A DNA stretch of 64,000 nt from Cycas panzhihuaensis (GCA_023213395.1 CM041465.1:151349741-151413740); one strand, 5' to 3'. Positions 1 through 64,000 are shown, counted from the first letter of the stretch. Translations and numbers: made by a program. Notes: a model not told the origin generated them from the letters alone.

Positions 1-309
1 GGGAGAAAACTTTATTGGGTTGACCTAGTCAAGACGTTATACTTCACAAGGAGAAGGAAACCATGATTAGATGGGGAGTACGATTGGGAATTCTCTTGGA
101 GTTAGCAGAAATCCACCACTACTTGGAAGTGGAATGAATGTGGGTAGTAGTAGCCCACTACAGGGGACATCATTACATACATTGATGGGAGGTGGCAACA
201 ACTAACCACCAGTCACTAGTGCGAGCACAGCAGGGGGATTGATGGCAAGAGGATCAAGACAAGGAGGCTCAACCAAAAATGTGGTAAGTGGAGCATAGTC
301 AATAGCCCC

Positions 310-1470
310 CTATGTAATTATACAAAATGATGTTGCTTTTGGCAATTTGTAGTTCGATGGATTTGGAGACCCAAGAGACCACCTAGCATTGTTCACGAAC
401 GTGTTGAAAATAAAAAGGATCTAAGATCAAAAGGAGATTAAAGCCAGATTCTTCTCAACATTGGGGAGAGTTGCAATATCCTAGGATCAATATGTCACTA
501 CACAGAATCTAACATGGGATCAGATTCAGATCCAATTCTTAGATCGGTTCCAGAGGCTGCGGGATCCTTTGGCCATATTCCAAGCCTTGGAGGAGATTTG
601 TCAATTCCAAGGGGAATCTGTAAGTGATTTTCATGGCAGATTAAGAATAATCATGAATAAAATGGATTTGACAACTCCAATCAACTCCACACTTGCGTTG
701 AAGTACTTCGTTCAAGGATTAGTGTCATAGTTGAAGGAAAAAGTGATGTTACAACCTATGAATAGTTACAAGAACTGGTGTTAAAATTTGAAAACCAAAT
801 GAAGATGGAAGATCTGTAGCCAACAATGCAGATAGGTCTAATGGGAACTAGTTTTCAATCATTTGGAGTACAAATACAACAACCAGGAGCAAACTGGCAA
901 CAAGGAATAAACTTTCAAGGTGCACAACCCCAACTGTTAGGACTTAATATGCAACATATACCCCAAATGGGAACAAACTCAGAATTGGAGAGGAAGGAAG
1001 TGGAGGCTCTAAAACAACAGCCATCAGTTTCAATGCTAGTAGCATTACAACAAAGTTACGAAATTGAAAAGCTGAGAAAGGAATTGGCCCATCTTCGAAT
1101 AGACAAAAGCAAGGATAATGTACCCTGTCGTCAACTAGGCCACTTGCGGAATGAGCATCAAGAAATACCCATCATGAAATGGTCTAAAATTTTTCGAAGG
1201 AACAACCATAATACTTGGGAGTGTTATTATTGGTCACCAAACAAAGGACAAGGATGCAAATTAGAGGTAAGGGACTCCTTTTACTAGAGAATGGACTACA
1301 ATTCCTTTAAACAATACAAGGGGAGAACAAAACCCATCAGATGCCATTTGTGTTCGAGATGGGGCCACTTTCATTTAGATTGCCCCTTGGAGAAAAAAGG
1401 TGGTGAGTATATTTGTGAGAAATGTGGACTGATAGACCATGAATGGGTGAATTGTTCGAAGAACCCCAAT
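310..1470 (+). pseudogene. gag: gag of A (capsid plus up to three CCHC zinc knuckles)
   Basis: Manual translation FDGFGDPRDHLALF...LTWDQIQIQFLDRF...QFQGESVSDFHGRL...YFVQGL. Knuckles CHLCSRWGHFHLDC, CEKCGLIDHEWVNC and degenerate ...RRNNHNTWEC. In-frame stops. Confidence 0.85.
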
Positions 1471-1899
1471 ACCAACATCCAAAATTCAAATTTGGTGGCC
1501 AAGATTCTTAATCAAGAGATGTCATCCTATTTGCAAACACAGAGCAGAAAGGCTACAACAACTCCAGTTGTACAAAATTTTCTAGACCTAACTATGGAAA
1601 AGGAGTGGCTCCAAAAAGTAGTAAAAGCCTTGCAAAATGCAATGAAAATAGTGCAATAGGAAGAAATATAGCAAGGTAATAGATTTAAAGGGCATACATA
1701 CAAAAGGAGAACAATTTTTCAAGAACAAGATGAAGTATCAAGACTGAATCCTTGGCAAAGATTACAAATAGTAAAGGATCTACTAATAGAATTGCGAATC
1801 ACCATCCCAATTGTGGTGGTATTTAATTGGTAGGAAGGTGGGTATTTCAAGCAAGTGATTTTGGACCACATTGAAAAGCTAGTGTTGAGGGCTTTAAAA

Positions 1900-2300
1900 A
1901 CAGATGTAGTCGATCCTCGAGTTGTGATGAACATTTTTGGAAGGACCATCTGCAAAACCATTGTAGATGGGGGGTCAGGGGTGAACATTCTACCAAAAGC
2001 CTCATGGAATTTACTGGGAAGGCCAAAAGTAGTTGCCCTAGATTTATTCTATAAGGTTGGTGAACTAGTTTCAAGTAAGGCCAATGGGCACATTAATGAA
2101 TGTACCTATGATAGTAGCAGGAATCACGGTATTGTTGGATTTTGTAGTGGTCATGATGCAAAATCACTAGAAGACATTTCCAACATTAGTGGGGAGACCA
2201 TAGATGTTGGCCATAGAAGCCATTCAAGACTGGGGCAAATTAACATTCACCTTGATTTTAGCATGGAAAAAGGTGACTACCGTTTTGTTTAGATGGACCC
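1900..2300 (+). pseudogene. Aspartic protease of A
   Basis: IVDGGSGVNILP motif in ORF 1855..2292. Confidence 0.85.
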
Positions 2301-2679
2301 CAAATTGAAAGGGTTGAAGAAAAAGACAAAGCCTCCTCCACAATGGCAGTGTCAACACCCACCATAAGTCCCTGTTCAAAGATGACCTACCAAGCAATCC
2401 TAACTGATTCATCTTCCACATATATGCTCAATTGGTTATAGTATGTGTGGGAAGAGACAGAGACAACAAACTGCTACCACTTGGAGATGTGTCACGATTC
2501 ATCTTTAAATGAAGATGAAGCAAACTTCAACATGGACGAAGAACAACAAATAGAAAATTCAAAAGTAAGCTAGGTGAACCTATTCAACGAAAAGGCAGTC
2601 CTGATCAAACAAGAAGAAAAGTTAGTAGAGGTCCAATTACAAACAACCAATGGTAATTCCAAATTATTTTCAGAAGTTC

Positions 2680-3120
2680 TTGAAGAATTGCCTTAGTTTT
2701 AGGGAATGGAAGATGTTGCAAATGCTCACTTAGAACAATATATCAACACTTTAAAGAATCAATGGCAAGAAAAAATTTGGATGTATATTTTTCTTCTATC
2801 TCTCTCCAGCCAAGCTTTTGCTTGGTACCCGGCACACAATACACCACTACAAAACTAGGAAATAATGAAAAAAGCATTTCAAATTAGATTCCAAAGACAG
2901 AATAATGAACTGCCTAAATTTTTTAATGAAGGAAATCCAAAAAAACATATTCAAAATTGCATCAAAATATAGGAGGCTAAATAGATACCAAAATGGGAAT
3001 GGACCCAACATTGGGCCAATACTGTGATAGATATCAGTTAAATCTAGTATCAATACTATGAAAAAGTGCAAAGGGTTGAATGGGATGCATTAACAATAGG
3101 CTTTGTTAACACTTTTTCTT
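2680..3120 (+). pseudogene. Two tandem Gag-capsid-like repeats between PR and RT of A
   Basis: Manual translation ELP*F*GMEDVANAHLEQY...IFLLSLSSQAFAWY...N*EIMKKAFQIRF, then ELPKFFNEGNPKKHIQNC...WEWTQHWANTV...EWDALTIGFVNTF. Homologous to ORF 49941..50327 in B. Confidence 0.65.
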
Positions 3121-3389
3121 GTCACAGTCCATAGGCCAGGATACAGTTGGTCCTTTAGCCATAAAGGAAAAAATGCAAACTCCCATAGCAAAACGTTTTC
3201 AAGCAGAAGCCATTGATGATGGACAAAGGGTAGAACTAGAACATTTATCAAACAAAGATAGTTAGGAGGAATTGAAAATTTTTCCTTCATCCTATTCTGC
3301 ATTGGAATTTGGAGAGAGGCAAATAAGTCAATTCCCAGTGCATGTATTACAACCAAATGGGAAATTGGTGCAAGGCGAAGAATTGAAAC

Positions 3390-4830
3390 TACAAAAGATC
3401 AACATTGGCATGGAGGAGGAACCCAAATATGTCACCATGGGTGACTATTAGGATTAGGAAATGGTGAACCAAGTGACAACACTCTTTGTGGAATATAAAG
3501 ATGTGTTTGCTGGTCCTATAAGGACCTAAAGGGAATTTCCCCTGAGTTGGGTGAACATTGGATTGAGTTAATGGAAGGTGCCAAACCAGTTCAACAAAGT
3601 CCTTATAGAATGAATCCAAAATACAAGGAGTAATTCAAAGCCAAGTTGGACAAATTATTGGAAGCAAGATATATCTTTGAAGTAGAAAACAATGAATGGT
3701 TTAGCCCAGTAGTGATTGTTCCCAAAAGGAACGGGAAATTGTGTGTTTGTGTAAACTATAGAGCACTAAATAAAGTCATAAAACATGATCTATTTCCCAT
3801 ACCTTTCACAGAAAATATCCTTGAAAAGGTGGCAGGGCACGAGGTGTTCTCGTTCACTAGTGGATTCAATGGATACAATAAAGTTCAAATTGCCCCAGAA
3901 GATTAATTGAAGACTACTTTTGTCATAGAGTGGGGTACGTACGTATATAGAGTGATGCCATTCGGCCTAACAATACCAACCACCGTCCAGTAGGTGATAT
4001 TAAATATTTTTTGGTAGACCATAGGGAAAACTATTGAAGTTCTTTTAGATGATTGGACATTGTATACTTTACTGGAAAATCATTTGAGTAATTTAAGACT
4101 GATGTTTGGAATCTATAGAAGGAACAATTTGTGCTTGAATCCAGAAAAGTGTACCTTTATGGTACCTTTTGGCTCATTGTTGGGTTACATTGTGACAAAG
4201 AAGGGACTCATAAATCTAGCCAAAGTTGTAGTTATCCTCAACTTTCCAGTGCCCAAGTCTGCAAAGAATCTGAAGGGATTCCTACACATGACAAGATATT
4301 ATCGTAAGTTCATTCAAGAATATGCCATGATTGCCAACCCTCTCGAATCCCTGCTCAAGAAGACAATAGTGTGGGAATGGACATTGGAACAACAATTGGC
4401 ATTTGATTTGTTGAAGAAGAAGGTGGCACAAGTGCCAGTACTTCAATTTCTCAATTGGGAAAAACTTTTCCACGTACATGTAGATGCATCGCTACATGCA
4501 ATTGGTTGTGTATTGGCTCAACTAGGAGAAGGGGATGTTGATCTTCTGGTATATTTTGTTACTAGGAATCTCATGCAAGCAGAGCAGAATTACTCTATTA
4601 TGGAATGAGAAGGGCTCAAAATGGTCTATGCTTTGCAGAAGTTTCGACATTATCTACTAGCTAATCCTTCTTTTTGTGTTCTTTGTAGACCACCAAGCAT
4701 TGCAGTATTTGATGAACAAACCAATCTTGTAGGGGAGGATTAGCGGTTGGTTGATGTTATTTCAAGAATTTACATTCAAAATAATTGTAAAGAATGGTAA
4801 GAAACACATTATTCTAGATCAACTATCCAA
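3390..4830 (+). pseudogene. pol: Reverse transcriptase and RNase H of A
   Basis: WFSPVVIVPKRNGKLCVCVNYRALNK, VLLDDW (YxDD site), FHVHVDASLHAIGCVL; frameshifts and stops. Confidence 0.92.
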
Positions 4831-5019
4831 AATTGAGGAAGGCAAAAATGCAATAGAGATAAGGGCTAATTTCCTCGATCATAAGTTATTCGCAATTGAG
4901 GTGGTGCCAACCTGGTACGAGGGAGTTGCAGAATACTTAACAATGGGACAGACAACAATCAGGCTAGATTGAGCAGAGTAGAAAAGCTTTATTAGGAAAG
5001 CTTTTCCATTTCAGTTAGT

Positions 5020-6165
5020 ACATGGAATGTTATACAAATTAGGCCTAGATGAAGTTTTACATAGATGCATTTTAGAGCATGAAGTGCAAGGTGTCTTGAG
5101 GGAATCTCATAAAGGAGTGACATCCAGTCACCATGGAAGTGAAAGCACCACTCAAAAATTTTTGTTGGTAGGCTTATGGTGGCCTATGTTATTTGAAGAT
5201 GTTGACTAGTGGGTGAAATCTTGTGATGTTTGTTAACGGGTAGGAAAACTTTCAAAACAACACTTTCTGTCATTACATCCAAGCTTGGCTAGAGCTCCAT
5301 TCGAGAAATGGGGACTAGATTTTATTGGTCCAATTAACCCAGTTATGCAAAGAACAAATGCCGAGTGCATCCTAGTAGCGATTAATTTTGTGACTAAATG
5401 GACAGAGGCTAAGCCTATGAAATAGTGTGATGCAAGGAGCACTGACAGGTTTCTATATGAGGTAATCATTATTCGGCGCAGTTGCCCATTGGAGATAGTA
5501 TCATATTAGGGAGGTAGTTTCTTGAACCAAACCATCAAACACCTGACAATTGAGTTTTGGATACAACATTGTAAATCTTCACCATATTACCCATAAGCAA
5601 ATGGTCAGGTAGAAAATACAAATAAAATCCTAAAGCTAGCATTAATGAAAATTTGTAATGCAAGATGCATAGATTGGGTATAGAGACTACATTTAGTACT
5701 TTGGGTAGATCGAACGACAAGGAAATGACCTCACAAGTAGACACCATTTTAGCTAGTGTATGGGTTAGAAGCCATAGTTCCCTTTGAATTTTAGGATGAA
5801 AGCATTTGAGTAGTTAATTAGCTACATTTAGGGGAAGGAGAATCACACGATCAAGCTTCTTATGTAGCTAATGAAACTAGATGAGGAACACGCTAGAGTG
5901 TTATGGGAATTGAAAATTGAGAAGGCAAGAAGGAAAGCATGGCATGATAGGCATTTATGGAAACCGTAATACTAGGTTGGGGATCTTATCCTCCTATATG
6001 ACGACAAATTTTGAATAAAACTAGGCAAGATGAAATTACGGTGGTTAGGACCATACAAAGTTAATCACATAGGATCAAATGGAGTAGTTTAGATTGAATA
6101 GTTAGATGGAAAAATATTGACCAAATTTGTCAATGGCAGTAGATTGGAGTGGTATAGATATTTAA
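5020..6165 (+). pseudogene. Integrase of A
   Basis: HHCC zinc finger (ESH...HHG...CDVC), PFEKWGLDFIGPI core, WLGPYKV (GPY/F) motif. Confidence 0.9.
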
Positions 6166-6419
6166 GTAAAAAAAGGGGGACATGAACTAAGGGAACGAGA
6201 TTCTTTTGCAAATAGGTCTTACGAAGCAACCGAGGACATAATTGCAATAGAAAGATGAACCAACAAGATGATATGGCATGCACAAAAGGTGAGAAGACGA
6301 TTGCCAGTCATTATCATTCTGAGTAATCATAATAGAAAGGCATATTCTTTTCAATTATTGTGGCAATTAAGGCACACGATCTTTTATGGTTATTTGAATT
6401 CTTCAAAAATAACAAAGAA

Positions 6420-8220
6420 GCATAATGAACATTGTAGAGGAGGTGATAGAACAATGGTAGTTATGGATGTTTTGCAAGCAAATGTGTGCTTTAGGGAATG
6501 CAACGACGTCCAAATTCGAAATGAATGGAAAGTAATGATAGCTCAAGATGCAAGGAAAATCGCTATTATATCTGTTGGATTTGAACAACAGATTAGTATT
6601 GCATCCCTACCCATCATTCCTAAATTTCTTTTACCTGTTGTGTAAATTGTTGCCTTGCAACCTTCTATTTTGGATTTTTTTGCAGAAGCAATTGCTCGAG
6701 TATTGGGACTTCTAGTCGAAGGTGAAGAAGTGCCAAGGGATAAGTAGATTGCCCGGAGGGATGCAACACATGAATTGGGCATAGATGCAACAGAAGTCTT
6801 AGGGCTTAGCATCAAAATTTCAGGAATTCACTCAAAAATAACCAAGTGGATTGTGTACTTCTTATTCATTAAGATGATTCTAGTGCAAAAGAATTTGCAT
6901 GTACCAACAAACCTAAGATCAATGCTGATACAAGTCACAAAGGGAGAAAAGTTTAATTGGGCAAAATTTCTCTAAGAGAAATTCCAACAAAATTTAATGA
7001 AAATTCAACATCTAGGACAAACAGTGAATTTTTTCTAGCCAACCTTTCTTCAAGGGTTAATCTTTGTCTAATGTCAAGGAGCTTGACTACCAATACTAGA
7101 GCCAAGACAATCTCCATTGGCCATGTGGACAAAGCATTTCAATCGAGGGAATACGGATTCAACAGAATTTTGTCAAATTGTAAAGGCACAAGACGTTGCT
7201 AAAGCATGGATTCAACAACAATGGTAGCAAGTGACATCCTCTCCCCCTAGGGATATAGTGCAAGAGGAAGAAAAAGATCCAGAAATGCAAGAAGTGGAGA
7301 CCTCACAGGAAACAGAAGAAAGTTGGAAATAACAGAAGGCAAAAGGATTATGACAATAGAAATACAGATAGAGGTAGACATACAAAAGGGAGAGGAAGCA
7401 CGACCTACTACTAGTGATAAAGTTATGCACACAAGCTAAAGGGAATCCATCTCTCAAGAGACATTGAGAAAGGAGGTTGTGAGGAAAAGGAAAAGGGAGT
7501 TAGTGGAAGAAAATATTATAAGAGCCTGAGGAAATTGAATTTTCCTAAGAGGATGATGCCTTTGAAAATGGGCTTAACCTGATGATGTGCAACTCATAGA
7601 ATGTTTCCAACTGGAAGACATATTTCCTGGTGAGCATGACGTGGAAATTAGTGACAGAATTGGAAGGGCGAGTCAAGAAACCAATATCGAATCAAATGGA
7701 ACAATTGAAAGAACAATTGTATGAGGCTCAACAAAAAATAACTATTGTGGAAGATAAGTTGGAATTCTTATGTAGGTTTATTTCAGATTGGGTTGATGAC
7801 ATTTCAGATGTACAAGATTAGATGGAAAGATTCAAGGAAACTTTTTCCTTGTAAATTCTGGATGGACTGGAAGAAGTCATACATAAATTAGGAGCATGGA
7901 TATTTAAGACTAATAAGGATGCCAAGCAATGTCAGAAATTAGTTGGAAAATTTCAAAACTTATAGAGAGAAGTCATAGACACACAAAATCTTACAACAAA
8001 TGTATATGATGATATAACCAAATTGCAGATAGGCAAACTTCTGAATATGAAGCAGTTGAAAGCTCCGCAAGATGTTCTCATTTGATATGACTTTATTTGT
8101 TTGAAAGGCTAGATAACCTCGTCTAATATCATATGGCCTGATTCGACATATCTAAAGCCAGAAATTACAAAATTCAAACAGGCAAGGGAAGAGGCTCATA
8201 GAGAAGGACAATCCTCCAGA
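6420..8220 (+). pseudogene. Extra sense-strand ORF 3' of integrase (Athila env-like/PMD-like position)
   Basis: Fragments VPTNLRSMLIQVTKGEKFNWAKFL, a charged linker and coiled-coil LVTELEGRVKK...LKEQLYEAQQKI. Homologous decayed ORFs in B and I. Confidence 0.6.
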
Positions 8221-8314
8221 TGACCGTAATTCAAAATTTTGGTGGGTAGAAATAGGGAAAATTTTTGAATTTTTGGTCGAGTGAGGGCACTCAACAGAGT
8301 GGTGCTGGGAGAGA

Positions 8315-8900
8315 TGTGTATGGCAAGGTACAAACAAAAGACAAATTGCAATTAGTAGGGGAAAACAAAGTCTAGATTACAATCACAAATTGTAAATAGG
8401 ACCCAGGTTGCAACCATAGATTGCAAACAGAACCTAGGTTGCAACCACAAATTGTAAATAGAACCCAGGTTGGAACCATAGATTGCAAGCATGGCCTAGA
8501 TCACACCTAGAGATTACAACTAGTTAATGGATTGTAATCTAAACAAATATTAAAAGAAGTTTATAGATTAATCATAGTGATTAAGTAGTCGATTAAAAGA
8601 GCGGTTGCACCTGCAATTGTACAAAGATGTAATTATTTTATGTTGTGGTATCATAGATTTAGGAACTTTCTTATCTTCTTGTTGTATGGCTTTAGCCGAG
8701 TTTGTCCTTGTTCAATTCTTGGTTTGTATTGTTCTTGGGATTACGTCTAGTTGTGAAAGAACCAAATGTAGTCACCTATTTGATTAATACAAACAGATGG
8801 TTCATGTTCAAACCTGTGCATTTTTTGTATATTAAGAGTTGTGTTTCTATATCTCTTATATGAAAGAATGTTGCTAGTTGCTTAGGAATAACGGAACACA
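8315..8900 (+). repeat. 3' LTR of A
   Basis: Starts TGTGT right after the PPT, ends AACACA; internal similarity to B LTRs. Right boundary inferred by analogy with B. Confidence 0.7.
8380..8520 (+). repeat. ~31-bp tandem repeats with GGTTGCAACC cores in the LTR of A
   Basis: acccaggttgcaaccatagattgcaaacaga / acctaggttgcaaccacaaattgtaaataga / acccaggttggaaccatagattgcaagc. Confidence 0.85.
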
Positions 8901-11035
8901 CCTTGCTTTTCTGCTTTATTCTTTTTATTCTTTCCTAGCACTTTCATTAAATGAGGACTGGTCTTACTCTGATCATAACATAACAGGGCCTATTGTGGTA
9001 GAGTTGATGCTCTAATGTACGATGAGTAGACAAGTGAGCCCATTGTACTTCATTGTGATCTAATGCAAGATTATTCCTTATATCACTTGTGCAGTTGTGT
9101 TTGATTCTTGCTACTCTTGTAACTTGTTAGTCATTGTTCTCATTATCTCATTTTCTCAATATGGTATCAGAGCATGTGGCTCATTAAATGCATCTTTTCT
9201 AATTTTCTTCATGCATTTCAATTTGTATGCGTGTTTTTATATAGTGCAAATCTCATTTGGTTATTCTTGCTACTTTTAAATCGAAACCACTTGGGTTTTC
9301 TATATTGGAAGGGCACCATTTTTGTTGCAAGGTCATTTTGGGCAACATTGGGCACTTCAAATCTGTGATATCTGTAGCTCTTTCACTCATGGTTTGTTGC
9401 CAACACATTTAAAGTTGTTTTGGCACTAATTTCTACTTTTGGAACAAGTTATTTTTGTCAGATTTTGCCTCAAAAAGCCAAGAAAGAGGACAACCCTTTA
9501 AACCCCATTTTTCACTCAATTTTTGCAAAAATTAAGTTGTTTTTCCTTTGATTTTTGGTGTAGCAATGTAGATCACATAGATAACAAGTAGATCTAGCTT
9601 TCAAACAAAGAAATTAGCTTTAAAATTAATCACAAACGGTTGTACTACCTCTATGAACTCATGTGAGCATGCGCAAACGAAAATTTTATGCTGGTGGCTA
9701 AAATTTTTCATCGTAGGTCTATTGATTTATTATATTTTTCACTTTTAAGTGAAATTTAATTACTTTTGAATCAATTTGACATCCGCACTTTATGAATTAA
9801 GCCTCCAGTCATATGTAGTGAGGGGTTTAGTCACCAGAAAGGGGTTAAACATTGTAATTCACTTGTTTCTTGTCTATTTGCTGTGATTTCAGTCTCCAAC
9901 ATCTTGTTTTTAGTTGTATTATCATTCTATGGTCCAAAATTGTATTTAGACCTTACAGCCACTGAGTTTCTTTGTAAACTCACGCTTGCAATCTTGGTTT
10001 TGTTGCACCTTTCTCACCATGTTGAATGTGAACATAGCTAGTTATGTCTTATCAGATGCATAAAAACTAAATGGTAAGAACTATGTAATTTGGAAATTTA
10101 AAATTTTCAATATTTTGGCACTGAAAAAGTTGATGAAAATAGTTGAAGGCAAGAAACTGAAACCAATTCTAGTGTCCCCTCAAGTTGCAACTGGATCTAC
10201 ATTGTCGACTTCAACTACCACAACTAAGGATGTGGAAGGTTGGGAAGATCAAGACAGAGAGGCATTAGCAATCATCGAACTTTCTGTTGATGATGAACTT
10301 ATCACTCATCTTCAAGGCAAGACTTCGTCTGCAGATGCATGGCAAACTCTTAATGAGACCAACAAGAAATCTACCCCCTTAACTATTGCTGATGAAAAGA
10401 CCTTTGTGTTTAGTGTTATTTCTGGCACTAATGGTACCTGGTACATAGACTTTGGTGTCTCAAACCACATCACTTTCCATAAAGAGTGGTTTAATGAACT
10501 CAAAGATGGATGTAATCAAACCATTGTTCTAGGTGATGACAGTCAACACAGTTTAGTCACAAAATCAAGATCTCTAATGTGTTGTATGTAGCTTCTTTTA
10601 AGCATAACTTGCTCTTTGTAAGTTGTGCAACTAAACTTAACTTGAAGGTTGTGTTTGACATCATCAAATGTGTCATTAAGGATGGCAATTTTGTAATAGC
10701 TCAAGGAGTTGAAGAGAATGGTGTATATAAATTCTATGGCTCACCTGAGTATAGTGTTGTTGCAAGCTCATCTAATACATCATGGCTTGACCGCTTCGGT
10801 CATCTATATTACCACAGTTTTCAGTTGTTGAACAAGTTGCAATGGCACATGATCTACCTTTTGCACAAAATGGTAACAAAATCTGCAGTACATTTGCTCT
10901 AGGGAAATAACATAGAAAAAAATTTGTCAAAGTCCACTTGGCGGGTGAAGGACAAATTAGGATTGGTTCATTTTGACTTGTATGGACCAATCACACCAAT
11001 CTCACTTAGGAGAGCTAAATACTCCATGGTTATTG
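8901..11035 (+). mobile_element. Truncated Ty1/Copia remnant (LTR end, PBS, internally deleted gag, PR, start of integrase)
   Basis: PBS TGGTATCAGAGC 9162-9173. KLNGKNYVIWKF and WEDQDREALAIIELSVDD (gag), WYIDFGVSNH (PR), LGLVHFDLYGP (INT). Ends abruptly. Confidence 0.85.
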
Positions 11036-12084
11036 CCTATTTGAAACTACCTCTTGTGATAGTTCGGTATGCCTTAGAGGGGGCACCATTGGTCTTACTT
11101 GTTCAGGGTGGCATAATACAAGAGGAAGTCACAGGAACGCTCGGATAGAGAAAATCCTATAGTGGATTTTCTAAATCTTGTTGAGCGATCCTAGAGTCAA
11201 ATGCCAAAATCTCAATGATCCTAGGAATAATTCTTTTGTTGATCAATGTTTGGTTCTACTTGGGCTAAAACTTCAAGGCAAAGATCATAGATGACTTTGA
11301 AATACCAAAATGCATTGAACCACCATAGTTAATTCTTTACTAACAACATCTATCACCAGTTATAAGAGAAGCATAAATAAAAATAGATGACTTTAATTTG
11401 GTAGCATTATGGACCTGAAAGAAAATAAACCCACACATAGCCAAATAGACTTAACTTATGTTTTTATGGTTTTCAATAACAGATGTCATGCAACATGCCT
11501 TGAAGAAACAAAGTCACCAGAAACTACACATCTTACATTAGACTTAGGAACCCATAGTATTTCCATACAATCATTTGCCCTTGCATTTATTAGAACATCT
11601 TCTTAACAAAACAAAAGACAAAATGACTGGATACAAATTAAAGTTCCAATTGTAAAAAATAAGGTATAAAAGACATACTTAAAGCAAATGTGCTACCCAA
11701 TATAGTCTTATAGTATCGATCAATACAAATTCACAACAAGATTAAAGCCCCTTTAGTAGCAAAGTGCTTACCAATGGTGTCTTAAAATTTCAAATGTATA
11801 ATTATCATTCATAAAAGACTCCTCCTATAGAATTGCATTTGAAGTTTTTAGCACTTTCGCATATAATCTTTCCCTTTACAACCCAAGAGTTCTTTAAAAA
11901 ACTTGTGTTGAAAAGTTTAAATAGCAATATGCTTAAAAATTTCTCCTCTTTATCTTCTAGCCTCCTTCCTATTATAGGGAAAAGGTTTGTCCTCTTTCCT
12001 AATTATTGTACAGAGGACGTCCAATTCAACGTGCAGGTGGCTGTAGCCAACATCATGGTATGACAATTGCCAAAATCTCCAAAA

Positions 12085-15000
12085 TGTCATTGAAAAAAAC
12101 CAAAATGAATTTCCTTAAGTACAGATGAAGGATTTTGTTCATGAGTCCCTAGAATGTTGCAGGCGCATTGGTGAGGCCAAAGGGCATCACAAGAAACTCA
12201 TAGTGGCCCTCATGAGTTCAGAATATTGTTTTGTGAACATCTTCCACCCTAATCCTAATTTAATGGTACCCTAATCGAAGATCCAAGGATGTGAATATGG
12301 TAGCCACGTGCAATTCATCCAATAGTTCATCAATAACCGGTATAGGAGATTTGTCCTTAACTGTGATTTTGTTTAGTTCCCTATCATCAATGCACATCTA
12401 GAATGAGCCATCTTTTTTCCTAACCAAAATGATAGGAGCAAAGAAAGCACTTTTGCTCTCTTGAATGACTCCAACATCTAGCAACTCATGTACCAATTTT
12501 TCAATTTTGTACTTTTGTTGGTACAGGTATCTATATGGTTGTACACTAGGTGGGTTTCTCCCAGCGATGAGTTCAATGGCGTGGTCCTACTCTTTTTGTG
12601 GTGGTAGTCCTTTGGGGCATTCGGCAAAAACTTGAGGATGACTAAGTAGGACTTCTTGCAATTCTAGTAGTAGGTGATTGGTATGGAATGGAGTCGCTTC
12701 ACCTTAGGACTCTTGTCCAATAAGAGCATAACATCTTGTAATTAAGCATGTGCCTCCCTTCCGTATCAACTTCTCCATCCTATGTGAGACAATGACTTGA
12801 AATGGCGGCGGGGTGATCCCATTAAGTTGATACTGCCGACCCTCCCAGTTGAATCGCATGAACAACTCTTGGAAGTTAAGCTGAAAGGTGCCAAGTGTTT
12901 TTAACCACTAAACTCCTAAGACCACATCCACTCCTCCCATAGGGATGGCAAACATTGAAGTAGATAGATGGAACTCTCCCATGGTGAGTCGAACATTATG
13001 GTATTTTCCCCCATATGGTAGTATTCCCCCATTGGCGACCATGACCTGGAAGTTCTTTACTAGATACAGGAAGCAGTTGAGTTCTGCGGTGATTGTTTTA
13101 TTAATAAAAATATGGGTGTTGCCAGAATCAATTAATACTACCACTCTTTTTTTCTTGATGTATCCAATGATTTTGAGGGTTTGTGGGGTTGCGATTTCTG
13201 CTAAAGTATGGATTGAAATTTTTGTTGTTTTCTCCTCATCATCTATTGGTGCTTCTAGTGGCCCTGAAGATTCTGGACTATTCTTGTGTGACTATTCAAA
13301 AGCATATTCTTCCTCCAGTGCGCCCTCATTTGTGTTTTCAATAATAAATAATCGTTTCTTTGCACACTAGTGTTCTTTATGCAATTTTTGGTTGCATCAG
13401 AAACAAAGACCTTTTAACCTCTTTTGTCCATTTCCTAGGTTGTCATTCGGTGAATAGCTGGTGACTACGATGCAACTGGGACATGTTATGGCATTCTTCT
13501 ATCTGTATATGGTCACATTGGTTGTCAGAATGCCTTGTTCTTTGCTTCAATATTGCATCCTAACTTGATGGCTTTTGTGACGTTTGAGGGTTCAAGAGGC
13601 GAAGCTCATGCTTAACCTCATCTCGAAGGCCGCCGATGCATAATTCTAGCATTTGTTCTTCATTGAGGTTGTCAACTCGTGTAGAGAGATGTTAGTATGT
13701 AAAGGTGTATTCTAAAATTGTCCCCTCCTGTCTAATCTTTGTAAGTTGACTAAAATAATCATTGTCCCAAGTGTTTTCATACTAGGTCACCAAGTCCTTC
13801 ACGAAATTTCCCATCCATAATTGAGCCTACTAACCTTCTTTTTCACCCATTGGTACCACTAGTATGGCTCAGACTCCATGTGCAAGGAGGCTATTGCTAT
13901 TTTCTTATCACCAGGGACTTGGTGAAGGGCAAAATACTGCTACATCTGGGATACCCAAATTTGAACATTAGCACCATTGAATTTTTTTGGCTCTACCTTT
14001 GGGAGGAAGGTTGGTCTCCCACGTCTATTATCAAAGAGTTCATCATCCATATGAAAATTCATCTTTTCCTTCCCTTTGTAAAGGTGGTCCTCTTCTTTTA
14101 TTGGGTTATCCTTATTGGCAGTGCCCCTGTCCATTAGTTCAATCATGAACTCCTTAATGCGGTCCTCTAAGCCTTCCATTCCTTCAAGTTAGTCTACCAG
14201 GCCTTGTATTTTGTCATCTATTTCTTCTCTCAATGTAGTGATGGCCTCATTGAGATCGGAGTTCCATTCGGGAATGATGCTTTTGGGGGCCATTCTTTTA
14301 CCTGACCTTAGCTCAATCTTAAATTTCTTTTTTTGGCTTCAATTAAATCCGATTCTGATAGGAGCTCTAAATCTCTCTTGGATCACAGATATTCAGCTCT
14401 GACGTTTGGTGCCCTGTTTGGACCCTTAATTGAAATCCTTCTTAGTAGCTCGGTTTCAACTCTTCTATGGCCAAAAAGGGGTGGATGCAGTTTCCTCCCT
14501 TTAGAGGAGTGTCTGGTCTATAGGCCCTCCAATATATTGATCCTAGGTGTAAATAGTATCCACTGTAGAGGCCCTTCTCTACGCTGCAGTAGTACTATCC
14601 CATCTCTAGGGTACATGGAGAGTAACTTCCCAGGGCTAAGTGCTTACCGGTGCACTATAGATGATAGGCGTTGGATGGCTCACTAGGATGGGTTCAAGAA
14701 TAAACCTAGAAGGGGTATTTCGATATACTCGAGGTATGTGGAAGCTTTGTCTCATGACAGTCATTGTCTAAAGCCTGAAATTCATTTCTTCACATGCAAG
14801 AGTGGGCCAAAAATGATAGCTTGTTGGGATATTTTAAGACCTCTGGGCCGGAGTCTCTAACCTAACCAAGAGGTAGGTGCTGAGCATAGTTATCTACCTT
14901 TGGAACTACAACAAGAAGAATAATGAGGAAAGGGATGGGAAATGCCACTTGCTGCCACAACTCTAAAATATTGCAAAAAATCTCCCTATCATCCTTCCAG

Positions 15001-15510
15001 TACCCCGCCACTTTCACTACTTTCTGATCACCAAGATCCCATGAGGGTGAGGTGAGAGCATACAGTAGATAATTATGGTAGGACACCAAGAAAAATAAAA
15101 TTGCTCCAAAAATGGCCCTAGAAAGAGCTCTGATACCACTTGCAAGGAACCTTGTCACAATCCTAACAGTTAACAAGAACGCAATTTGCAAGTAAATCTC
15201 AAAAAACTTTATTGATCACAAAAGAGAACTTACAGTACTGGGCCTCTTCGAGGGGGCAACTTTCCAACTATGCAATGTCGCAATATTCTCCAATGCTTAT
15301 TACAATAGTGGAGCTACATATATATATGACTACTAGAGTTACTTATCCCTCTTAACTCATGCATGTGGGATAATTACAATAAGAGAAAAGTAAGAGACTA
15401 ATGGAGAGAGAGAGAGAGAAGAAGAAGAAGATACATCATGAAAATAGTAGAAGAAGGTAGATATATTGCAAAGAAGGTAGATACATCATAAGGAGGTTGG
15501 GTACATAACA
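12085..15510 (-). mobile_element. Element E: 3'-truncated Ty3/Gypsy (chromovirus-like) with 5' LTR, PBS, gag, PR and partial RT
   Basis: PBS (reverse) GCTCTGATACCA 15127-15138; LTR from 15141, far boundary approximate. LPKVEPKKFNG gag, VVLIDSGNTHIFI PR, RT broken just after the FF-NDIL site near 12090. Confidence 0.85.
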
Positions 15511-16884
15511 ATAAGCCCTAGTAGACTGATACAATAGAAAATATGGAAGTACTTTGCACTAGGCTAAGTTGAGAGGCTTGTAGAAAGGGGTGAGAGAAGC
15601 CCACAAAGAGCATACAAAAGGTGTTGAGAACGCTCGAAAAAAATTCTGACTTTTGAGGAACATTGAATGTTGTGGCTAATAAGTCAATGGAGAATAGGAA
15701 GGGCTAAGTTGAATATGGTGGATATTGGAAAAGGAGTCATCACAATGAAGATTTGAGGTGCCATCAATGTTAAGAGTTGAAAGTTGTAGGGTTGTTGACT
15801 ATGGAGATCGAGACGCTTGGATGTGAAGGATAAGTGTAGCTATTGGTGGATACTCCAACACATTGAGGAGAAGTGCCTATGTTAGTTGGGGAAGATCGAA
15901 CTCTCATGGAAATGCCAACGGGAACATCAATTAGAATTCAGAGTTGTAAACGTAGGGCAAAATTCAAATTTGAGGCTATTTAAAAATAATAATAATAATA
16001 ATTTTCTTTAGTTTGAGTTTAACTAAACTAGATTTTACAAAATTTTGAATTATAGGTTTGAGCTTCCAAGTCTGTTAGCCTATGCTCACATTGAGAAAAA
16101 GGGTTAAGCCAAATTCTTGCCTCCCCACCCTATGTTGTATTTTTTAATTTTTGAAAACACTATCAAATTTGTAATTAAATTTTCTCCACTCTTGAAGTAG
16201 CCACATTGCTCTAAGGTCACTATTTTTAGTCTCTTTTAGCAATATATCGGGCATATATTGTTCCACATGGTTCATATGGTTAGTGTGTTGGTTGCTACAA
16301 TTAAATGTGTTCATTGGTGAGAACCCATTTTAAGACAACCAATACAAATATTGAAGATGCTCAAAATGCCACATCTGTGGTGTGCTATGTGGTTTGCCTA
16401 TTATGTGCTTCAAAATTGATTGTGTGTTTTGGAGGTAAAAATTGCATGCGTAGTTCATGTTCGGGGTATCCTATGTAGATGATTGTGGGAGTTCTAACAA
16501 GTCATGGAAAGACCACTTGAAATATGGATTGATTTGTTGAGGAATTCAACAAGTGGAGTTGAGTTTCATGTCACACACTCATTAAGGATTTTGCAACCCT
16601 AAGATTTGACAAATATAAATACAAAAATACATGTGTTGATAAGCCATGTACATGAAGAACTTTGTAGCAAACTAGTGGTTATAGCAGCTAGTTACCATGT
16701 ATTTTGATAGATGGTTGATTCTTTATATGGACATCAACAAATCAAGTTTGAGAGTTAAGACAAGGTTCTTCTCAAGAACTGAAAAAGAAAAGGAGGAACC
16801 ACAAATGAAAGCACACTTGAAGCAACTTGTTTGGCGAAGATGAAGGGAATCTTTTTCAATAATGAATTAAATGCTATGGGGCAC

Positions 16885-17235
16885 TGTTGGAAATAATGAT
16901 TAATATATACTCATTGTAAATCATTAGTTGGTTATCCCTATTGAATTGTTGAGCACTCTCAAGTTGTGTGCATAGAGGTGCTCATGCTTCTAAGTGGTTC
17001 TTATAGGATTCTTAATGTGTAAGCATTAATAAATTATGTGATTATAGTCCATATTTTCATGTATTCTCATAGGTCATCTGAGAGGTTCTCCAATTTCATT
17101 AGTCCTTTATGAGGTTAATTATTTCTATAAATATGTACCAATTCTAATGCAATAGATGAAGATTAATTGTTTTTCGAATTCCTTTTATATTTTGAATTAG
17201 TGCATATTTCTTCTTTCTTTATCAAGGTATCATAG
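16885..17235 (+). repeat. Probable degenerate Copia-type LTR with PBS remnant
   Basis: TGTTGG start, TATAAA near 17126, ends TTTATCA followed by AGGTATCATAG (PBS-like). No partner LTR or TSD. Confidence 0.35.
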
Positions 17236-20200
17236 TTTTTTGTATAATATTCCTAACAAGAATCACTACTTTAAGTAGCTCATGTTGATATGCAAGGGGG
17301 TAGAACTATTGCTAGATGACTTGTTTGAAGATCTTCCATGTGACGATGGGAGGTTGGTTAGCTACAATCAAACTTTTTTCGTATACTAGATAAGGGCTTG
17401 GGTTGCCATGTGTACCTCTCCTACAATGATCTTCTAATGTGGGGAGTCAAGCTCAATAGGAAATTGGTCGAAGCCTTCCCCATCCTACACTTCACTATTT
17501 AAGGGATGGCTCATTAGTCAAAGGGTTATTATTGTGGGTATTTGGCAACATGATCCCAATCATACTACAAATTGTTGCAACTACATTTCTTCAACTATTT
17601 GATTAATTAGAATTAGTGAAACCTCAAAAATTACTTAGTAACAAATAGTTAGGTTTAGAAACTAGGTTAACTACTTTCTTTTGGTTTAAATTATTCAAAT
17701 TTCTTGCTTGGAGAGGGGTAGAACTGCCTGTAACTAGAAGGACTAATGGGAAGGTCCCAACTTGCTAGAAATTGCATCAACATTGAAAGTCTTCTATCCC
17801 CAAGATTTGTGAAACCCTTCTCAGTAAGCAATAAATGGAAACTATTTGATCATTTTCTCTCTATTTACTAGAAGATTTTCTTCTCTATTTTGTCTTTTTT
17901 TTGGCTCTCTTTTGTTTACCTTTGCATTCTACAATGTTGTATATAAGGAGGATGGATCAATTTGGTATCAAAGCTATAGGCTTATGTGGTCTGGACATGA
18001 TAACAGTATTTTGAAGTGGACGTATACCTTTGCTGGAAACTAGTAGACAAAGATGAGTTGCTAAAGCAAGAGAGATTTCTTTAGCATTGGCAAAAGCACA
18101 AGAAGAATTACAAGAAGAGTTCACAAAAGGATCTCGAAGATCGTTTTGATCAATTGCAAGCTAATTTACACCAAGTTCAAGCAAGAATGTAGGCACAGAT
18201 GGGTCAACTACTCGACACAATAGAAATAATGGTACTGACATCGAGTTTGCGAACCAATTCTACATAGGTTACAACTAATAGTAAACAATTCTCGACTCGC
18301 AAACCCATTTGAAGTATAAACAAGGATGGATATTAAGCCATTCAATGGCTCATTAGATGCTAAAAGGTTGGATTCATGGATCCAATATTGTTGGAGGTAT
18401 ATTTATGAAGCCAAGGGTATATTGATCAATAGAAGATAACCTTTGCAAGGTTAACAATGACAGGAAGTGCATTAATGTATTGGGAAAGCTTCTGTTAGAG
18501 ACAACAATAAGAAGGCTAGGTACCCATGGTGAGTGGGAAGAATTCATGAAAGTCTTGAGGAAGAAATTCTACCCAATGCGGTATGAGAACAAGTTGTGCA
18601 TCTAGTGGCAATAGTTGAGACAAAACCTTGGATAGCGAATACAAGAATACACCAATGAGTTTCATAAGATGACCATAAGGGTGAATGCAAATGAGAAGAA
18701 AGTCAGTTAATTTTGAAATACCTAGGAGTGCTACTCTCCTACATTAAATAAGAATTGGAGTTGTTTTTGATCTAGACACTAGAAGAAGCTGACCATAATG
18801 CATCAAAGATTGAAGCTAAAGGGAAGAAAGGCCTTTGATCTTCTTCTCATCCCTCAACATCACAAGGAAAAGGAGTCTCCTCGTCTACAACTCCAACCAA
18901 AAAACCTAGATATTTGGGGAATAAGAAGGAAGTTGTTCTATGTAACACTAGAACTAAGGGGAGAGAATCACTACATTGTAAACAATACAAGCTCTAAGAC
19001 CATAAGAAGTAGAATTATTAGTTCCTTCATTATGAGAAAAGGCCTAGGACTAATGCACATGCTCAAAAGGGAGAACAACTACAAACTCCAACAAATGAGT
19101 TTGTGTCCTACCCTAAAGCATTAATGGGGTGTGAAAAAGATTGAGTGTGACATAGTCCTAATCGATGTCTTTGGAATTATAGTAGCGTAGCCATAGCTAT
19201 GGGATCAGGATGTTGAATATTAGAGAAGATCAAACCAATATAAATTGGTAAAAGGACAAGAGAGCATTCCAAATAAATTTTGAAAAGATATAGGACAAGA
19301 TTGCTATTATGTCAATTGCATAAGCAAAGAGACTTGTTAATGCAAGTCAAAGGTTTATCCTATTGATGCTCAAGCCGAAGGAGGATAGCAACAAGCTTGT
19401 TAGTAAGAGAAGCTAAGCTACGCAAGAATCAACAATGCAAATTAAGGAGCAATGACATCAATTTGATGAGGTCTTGGCATTTTTTGCTAACATGTTTGAA
19501 GAACCTATTGGACTACCACCAATAGGAGATATGCAACACTCTATTGACTTGTAACCAAAACTCATTCTTCCTAACACCGCATTATACAAAAGCTCTATAC
19601 TAGATAATAAATAAGGCAAGAAGCAAGTGCAAGAGCTTTTAAAGAAGGGGTACGTCAGATCAAGCTCATCTCTATGTTGATTGCCAGTTCTTTTGGTTAT
19701 AAAGACAAATGAGTCATGGAGAATTTGCATAGATTATTGTGCACTAAACATGATGTTGATCAAAAATTGGTATCCACTTTCACATATTGAAGACTTGCTT
19801 GATTAGCTTGAAGGGGCAAGATATTTTAGTAAGATAGACCTAAAGTTAGGTTATCACTGTGTGAGGGTGGAAGAGAATGATGTATGTAAAACAACTTTCA
19901 AGACCAGAGAAGGACTGTACAAGTGGTTGGTGACGCCCTTTGGATTAGCCAATGCACCAACTATCTTTATACTCCTTATGAACAATGCTTTCATGTTGTT
20001 CCTGGATGCATTTGTCATTATTTACCATGATGATTTTTTGATTTCCAACAAGACATACAAGGAACACCTATTACATGATGGGGAAGCATTGAAACAACTT
20101 TGACAACATCAACAACAAGCAAACTTGAAGAAGTGCTCTTTTGCACAAAGGTCAATCTCATACTTGGGCTACATTATGGATTGCAATGGACTACATGTGG

Positions 20201-21420
20201 TTTTAGTGAAGATCAAAATCTTGTTGGATTGTCCACCTCCAAGAAATCTAATAGAATTGAGGAGTTTCACAAGACTCAATAACTTCTACTAGAAGTTCAT
20301 CTTGGGTTTTGCAGTGGTAAGATTGCCCTTGAATGAATTAACTAGAAATTTAGTAGCATTCCTTTGGACTAATCTTCAATAGGAAGCTTTTGAAGAATTG
20401 AACAAAGGTTTTGCTCAATGCTAGTCCTTGTGTCACCCAATGTGAAACTACCTTTCAAGATCAGAATTTATGCATTAGGATATGGTATGGGTGTTGTATT
20501 GACATAGTAAGGCAAATTGGTGGCATATCATAGTGAAACCTTTACTGGAGTTGTGAATAATTGCTCAACTTACGATCACAAAATATATGTCATTATGCAG
20601 GCAATAAAGCATTAACAGCAGTACATTTATAGCAAAGAAACAATGATCCATTATGATCATCAACTATTGTAATATCTACAAACCCAAACAAAGTTGGTGA
20701 ATAATCAATAATTGAAATGGGTGACCTATCTATAGTAGTTCCATCTCATAATTAAATACAAGGATGGGGTGGTGAACAAAGTCATAGATTTCTTGTCACA
20801 ACCTCTTGTTGCAGATTTCATGAATGTCATGGATGGCACAAACTTTGGAAAAGAAGCATGGAGAGACTTGTACACCACACATTCTGATTATGTAGAGATT
20901 GTAGCTAAACTCCACAAGAATTCAATACCAATTGAAGAAAAATGGAGAGATTACCACTTCAAGTTAAATCAATTGTACAAATTGAGACAACTTTGTGTGC
21001 CCATAGGAGGAAGTAGCACTTATTGATTTGAGAAGTGCATCACTCTTACATAACAAGTTACTTTGGGGTGAAAAAAATTTTGGCAAATCTGCAACGTTAT
21101 TTTCATTGGTCAAAAATGTTGCAAGATGTTACATGATTCACAAAAGGATGCATGTTATGTTGCATCTCCAAGCCAAACACCAAGAATCTTGGAAAGCACT
21201 TGCCATTGCCGGTGCCTTCGAGACCATAGAAATTGATTTCCATGGACTTTGCACATGTATGGTTGCATTTTGGGTTGCCATTTGCCATTGTTTCTGATTG
21301 TGATAGTAGTTTTTTGAGTTCATTTTGGACATCATTACGGGCCATGATGGATACCAAGCTCCAAAAATCTATAGCTTTCCATTTGCAAATTGATGGACAG
21401 TCTGAAGTGGTTAATCAGAT

Positions 21421-24400
21421 TGTAGCATTCCAAAATCTAGTCAAAACTATGCCATGTAACCATTCAAATTGAAGGCCTCTGAACAAGGATTCCAACAGTT
21501 CAGACGAAAGTCAATTCCGACATCTCAATCAAAAGTTATGGCCATTTAAAGTTAGCCTGCCAGTTTTTGAAGAAGTTCTGGCCGACTTCTATTTGAGCAG
21601 TTTTAAGAAGAATATTACCCAATCTGGCCGACTTCTATTACTTTCGTTTGGCCGCCTATTTAAGGAGGATTTGCGGCCTCATTTCAACATCGTCGGAGGT
21701 TCTTTTGTCGCGCATTTTCGGTTCTAGGGCTGCAATTAGCTCACCCATTTGGGGGCTGCAGTTTGGAGGGTTCCTCGCCTCGAAGAGGGAAGCTCACGTC
21801 TTCAGGAAAGACAGCATCTAGTTATTGTTTTTGTGGATTATTACTTGTATTTTTGAGAAAAATTGCTATAAAAGTAGAACTAGATCGCTACAAGTGGTAT
21901 CAGAGCTTCGTTTCGAGGGGAAAGGGTAGAGATAAAAGCTTAGAAAGGTCAAAATTTCCCCAAGGAAGTAGAAAGTAATTGAGGTTAGGGAAAAGCTCAT
22001 TCACAAGAAGATGGCAACCCAATCTAGAACCTTAGGAAAAAATTGAAGGTGTATCAGAATTAAACCAGAGCATAAGGGCTCTAACAATCCTAATCCAAAA
22101 GTTACTAGCAAAACGGATCAAGCAACACAAAATGTGTCAGGTAGATGGATGGATAACACCACCACATCAGGGATAGATCAAATGGATCAAGAAAATCAAG
22201 GAAATGAGACCAAGATATTCGATGGACGAGCTTACGAAAGGAGAACTCCCAACATGGATAATGGATGGAAAGGGACAGGATTATCTTTGGAAAAATTCGA
22301 TCCAGATGTATATCTAAGAATATCACTAATTGGGTCTTACAAATGGAGAACTATTTCAAGGTCTATAACTCCACAGCTAAGGAAAAGATGGAAATAGCAT
22401 CCTTACACTTAAACGGAAGGGCGTTAAGATGGTACTATTGGTGGAAAAAGATGAACTTACCAATGCAATGGACACAGGAGAATCTAAGAGCGAGATTAGT
22501 AAAGCAATATGACGATTCTTGGAATCTGATTACTTTTCTCGCTTAACACAATTACATCAAGAAGGAACAATCCAAGAGTACACGTACGCCCAAACGCTAC
22601 AATGTATGGTCTCAAAAAAGATACCGCAGAAATGTTTACTAGAGACTTATATTAGTGGATTGAAAAATCGATCAAATTTAGAGTTAAAGCAGCAGATCCA
22701 CCACAACTCCAAGTAGCAATTCAAATAGCAAGGAATGTGGAGGCAGAACTTAGAGATAGCAAATCGATATATACAAGGAAATATGGGCTACCAACATATC
22801 ATACCCAGAATCCTAATGGGGCCAAATCGGAGACAAAAGCAAACCCCCCATTAGCTATAAGAAATACAATAGAAAGCTCGGGAACAACAAAAGAGGAACA
22901 CATAAGGAAAGGGACGTGCTTCAAGTGTGGAGAGAAATGGAATAAGGAACACTGGTGCCTATCAAAAAAGGTTTTCATGATCAATAGCGATGATGCAGAA
23001 ATACCAGAAGCAGCACAAGAAGAAGTAGAAGACCGGAGCGTAGGAAGGCAGGAAAATGAACTTTTGGAAGTGGATACAGGGAATGTCCAAACATCCTTGC
23101 AGGCCATTACAGGGCGACTAGTATCCCCGCAAACCCTAAGATTACAAGGACAAATCAAGGGGAGACTGGTATCAATCTTGGTAGATAGTGGGAGTACACA
23201 CAATTTTATAAACAAGGCATCAGCAGAAAAACTGGGATTACAAGTGAAATCACTTAATACATTCTAGGTGTCAATAGCAAATGGGAGAACAACGCTGTGT
23301 GGGGGATACTGCAAAGACACAACTCTCCAGATCAATGATTACAAGGTCACAACTTGTATGTTTGCCATGCCCATAGGTGAAGTGGACGTAGTTCTGGGAA
23401 TTCAATGGCTACAAACGCTGGGTAACATTGTTACCAATTATATGACAAGATTTATGTGTTTAGAGCAAGAGGGACGCAAATACCGACTGCAAGCCTCAGC
23501 CACACCTCCAGTTCAGCTCATATCATCTCACATAATATCATGTTACAAAGTAGAAATAAAGAACGTTCCTCCACAGATTCAGGCAATCTTAGAAGAACAT
23601 CAAGGAGTTCTTGAAAAACCCCAAGGACGGCTACTAAAAAGGGAATTGGAACAGGCAATAGATCAGTTAAAATTGCCACCAGAAAGCAAAATCCGCAATA
23701 TCTTCCACATGTCTTGTTTAAAGAAAACGTTGGGCGAAAAGGAGGCTCCACAAACGAATTTACCAATACTGGATGAAGAAGGAATGATGATAGTGGAACC
23801 TAAGGGAATATTGAAGATTAGGGACAAGAATTTACGATCCAGGATAATGAAAGGATATCTCATCAAATGGAAGACATTGGAGCTTAAAGATGCAACGTAG
23901 GAGTCTGAAGAATGGATGCAGAAAAATGGGCCATTACTAATGCTTTGAGGGCAAAGCATGTTTTGAAGGGGAGGGACTTGTAGCATTCCAAAATCTAGTC
24001 AAAACTATGCCATGTAACCATTCAAATTGAAGGCCTCTGAACAAGGATTCCAACAGTTCAGACGAAAGTCAATTCCGACATCTCAATCAAAAGTTATGGC
24101 CATTTAAAGTTAGCCTGCCAGTTTTTGAAGAAGTTCTGGCCGACTTCTATTTGAGCAGTTTTAAGAAGAATATTACCCAATCTGGCCGACTTCTATTACT
24201 TTCGTTTGGCCGCCTATTTAAGGAGGATTTGCGGCCTCATTTCAACATCGTCGGAGGTTCTTTTGTCGCGCATTTTCGGTTCTAGGGCTGCAATTAGCTC
24301 GCCCATTTGGGGGCTGCAGTTTGGAGGGTTCCTCGCCTCGAAGAGGGAAGCTCACGTCTTCAGGAAAGACAGCATCTAGTTATTGTTTTTGTGGATTATT

Positions 24401-24450
24401 ACTTGTATTTTTGAGAAAAATTGCTATAAAAGTAGAACTAGATCGCTACA
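21421..24450 (+). mobile_element. Element C: young non-autonomous chromovirus derivative (gag-PR joined to integrase C-terminus/chromodomain; RT, RH and INT core deleted)
   Basis: 472-bp LTRs 21421-21892 and 23979-24450 with one mismatch seen. PBS 21895-21906; PPT 23965-23976. CFKCGEKWNKEHWC knuckle, ILVDSGSTHNF PR, junction EQAID|QLKLPPESKI, chromodomain YLIKWKTLELKDAT. Confidence 0.95.
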
Positions 24451-24452
24451 AA

Positions 24453-24775
24453 GGTAATGGTCTACTTGGTGGGGGGCCCTCTTCACTAACACCTCGAGGT
24501 TCTGGTGTAACGGTTCGTTACAAGTGGTATCAGAGCCAAGACCCGGGTTCAAATCCCGTGGGGGCAACACCGCTTATGGGGGCGGTGGGGTGACGCGCCA
24601 AACGTCGCCGATGCGCAAAACGCCGTCGTAGCCGGGGCCTGTGGGGCGCATGAACGCCGGTGAAAGCGGGGCTAGGCGGGGCTAGCCCGTTTGAACCGGG
24701 GGGGAGGTAATGGTCTACTTGGTGGGGGGCCCTCTTCACTAACACCTCGAGGTTCTGGTGTAACGGTTCGTTACA
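24453..24775 (+). mobile_element. 323-bp mini-TRIM (70-bp identical LTRs, tRNA-iMet PBS, GC-rich non-coding interior, PPT)
   Basis: Identical repeats 24453-24522 and 24706-24775 (GGTAA...TTACA). PBS TGGTATCAGAGCCA 24525-24538. G-rich PPT ~24698-24705. Confidence 0.93.
24503..24556 (+). promoter_or_regulatory. tRNA-type (type 2) Pol III internal promoter: A box in LTR, B box after PBS
   Basis: A box TGGTGTAACGG 24503-24513; B box GGTTCAAATCC 24546-24556 inside T-arm stem CGGG/CCCG; tRNA-like spacing of 43 nt start to start. Confidence 0.75.
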
Positions 24776-27700
24776 CAGATAGTAGTACCGTTATCGCAAA
24801 TGTACAACCTGAGTCATCCAAAATCTTGGGATGACAACTTACCCTCTATACGTCATAGCTATAATTGGGCAATCCACAATTCAATAGAACAAACATTGTT
24901 TGAGGCTTTGGACTGGGCATTTTCTCCAAACTTCCTACATGGAAAGAAGAGCAAGCTCAAGTACAAGCATCAAGATTCATAGAACATGTCAAGATGGTAC
25001 ATAAGCCGATACAAGAGGTGTTAACAAAATTCCAACAAAGATACAAGGAGAGACATGAGAAGCAAAGAGTCCATCATCAGTGTCAAGTTGGAGATGAAAT
25101 ATGGTTGCATCTATCCAAGGAGAGATTCCAAAGCCCAAATTGAAAGATTAAGTGCATTTAATATGATTCATATACTATTGTGGAGGTCATTGGAAACATT
25201 GCTTTTTGATTGGATCTACCACTGCAGTTAGGATTGCATCTAGTTTTCAATGTGGACAACCTGAAATTATATGAACCTTGAATGTTGGAGGAAGATTCAT
25301 ATGCCAAAGTAGAACCTTCTGAAGATTTATAATCATACTTGCCAAATCCAGTTGCAGAAGACATAATCCTGCAAGCTGATCGTAAAGAGGTCACTATATT
25401 CTAGGATGACAATACCCACCAGCAACAAAATGGTACACTACAGAGTAGATTGCAGAAAATTTTCTGCACTTACAGGGAAAAATGATGTAGGCCATAATCT
25501 CCTAAGCGGGGAGGGATGGTCCCAATTGAACTGCAAGATACTGTAACTACATTGCAAATTGCTACAACTGCATTTTTTCAACTGCTTGATTAAGTAAAAT
25601 TAGCGAAACCTTAGAGATTAGTTAGTAACAAACAAGTAGGTGTAGAAACTACTTTAATTGTTTTCTTTTGGTATAAATTGTTGAAGTTCTTTGCTTGGAA
25701 AGGGGCATAACTGCCTGTAGCTGGAAGGTATTCGAATGGGAATGGTCCTAAATTGCTGGAAATTGCATCATCGTTGAAAGCGTTTTGTTCTCAAGATTTG
25801 TAAAACCCTTTTCAATAAGCAATAAATGACAACTATTTGATCCTTTCATCTCTGTTTACAAGATGATTGTTTCTCTATTTGGTCTTTTGTTTCATTTTTT
25901 TCGCTCTGTTTTGTTTGCTTTTACATTCTACAACACTGTATGAAAGGAGAACGGATCACAGCGGCTTTGTAGTGGTGAATACCACTTCCACTGCGTATTC
26001 CTCGCTCCTCTATAATGCTAAAAATAACCCAACCCACTTGATTGAATTTGTATTTGCACCTATCTTTGCCTATTCATCTCTCTGTATTCCCTTTCATGGT
26101 CGAATCCTGTGGCTATCTCAAGAATAAGCAGCAGAAGCTGGAAATTTTTGACTATTGTAGAATATCACTTAAAACATACTAGCTAAGGATCGCCTTGGGC
26201 TTAGAAGAGGATTTATTCGCACCGTTGCGAAGGTCGTGGATGAATCAGAGTCGGTTAAGTGTAAAGCGTTAGGGATTGGCGTAGAGTAGCAGATGATTTT
26301 AACCATCTTAGGATCGTGCAAGCTAATTCTTCGGGGGAACCCGCGCCTATGTGCTGGTGAGTTCATTCTATCCTCATATGAGTATGCAACTATCTCTTGT
26401 TTCATGAAGAAGTCAGTTTCTATGGAGACCCTCGACTGTCGTCTGCAACCTATGTAGAGGAGCAGAAGTTCAAGAGTCCTCAGTCGCATCCTTGGTTAGC
26501 ACGTGTTTCCTTCTGTGAGTGGCCTGGTGGTGATATATCGCCGAATTAGAGTAGGGTAGAAATTGCAGGCAGCACGTAGAATACGTCTATTCTTCGATGT
26601 GAAAGCAAGCTGGCATGTCGCTACATGGGACCCCGCAGGAGGAGAGGCAGAATTAGCCATCGAATTCACCATTCGTCAGCTATTGGTCGACAACCATAGC
26701 CAGTTAAGCAAGTTCAAACTCTCTTGAATTAAATACTTTATTATGATAAATAATTTAGAATCGAATATTTTTAATAGAATATTCTTTCATAATTAAGGGG
26801 GTTTATTTATTTATTTATTTTAAGTATAGAGATAGTTTAATTATTTATTATATTTTAATACGAGTGCACCAAAACTAACTTAAAATTGTCTTTGAAAAGT
26901 GTTTGATCATGTTAAAATAGTTTTCTTAGTTGTAATTTTCTTTCATAGACTAATAGCTCGTTTTCTGCAAAGGGGAGTAAACTCTAATCAAATGTTCTCT
27001 AGGAACATTCTAATTCAATTTAAAATATTTTAGTTTTAATCTATCTAAAAACTAGTTGTTCTTCTAATAAGTTGCCATCTATTAGCTTTAGTAATTATTA
27101 GTTGGCAAGTAGTTTTGTTAATTTTATGTTTAAAAAGACTCAGAGAGTAGTTTTTGACATATTCCATAAAGGTCTTGTTAAGTACCTTTGTAAATTTTAT
27201 TTTAAAGGATTTAAGAGTAGAAATTTCTTCTTGCCCTTTTTTCTTCTTATCTATTTTCACATCCCCTCCTCTTTGTAGTAGTCACATAAATTATTCTATC
27301 CTCTGGTAGATCCCATTAGTCAAATAGATTCATTTATATTTCTCGCTTTTTAATTCATTTTTCTTTTAGTTAGTAAATTAGTTTTCTATTCTAATTGTTC
27401 TTGCAAGCATTGTTTTAGTAGTTTGTTTTAGTCAAACTCTTACCTCAACAACTCTCCTTGAGCCATCTACAAAAAGTAAGCTAGGAAAGTTGATAGGTTC
27501 TATTGGTTTAAAAATATCATAAAATAGAATACTAAAAATTAATAGCTCTAGGTGTTCGTCATCACCACCTCTAGTCGCAAATGACCCCAAACATGCCTCC
27601 CAAAAGAGCAGTACTTCAATTAGCATCTAACTCAGAGTTAGAAGCCTCCAACATTGCCACTAAGGTGTCAAACGTAGAAGTAAACTTACATGAACTAGAT

Positions 27701-29309
27701 TATGCTCACAACTCAATATACACAAAACTACGAATCTTAAAGTTAGAATAGAGAAAAATGCAAGTCAAAATAGGTGAGTTGAACTGAAAATTAGAAAGTT
27801 AGATAAGGTCAAACGTAGAAAAGACAACAAGATGAAATCTAAGCCACCTAAAATCCCCAAAACAATCTCTAGAAAATAGTATGGTGCAATATAAAATGAA
27901 ATTATAGATGAATGTCTCCAACTTTTGATTTGACAAACAAGTAGAATTTGAACAATAGATTTCCAAGCTAGAAAGTGCCTTTGTTTATGCAAAAATTGAT
28001 ATACCATTTGGTCAAATTAGATTCACACTAAATAGGCTAGAAGGGCATGCATTTATTTGGGGAAAGGTTTGGTTTGATGTGGCAATAACAAAATAAGAAC
28101 TATCCTTTGAAAATTTTAGGTATGAATTCCTTACACAAGTAGGAAGAAATTGGGGAGAGCCATGCCACACATAGTTGGCTCACACATTCCAAAAAAAGTC
28201 ATAGATCATATAATACATAGAAGAAAAAATTGAAATATTGCTCAACAAGGTGAAACTTCAGTGCACGCAGGCATTAGAGTTTCATGTGGTAAAGGTAAGA
28301 CTTGAGATAAAGGTGGAGGTCCATAAAGGTAAACCAACATCCCTCAAGAAGGCCATTAGTCTAGCATGACAATCTAAAACCCACTATCTTACGATGTATG
28401 GTAGGTACATAATCCCATAGAAAAGAAACATGGCAGTAAGGAGCTCTTCAAGCCCCCTCAAGAAGCATACTGAAGGGGTAGTAGGAAACTGGGCATCAAC
28501 TAAGGAGCAACAAGAAAGACGAAGGTGAAGAGAAAATGAACTTTGCTTCCATTATGGCAATGAATGAACATCAAGCCATCCTAAGTTCTATAAGAAAACA
28601 CTAAAGCAATTGTACTCAACAAAAGTAGTAAAGGACCCAATAGAATTTGATTTAGAGGATGTGACAGATGAGGCATAAGAGTTGCCAATAGAACCAAACC
28701 AGCTAGGAGTCTTGCTAGTAGCCATCTCTAGCTTACAAAGAGGAAACACCCTAACAAGTAATTGGATTTATAAGAAAAACCAAGTGGTAGTTCTAATCAA
28801 TTTAGGAAGCACACATAGTTTCTCAGATGCTAGGAAAGCAAAGCAATTAGGATTGGTTATAGAATAAAATTCAAGCTTTTGTGTGTTGATTCCAAGAAAT
28901 AAGCCCTTTAGTGTGATGGGGAAATAAAAAACATTAAACTAAACATGTAAATTCAGATTTTTGTGCATTAACCATGGGAGGAGTAGATGTAGTGCTAGGA
29001 GTACAATGGTTGAAAACATTAAGAACCTGCAACACCAACTTGGAAGAAAGATTCACGAAATTCACAAAAGATGGTGTAGAATACACACTAAATGGAATAA
29101 AAGCCCAAATTTGTAAGCAATAGTCTCTTAAAAAATAGAAATTTATTGAAGAAAAATCACATAGGTTACATAGCTTACTTAATACTCCATAGAAGCCATA
29201 ATATAAGAAACAACTAGGATAGAAAACACAAAGGACATGAAAAACCAAGACATGGAAAACGTCCTACAAAGTCATGACAAAGTATTTCAGGACCTACCTC
29301 TATTCAAAC

Positions 29310-29435
29310 TAACCCCCAACAATTGAAAAGCCACACTGATATAGCCACAAACAAAATCATAAATAGAAATATTAACCCCCAACAATTGAAAAGCCACACT
29401 GATATAGCCACAAACAAAATCATAAATAGAAATAT
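29310..29435 (+). repeat. Perfect 63-bp tandem duplication inside G
   Basis: taacccccaacaattgaaaagcc...aaatagaaatat occurs twice, at 29310-29372 and 29373-29435. Confidence 0.95.
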
Positions 29436-32400
29436 TAGTTCAATGTTTGTTGAAAAGTGGGAGTAATCACAAAAACCAAAAGTTTGTATATAGCCTTAGT
29501 TGTACTAGCTAGGAAAAAAGGTGGATCATTTTGGCTATGTGCAAATTACAGGGCTTTAAACAAAATAACAATCAAGGTTAGATTCCCCATGCTAGGAATA
29601 GATGACATCCTGGATGAGCTATATGTAACATGGTTCTTCAAGTGAGATTTGTAATTAGGCATTATATAGTAGGCCCAACTCAAATATAGCAGACAGAGAT
29701 AATATTCTAGTAAATCATAGTAATATTCCACAATATTTCAGAACAGATTGCATATATTTACAGTAGAATTTCCTCACAAAATATTATTCAATAGATAATG
29801 GATACTTACAACAGATAATCTCCACAATATTCAATTTAATGGACATATAAATCATTCTTACATACATTGATAACAACAATAATGGAACAATGATAATAAC
29901 AAATTAACAATAATGAAACCTGATATGGTATCCAGTAGTTACAACCCTCTTCGAGGTGAGAGCAATCCTTCAACAGGGACAAGACCCTAATAGCATGAAG
30001 CCATTAGACCAAAATGGTAATAAATTCTCCAAGATTGATTTACAAATGATCAAGGCTTCTTTATTTATAGCCTTTAAAACACACTTCTAATTTTCCCTCT
30101 AAAAAATCAACTTCATAATGAAATATAATAAATGATTTTTCCTTTAATCCTCCTAAAAAATATACTTTATAATAATAATTTTCTCTATAGAAAAACCAAC
30201 TTCTTCCTTACTTTTGGGAATGATACAATTCCCGTCCCCTTTAAATAATACTTTGCCCTCAAAGTATTAGGAATTGCTTGTCACATGGCTTGGTCTAACT
30301 TTGACCAGTTCTTCCAACCACCACCTGCTAAGTCCTATATGTCATGAGGATTGGGTCCAATCTTGTGGCTTCCATTAGATTTTGTTGATGAGTGTGTAGA
30401 ATTTGTTGATGCTTGTTCCTAGGGCTAGGTACATGTTGTAACTTGTCCTGTATTGAAGGGATCTTGGGACTAGTGATGTGCCTTAGATGCCTTGTCTTGA
30501 TCTTTCTTTGTGTTTGCACATTTTATTCTCAAATGGAATGGCTTATGGAATGAGAGGTGAATGAAATATTGAGGACTTTCGTGAAGATTTTGGGAAAAAA
30601 ATTGATCGCAAGGATCTTGAAATGATGATTGGTTATTGTAAAAAGGAAAGGAAGAAATGGGATTTTGAATGGTGATTAACCATAGCTTTGAAGGTGTAGA
30701 AAGAAAGGATGACATTTGGAACTTGTCTTGAATAGAGATGAAAGTGTTTGTTTGACCACAAGAATTGTTTGGGGAAAAAGATGGATAAGGGATTAGTAAT
30801 AGACGTTCTTTATGAAAAAAAAACATTAATAGGGTTTTAGAAATGGTATTAAGAGAAAATGAAAGATTTAATGGAAAGAAACAATATTGGTAGTGTGGAA
30901 ATGAAAGGGGTTGGGATGATCAGATGGGTTTATGTAGGGAATAATCATCATACTATGTGATGAATTTTGATGAAGTGAGGAGGGATGGTTTAGAATAGCC
31001 TAACGAAGGAAAATCCTAGGGGGAAAAATTTATGTAAAGATGCTATTAGACTAGGGTTGTAAAAGGGGATTGAGACTTGTCCTATGATGAAGTGAGAGCT
31101 AAGGGGATTAGTATTTTGGTTAATTATGGGATAGAGAAAAGAAGGTTTCTCTATTGCTAATGAACTTCGAAATGAGAGAGGACAAATAAAACTACCAAAC
31201 GAAATATGCACATGCAACACAGGATTGAGAGCTACCTTGAGTACCTTATTGGATTTGCACGTGGCTTGTTGTGGTTGTTCTTCAGATTCATCCACTAGTT
31301 GTTCTTTCACTTGCTCTTTCATGTCTTCATGCTACTCCTGTGTAACTTCTCCTTAGGTCTCTTCCTTTATCTCGATTTGCCTCTCGTGAGACTTTTCCAT
31401 CAAGTGATTAGACGTCATATGCACCTACTTGGGGTCTTTAGTGCAGTAAGGCCATTTCCCCTAAACTGATTGTTGTTCATATTCTTGCAAGGTCTTGATG
31501 ATCTCCTTTTTAATCATTCATTCGCCCTTCTTCTTCTTTGTTTTTGTCACTTTGACTGGCTGCTTTGATACCTTGGTATGCTTACCCTATTCGTGGGTTT
31601 ATGGGTGTCGAAGTGTTCCCTCAACTTGAACTTTATCTCATTTCTACGTCTTGAAAGCTACAATAGAAGCATATGAAAATTGGTATCATTGGTTATGTAT
31701 GAAATCTTCTTTAGCCCAATTAATAAATCAATCATGAGCTCTTCCATCTAGTAACATTTCTAAGACTGGTCTGTACTCTTCAATTTCTATATTGAATGTG
31801 AATTCATGAATTATCTCGACGTTTTCTAGCCATTTTTTCATGTCATCTTATTCCTGTAGATTAAAAAAATTTGTCTCCATTCTTTTTTTGAAAGCAAAGG
31901 TTGCACTTCAATGATTAAAATCTATATCATCCGTTGGTCAAAACTATCACATATGGCCACTTGAAATGACTGTCTCTAAACCAGGATTCCGACGGTTCAG
32001 ACAACACTCATTCTAGTACCTATAACTCAAGTTACAAACGAAAACATTCAAGTACCCCCTTGAAACATTATAAAAAAAAAAGTAAAAGGTTTTGAAGCCC
32101 CCTTTTAAAATTTAGCCCATTGTCTTATGGTTTGTGCATGCAACCTCTTGTTGATCATTGGGGGCTAATGACTGATTCCAAAAATATATCCAATCCGACT
32201 TGATTTCAATATAACTTTAGAAAAAATGTATGTAGTAAGGTTGAAAAAAATACCCTTTCGATGCACATGTCAATGGTGACAAACTATTGATTGGTATTTT
32301 GTCTAGAGGGGTGGCATGGATTACCAAAGCAGGTAATGGATGGGCTTTAGCATAGTGACTCCTCAGGAATGCACATTTCCCATACACTGGTGATTTCTAC

Positions 32401-32985
32401 TCATGCAATGTCATAGCTTTTGTGATACCAACATACTCCCTTCTTCTTTTGGTGTGTTTGGAAGCATATTCCATGAGTTCGAACTAGTGTATAGAGAGGG
32501 CACTCCATGCGGATAGATGATCACTCAACGGAATTAGGACAAATGACGATGGAGTAGTCTTATGGGCAATTGAGTAACAGACGAACATCGACACTTTACA
32601 TGTACAGGGGAGGTCGTTGGGGTGACTCCACACAGGCAACGCACCATGAGCTGCCATGACATATGGCAACGTGCACACAATCAGATAGGGCATATAGCAC
32701 CTATCAAGATATGTTTGTCTAAGTTGAACAAGGTCTTCACCCAAGGGTCCCATAGAACACTTATTGCTTCCCAAGATACACTTGCTTAATTAGCCCACAA
32801 GCCTTCATGAATGATTGAGACTAGAACAACAATGAAGAGCATGCAAGTTTTCTTTGCTTGTCCATTTGTGATGGACAGATGTCACTCCTATCTCCTGATG
32901 TTCAATCGTCCCTTGCTTGATATCTAGTAATACTGCACCTCTGATCTTGCCTCTTCACATAGATGCCATGATATTTCAGACATAG

Positions 32986-35900
32986 TGAATTGACCCCATT
33001 AAAGTTTGACCAACGTCTATGTACTTGCTGTGGTTGACTTCTAGAAGTGATTCTGAGCGCAAATCTCTATGTTCTATCCGACCTCATTAGGTCCTAGTTT
33101 GGGTGCCTATAAATAGGGATCTTTGGGGTTATTCCCCATCATCAATTTTTGAAGTCTTTCCCTCTCATTTTCAGCCTTAAGGCTATTGCCAATTTTCGGC
33201 CTTAGGGCTGCATTTCTGAGGAGGATTCCTGCCTCGAAGGGCTTGGTGATTGTTGCAGGCTATGTTGGTAATTCTGGAACTCTTATTTATAATTTTGTAT
33301 CTATTTGGCATCATATTTTGGCACTTGTAATTGAATTATATTTGGAAATATTCATCTATACCATACTCTTGTATATATAATTGCCAGTTTGTGTTCTATT
33401 ATTTGTGAAAGTTGAGCTCTATTCTGTCTTATTTCTGGTTTTGGGTTAAATACTGTTACAAGTGGTATCAGAGCTTCATTCTGAAGCAAGATTTTAAGAA
33501 GATAATTTGGGCAGGGGGAAGCAAAAGTTTGACCCGCCCTCCCACCTTAAGAATTTTGAAAAGATCTAGAAAGATCAGACTGCCAAATAAAATGCCGATA
33601 TCCCCAGAAGCAGAGGAACAAATGGCAGAGACCATGACAACGATCATGCAGGAATATACAGCAGATCAAGAACCTTAATGTGAAGTTAGAAAAGCAAGAA
33701 ATAACCCATCCTAAAGTAGAACAAAATTAGGATTTAGATCAAGACTTAGACCAAGGGAACCAGGGAGGAAGGTTTGAAGAAGGATTCATATTTCTGTGGA
33801 GGAACATAAAGTCACAAAGAATTCCAATAAACACAAAGATCGCACTAGAAAAGTTTGATCCAGAAAAGACACGTGACATAAGATCATGGTTACTCCAGAT
33901 GGAGACATACTTCATAGTCAACCAGACACTAGAGACAGATACGGTCCCCATCACCTCTCTACATCTATATGGATGAGCTTTAAATTAGTATTGTTGGTGG
34001 AAAAAGATGCAAGGGCCTTAGCAACAAGAATGGAGACACTTTCGAATAGCCATCATCAATCAATACGAAGATTCATGGGCTATGGATTATTTCGCCCAGT
34101 TGATAAGGCTACAACAGATCGGATTAGTTCGAGAATATACAGAATAATTTTAGATGATCCAATGCCTGATTATGTCAAGCATTCCTTAGGAATGCCTCAG
34201 GGAGACCTACATAAGTGATTTAAGGCACCCATAAGATTCCACGTATTAGCACAACAACACGGAGCATTGGAAGAAATCATAAAACATGCCAGATGTGTCA
34301 AAGCCGAACTCAAAGAAACCAGGCCAACCTAGGTGCGCAGAACAGAATTTACACCACCACCTAACACAAACTAGAATAGGTCAGGAGTTAAGGCGGATGC
34401 TCCTCTTGCAATCAAGAGTACAACAGAAAATCCTATGTGAGAAGAACACATGAAGAAAGGTACCTGTTTCAAATGCGGAGGAAAGTGGAACTGAGAGCAC
34501 CAGTGTCTAGGAAAAAAAGTATTCATGCTAAATAACAAAGAGTTAGAGATACCAAAACAAGTGGAAGAAAATGTAGTCCCAGACAAGGAAGGAAACAATG
34601 AACAAATCGAAGCCAAGCTAGATGAATTACTTGAAGTCGATACAGAGAATGTTCAGATCTTTCTACAAGCTATAACAGGACAAAGTACCGCACGTTAGAC
34701 ATTATGATTCGAGGGGATGCTAAAAGGAGCTCCAATAGCAGTGTTGATGGATAGTGGGAGCGCCCACAACTTTATTAACAGACCAACAACCCAGAAGTTA
34801 GGACTAAAAGTGGAGCCCTTGAAAACCTTCCAAGTATCAATCACTAATGGAAAAACAACACCTTGCAGAGGGTTTTGCAGGAACATCAACTTGAAAATCG
34901 GTGAGTACTCTTTGAATTCCAATATGTTTGCAATGCAAATAGGTGGAGTCATTGTAGTTCTAGGGATTTAGTGGTTGCAGACATCAGGTAATATAGTCAC
35001 CAACTATATGACCAGGGTTATTTGCTTCCGAATAAATGGCACAAAATACATATTATGTGGACAAAAAAATCCACCAATACAACTAGTGTCTTTCCATAGA
35101 ATGGAAAAGATCATGCGGAAGAAAGCTCCTACATACATAGTCTCATGCCACAAAATTGAAATCCAAGAAATACCAATGGAGATCCAACACATTTTGGATG
35201 ACTATAAACAAGTATTTGAAGAGCCGAAGGGATTACCCCCAATGAGAGAAACCCAGCATGCTATAGATTTAGTCTTAGGAGCCACACTAGTGAACATAAG
35301 GCCATAAAGGCACCCATACCACATGAGGAAGGAGATCGAAAACATAACAACAGATTTATTTTCACAGGGCCACATTCAGAGTAGTATAAGTCCGTTTGCA
35401 TCCCTAGTTGTAATCAGCCCCAAGAAGGATGGAACAGTTAGGATGTGCATGGATATCCTATTCCCAGGATCAATGACTTGCTAGATGAGATACATGGGGC
35501 AAAATATTTTTCCAAGATTGACCTTTGGTCAGGCTACCAATAGATTCAGATAAAATAAGAAGATGTTCACAAGACAACCTTTCAAACTCATGAAGGGCTA
35601 TTCGAATTCAAAGTGATGCCGTTTGGACTAACTAATGCTCCAGCAACATTCTAGGCCACCATGAACTTGGCATTCAAAGAATTTTTAAGGAAGTTTATAC
35701 TAATCTTTTTTGATGACAGTCTGATTTACATCAAAACTTGGAGCCAACACTTGGCACATCTTTGATTAGTCTTGCAAATTTTGGCAAATAGATTATTCTT
35801 TGTAAACAAGAAAAAGTGCTCTTTTGGCTGATAGGAACTGGAATACCTCAGTCATATAATTATCCTAGAAGGAATCAAAGTTTATCCCAAAAAGGTCTAG

Positions 35901-38371
35901 GCTATAGTAAATTGGCTAGCACCAAAGAATGTTGCAGGAGTTCGCAGTTTTTTGGGTGCAGTAGGATACCTTAGGAAATTCATAAAAGGATACGCCAACA
36001 TAGCGGCCCCACTTACAGACCTAACCAAGAAGGACGCATTTGCATGGAACTCAATGGCCAACAATGCTTTTGAAGAACTAAAGGATGCAATGGTAAGAGC
36101 TCCAGTCCTAACAATTCCAGATTTTTCAAAACCATTCAATTTGGAGTGCAATGCATTAGGGTTTGGCATAGGAGCCATCTTATTACAAGACGAAAGACCT
36201 ATAGCATATGAAAGCAGGAAGCTGAACAATAGAGAAAAGCTAAAACCCATTTACGACAAGGAGATGCTAGCTATAATGCACACAATCCATCAGTGGAGAC
36301 AATATTTGCTCGGGAGCCCATTTCAGGTACGAATGGATCACAACAGCCTCAAGTACTTCTTAAGTCAAAAGACGTTGCCAGATGAATAACAAAAGTGGTT
36401 GAGCAAATTACAATCATTTGATTTTACTATCGTGTACAAAAAGGGCAAAGAAAATGTCATAGCAGATGGTCTCTTAAGGATCCCAGAGGAATCTCAGGAG
36501 CAACCAACATTATAGACAATCTCAGTGGCTACCCCGACATGGCACGAGACACTAAGAAAAGAGTACAACAACGACCCAAGATATAAGCAGTTGATAGATA
36601 AAACAAGATATAATATTGTAGGAAGCTCACTCTACACCTATAGTAGGCTACACGGGGATTGACAAGACATATAGAAAGGTAAGAGCTTCTTTTTATTGGA
36701 AAGGATTAAAAACAAATGTTCAGAAATTTCTGGTAGAATGTGATACCTATCAAAGGAACAAGATTGAATGCATAAAAATGCCAGGGTTACTCCAGCCATT
36801 ACCAATTTCAAAACAAAAATGGGATGAGATATCTATGGACTTCATAATAGGATTACCTTGTTCAGAAGGGATGGATGCAATTCTAGTCATAGTAGATCGC
36901 CTTACAAAATATGGCCACTTCAGAGGATTGAAATCAACAACTAAAGCCAACGAAGTTGCAGAGTTATACATGAAGGAGATCCATCATCTACATGGTTTTC
37001 CAAAGGCAATTGTAAGTGACTATGACCCAAAATTTACTAGTAAATTTTGGCAAGATCTTTTCGAAATCATCGGTACAAAACTCAAGATGAGCATAGCTTA
37101 TCACTCACAAATAGATGGGCAAATAGAAATTTTGAATAAATGCCTAGAAGGATATTTGAGGAACTTCTGCTCAAACAAACAAAGACAATGGCACCAATGG
37201 TTGCACTTAGCAAAATGGTGGTACAACACCACCTGCCACTCCTCAACAAAAATGATGCCTTTGTAGGCCCTATACAGATACCAACCACCATCCTTTTTAA
37301 CTTGGAACAGACCATCATAGGTCCAGGTAGTTCAAGAACATTGGAAGCAAGTAGAGGAGACTATCAATAGACTGAGAGATAATTTAGCGATGGCACAAAA
37401 TAGAATGAAGCAACAATTAGATTTGAAATGCTTTGAAAGACAATTCAAAGCAGACGATTGGGTCTTTTTGCATCTGTAGCCATACAAATAGGTCTCCTTA
37501 CAGAAAACAAGCAACCAAAAGCTTGCACCTAGGTACTTTGGGCCATACGAAATCACTACCAAAATAGGTGAAGTCGCATATCATTTAAGGCTCCCAAAAG
37601 GTGCAAAAATTCATAACATCTTTCATGTTTTCTATCTAAAAAAGAAGGTTGGAGATGAAATAGTACCTCAGTCCAACCTCTTGGAGCTCAACGAAGAAGG
37701 AAAAATGATGCTAGAACCAAAAAGAATCCTGCAAACCCGCACCAGATCCCTCAGGTCCAGACAAATCAAAGAACACTTGATCAAATGGAAAAACCTGGAT
37801 GACGAAGATGCCACGTGGGAAAACGATGAATGGATAAAACAATTTCCGCATTTACTAGTGCTTTGAGGGCAAAGCACAATTTCGAAGGGGGGGACATGAA
37901 GTGACCTCATTAGAGTTTGGTCAACCTCTATGCACTTATTGTGGCTGACTTCTAAAAGTGATTCTAGGCACGAATCTCTATGTTCTGGCCGACCTCAATA
38001 GGTCCTAGTTTGGGCACCTATAAATAGGGATCTTTGGGGTTATTCCCCATCATCAATTTGTGAAGTCTTTCCTTCTCATTTTCGGCCTTAAGGCTGCTGC
38101 AGATTTTCGGCCTTAGGGCTGCATTTTTTAGGAGGATTCCTGCCTCGAAGGGCTTGATGATTGTTGCAGGTCGTGTTGGTAATTTTGGAACTCTTATTTA
38201 TAATTTTGTATCTGTTTGGCATCATATTTTGGCACTTGTAATTGAATTATATTTGGAAATATTCATCTATACCATACTCTTGTATACATAATTGCCAGTC
38301 TGTGTTCTATTATTTCTAAAAGTTGAGTTCTGTTCTGTCTTATTTCTGGTTTTGGGTTAAATACCATTACA
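32986..38371 (+). mobile_element. Element F: near-complete 5.4-kb chromovirus (Reina-like size and organisation), same lineage as C
   Basis: 475-bp LTRs 32986-33460 and 37897-38371; PBS 33463-33474; PPT 37884-37894; TSD CATAG/CATAC. Confidence 0.95.
33592..37866 (+). pseudogene. gag-pol of F (gag, PR, RT, RH, INT, chromodomain)
   Basis: CFKCGGKWN*EHQC, LMDSGSAHNF, LIFFDDS, FNLECNALGFGIGAIL, ISMDFIIGLP, HLIKWKNLDDEDATWE; stops, frameshifts and short deletions. Confidence 0.92.
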
Positions 38372-41300
38372 CATACTCTACTTGCTATTGTTCAATAGTA
38401 GGAATTACCTTTTTTTTGTTGTATGTAACCCAAGGACTATGTTGACAAGGAATTCACAACTTCTAGTGGTCAGTGAACCTTTTCTCAAAACTCACTTGTT
38501 GGATAGATGTTGCCGACAATGATTGCGCGAATAGTTGTTACCTATGGTTCAGTCCAATCCTAGTGACCTAACAAAACTAAGGGTGATCCAATCTCTTGTC
38601 TCTGATACCACTATAGTGGGCCCAACTCAAATGCAACAAACAAAGATAATATTCTAGTAGATCATATTAATATTCCACAATATTTCATAGCAAATTACAT
38701 ACATTTACAATAGGATTTCCTCACAAAATATTATTCAACAAATAATGGATACTTACAACAGATAATCTCTACAATATTCAATTCAACAGACATATAAATC
38801 ATTGATACATATATTGATAACAATAATGGAGCAATAATAATAATAGAATAACAATAATAGAACCTGATACAGTATTTGGTAGTTGCAACCCTCTTCGAGG
38901 TGGGAGTGACCCTCCAATAGGCATAAGGCCCTAATGGCACGAGGCCATTATACCAAAATGATAATAAATTCTTCGAGATTGATTTTTCAAATGATCAAGG
39001 CTTCTCTATTTAGAGCCTTTAAAACCCACTCCTAATTTTCCCTCTAAAAGATCAACTTCATAATGAAATATAATATATGATTCTTCCTTTAATCCTCTTA
39101 AAGAACCAAGTTCATAATAATAATTTTTCTCTATAGAAAATTGACTTCTTCCTTATTTTTGGGAACACTACACAATGCCATATCCTAATTAGGTTGGAGG
39201 ATCAACACATGATAGCATTTTATACATGTTAGGGGTACTACATGCTATTCAGACATTCCAATATGCTAGTTATATTTTAGGTCACCATGAATAAAGTTTT
39301 TGCAGCAGTCCTTAGAAAATTTGTTCTAATATCCTTTAATGATATCCTCATCTATTTTAAATCATGGAGTGAGCATCCAAGGCATGTAAACATTGGGCTA
39401 ACTACTTTGAAGGAAAAGTAGTTCTACGCAAAATGCTCCAAATCATGCTAGCCTGACTACCTCATTGATGAGCTTTCTAAAGGAAAATTCATTTACATGA
39501 AGCATAGAAGTAGATAAAGAGTTCGAGGCACTTAAATAAGAAATGACAACAACTTTATTCCTAGCCATGTCAAGCTTCAATGATCCATTTGTTTTAGAAT
39601 TTGATTCATCTAGCATCGACATTGGAGTGATCTTAATATAAAATAACCGCTCAACAGCATTCGAAAGAATGGAGTTAAATGATAGAAAGAAAAGGCTTAC
39701 CACTTATTATAAGGAATTGTTAGCAATAATACATGCCATGGAGAAATGGTGGCAATACCTACTAGGAAGTAAATTCATTGTAAAAACAAACCAGAGTGGC
39801 TTCAAATACTTGTTGCAACAACCCAACATGTTATACAAGTAAAGGAAGTGGATAGACAAGATACAAGCTTTTGACGTTGAAATTGTATCCAAAAAGAGGA
39901 TTGGAAATGTAATTGCAGATGCCCTATCAAGAAAGCATGATGAAGCTTTAATATTAGCCATAATGGTCATTGAATCAAGATGGGTGAAGGAAATCTAGAA
40001 TCGATATTGCGAGCCTCCAAAAACCATAATGATCATTACTAGAATATAGGCAAGAACACAAAAACCCAGCTAGGAGTACATAAATGGAATTATTTTCTAA
40101 AACAATTTGCTCTTCATTCTACTAGGATCACCTTCGATAAGCAAAATACTGTGAAAATTCCAAGATGCACTAGCAGCATGACATGTTGGAAGACTAAAAG
40201 TTTATACCAACATCATAAACACCTCCTTTTAACTAAGTATGGCAAGGGCAACAAAAAAGTATGTGATAAAATGTGAAACTTGTCAATGATAGGAATCCAA
40301 AACTATACCTTCCTTATATCACATTAAAAATAGGAAGACATATCCATGGACTTCATTACAACTCTTCCCCCCTTTGATGGGAAGGATGCAATATTTGTGG
40401 TGGTCAATAGACTAACCAAATATGATCACTTCATGTCAATCAATTTAATGGACAAAGCACCTCAGATTGTAGAAATATTGACAAAGGAGGCCTGCTATCT
40501 CTATGGGAAAATAAAAAGAATTGTATAAAAAAAGGATCCTAAATTCATAAGAAATTTCTAGCAAGATTTTTTGTAAATAATAGTTACTACAATCAACATG
40601 AGCCCTGCTTATTACTTGCAAATTGATGAACAAACATAAAGGGCAAACAAGTGTCTAGAAGGTTACCTAAAAAACTACACGGGTGATAAGCAAAATAGAT
40701 GGGTCAAATGGCTACACCTGGATAAATTTTCGTAGAACATAACTGACCATGTTGCAAAAAAAATGACATTGCTTATGACATTATATGGGTACCCAACCCC
40801 ATCAATAAAAGGCTACTTAAACCTAGATACTAAGATCCAAGAAATAAAATCAAACTTGGAGGAATCTCAAGACATAATTAGAACCCTAAAAGACAACTTG
40901 GCAATGACAACAAACAAAAAGAAACAATAGGCTGAGCAACATAGAATAGAGAAAATAGTTTCAATAGGAGACATGGTATTCATCTGCTTGCAACTATATA
41001 AACAACTTACACTTAAAAGCAAAGATAAACAGAAACTTGTCTTATTGTTTTCCAACCTGTACAAAATTAAGAAAAAGATAAGCAACATAGCATACTTCCT
41101 CGATCTACCTACCAAAGGAAGGATGCACGATGTGTTCCATGTGCCATGTCTAAAAAAGGAATCGTGAAATACAAGGTCACACCGAATAGAACTTCATGTG
41201 CTTGATGAGAAAGGCAAGGTATACCTTGAGCCAAAAGGCATTTTAGAAGAAAAATAAAGGCAATTCTAGTCCAAAAAATAAATAGAATACCATATTAAAT

Positions 41301-41481
41301 GGAAAGACGTACCCATACAGGATTCAACATGGGAACTAGAAAGCTTCATCCAAAACCATTTGAATTTACTCAAGCTTTGAAGACAAAATTTCTTAAGAGG
41401 GAAATGCCTGTGGTAAGCTAAGAGGTAGGAAGTTAGCCAAAACCATCCCCACCATGTGGCTTCCTATTTAAGGGGCAACTT

Positions 41482-44250
41482 TGTGTGCTTCTCAGCCTAC
41501 AAACTTAAATTTACATGCAATGTTGACAGATGTCAAGAACACAAACTTCAATTTGATGCAAAACCATCTACTGCTTTATTATCAAAAGAGAGATCTACAT
41601 TTGGTCCTCTCACAACTAGATGTAGCCCCTAAAATAGTACATAAGAAGAAATCAAACTAGGAGTAGATATGGCAGCAGACTAGATGATAACATATGAAAG
41701 GTAAGAAAAGAAATCCTAAGACTAGTGCACTTTGGCTTCATTACATCAATACCTTTATATGATAGATAGTAATAACTATCTATTTGTTACAATTACAAAA
41801 GAATAATAGGAGAAGTCACTTTTCCATTCATTAACCATAATCGAATGATTCGATTGGTTGTTGTGATCGCGATCCACAGGCTTAATCACAATCTGTAGAC
41901 TTGATTGTGATCCAAAAGATGATAAAAAATGTAGACCATTGTTGAATTATCAATTTGCACATGTCTCCCCCATCACAAGTTTGTCGACTACCCTCACTCA
42001 ACCAAAAGAAGTCAATTTTTTCCAAATATCAATTATCTTCCTTCCTTCCAAAATTTTGAGCTAGTAGTTACCAAATATCTCTCCTCTTTCTGCAACATGC
42101 TTAGTCAATGCTCTTTTCGTATTTGTTTGGTCCTGTTTTAACTAGTTCCATGCTTTGTTTAATGCCAAGGAATTTGGTCGTTCAATCTTGGGTGGTGGAA
42201 ATAAACCTTTGGATCAAATAAAATCATGCAAATGTAAATCATTTTGTTGGGCCTTTAGTTGTTTGACATTTGGCAATTCTCTACATCATAGAGCAACAAC
42301 TTTAGAATATAATCCAAGATTAATTGCTTTAGTATTTTTAAGCTCACTTTTTAAGGCATGAATTACCCCCCACACTCACTATATTCTCTAGAGACCTCAT
42401 CTATCTTCATTTTGCTTTGGACATTAGAAATGTCATCGACCCATTCTAAAATCAATTGACACAAGAAATCTAATGTCTCTTATGTCTCTGCTACTTGATT
42501 TTGTGCCTCAAGCAATTGAGTTTCCAATTGATGCAATTGTCTTAGGATTGTCAGTGGTTTGTGTATTTTTCTCTCCAATTTGGTGACTAGTTGTCGTATC
42601 ACACTTCCAAGAACTGACGTCTTCCATTGGGAGACATTATGATAATTAGAATGCAACGTATCCAGTCCTTCTTCAAATATCTATTCCTGAGTTGAGAATT
42701 CTATTTGCTCAAGCTACTGTAAAAATGTCTCCAAAATTGCTTGCTTCATTTTTTCTATCATTGGTTTCGATGCAAATATAGCAATCACAAAATAATGATG
42801 AAATTGGTATTTTAATAAGTAGTATGAAATCATTTTTTATAAATGATGAAGTTAGTATTTTAAATAATTATTAAGTATGAAGTTGATTTTTTTAATGAGG
42901 GCCTAAGTTTGGTGCCTATACATAGGAGAGCCTAATTCATTATGTACATGTTTATTTTGCATAATGGCTTAATATTTTATTTTTGGCACTTTGGTGCGTG
43001 GGGCAAATTGATTTGCCATTTTAGCTTTCATTTATCAGCCTTCTTATTCAATTTATATCTATTGTTGTTTCTTTTATGAAAGATTATTTCTACTGTGTTA
43101 ATTATTTGACCTCTAGGTTTTTGAGATTACTAATCTAAGGAAATATTTTGCTACTGTGAAATCATTTTTTGTTGACTATTAGGTTAGGGTCACACCAAAC
43201 TAGTATCAAAGCCAAGACTTGGATGTTTTATTTGGAGGGAATTTTGGGATATGCACTCCAACAACATGTAAATATCTACATGCATTCGTGATTTTATACC
43301 CTACTATGGAGGGAGTACGAATAGGTGTACATTTGCTAGGTAAATTCGGGACTTATAGGCCTTGTGAGGGAAGCCATTGAATGTGGAAGCTCAGACCATA
43401 GTAAAATTGTCCAGTTCGTCATTGGCTCAAAGATCTAGACAATGAGGCAAGGAGCGAGGAGCAAATAGTTTGGAATCTCTCACACTACATGGAGGGTATC
43501 ATTTTGCATCTCATTGGTGGTGAGGCAACAAGGATATTAGAATTTGCATATCAATTGTTATGGCATGAGATTACATGATGCACATAGTTATTTAGTTAGT
43601 TTAAAAGAACTTCAATTCTTTTCCCTATGGTTCCTTTGAAAAATATTTAGAATCACCTTTTGAAAGATGGTTGGTGCAAAGTCAAGCCAAAAGGCATGAC
43701 ACGATAGCCATAGGTGCCCTACTCCATCACAAAAGTTGCTTTTAATTGATCTTTTAGGGCAATTCGAACCTGGTTGTATCCACTGAATCCATTAGTGAAT
43801 GAGAAAACCTCATGTTCAGCCACCTTTTCTAAGATGTCTTTAATGAATGGGATAAGAATTTGGTCTCATTTATTGACCTTGTTCAATGCTCTATAATCCA
43901 TACAAACTTGTGGCTTCCAATTCTTTTTGGGAACAACTACCACTAGACTCACCCATTCATTATTTTCCACTTTGAAGACATATCCAACTTCCAACAACTT
44001 GTCCAATTTTGCCTTGACTCTTTCCTTGTATTTGGGGTTCATTATGTAGGGCATTGCCTCACTAGGCTTGCCCCTTCAATTAAGCCAATTTTATGCTCCT
44101 CCAATTCTATTGGAACACCTTTAAGGTCCTTATAGGACCTTGCAAAGACATCCTTATATTCTATTAAAAAAGTTGTCACTTTGTTCATGGTCTCCTCATC
44201 CTAGTAGTCACCCATGGTGACATATTTAGGTTTCTCTTCTATCCCTATGT
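41482..44250 (-). mobile_element. Element I: fragments of a third Athila-like A/B-family element (3' LTR 41482-41963, PPT, extra-ORF C-terminus, RT fragment 43590-44250)
   Basis: LTR begins TGTGTGCTT on + and shares motifs with B LTRs. PPT TCTCCCCCAT at 41964. RT MNPKYKERVKAKLDKLLEVGYVFKVENNEWVS matches A. Confidence 0.8.
42777..43590 (+). mobile_element. Truncated H-like element (LTR ~42777-43197, PBS, leader) nested in I
   Basis: LTR start resembles the H LTR; TATA-like CCTATACATAGG; PBS-like TAGTATCAAAGCCAAG 43201-43216. Confidence 0.6.
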
Positions 44251-47200
44251 CATCTAAGTACTGTCGAGTAGACAAAACTAGTTTTTTTCTTCAAGGGGAG
44301 TAGCCACTAACAAGCTATAGATGCTTGTTTGATAAAATTTAATGGTATAATTTATTCATAGGTAGAAGATACCTATTTAGCATGATTTATTAATGTTTTT
44401 TTCTCTACAATGTTTGTTGTATAAAGCTTTTTATTATCTTGCATGTATTTGTTAATCTTTGACATGAAGATATATTAAGTGTTTCTTTAGGTTGAATTTA
44501 TTGGTCTATTTATTGAGTAGGTCATACACTGTTCTAACAGTGACATGCAAGCATAGATGGAGACATGTAGGCTGGATAAAAGAGAGATAGACAGGTAGAC
44601 AAATACCTCCTTCAAAGCAAATGACATGTAGGCTCAAAAACGCACATGCAAACAAACCCAATGTGCATGCACCTACAATCAAAGAGCAATGAATAAAGAC
44701 CTCTGTTAAAAGACTAAGTAATATGCTCTGTTGAACACACTACATAGTGATTAAAATGGGCAGTAAAAATTGTTGAAGGACCTCCATTAATGAGATTGGG
44801 CACCAAAGTGATTAAGACCCTTGAGCAAAATTAATACCCTCTATTAAAGTGAATCAACTAAGACGAATGGAGGCTTTGCTGAAGATTGATCAAAGTGGAA
44901 AGTAACAAAAAAACACTAAAAAAGTTGATGAAAGAATGATTAAACAACCAAGGTGAGAAAGCAACACGAAATACATTACAAAACATTGATATTCATTAAA
45001 AAACTGGATGATCAAACTTTACGAAAGAGTAAGTATTAAAAAGGGTATATTCTTAGAATATCCCAAAGTTCATATCATAAAGTTTTGAAACCTTATCAAA
45101 AAAATTGAAAATTTTCAAAGATTTAATAGCCACATGACCTGCACATTCACAACAACTTGCGACAACTTCATAAGCTTAGAAATTGATTATTCAGCCATCA
45201 ATCTTCAATTTGAGACTAATGCCCACCTCAGAAGAGCCCAGAGAAGTCATATCAACCCTTGATCAGAGAAAATCTAGAGTTTTTGAACCCACAGAGTCAT
45301 TAAGAGCCGCACGCCCATACGGTGAAGCAAAGACCAAAATCTTTCATTTTGAGTCGAAAGGACCATCAAGCAGGCTATAAATCTATTATAAAGGATAATA
45401 CACAGTGTGCTTGCTAGCCTACGTCTACTATGTAACAGTCTTGTAATCAGAATAGAATAGCAACACAAAGATCAACTGAAGTGAATGCAAACCATGATCA
45501 TTGTATTAATGATGGGTCACGTCTAGTCCTCTCACAACCAGACACAAACCCAAAATAGTACACAAGGTTGCAACTAATGCAATACAACAGGACTTTATTT
45601 ACAATATGTACAGGCGCACAGTGCTCGATACTCTAATTCCAATCAGTAACTCATGCACACGCATATAGTTTACAACTACCCATTACATTATTTATATTTT
45701 TGTAAGTCATTCTATAATTGTTGAGTATTAGAATAGTTGCGGGTTTACGGTTGGTTGCAACTACTTCCAACTGTTTGTTGCTTTTGTTGCAGTTGCTCGA
45801 ACTATTATTGTTGAGGCTGACATAACTGTATCTCGAATCATGATCATTCCACCCGACATTGCAACCAATTGGTCGCAATTGACTTCCCCTTTAGTTTTGT
45901 ATTCCTGTGGACTTCAATTCAAGTTGCAACTGATATGATTTCTCAGCACGTATCTCCCTCATCACTGTTCCCATGAGTGCCCTTACTCATACAAAATTTC
46001 AAAAATTTCAAAACTTCTTTCCTCATCCCCCTTAAAATTTTTGAAATTCAACTCTGGACTACAATTGTTATTGAATTTTCATCATTTCCTGTTGAACAGT
46101 CTATGGATCAAGTCGTCGCATAGTATTGGGTGGAGAAATGCCATGACTCCTACAATGGTCATATAAAATTCCTACATCTCGTAATGCTTTAGTTGGGTCA
46201 TAGTAGGTTTTTCTCCATAATACAATTCTTCAATCTCCTCCTTCAATTCATTGTTCAATAGTTGAACAAAGGCTAATTACTTTCGTGATGATGTAATCAT
46301 ACTCCAATATTTATCAGCATGTGTGGCATCGTGTTGTGTTTGTGAGGATCCAAACCCCTAGCTTATATATTACCCTTTCTAGCCCTGGTGCAATCTAATT
46401 ATTAAATTGATCCTGAAAAATCTTCACCTAATGTTCCACCCTTGAAACATCATCCACCCAATGCATAATGAATTTTATCAAGAATTCTAATTTTACTTCA
46501 GAAGCTGCCAGTTGATCTTCTACCTTCTATACTCACAACATTTTGAGCAGTGGATGCTTATTCTGAGTTTCCAATTTAGTGACTAACTATCGAATAACTT
46601 TTGCTAAGAAAGAAGTTTTCCAATGTGCCACATTGTGTCTTACATTCCATACGGTCTATTCCTTCCTCCAAAAACTCTTCATTGGGATTAAAGTCAACTT
46701 TAGCAGGTTGATTGTTTAGAATTTTTATTATTTCTTCTTTCCTTCTCTTTGTTGCTAGCTTCCTCTTTCTTTTCTTATCTTCCTTAATATTCCAGACCTT
46801 AGTTGATTGTGGTTCTTGCTAAGATTCTCCCTCCAAAATCTCTTCCTTAATGAGTACCCTGCCATCTTCTTCCTTTTACTTTCCTTTTTTAATTTCCTCC
46901 CTTTTCTTTTCATCCCTCTTTTCCATATCTTCACTCGTCTCCTTCTATTTTTCCTCTTTTCTTTTCTGTTTCTGTACTTTGACTAGGGAGGACACCTATT
47001 CTCGCTGCCTTTTCTTTCCTTCTTTTTCTTTCAGAGAAGGTTGGGGACTGCTTGATTGCTTTTTTTGCAAGACCTAGTTCTCCACTCGTTCCTGAACCAT
47101 TCTCTATCTTGTGCTCATTTTTTAAAGTATTCTATCCAATTGACTAGGACAGATTGTCCCTATTCTGGTCGAGGTGAATCAAGATCCAGACACTAAGAAT

Positions 47201-48174
47201 TTAACAACCCTTGGAAGAGAGTTTGATGGTAAAACACTATAGAGTGTGTGATAATTTTAATATTATTCAACTTTTCAAGGAGTTTAATATACACGAAGGA
47301 AGCCTGCCTCAATTTTTCTCCTTGTGCTACCCTTAGAAGCATTGAACACATCATCTCAGTTGGCACGTATAGATTTTTTTGACTTAAAATTACCCAAGTG
47401 AAGAGGAAATGGGCAACCCCCCATCACTGTTATGATACAATACCTATAATGTGAATTCTTGAAGTTAAAGTGTCCGACTCTTGGGCTTCCAATTGCTACA
47501 TTACTTGCTCATGGGTAATTCATTTGTCCTTTGGTACATCTTTGCCCGTATCTGGTAGTCTCATAATCTGGGCTAAACAATCCTACTTGCATGTACTGGT
47601 CAAATCGTACCTTCGTCAAATTTATCTTGCGATCATCTGTTCGTAGCATAGTAGCCCACTCAGCCTAAATTCTTTCATTGTCTATTTCTCAAAATACAAT
47701 GTTAAACATAGGGATGTCTTATGTTCTACAAATACTATGTTGGTTAATTCTGTCATGAACTTCATATGCTTGCTTTTGTTGGTCCTAATTTGCCACCTTT
47801 CGTCGCTGCTAGTTCCTTTCAATGGAGCCATTATTTATCCTATTCTCCTTGCACGATCGTCTTCATTTGTAGTATAGGTTGTCCAATCTGTGCCTTGGTT
47901 GCAACCAAATCATTGCTTTGATCTCAATCATTGTTATCCATACACCACTATGCATGATGGCCACTTGTCTGATTTAACATTAATCGTATCTTTGAAAATC
48001 TCGCCACACTATTAACCATCATGTCAATTACGGCCTTTCACCAGCTCATAATTATTATTATTAATTATTTGGTGTGTCCAATTAGTCATACTGCCAGGTC
48101 ACATCCATATTGCGGTCATGTCTTTGTCCTCGTTGCTCGTGTAGTTGTTGTTATCATTGCCTAGGGGGTAATCA

Positions 48175-48420
48175 TGATTGCAATTGACTTCATTCATGGT
48201 TGGAACGAAGGTTGCAAGTTACCATGGTGGTTGCAGCCATCCTTGTATGAGGCAACAACTATCCTCATGTAGGGTTGCAACTGTCCTTGTGCAAGGTTGC
48301 AACCATCTTACAGTTGCAAGTTTTGTTCAAAGTTGCAACCATCCTTGTCGAGGTTGCACTACGTTTATTAATTTGACATCAAACACTTTGGCAACAATTG
48401 GTATTCTGGTTGCAACTGGT
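48175..48420. repeat. Cluster of GGTTGCAAC(C) palindromic motifs between integrase and the extra ORF of B
   Basis: Repeated ggttgcaag/ggttgcagc/ggttgcaac/gttgcaacc units about 20 nt apart. Confidence 0.75.
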
Positions 48421-49940
48421 ACTTTGAAAGATCCACAAAACAATTCATGGTAATAACAATTTTTTATACTTCATATGATTAAGGGGTTTCATGTCCCTAT
48501 GGTTTGCTTCCAAATTTTTTTTAAAACTTACTGTGTACCACTTTAGTCAACTTCTATTGACTGTTTTATTAAACAACCTTCCATCTAACTACTGAAGTTG
48601 TACATCCCCATTTTGTTTAATGTGATTTACCTTATATGGACCCAACCATCATGACTTCATTTTAAACCTGGCTTTATGTATAACTTGCTATCTATAAAAG
48701 TACTAAATCTCCCTCATGGAACTAAGGCATTTTCAAATGTTGATCATGCCATGCCTCACCCCTCTCCTTTTTTGCTTTCAATTTCCACAAGGCTCTTGCT
48801 TGTTGTTTGTCCATCTTATCAATTCCACAAACCATTTATCTCTTGAGTCCTTTTCTTATAATCATAGATGAACTGCTACTCTCAAGCTTTCTATTTGGAA
48901 CTCCAAAGGAAGTACAACCTCCAACCCAGAAACTAGCTAGGATGGTGTTTGTTTATGTGGTCTTTTTACCATTCTTCTATCTGCCCACAACACCAAGTAC
49001 ATTTGTTCTGCCCAATCCATTCTTCCCTCACTATAGATCTTGGACAAGGCTAGCTTTAAGATTTTATTTATGCTTTCTACTTACCCATTTGCTCATGGAT
49101 AATACGGGAAAGATTTGTAATGTTGAATCATAAATTCTTTTGTGAGGTGCCTAATAGTCTAGTTCAAAAAACTACTCCCTTGATCTGACACGATTTCCAA
49201 AGGGCATCTAAAATGAACAATGACAGTCTCATACAAAAATCTAGTTGTATTTTGAGCATCTCATGTCTTCATAGGTCTAGCTTCAGTCCATTTAGTTAAG
49301 AAATCCATAGCAACTAATATATATTTAGCATTGGTCCATTTGACTGGTTGACTGATTGGTCCAACAAAATACAACCCCCACTTCTCGAATGGAGCTTGTG
49401 CTAGTATAGGATGTAAAGGCATGAAATGATTCTTACTTGACTTACCTACACGTTGGCACACATCACAACTGTAGACCCATTTTTTGTGTCCTCGAACAAT
49501 GTGGGCCACCATAGCCCTACAAGTAATATCTTCCTGGCAGTTGGTTCTACACCTTGATGTTTTGCTGCCACACCTTCATGGGCTTCTCATATTACTGCCT
49601 CCACCCCATCTTCCATTATACATCTCCTCAAGACACCATCTAGTCCTAACTTGTACAACGTCCCCTGAATTAATTGGAATGGAAAATCGTTCCGGATAAA
49701 GCTTTGCTACTCCACATGTTCCATCCCTAGCGGTGTTTTCCCTATAGTGAGATACTGTGCAATGCCTTCATACCACTTTGGTACGGCCTCAATAGAAAAT
49801 AGCTCCATATTAGGAAAGTTGTCATGCACTTGAGTGGCAAGTTCTCCTTCTACTTCCCTTGACAGCAAGTCTAGAATCATATGCTTTTCTCCCTTCTTCA
49901 TTATGATTTTAAAATTAAATTCTTGAAACAACATCTACCA

Positions 49941-50327
49941 TCAGGTGATTCTACCTTGCAAAATGGGTACCGAAATGCCTCTAAAAGTCAATCCCCAATA
50001 CTGTGTCCATTCCTTTTTTGGAATTTCATTAGTTGTCCATATTTGGACATAGTTTCGCACATACAAATGAGGATTGTCTCCATTCCAAAATAGGGGCAAT
50101 TCTATTTCATGATTATGGAATCTATTTAGAAAGTTCCGACTTATATCTTCCCAAGAATTAAATTCCTTTGCATAAGCAACATACCATAAATATACTTGAC
50201 CTATTAACGAACAAGGAAACACAAGATACAAAAAATTCTCTTGCCATTTATTTTTCATTATTTTAATACATTGATCCAATTGCTTTTTTGCTTTGCCCCA
50301 ATTGGCTGCAATACTTAGGAAGTTCAT
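49941..50327 (-). pseudogene. Tandem capsid-like repeats of B fused to the end of RNase H
   Basis: ...VFPCSLIGQVYLWY...SWEDISRNFLNRF...ELPLFWNGDNPHLY...EWTQYW then PILQGRIT. Confidence 0.7.
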
Positions 50328-51520
50328 TGGAATTCTTACCTGAAACTACATTTGCTTGGGTAATTTGTAGGTCTCTTTCTTCTCAAAAATCTTGCGGTGG
50401 TTCCAACTGAATTGCTTCATTGTCCATGTTCTCCTCCTACAAAGAGTCTGCACACAACTCTAGCCAATAACATGGAGCAAGTTCTGCTTCCTCCCATGCA
50501 TTCTAAAGCCAGTTCAACATATAAGATGATGATGGACTGCTTGGCAAGGTTGATTGGATCTAAAATGTTGTTTCTGAGCAAGGGTTAACTATCAATTTTG
50601 TTGTGACTATAGTGGGCGAGGCTTTTTCTTCATCTTCAATTTTCTCAAATTGTGGTCCATCCGAGCATAAGGAAAGAGTAACCACCTTATCTCCAACTGA
50701 GAGTGTAAAAGTATGTCTTCCCTAGTCTTGAACGACTTTTGTTGCTAACAACCAAGGTCTTTCCAATAAAGTTGGGTAGGTCCTCTTTTAACCATGCATC
50801 TTGATTACTACAAAATCTAGTAGAATAGTAATTCCTACAATAGTCGTTAGGACATTCAACAAGGTGTGCATAGGTCTACCCTTCAATTGGTTAGCCAACC
50901 TAATTGAATAGTCTAGGGTAACCACATCAGGCCTTCCCAAGGCTATCAAAGAGTATTCGAGCAACACATTCACCCTTGAGCCCCCTGTTGACAATTGTTT
51001 TACACAGAGTTGTCCCCAAAACTACCATTGAAACTCTTTGGTGAACCCCATTATCCTTGATAGCTCCAAGCATAGGTTTCTCAATTTGCTCCAATGCTAA
51101 CTGTTAGAAGTAACCAACTTCCCACCACTTAAAGATGACAAAGATAGGAATTGAAACTCCTAGTTTAGTAAGAAAATCTTTCACTATTTACAACCACTGC
51201 TAGGGATTCATATCTCCTCCTTTTTTCTCCATTGGACATTCGAATCTATAATGCCCCTATTTTCGACATAGAAAGCAATGAATTGGCTTTGTTTTGCCTT
51301 TATATTGGTTTAGTGTTCCTCATTCCGCCTTCTATAAGAGTACAATGCGAACTTCTCCTTCATTATGCTTCGGCCTAAAAAAACACTCCCAAGTATTATG
51401 GTTGTTTCATCTGCAATTCTTACACCATTTTGAAGTCCACTATGTTCATTCTTCAAGTGTCTTTGTTGATTGCAAGATGGGGGGCACTAAATATTTTCTC
51501 TTGATTTCTCCATGAGTAAA

Positions 51521-52102
51521 TGTAGCATTCTAAAATATGGTTAAAAGTATAGCATATGACCATTCAAATCAAAGGTCTCTGAACGACGATTCCAACGGTT
51601 CAGGCGAAAGTCAATTCTGAGATCTTTATCAAAAGTTATGACCATTTAAAGTCAACCTGCCAATTTTTGGAGAAGTTCTGACTGACTTCTATTTGACCAG
51701 TATTAAGAAGAATATCACATTTCCTGGCCGACTTCTATTACTATCCTTTGGCCGCCTATTTAAGGAGGATTTGCGGCCTCATTTCATCATCATCAGAGGT
51801 TCTTTGGTTGCGCATTTTCGGTTCTAGGGCTGTAATTAGCTCGCCCATTTGGGGGCTACAGTTTGGAGGGTTCCTTGCCTCGAAGAGGGAAGCTCACTTC
51901 TTCAAGAAAGACTGGTATTTTGTTGTACTTTCACTCTATTTTGGTATTATTTGATAATAAAGATTATTATTTACTTTGGTGGATTCTGTAATTCTTGTTT
52001 TTTATTCATTTTACTCTTGAATAGCATCTAGTTATTGTCTTTTGTGGATTATTACCTATATTTTGAGGAAAATTGCTATAAAAGTAGAACTAGATCGCTA
52101 CA
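51521..52102 (+). mobile_element. Solo LTR of the C family (582 bp) inserted in gag of B
   Basis: TGTAGC...GCTACA ends; perfect TSD GTAAA (51516-51520 and 52103-52107); colinear with C LTRs plus 110 extra bp. Confidence 0.95.
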
Positions 52103-54167
52103 GTAAATGTGAGAATTCTGCATGTAGCTTCTCCACTTCCAGATTCTATTGCATACTTGCTAGAACAGAGACTGGTGACTATTTCTTCAATGCTTCGACC
52201 TCCTTTTTCAAAGCCTCAATTTCCAGGTTTATACCCATTTGTGGTGTTTGTATGAATTACATTCTAGCACTCGTCATTGGAGAGGATATTAGCAGTATTG
52301 AAGATTGCATTGCAATTTGAGAGTAAGTTGACTTCATTTGATTTTCAAAATTTAAGGTTAACTCTCTTACCTACTTGTAATTGTTCATTGGGTGCAACAT
52401 TACTTTGTCTTTGAGTTGCAATATTAATCCCTGCACAAAATACTTCATGGAAAGAATAAGAATTATTGTTGTAGCAAATTGCATTTGATTCATAATAACT
52501 TGCATCCTTTCATCAAAGTCATTTATTGACTCTTCAGGATATTGCTGGATTTCTTCCAAAGGCTATAATATGGCTATTGGATCCCTAAGTTTTTGGAATC
52601 TATCCAAAAATTGAGTCTACAATTGATCTCAACTTAATTGTTGAGCTACTATGTACTGGAACCATACAACTGCTAGTCCTCTTAATGTTGAAAAGAGCTA
52701 GGATTTTATCTCATTTTGATGTACAATTTTTTAAATTTGAATCGTATTTTTAAATAAAGCCAAATGATCTCTTGGATCTATAGATCCATCAAATTGTAGA
52801 GTTGAAAAAATAGAGTCACTCTGCACAATGATATAAGGTGTCATACCTCCTTGGCTTGTTCCGCCTGATATTCCACTTTGTACCCCTCTTAGCAGTGTTT
52901 GACTCCCTCCTCCTCCTCCTGTATTACTACCTAGACTTGCCATTGATAGCTTAAAGAGGGGGTTTATTATGTAACTTGGAGTTTTGATTTCCAATAAATG
53001 GTGGTTCCAAGCTTGTTCTGCTATGCTATATACTCCTAATTCAATTAGATTTTCCTCCAATGCTAGAACTTCTTCCGAAATATATAGTCTGACCAAGTGT
53101 TGTTACCAATCTTTACTTTGGGGAAAATCTTTATTCAATACCTACTCTCACAAGGTATCTTTTGCAGTGAAATCTTCTTCTTTCAAACTTTGTTGCCAAA
53201 TTTCACCCTCAACAAGGTCTTCCTTGATTGAATTTGTTTGTATTGCTTTCTTGTCTATAGGTTCCTCTTCCACTACACACCTTTGGTCATCTTTACTTTG
53301 CACTTCCTGCTCTTGGATAGTCCTTTGGTTTTCTTCCACGCCTGTCTTTTGTTTGCTTGATTCACCCTCATTTCTTGACTTTCTCTTCTTCGTCGAGTTT
53401 GCAGATGGTTGCCTCTTCACTTGCTTCCTTGGCATCAATACAAATCTGGGCCTACATATTCCAGTCTGGAGACTGTCTTTATCCCAATGTTCTCTTTGTT
53501 CACAGCATGATTCTACTTTGACCCTGGGTGGCATGGAAGAGAACCTGACAACTTACTCGGCTTTGTCCATTATGACTTTCACTATCCTTTGCCCTAGTTT
53601 AGAAAGCAACAAAACCAATGTGTGTTTGCTAGCTTATGTCTACTAAGTAATAGTCTTATGATCAGAATAGAATAGCAGAACAAAGATCAACTGAAGTGAA
53701 TGCAAACCATGATCATTGTATTAATGACGGGTTGCATCTAGTCCTCTCACAACCAGACGCAAACCCAGAATAGTACAGAAGGTTGCAACTAATGCAATAC
53801 AACAGGACATTATTTACAATATGTATAGGTGCACAATGCTTAGTACTCTGATTCCAACTAGTAACTCATACACACACATATATTTTATGACTACCCATTA
53901 CATTATTTATATTTCTGTAAGTCATTCTGTAACTGCCAAGTACTAGAATAGTTGCGGGTTTATGATTGGTTGCAACTGCTTCCAATTGTTTGTTGCTTCT
54001 GTTGTGGTTGCCCGAACTGTTATTGTTGAGGCTGATGTAACTGCATCTTGAATTGTGATCAATCCGCTGGACATTACAACCAATTGGTCGCAATCGACTT
54101 CCCCTTTAGTTCTCTCTTTCTGTGGCCTTCAATTCAAGTTGCAATCGACATGATTTCTCAGCACACA

Positions 54168-55170
54168 TACACTGAGTTTCATAGGCATCTGGCAGGTTGA
54201 GGAAGCAAAATGAAGGCAAACAGAGGAGAAAGGGCATCCAAACACTGTAAAAAATTGCTTAAATGAACCCCATTGAACATGAGATCAACATATATTGCAT
54301 GCAGACCTGTTGTAGGGCAAATGAGGCTACATGCATGAAGAATTGACAAGTACCAAAGTTGAATCTACTCTTTGTTATGAAATTTTGCTTACAGAAGATA
54401 AATTGCAAACGTAGGAGGGAGATGACCATTTTTGCATGCTCAATCATGAAAGATGTGATGAAAACCTAACATTGACTTGTCATTTTGATCCTTGATAGCT
54501 TGACAATTCATTGGCAGAGTTATTTTGGGAAAAATATGGCTTCATTTATTAGAAAAAGTGATTTTTATGGAGAGTTTAAATGTTGCCTATGCTATTTTGG
54601 CAAGTATTTCATGGAGCATATTCCCTATTAAACTTTGGGTAAAATATATTTAATATTTTGTAAAGTTTAAGTGACATTAAACTCAATTGGGTTTTGATTT
54701 GGAGTTCGGCGCTATTAGAGTTATTAATGTTAGCTTTATATCCTTTATAAGGTTTCTTTTATTAATTCTAGATTCAAATATTAATATTATTAAAGTCAAT
54801 GTTATTATATATTAGTTATGTGATTCGTTGAAATGAACAACCACCCATTTCAACTAACCTTCACCTCCTTAAATATCTCTTCCTAGATTCTAGGAAGTTG
54901 GTCAAGATAATCAGGTAAGGTTGGTCAAAGATTTGGTATACAAGTGGAGATTGTACGTGGGTCTGGCTAGTTGGCTTTTAATGAGAGAGGATGAGATTCT
55001 TTTTCTCCCATATTCTTTCATGTATTTATTTATTAAATTTATATTATAAATTATACTTATGAGGTGGTTTTTCCTCCCCTAAAAGGGTTTTCCACCTGCC
55101 AATTCTTATGCACTGTGTATGATTGATTATTGACTCTATAACCCTCTCTCTAACACAGTATTAGAGCAGG
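54168..55170 (+). repeat. 3' part of a long LTR with degenerate PBS; its 5' part probably lies left of B (~44260-45403)
   Basis: GGTGGTTTTTCC...GGGTTTTCCACC motif; ends CTCTAACA at 55155, followed by AGTATTAGAGCAGG (close to the tRNA-iMet PBS). Confidence 0.5.
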
Positions 55171-56026
55171 GCATCCAGATTGTAGGTTTTTCAAACAGAA
55201 ATCTGAAGTAGGGTCTTCAAAACAAATTTGAAATTGAAATAAAGAACATACATTCTTCAAATAGAAAGCTGAAGCTAAAATCAAGTTTTCATCAAACCCT
55301 CGCACATACAATTTTGTTTTAAAATAAGAATATTTATTAAAACACAAAGTACTGAGAAGTTTTACATTTACAAAAATAAATTTGTCTATTGTTCAGGGTC
55401 TAAATAAGACCAATACATTTACAAAAACTTGAACAAGGCCTAATTGCCATGACCTAATTGCCTATTTCTTATCCACCTACTATTTCTATCAGATATATAG
55501 GCTACTCCCTTCTCTCCGTTTGCAAAATTTCCAGCCAAAAACCTAGCTAAGGCTTGAACTCCATAACAGCATTGAAACCCTACAAACAAAACATAATAAG
55601 ATCACTGGCACACGCAGTAATAAAACAAAATATACAAAGTAAAACCCTTTTTTTGAAATCGCCACAGAAGCTTAGAAAGGTGCCTCTATTGATACAATTA
55701 TTTTAACTGATGATCTGTTGCTCTGAGAATAAAATTGTGAAAGAAGAAGCAATAGTAGGGTGAATGCATGAAGTGATGCCAGAGAAGATCAATTCCCATG
55801 AAGCAACGACGCCTTTCTGCTTGCTAGAGAGACAAACGCCAACAAGGAACACCAAGCCTTGACCGAAAACCCCAATGGAAAATGCCAACGGGGAACGCCA
55901 AGCATTGAATGGAAGCCATTCCATGCAAACACCAATGCAAAGCAGACCAAAGAAAATTAGAATGCAGAGCCCTCTATCGACCTGCTAACATAGATAAATA
56001 GATGAAACGCCAAGACCCCACCATCA

Positions 56027-56089
56027 AACTGCAGAAACTCACAAAGAACCTCAGTCCTTCATCTTCTAATACCAAGTGAATGGAGATGC
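56027..56089 (+). repeat. Left copy of long duplication flanking J
   Basis: Matches 61340-61431 except one C/T change and a 29-bp gap. Confidence 0.92.
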
Positions 56090-59000
56090 TGTTAAAATGT
56101 AATGTTTTATCTAGACAAAGAGGGGTCATATTGACTCACCCCTTAAATGTAACTCTAAATAGGAATTGACACTTGGCAGCCTCATGTAGGTTAGTTACAT
56201 TTCTATTTTGTAACGGTCATCTTAGTGATGTATATTTAAGAGGAATGAGACTCCATGTAATAACAAGTTCTGATCTTCATTCTGTATAAGTCAGTTTTCT
56301 ATCATGGTATCAGAGCAGGTCATTCTGCCTGCTTGAGAGAGGGTCCTTTGTGTGTAATAGAGTCTATTATGAGAGAGACAAGGAAGCCTGCAACACAAAA
56401 GACAAATTGAAAGTGAGGTGAATGATCCAACACGTCAAAGAAGTAGACTTGAAGACAACAGGAAGTATCGTACAGTCACTGTATGGAACCGTACAACTAT
56501 ACGGACCAAAAAATTCAAACATCTCAGATCGAGTTAAAATTTGGCCAGCAAGTAGATCTTGACCTCCTCTTCAACTTTTCCTTCAGGATCGAAGTCATTT
56601 GAAGAAGTTTTGATAGAAGTTTTGCCCCTTTATCAGCCGCGCGAGTTTGGAGGTACTTTAGCAAATTTCTTCCAAATTTTTCAAAGCTCTTGAATCAAAT
56701 CTATTGTAAACTTAGTGTTTGGGTACTGCAAAAGTTTTGAGACAGACTTTAAGGAATTCTATGAAGTATTTTTCAAATTACAAGCAAAAATGTGTTTTGC
56801 CCTAACTACATTTTCCAATCTTTCGGGCTGATTTTCTCCTCATCCGTAAACTGTTTTGGAAAACTAATACCAGATCTGGGATCCTCGTCTCATAACCTCT
56901 CTTTCAAGGTACATATTATACAATTCCATACAAGTTCAATTCCGTACGGAAATTAAATGCATCTGACCCTTTTCTGTCTCTCAGTGTCTCTGGTGTCAAA
57001 ATGGCTTCAGGTCTCTTTTCTCTGCCAGAATCAAACAAATTAACTAATTCAAATTATCATGTTTGGAAAATTAAAGTAGAAACTGTCTTAAAAATAAAAA
57101 ATGTTTGGAATATTACAATTGGGACTGAGACTTATCCAAAGGACTCAGATGCTAAGCTGGCCAACTGGGAAGAAAGAAACAATATAGGTGTGCACATTTT
57201 GAAAATGTCAAAATCTGACTCAATTCTGATATATGTTGAAAGCTGAATTTGTCCTCTAACATTTGGAAATGTCTTGAGAACCTGTATGGACAAAAAAATA
57301 AAGCAAGAATAATTGCTCTCAAGGAAGAATTGTATAGACTGCATATGAAGGAAAATGAAAATGTAACAGATTTTATGCACAAGGTTGTTTCAATACGGAA
57401 TAATTTGTCAAGTGCAGGAGGTTTGATTTCCGAACAAGAGCTGGTAGAACTGATAACAGCCAAGCTCCCAAAGTCTTTCGATACAACCATCAACACCATT
57501 ATAAATAGATAAAATAGATAAAATAACTCTTGATGAATTGACGAGATTACTGTTGAGACAGGAACAAAGGAATAAGAGATATGAAGACTCCTCAGAATTG
57601 GAAGATGCCTTTATGTCCAGATTGAACCTGGGCTCACGCAGTAGAAACCAAACCCGTGGACGAAGCATAACACCTGACTTCAGAGGACGAGGCCAGTGGC
57701 AAGACTCTAGGGGACGCGGACGAAGCAGAGACACAAGGATTTGTTTCAATTGCGGAAAGACCGGGCACATCTCCAGTGCATGTAGAATCTTTGACATATG
57801 TTATCACTGCGGACAAGGTGGACATTACCCTTACCAAGGTGCCACAATAAGAAGTGAAATTTAGAAAGGGAAAAGACCTGTTGGTGGCTATAGCAAAGAG
57901 AAAGCAGATGAAGATGAAGAAGAGACTGCCTTCATTGTTGCCTTGGCTTCCAGCCTTAAAGACAATGACACATGGTACGTTGATTCAAGAGCTTCAAGAC
58001 ACATGACTAGCCGTGAAGATTGGTTTGAGATATTGAAACCCTATAACATTGATAGATCAGTTGAATTGGGTGATAAATATGCTCTTGATATAAAAGGAAT
58101 TGGAACCATTGCTGTCAACTTTCAAGGAAATGTCAAAAAAATCGGAAACGTTTTGTTGGTTCCTGATTTAAAAATGAACCTTCTTTCTGTTTCCCAACTT
58201 AGTAAAAAGGGATTGAGAACCATCTTTGATGAAGATGGATATTGCTGTATATCTGGACATGAAAAAAAATGGTGAAACTGTTGCAAGAGGTGTGAGATGT
58301 AATGACTTATACAAACTTCTGTCGAATCCTGTACTTCCCAATCTGGAAGAAAAAGCTTGTCCTGTCATCAAGTCCAGTAATAAAATTTGGCATTTCAAGT
58401 ATGGGCACCTTCCAATTGAGACATTGAAATTGATGAAAATTTCTGAAATGGTGAATGGATTACCTTGTATCTCTTCTGATAATTTTGTTTGTAAAAGCTG
58501 TCAGTTTGGGAAACAACACCGGCTCCCTTTCAAGGAAAGCACCTGGAGAGCAGGATCAAGGTTGGACCTAATTCATATAGACCTCTGTGGTCCCATCTCA
58601 CCACTTACTATTAATGGATGCAGATATTTTTTGACCTCCATTGACGACTTTACTCGAAAGGTATGGGTCTACTTTCTCCACAACAAATCAAAAGTTTTTG
58701 AAATATTTAAAGAGTTCAAAGCAGAAGCAGAAATGGAGGTAGAAGCAAAAATTAAATGCATTTGGTTAGATAGAGGAGGTGAATATATATCAAAAGAGTT
58801 CCAGAACTACTGCAGAATTCACAGAATCCGTAGACAGGTTACAACTCCATAGACACCACAATCATATGGCGTAGCAGAAAGAAAAAACAGAACCTTAATG
58901 GAAATGGCAAGAAGCATGGTCTATGAAAAAGGTGTACCAAAAAACTACTGGGAAGAAGCGGTGAGTACAGCATGTTATCTCATAAATCGGTGTCCAACAA

Positions 59001-61339
59001 AGGCTTTAAAAAATATCACTCCAGAAGAAGCTTGGACGGGCAGAAAACCTGATGTAAGTTCACTCAAAGTTTTTGGGAGTCAAGCCTTTGTTCATATACC
59101 AGATAAAAAAAGGTCTAAATTAGATGCAAAAAGCATAGAATGTATTATGATAGGATATAGTAAAAATTCAAAGGCCTACAAATGCATAGATCTTAGAACC
59201 AACAAAATCTATATGAGTAGAGATGTAGTTTTTTATGAAGGAGATAGTGAACTTGGACAAATCAGAATAGTTGATGAAGGAGAAAAGTTTGCTTAATAGG
59301 AAATTACAGAGATCGATCAAGAAATTGAGAAAGAACCTGCTTCTAAGGTAACAACAGAGGAAGTTTCAATTTCTCCTCCTACATCTAACCAAAATCAAAT
59401 AGAGGTGATAATAAATCAACCGGCAGATGAAACTATTAATCCAGAAGAACTTGGTACTAGAGAGGCCGCACAAAAACAAAAGAAGTTGCCCAGATGGTGC
59501 ATTAAAACAATTGAGGAAGGACAAGGTAATGTAATGGAACACAGAACAAGAAATCGAAAAACAAGAGCCTTGTTAACCAAGGTCGAACCTAAGATATTTT
59601 AGGAAGCCCAAGAAGAACAGGTATGGAAAACAACTATGGATAATGAAATGGACTCAATCAAAAGAAATCAGACATGGGAATTGGTAGAATTACCAGTCAA
59701 TAAATCTGCAATCAGTTGTAAATGGGTCTACAAGACTAAAGAAGGGCTAAATGGCAAAATAGAAAAATATAAGGCTAGATTGGTTGCAAAAGGATACACT
59801 CAAACAGTCAGAGTAGACTTTGATAAAAATTTTTCTCCTGTTGCCAAAATGAATCAGTAAGAATAGTGATTGCTCTAGATGCAACTCAAAATTGGAAAAT
59901 CTTTCAACTAGATGTAAAGAGTGCCTTTTTGAATGGAGAACTGGAAGAAGAGGTCTACATGAAACAACCTGAGGAATATGTTAAAGAAGGACAAGAGAAT
60001 CTAGTGTGCAAACTAAAAAAGGCACTATACGGGCTGAAACAAGCTCCTCGAGCATGGTACGCCAAACAGGATCATTTTCTGGAAGAAAACAAGTTTGAAT
60101 GTTGTGATTCAAACCCCAGTCTGTACATAAGGAAAAAGGAGGGAAAAGTCACAATAATTGTTGTTTATGTTGATGATATGCTAGTCACTAGTAGTGATAA
60201 CGAAGGCTCTGAAGACATAAAAGAACAACTTCAACAAAAGTTTGAGATGACAGACCTAGGTATTTTGAATTACTACCTGGGTCTAGAGATAGGACAACAA
60301 CAAAATTATATAACTCTATCCTAGAGTAAATACATCATAAGTCTACTTATCAGATTCCAAATGGAAAACTGCAATCCCTGTGCCACACCCATGGAAACAA
60401 ATTGTGAATTGATAGCAGGTGAAATGGAAGAAGGAGCAAATATCACTCTGTACAGACAAATGATTGGAAGTCTAATCTACCTAACAACAACCAGGCCTGA
60501 CATATCTTACTTAGTTGGACTTGTGTCCAGATATATGCAGAATCCAAAATTAAGATATTGGAAGGCCATAAAAAGAATTCTGAGATATCTTAAGGGTACC
60601 ATAAATCTAAAATTGGTGTATCCAAAAGGAGGTTCAGCAAAATTGTCGCGATACTGCGACTCCAATTGGGCAAGAGATAGGGAGCAAAGAAAGTCCACTA
60701 GTGGATACTATTTCTTTCTAGGTTCTTCAGCAATATCATGGTCTAGCAAGAAGCAAGCCACTGTTGCATTATCTTCCACTGAAGCAGAATACAAAGCGGC
60801 CACTACAGTAACATGCGAAGGTGTCTGGCTAAGACAACTTCTGTTTGATTTAGAACAACAACAGAAAGAAGCAACTACTCTCAAATGTGATAATCAGAGC
60901 ACCATCAAACTGACCAAAAATCCAGTCCTTCATGCAAGAACCAAGCATATAGAAGTTCATCATCATTTCATAAGGGGAAAAGTCCACAACAAGGAAATTG
61001 ACCTAGAATATTCTCCGTCTTCAGAACAAGTTGCAGATCTTCTGACAAAATCTCTTGGAAAAGAAAGATTTCAATATCTAAGAAACAAACTAGGGTTACT
61101 AGAGATAAAACATTAAGAGAGGGTGTTAAAATGTAATGTTTTATCTAGACAAAGAGGGGTCATGTTGACTCACCCCTTAAATGTAACTCTAAATAGGAAT
61201 TGTGACACTTGGCAGCCTCATGTAGGTCAGTTACATTTCTATTTTGTAACGGTCATCTCAATGATGTATATTTAAGAGGAATGAGACTCCATGTAATAAC
61301 AAGTTTTGATCTTCATTCTGTCTAAGTCGTTTTCTATCA
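56090..61339 (+). mobile_element. Element J: full-length 5.25-kb Ty1/Copia with short LTRs
   Basis: LTRs 56090-56304 and 61124-61339 (TGTT...ATCA); PBS 56305-56316; PPT AAGAGAGGG 61115-61123. Confidence 0.96.
57001..61116 (+). pseudogene. gag-pol of J (gag with two zinc knuckles, PR, INT, RT, RH)
   Basis: NYHVWKIK, CFNCGKTGHISSAC plus CYHCGQGGH, WYVDSRASRHM, LIHIDLCGP, VYVDDML, YCDSNWA, TKHIEVHHHFIR; several stops and frameshifts. Confidence 0.95.
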
Positions 61340-61431
61340 AACTGTAGAAACTCACAAAGAACCTCAGTCCTTCATCTTCTCTTGCCCACAGAGCTGTTGC
61401 AATCACGCTAATACCAAGTGAATGGAGATGC
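61340..61431 (+). repeat. Right copy (92 bp) of long duplication flanking J
   Basis: aactgtagaaactcacaaagaacc...aataccaagtgaatggagatgc. Confidence 0.92.
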
Positions 61432-62557
61432 AGCCACTGCCCTCGGAATCTTGCAAAAAATCCCAACTGAAACCCATTTAGGGTTATTCGATTTTTATTT
61501 GGTGGATGCAAAAAGAAACTTAAAATAATCTAAAGTTTTTGCGAATGCAAAAATATTTCAATCCAATTTATTGAAAATTCGGGTCTGTCACCATCATACG
61601 ATATTTCATTTTTTTTTTTTTTCTAATGTTTATATTAAATTAAACCATATTGTATTATTATTTTGGGTCCACAAGGCACTAGCCCCGTACCCACTAGCCC
61701 CCCAGTCACCTTTGTCTCCCATGTGACCTCAATTCAATTGTAGAAAGGGGCTTCACCCCTATTTCATTCTTTTGTTTTTTACAAAAAGGGGTACTTGTAC
61801 CTTTTCTTTAATAACTTTCTCATTCAAAGTCCAAAATCAATTTCGAAAGAAGCGTCAGATTCCTGATTCAGACGCGGACGCATTGACTACCCACTTGATC
61901 CATTATGACACCATTTCAACTTGCAAACTCACACCCGAAGTTAAGCCTTTGTTCGTGACCAGGTAACTTAAGGTATGTGATTTTATTTACTTTTTTTTTT
62001 CTTTATAATATTTTAAATTTATTACCTTAAGTTAATAAACATTAATCATTTGCCAATATATCAATTAATCACATCATTTTTTCACACAATTATTTAATTA
62101 TTTTAAATACTTAATTAAATTTACTATTTTATCAACTGTGTGATACAACTACTTACACGTTTGATAAAATATTTTAATTGTTTGATTAAAAATTTATAAT
62201 CTTTTGATTGACAATCATATTTAATGTTAATGGATTCATTTTCATTAAAAACTTATATTTTTTTTTTATGCCAATCACTATTTTATGGGTCTATTTTCAT
62301 TAAAAATTTATGTTTCTTAATCAGTGGCAATCAATATTTAATTTAAATGGGCTTATTTCTAAAAATTTATGTTTGTTGATCAATGGCAATTAATGTTAAT
62401 GTTAATGAGTTTATTTTTGTAATATGTTTACTTTAATATATGAATATTCACCTACCAAATCAATGATTAATTTCATTCAAAAATTGTGATTACTTCATCC
62501 TTTTTGTTTTCCTGACATTTCATTAAACAGGTCTCTAGTTGTCGTTTTCTTCCCAAA

Positions 62558-64000
62558 ATGGCACTTATGCCATGGACAACCTCCTACACATCAATTCCAG
62601 TTCTAACAGGCTATATGGAAAGCTTGTATATCCCACCACCTAAAGCAACAAAAGTTGTGGACATATGTTACAGGAGAGTTTGTAAAACCGACAAATGCAT
62701 AATCAGAAGCCTATATCGTCTATTTGATGAATTGTGATGGAGCCCTAGGCACCATCCTAACCTCTCTCTCTCCAGACATAAGTCAGCATCTCTCTGATAC
62801 AGATGATCTAGCCACTGTCTAAAATTCACTTAAGGAAAAATATGATAAAGTTGACACTCAAAAGTTAGTTGTCTTGGAACAACAAATGTACGATCTAAAT
62901 TATGAAGATTTTTCTAAAGTTGAAGATTTCTTATCAAAACTTCAACTTATAAATAAAGACCTAGGAAATTGTATAAAATCTTCAACAAAAGTAGGTGATA
63001 AAACAATCACTGTTACACATGCAAAAGATGATGACACACTCGTTCATGTAGCAATCAATAAACTCCCAAAATATTTCAATCTTGTCAAAGCTGCCAAGTA
63101 GCAAGTTGGATATCCGCCAACAACCTTTAATCAGTTAACAAATCAACTAATTGAACATCAAACAATGTTGATTCAAATTGGAAAACTGCAAGATCCTTCA
63201 CAGGCATTTTTTTCCAAGTCAAAGCCATAAAATAAATTCAAACAACAAAATAATTATCAAAGCAAATATAATAGTAATCATAAGTTCTAAAAACCTCATA
63301 AAGGTTCTTCTTCCTCAAACAACTTTCATCATAATACCAAGTATTTTGGACCACCAAAAACTCAAAATACCTCTAGACAGTCATTCCAAAAATGCAATAC
63401 CGTCAATTCCAACCATAATCAAAACATCAATTGTGCTTACTACCATAGAAAGGGGCACACCATTGATGTCTGCAGGAATAGAATTGCTTCAGAAGCCTGG
63501 AAAGCTTCTAAGGGGATCCAATCACAATCATATAACCCTAACCATTCATTAACTGCTACCACATCTACCTTTTCGGCTCCAACTACTCAATCACCTTTAT
63601 GGATTCTTGATTTTGGTGCATCTCATCATATGATAGGACACCAAAAATACTTGTCAACATACCACTCTAATCTTAACTTCGAAGAGGAAATCTCCTTCGG
63701 AAGTGGTTTTCAGCTGAAAGTAAAAAGAACAAGAGATGTTTCTTTGAAAGGCGACTCTATCAAGGACGTATTTTACGTTCCCGGATTATTACCAAATCTT
63801 CTTTCAGTATACCAGATTTGCCAAAAAGACCTTGTTGTCGAATTCTGGAAAGATAGGTTTATTATCAAACAACGATTAAATGAATTCAAACCAATTGCTT
63901 CAAGACCTACTGATCATAAAATAGGTCTTTATAATCTAACAAACATTCAACATTCTAAAACTAAAACCTTTAGTGCCTTTATAGCAAAATCTGACCCTAT
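62558..64000 (+). pseudogene. Element K: decayed Copia-type gag-PR running off the window
   Basis: LWTYVTGE...DGALGTILTSLSPDI...LKEKYDK, knuckle CAYYHRKGHTIDVC, PR WILDFGASHHM, NLLSVYQ. Confidence 0.8.

Follow-up and report, generated by a model that had tools for sequence, protein, structure and literature searches.

TRIMs pose the question of how they are transcribed; many of their LTRs are too short to hold a normal promoter together with termination signals. Cassandra, Helenus and Ajax (TRIMp3) are TRIMs with tRNA- or 5S-derived Pol III promoters, and in all of them the boxes are located inside the LTR (PMC10886601). The 2024 screen by Kojima, in which the canonical TRIMs are termed 'TRIMp2', compared LTRs only, and in plants Helenus is known from Selaginella only (PMC10886601). 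TRIMp3 (Cassandra, Helenus) is the nearest described kind to the element analysed here, a non-coding element of 323 bp (about 320 bp) from Cycas panzhihuaensis, to which we refer as the mini-TRIM. It extends from 24452 or 24458 to 24775 of a 64-kb stretch of DNA that was analysed as a whole and is called the window below. The preliminary description of this DNA recognised no described family of such a kind. That statement is not borne out, since the Pol III TRIMs Helenus, Ajax and Cassandra have been described, though with both boxes within the LTR (PMC10886601). A description of A and B boxes split across the LTR/PBS junction in TRIMs was not found in the literature searched, and neither were the junction strings of the mini-TRIM nor the initiator-tRNA anticodon-arm string discussed below.

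Structure, abundance and arrival of the copy

The mini-TRIM is delimited by direct repeats at 24452-24522 and 24705-24775, which are 71 nt each and 100% identical in the repeat comparison of the window, and which enclose an internal domain of 182 nt. Its coding capacity is nil (the longest stop-free stretch is 81 codons), its G+C content amounts to 61% vs 37% for the window, and no TATA box was found in its LTR. The LTR proper is probably 65 nt long (24458-24522, TG...CA) rather than 71 nt: its start is placed at 24458 because one Logan contig begins exactly there and because the LTR of the related elements begins with TG right after the purine tract, and its 3' end is marked by contigs that diverge after 24523. 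The six extra bases at the left end (AGGTAA, 24452-24457) are found again between the purine tract and the 3' LTR, at 24705-24710, and we infer that they go back to mis-primed plus-strand synthesis. The 3' LTR proper occupies 24711-24775, and 23 contigs continue into unrelated sequence past its last base. A spacer of 2 nt (AG) separates the 5' LTR from the PBS TGGTATCAGAGCC at 24525-24537, which is of the type that usually serves as the primer site for initiator-Met tRNA in plants, and the polypurine tract GGGGGGGAGG at 24695-24704 adjoins the 3' repeat; all these features are given on the + strand. The preliminary description of an LTR element with a PBS, a PPT and no TATA box was essentially accurate, all of these parts being present. 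The two LTRs that it called identical are indeed so.

The copies of the family were followed in Logan contigs. Sampled 31-mers of the 323 bp are present at a fraction of 0.52-0.92 in 19 runs, which come from at least nine coded organisms and 12 studies, and 601 bases spanning the element and its flanks were compared with the contigs of four runs. Thousands of contigs match the mini-TRIM and the neighbouring LTR; the depth over the host flank from 24783 is 0-34. Immediately past 24775 and past 24523, dozens of contigs diverge into A+T-rich sequences that are unrelated to each other, which indicates many insertion sites and an LTR terminating in ...ACA. Because these other copies stop exactly at the LTR, with unrelated sequence beyond it, the mini-TRIM family is mobile. 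What stands at 24458-24775 is one member of a very abundant family of non-coding TRIMs, and the assignment to the TRIM type by the preliminary description is borne out by the terminal repeats, the PBS, the PPT, the lack of coding capacity and the dispersed, multi-copy nature of the family; what this copy lacks from the usual set of TRIM features is a 5-bp target-site duplication of its own. No further copies of the mini-TRIM were found within the 64-kb window. For a copia RT fragment of the window the best matches reach only ~54% and are scattered across all land plants. The differences between copies are mainly C>T and G>A changes at CpG. The core of the B box described below varies little among the contigs and the CpGs around it decay, the hairpin at the LTR end is altered by CpG transitions in other copies, and a G>A change at 24545, which breaks a stem pair of the T-arm, makes up the majority of the depth in two runs. 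None of the runs listed as carrying the family is recorded as RNA. Two runs presumed to be RNA give the same relative depth of the neighbouring LTR vs the mini-TRIM as the DNA runs do, and so are probably DNA as well.

The absence of an own target-site duplication is an exception limited to this copy. Directly upstream of it lies a non-autonomous LTR element of about 3 kb, element A (21421-24450, + strand; gag/protease-only), which has 472-bp LTRs with one mismatch and a protease remnant, and a single A (24451) stands between the two elements. The sole target-site duplication, CAGAT, brackets element A and the mini-TRIM jointly (21416-24780): its left copy is at 21416-21420 and its right copy at 24776-24780 (+ strand). 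Deletion of 21421-24780 restores the integrase reading frame of the Ty3/gypsy element that hosts them. It would appear that element A and the mini-TRIM are two cDNAs which were linked by their ends before a single integration, with no standard solo integration of the mini-TRIM. The LTR of element A ends with ...ACA, followed by AG and then by the PBS, as in the mini-TRIM, and this likeness of the LTR ends suggests a common helper. In all four runs the contig depth of the LTR family of element A (window 24300-24450) is roughly 5-20 times that of the mini-TRIM, and several contigs on this LTR skip 44-47 nt at 24369-24417.

A- and B-box-like motifs and the related families

The preliminary description had proposed a consensus A box at the end of the LTR, overlapping a hairpin, and a consensus B box in a T-arm just after the PBS, at the spacing of a tRNA gene. 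The consensus GGTTCRANNCC has a single match on both strands of the 64-kb window (128 kb), namely GGTTCAAATCC at 24546-24556, which is held by a T-arm-like hairpin with a 4-bp stem (CGGG/CCCG, 24543-24559, + strand); it begins 21 nt after the start of the PBS, outside the LTR. The A-box-like motif TGGTGTAACGG (24503-24513, + strand) has no mismatches to the degenerate, tRNA-invariant consensus TRGYNNARYGG. It departs from TRGCNNAGTGG, the classical A box, at three of the nine specified positions, and of the two forms it fits the degenerate one only. The loose form, which was chosen after the sequence was known, has six matches in 128 kb, two of them being the two LTRs of the mini-TRIM. The offset from A to B is 43 nt in the window copy, which equals the distance from T8 to G52 in tRNA numbering without nucleotide 17. 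The proposed tRNA-gene spacing is therefore present, and the pair of boxes exceeds chance in the window. The 7-bp hairpin TGTAACG-GTT-CGTTACA was confirmed at 24506-24522 (+ strand); this palindrome at the LTR end is specific to the mini-TRIM family and is absent from the related families.

An exact 25-mer across the LTR-PBS junction gave no match in metagenome contigs. The pattern PBS-N4-12-GGTTCRANNCC retrieved 38 metagenome loci, and among them three groups align with the mini-TRIM over the last ~45 nt of the LTR. Group i (L002/L028, L003 and L019/L033) has LTRs of 116-138 nt and an internal domain of ~55 nt that is almost filled by the PBS, the B box and the purine tract. Group ii consists of nine A+T-rich loci, such as L006 and L034, the latter being a clean TRIM of 264 bp with 65-70-nt LTRs, a TGTT start and a TATA box, and group iii of six G+C-rich loci, such as L016. 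As the B box in the 38 loci was fixed by the design of the search, the new evidence is in the A-box block, the upstream block and the spacing only. An A-box-like 11-mer, for which the search pattern did not ask, is found in all three groups as TGGTGTAATGG, TGGTGCAGTGG or TGGCTAGGTGG; these 11-mers deviate from the strict consensus at 1-3 positions and from the tRNA-invariant form at 0-2. The offset from A to B is 43-46 nt in 15 of the 17 TRIM-type junctions, and the two spacers that make it up shift in opposite directions (25+18, 22+21, 23+21/22).

The conservation is confined to certain blocks. When one natural representative from each of four families was compared pairwise, the identity was 0.62 in the upstream block CAC.TAAC.., 0.67 in the T-run and 0.68 in the A-box block, and it was 0.23 in the 5' part of the LTR, 0.29 in the LTR-end spacer and 0.27 downstream of the B box. 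In the mini-TRIM the upstream block (CAC.TAAC.. and then G.GTT.T), which would be the region of the predicted start, is located at 24483-24503 (+ strand; identity between families 0.62-0.67). One related family has a TATA box ~25 nt upstream of this conserved start block. The hosts appear to be diverse: a lipase gene flanking L002 is closest to gymnosperm proteins among the named matches, and for a transporter exon flanking L005 the identity to angiosperm proteins is 85-91%. Being homologous, the four families have to be read as one origin with conservation, not as four independent events. The mini-TRIM belongs to an old seed-plant TRIM group that keeps an A-like 11-mer, a 12-nt PBS and a B box in a fixed arrangement, with the 11-mer in the last third of the LTR and the B box 6-10 nt past the PBS. 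The recurrence in three diverged families of the A-like box at the LTR end, the PBS and the B box, at 43-46 nt, speaks for the layout that the preliminary description had proposed. Because distant seed-plant relatives have the same layout, it probably has a function, which may be that of an internal Pol III promoter.

Several loci retrieved by the search have a composition of their own. At L003:11-326 four tandem units of 64-65 nt (with 107 nt between the first two) each consist of the last ~45 nt of the TRIM LTR, the PBS and a few bases, and a B box follows the last unit only. L022:8100-8360 and L017 are the same sequence on opposite strands, a TRIM/copia recombinant at the primer site, in which a copia-type LTR, a PBS, a B box, a purine tract, a complete 116-nt TRIM LTR, a second PBS and a copia leader follow each other; the copia gag lies ~0.9 kb beyond this leader, which has no B box. 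L018:1-564 and ten other VFQN01 loci represent a different LTR element of 564 bp with a PBS and then GGTTCGATCCCC; its internal region contains two more T-arm-like strings and no convincing A box at tRNA distance. L027:1274-2740 (- strand) is an autonomous copia element with gag, a zinc knuckle and a Pol beta-barrel, in which the PBS is followed by 4 nt and then by GGTTCGAATCC directly 5' of the gag ATG, an arrangement that may be due to chance.

The T-runs have to be judged in the light of these relatives. This copy of the mini-TRIM has no T4 on the + strand, the first one being at 24920 in the flank, which agrees with the preliminary description; the avoidance of T4 that it deduced does not hold. 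An element with 61% G+C is free of T4 in 63% of shuffles (p=0.63), and the internal regions of the A+T-rich group ii are not depleted (7 T4 seen vs ~3.7 expected), hence T4 depletion was discarded as evidence in either direction. The window copy reads TTCT at 24500-24503, and a C>T change at 24502, found in nearly all contig depth of the four runs, gives TTTT at 24500-24503 and 24753-24756. TTTT just 5' of the A box is therefore present in most copies, as it is in all related families, where the run is flanked by G/C. By its own terms the preliminary description counted T4 runs in other copies against avoidance, and this claim accordingly fails. T4-T5 is also found within U3 in one related family. 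In group iii an insert of 11 nt parts the T-run and the upstream block from the A box, thus the T-run belongs with the upstream block. These two can pair with each other (CCAAAACC-loop-GGTTTTGG), perfectly in group i and with 1-2 mismatches elsewhere.

Similar sequences precede the PBS in other elements. A Ty3/gypsy element of roughly 5.4 kb at window 32986-38400, with RNase H and integrase and with its PBS at 33463, has a similar U5 in which GGTTTTGG...GTTACAAG stands before the PBS, and it has no B box; it is a candidate relative of the helper of the mini-TRIM. The group i block CCTGTGGGTTTTGG is a candidate complement, at 13 of 14 positions, of the anticodon arm of plant initiator tRNA. The string TTGGGCCCAC just upstream of the PBS in an element of the window with its PBS at 38598-38610 (- strand) presumably resembles this match to the anticodon arm.

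Mimicry of the tRNA fold by the LTR/PBS junction, with the PBS in the position of the anticodon arm, is not supported. Neither ARAGORN nor Rfam (E<=10) called a tRNA, a 5S rRNA or a ribozyme on the mini-TRIM, nor did they on the related loci. A relaxed ARAGORN hit, 'tRNA-???' at 24498-24566, was rejected as being at the background rate (31 matches in the window, 73 in 300 shuffles). D, anticodon and acceptor stems could not be drawn around the boxes, and there is no cloverleaf. The fold of 24486-24575 is of unremarkable stability (z = -1.3), and neither a conserved helix nor covariation emerged when 18 junctions were folded jointly with RNAalifold. As there is neither conserved structure nor covariation, the blocks would act as primary sequence, like promoter boxes.

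What the conserved blocks may do

We consider it plausible, though unproven, that the boxes of the mini-TRIM form a split type-2 (tRNA-type) internal Pol III promoter, and we give this reading of the motifs somewhat less than an even chance. TFIIIC would bind both boxes, and transcription would start ~10-17 nt 5' of the A box, in the conserved block within the 5' LTR. The A box would be part of R/U5 and the B box part of the leader, so both would lie within the transcript and would be passed to every new copy. Since the boxes would be carried in the transcript, an LTR of 65 nt would need no upstream promoter. Only an LTR followed by a PBS and a B box would be competent, which is the 5' LTR or the inner LTRs of tandem arrays. 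The G/C-flanked TTTT before the A box could serve as a terminator in the 3' LTR and would leave a very short R, on the condition that it is read through at the 5' copy. The Pol III reading is the most likely one in that it would explain the most with a single known mechanism: the matches to the boxes, their spacing, the absence of RNA structure, and a minimal LTR combined with a minimal internal domain. Cassandra, Helenus and Ajax provide a precedent for it (PMC10886601). It is favoured by the sole B box in 128 kb with an A-like motif exactly 43 nt upstream, by an LTR that is 65-71 nt long, G+C-rich and TATA-less, and by the identity of the A box, the T-run and the upstream block (0.62-0.68 vs 0.23-0.29 elsewhere). 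Its weak points are the T4 ~10 nt past the predicted start, the insert of group iii and the lack of a tRNA call. The T4 between the predicted start and the A box should terminate Pol III transcription at ~13 nt when it begins in the 5' LTR, the 11-nt insert fits a start that is set by the upstream block and not by the distance to the A box, and the likeness to the gypsy U5 means that at least the block with the T-run may be a signal for reverse transcription. That the whole TRIM group across gymnosperm-like and angiosperm hosts consists of Pol III elements, with the promoter split by the LTR boundary, is still more tentative; in such elements the PBS would take the place of the anticodon arm and the LTR would be able to shrink to about 50-70 nt.

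It may instead be that the blocks are cis-acting signals for reverse transcription or packaging and that the TRIM owes its transcripts to Pol II or to host genes that are read through into it. The blocks around the PBS would then contact the primer tRNA or the Gag/RT of the helper, as is the case with the Ty1 boxes and the A-rich loop of HIV-1, and the likeness to A and B boxes would be due to tRNA ancestry or to coincidence. Such a role accounts well for the T-run and the upstream block: the gypsy element of the window has the same U5 layout of GGTTTTGG...GTTACAAG and PBS, the T-run stays with the upstream block and not with the A box across the 11-nt insert, and the match of CCTGTGGGTTTTGG to the initiator-tRNA anticodon arm (13 of 14 complementary, presumably, and taken as a lead only) points in the same direction. 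Additionally, one family has a TATA box at the distance typical of Pol II, and the copia recombinants at the PBS show shared replication. However, replication signals do not account for the block after the PBS, which agrees in sense orientation with every specified position of the B-box consensus and is preceded by a variable-loop-like AGAC/AGGTC, nor for a distance from A to B that is held at 43-46 nt via compensating indels. The copia partner has no B box in its own leader, and a TATA-less LTR of 65 nt leaves ~30 nt for a Pol II promoter. We regard this explanation as the main rival, possible but rather unlikely. The B box may also be an extended PBS, complementary to the T arm of the initiator tRNA; judged by eye, the sense orientation and the AGAC/AGGTC would seem to fit a B box better.

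The motif after the PBS could also act in the RNA as a mimic of the T-loop, by which a tRNA-binding factor, processing of the RNase P/Z type or docking of the primer tRNA would be served without any DNA promoter. The window copy does have a hairpin with a 4-bp stem and a 7-nt loop (TTCAAAT), and the two closing G-C pairs of the T-loop are present in every B box. However, the relatives keep only 2-3 stem pairs, RNAalifold gives no helix and no covariation, the stem is disrupted by the G>A change at 24545 in most of the depth of two runs, and the fold of 24486-24575 has ordinary stability (z = -1.3), thus a T-loop mimic is improbable. We hold it similarly improbable that the resemblance is owed to chance or to a tRNA or SINE fragment that was once captured and has no function. 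The silence of the tRNA detectors speaks for this, as do the loosely matched A box with its consensus defined post hoc and the B-box-like string before the gag start of the autonomous copia L027, which may well be chance; it is hard to reconcile with a single B-box match in 128 kb that has an A-like motif at tRNA spacing, or with an A-box block that is conserved across families which in the rest of the LTR are no more alike than random sequence, and that spans gymnosperm-like and angiosperm hosts. B boxes alone suffice as TFIIIC sites in other eukaryotes, and the boxes might bind TFIIIC without productive transcription ('extra TFIIIC' sites) and act as a chromatin boundary vs silencing or as a targeting mark. 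The mini-TRIM is a CpG-rich element in an A+T-rich genome, with inter-copy variation that is mostly CpG decay, which would suit such a role. Apart from this general knowledge of B boxes nothing specific favours it, and it explains neither the adjacency to the PBS nor the distance to the A box; we consider it very improbable.

If the Pol III reading is true, a promoter that straddles the junction explains the minimal LTRs, the silent solo and 3' LTRs and the tiny domain made of PBS, B box and PPT, and the question of how the smallest TRIMs are transcribed would be answered. Some canonical TRIMs would then move into the Pol III class proposed in 2024, and thousands of potential TFIIIC/Pol III sites would be scattered through large plant genomes, with a bearing on tRNA-gene prediction, chromatin boundaries and small-RNA production. 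Should the boxes be signals for reverse transcription, the conserved blocks would be new cis elements of an old TRIM group all the same.

Comparison with known elements

Tiny plant TRIMs have been described before. SMART/FRetro129 (292 bp with 85-bp LTRs; PMC3281118) and other very small TRIMs such as CcaRetroS9 (233 bp with 52-bp LTRs; PMC4717578) share with the mini-TRIM the size class, the non-coding nature and a PBS of the iMet type. Compared by description only, the SMART LTR differs in its ends (TGTT...AACA) and its TATAAAA box from that of the mini-TRIM, which has TGG...ACA and no TATA box; L034, with its 264 bp, TGTT start and TATA box, is closer to the description of SMART than the mini-TRIM is. 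With the tRNA-derived SINEs the mini-TRIM has in common A and B boxes at tRNA spacing, short length, abundance and the absence of coding capacity. SINEs, however, lack LTRs, a PBS and a PPT, use the LINE machinery and begin with a contiguous tRNA-related head, and the mini-TRIM, having LTRs, a PBS and a PPT, is not one of them. Nor is it a retrozyme, as no hammerhead ribozyme was found in the mini-TRIM by Rfam (E<=10).

Among the Pol III TRIMs, Cassandra resembles the mini-TRIM in being a plant TRIM of an old lineage with an initiator-Met PBS and with an internal Pol III promoter in its transcript (PMC10886601; PMC10853983). The promoter of Cassandra is of type 1 (5S) and lies wholly within an LTR of 240-350 bp. 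A 5S rRNA-like domain was not found in the mini-TRIM (Rfam, E<=10), which is not a Cassandra element. If its boxes do work as proposed, the mini-TRIM would be a third design of a Pol III-driven LTR element beside Cassandra and Helenus/Ajax.

Helenus shares the most with the mini-TRIM: it is a short non-coding element of ~300 bp with a PBS, a PPT, proposed tRNA-type A and B boxes and T4 in the LTR. The two differ in the placement of the boxes. Helenus has a tRNA-like unit with both boxes wholly in the LTR, as is characteristic of TRIMp3, and this unit is often called by tRNAscan, whereas in the mini-TRIM the A-like box is in the LTR, the B box is internal, the PBS is between them and no tRNA is called. 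The mini-TRIM has no sequence similarity to Helenus-1_SMo, the sole plant member, beyond the type of the PBS. Helenus-1_SMo is 325 bp long and its LTR has a TTTT downstream of its start, thus the problem of read-through at the 5' LTR is common to the whole class of Pol III TRIMs.
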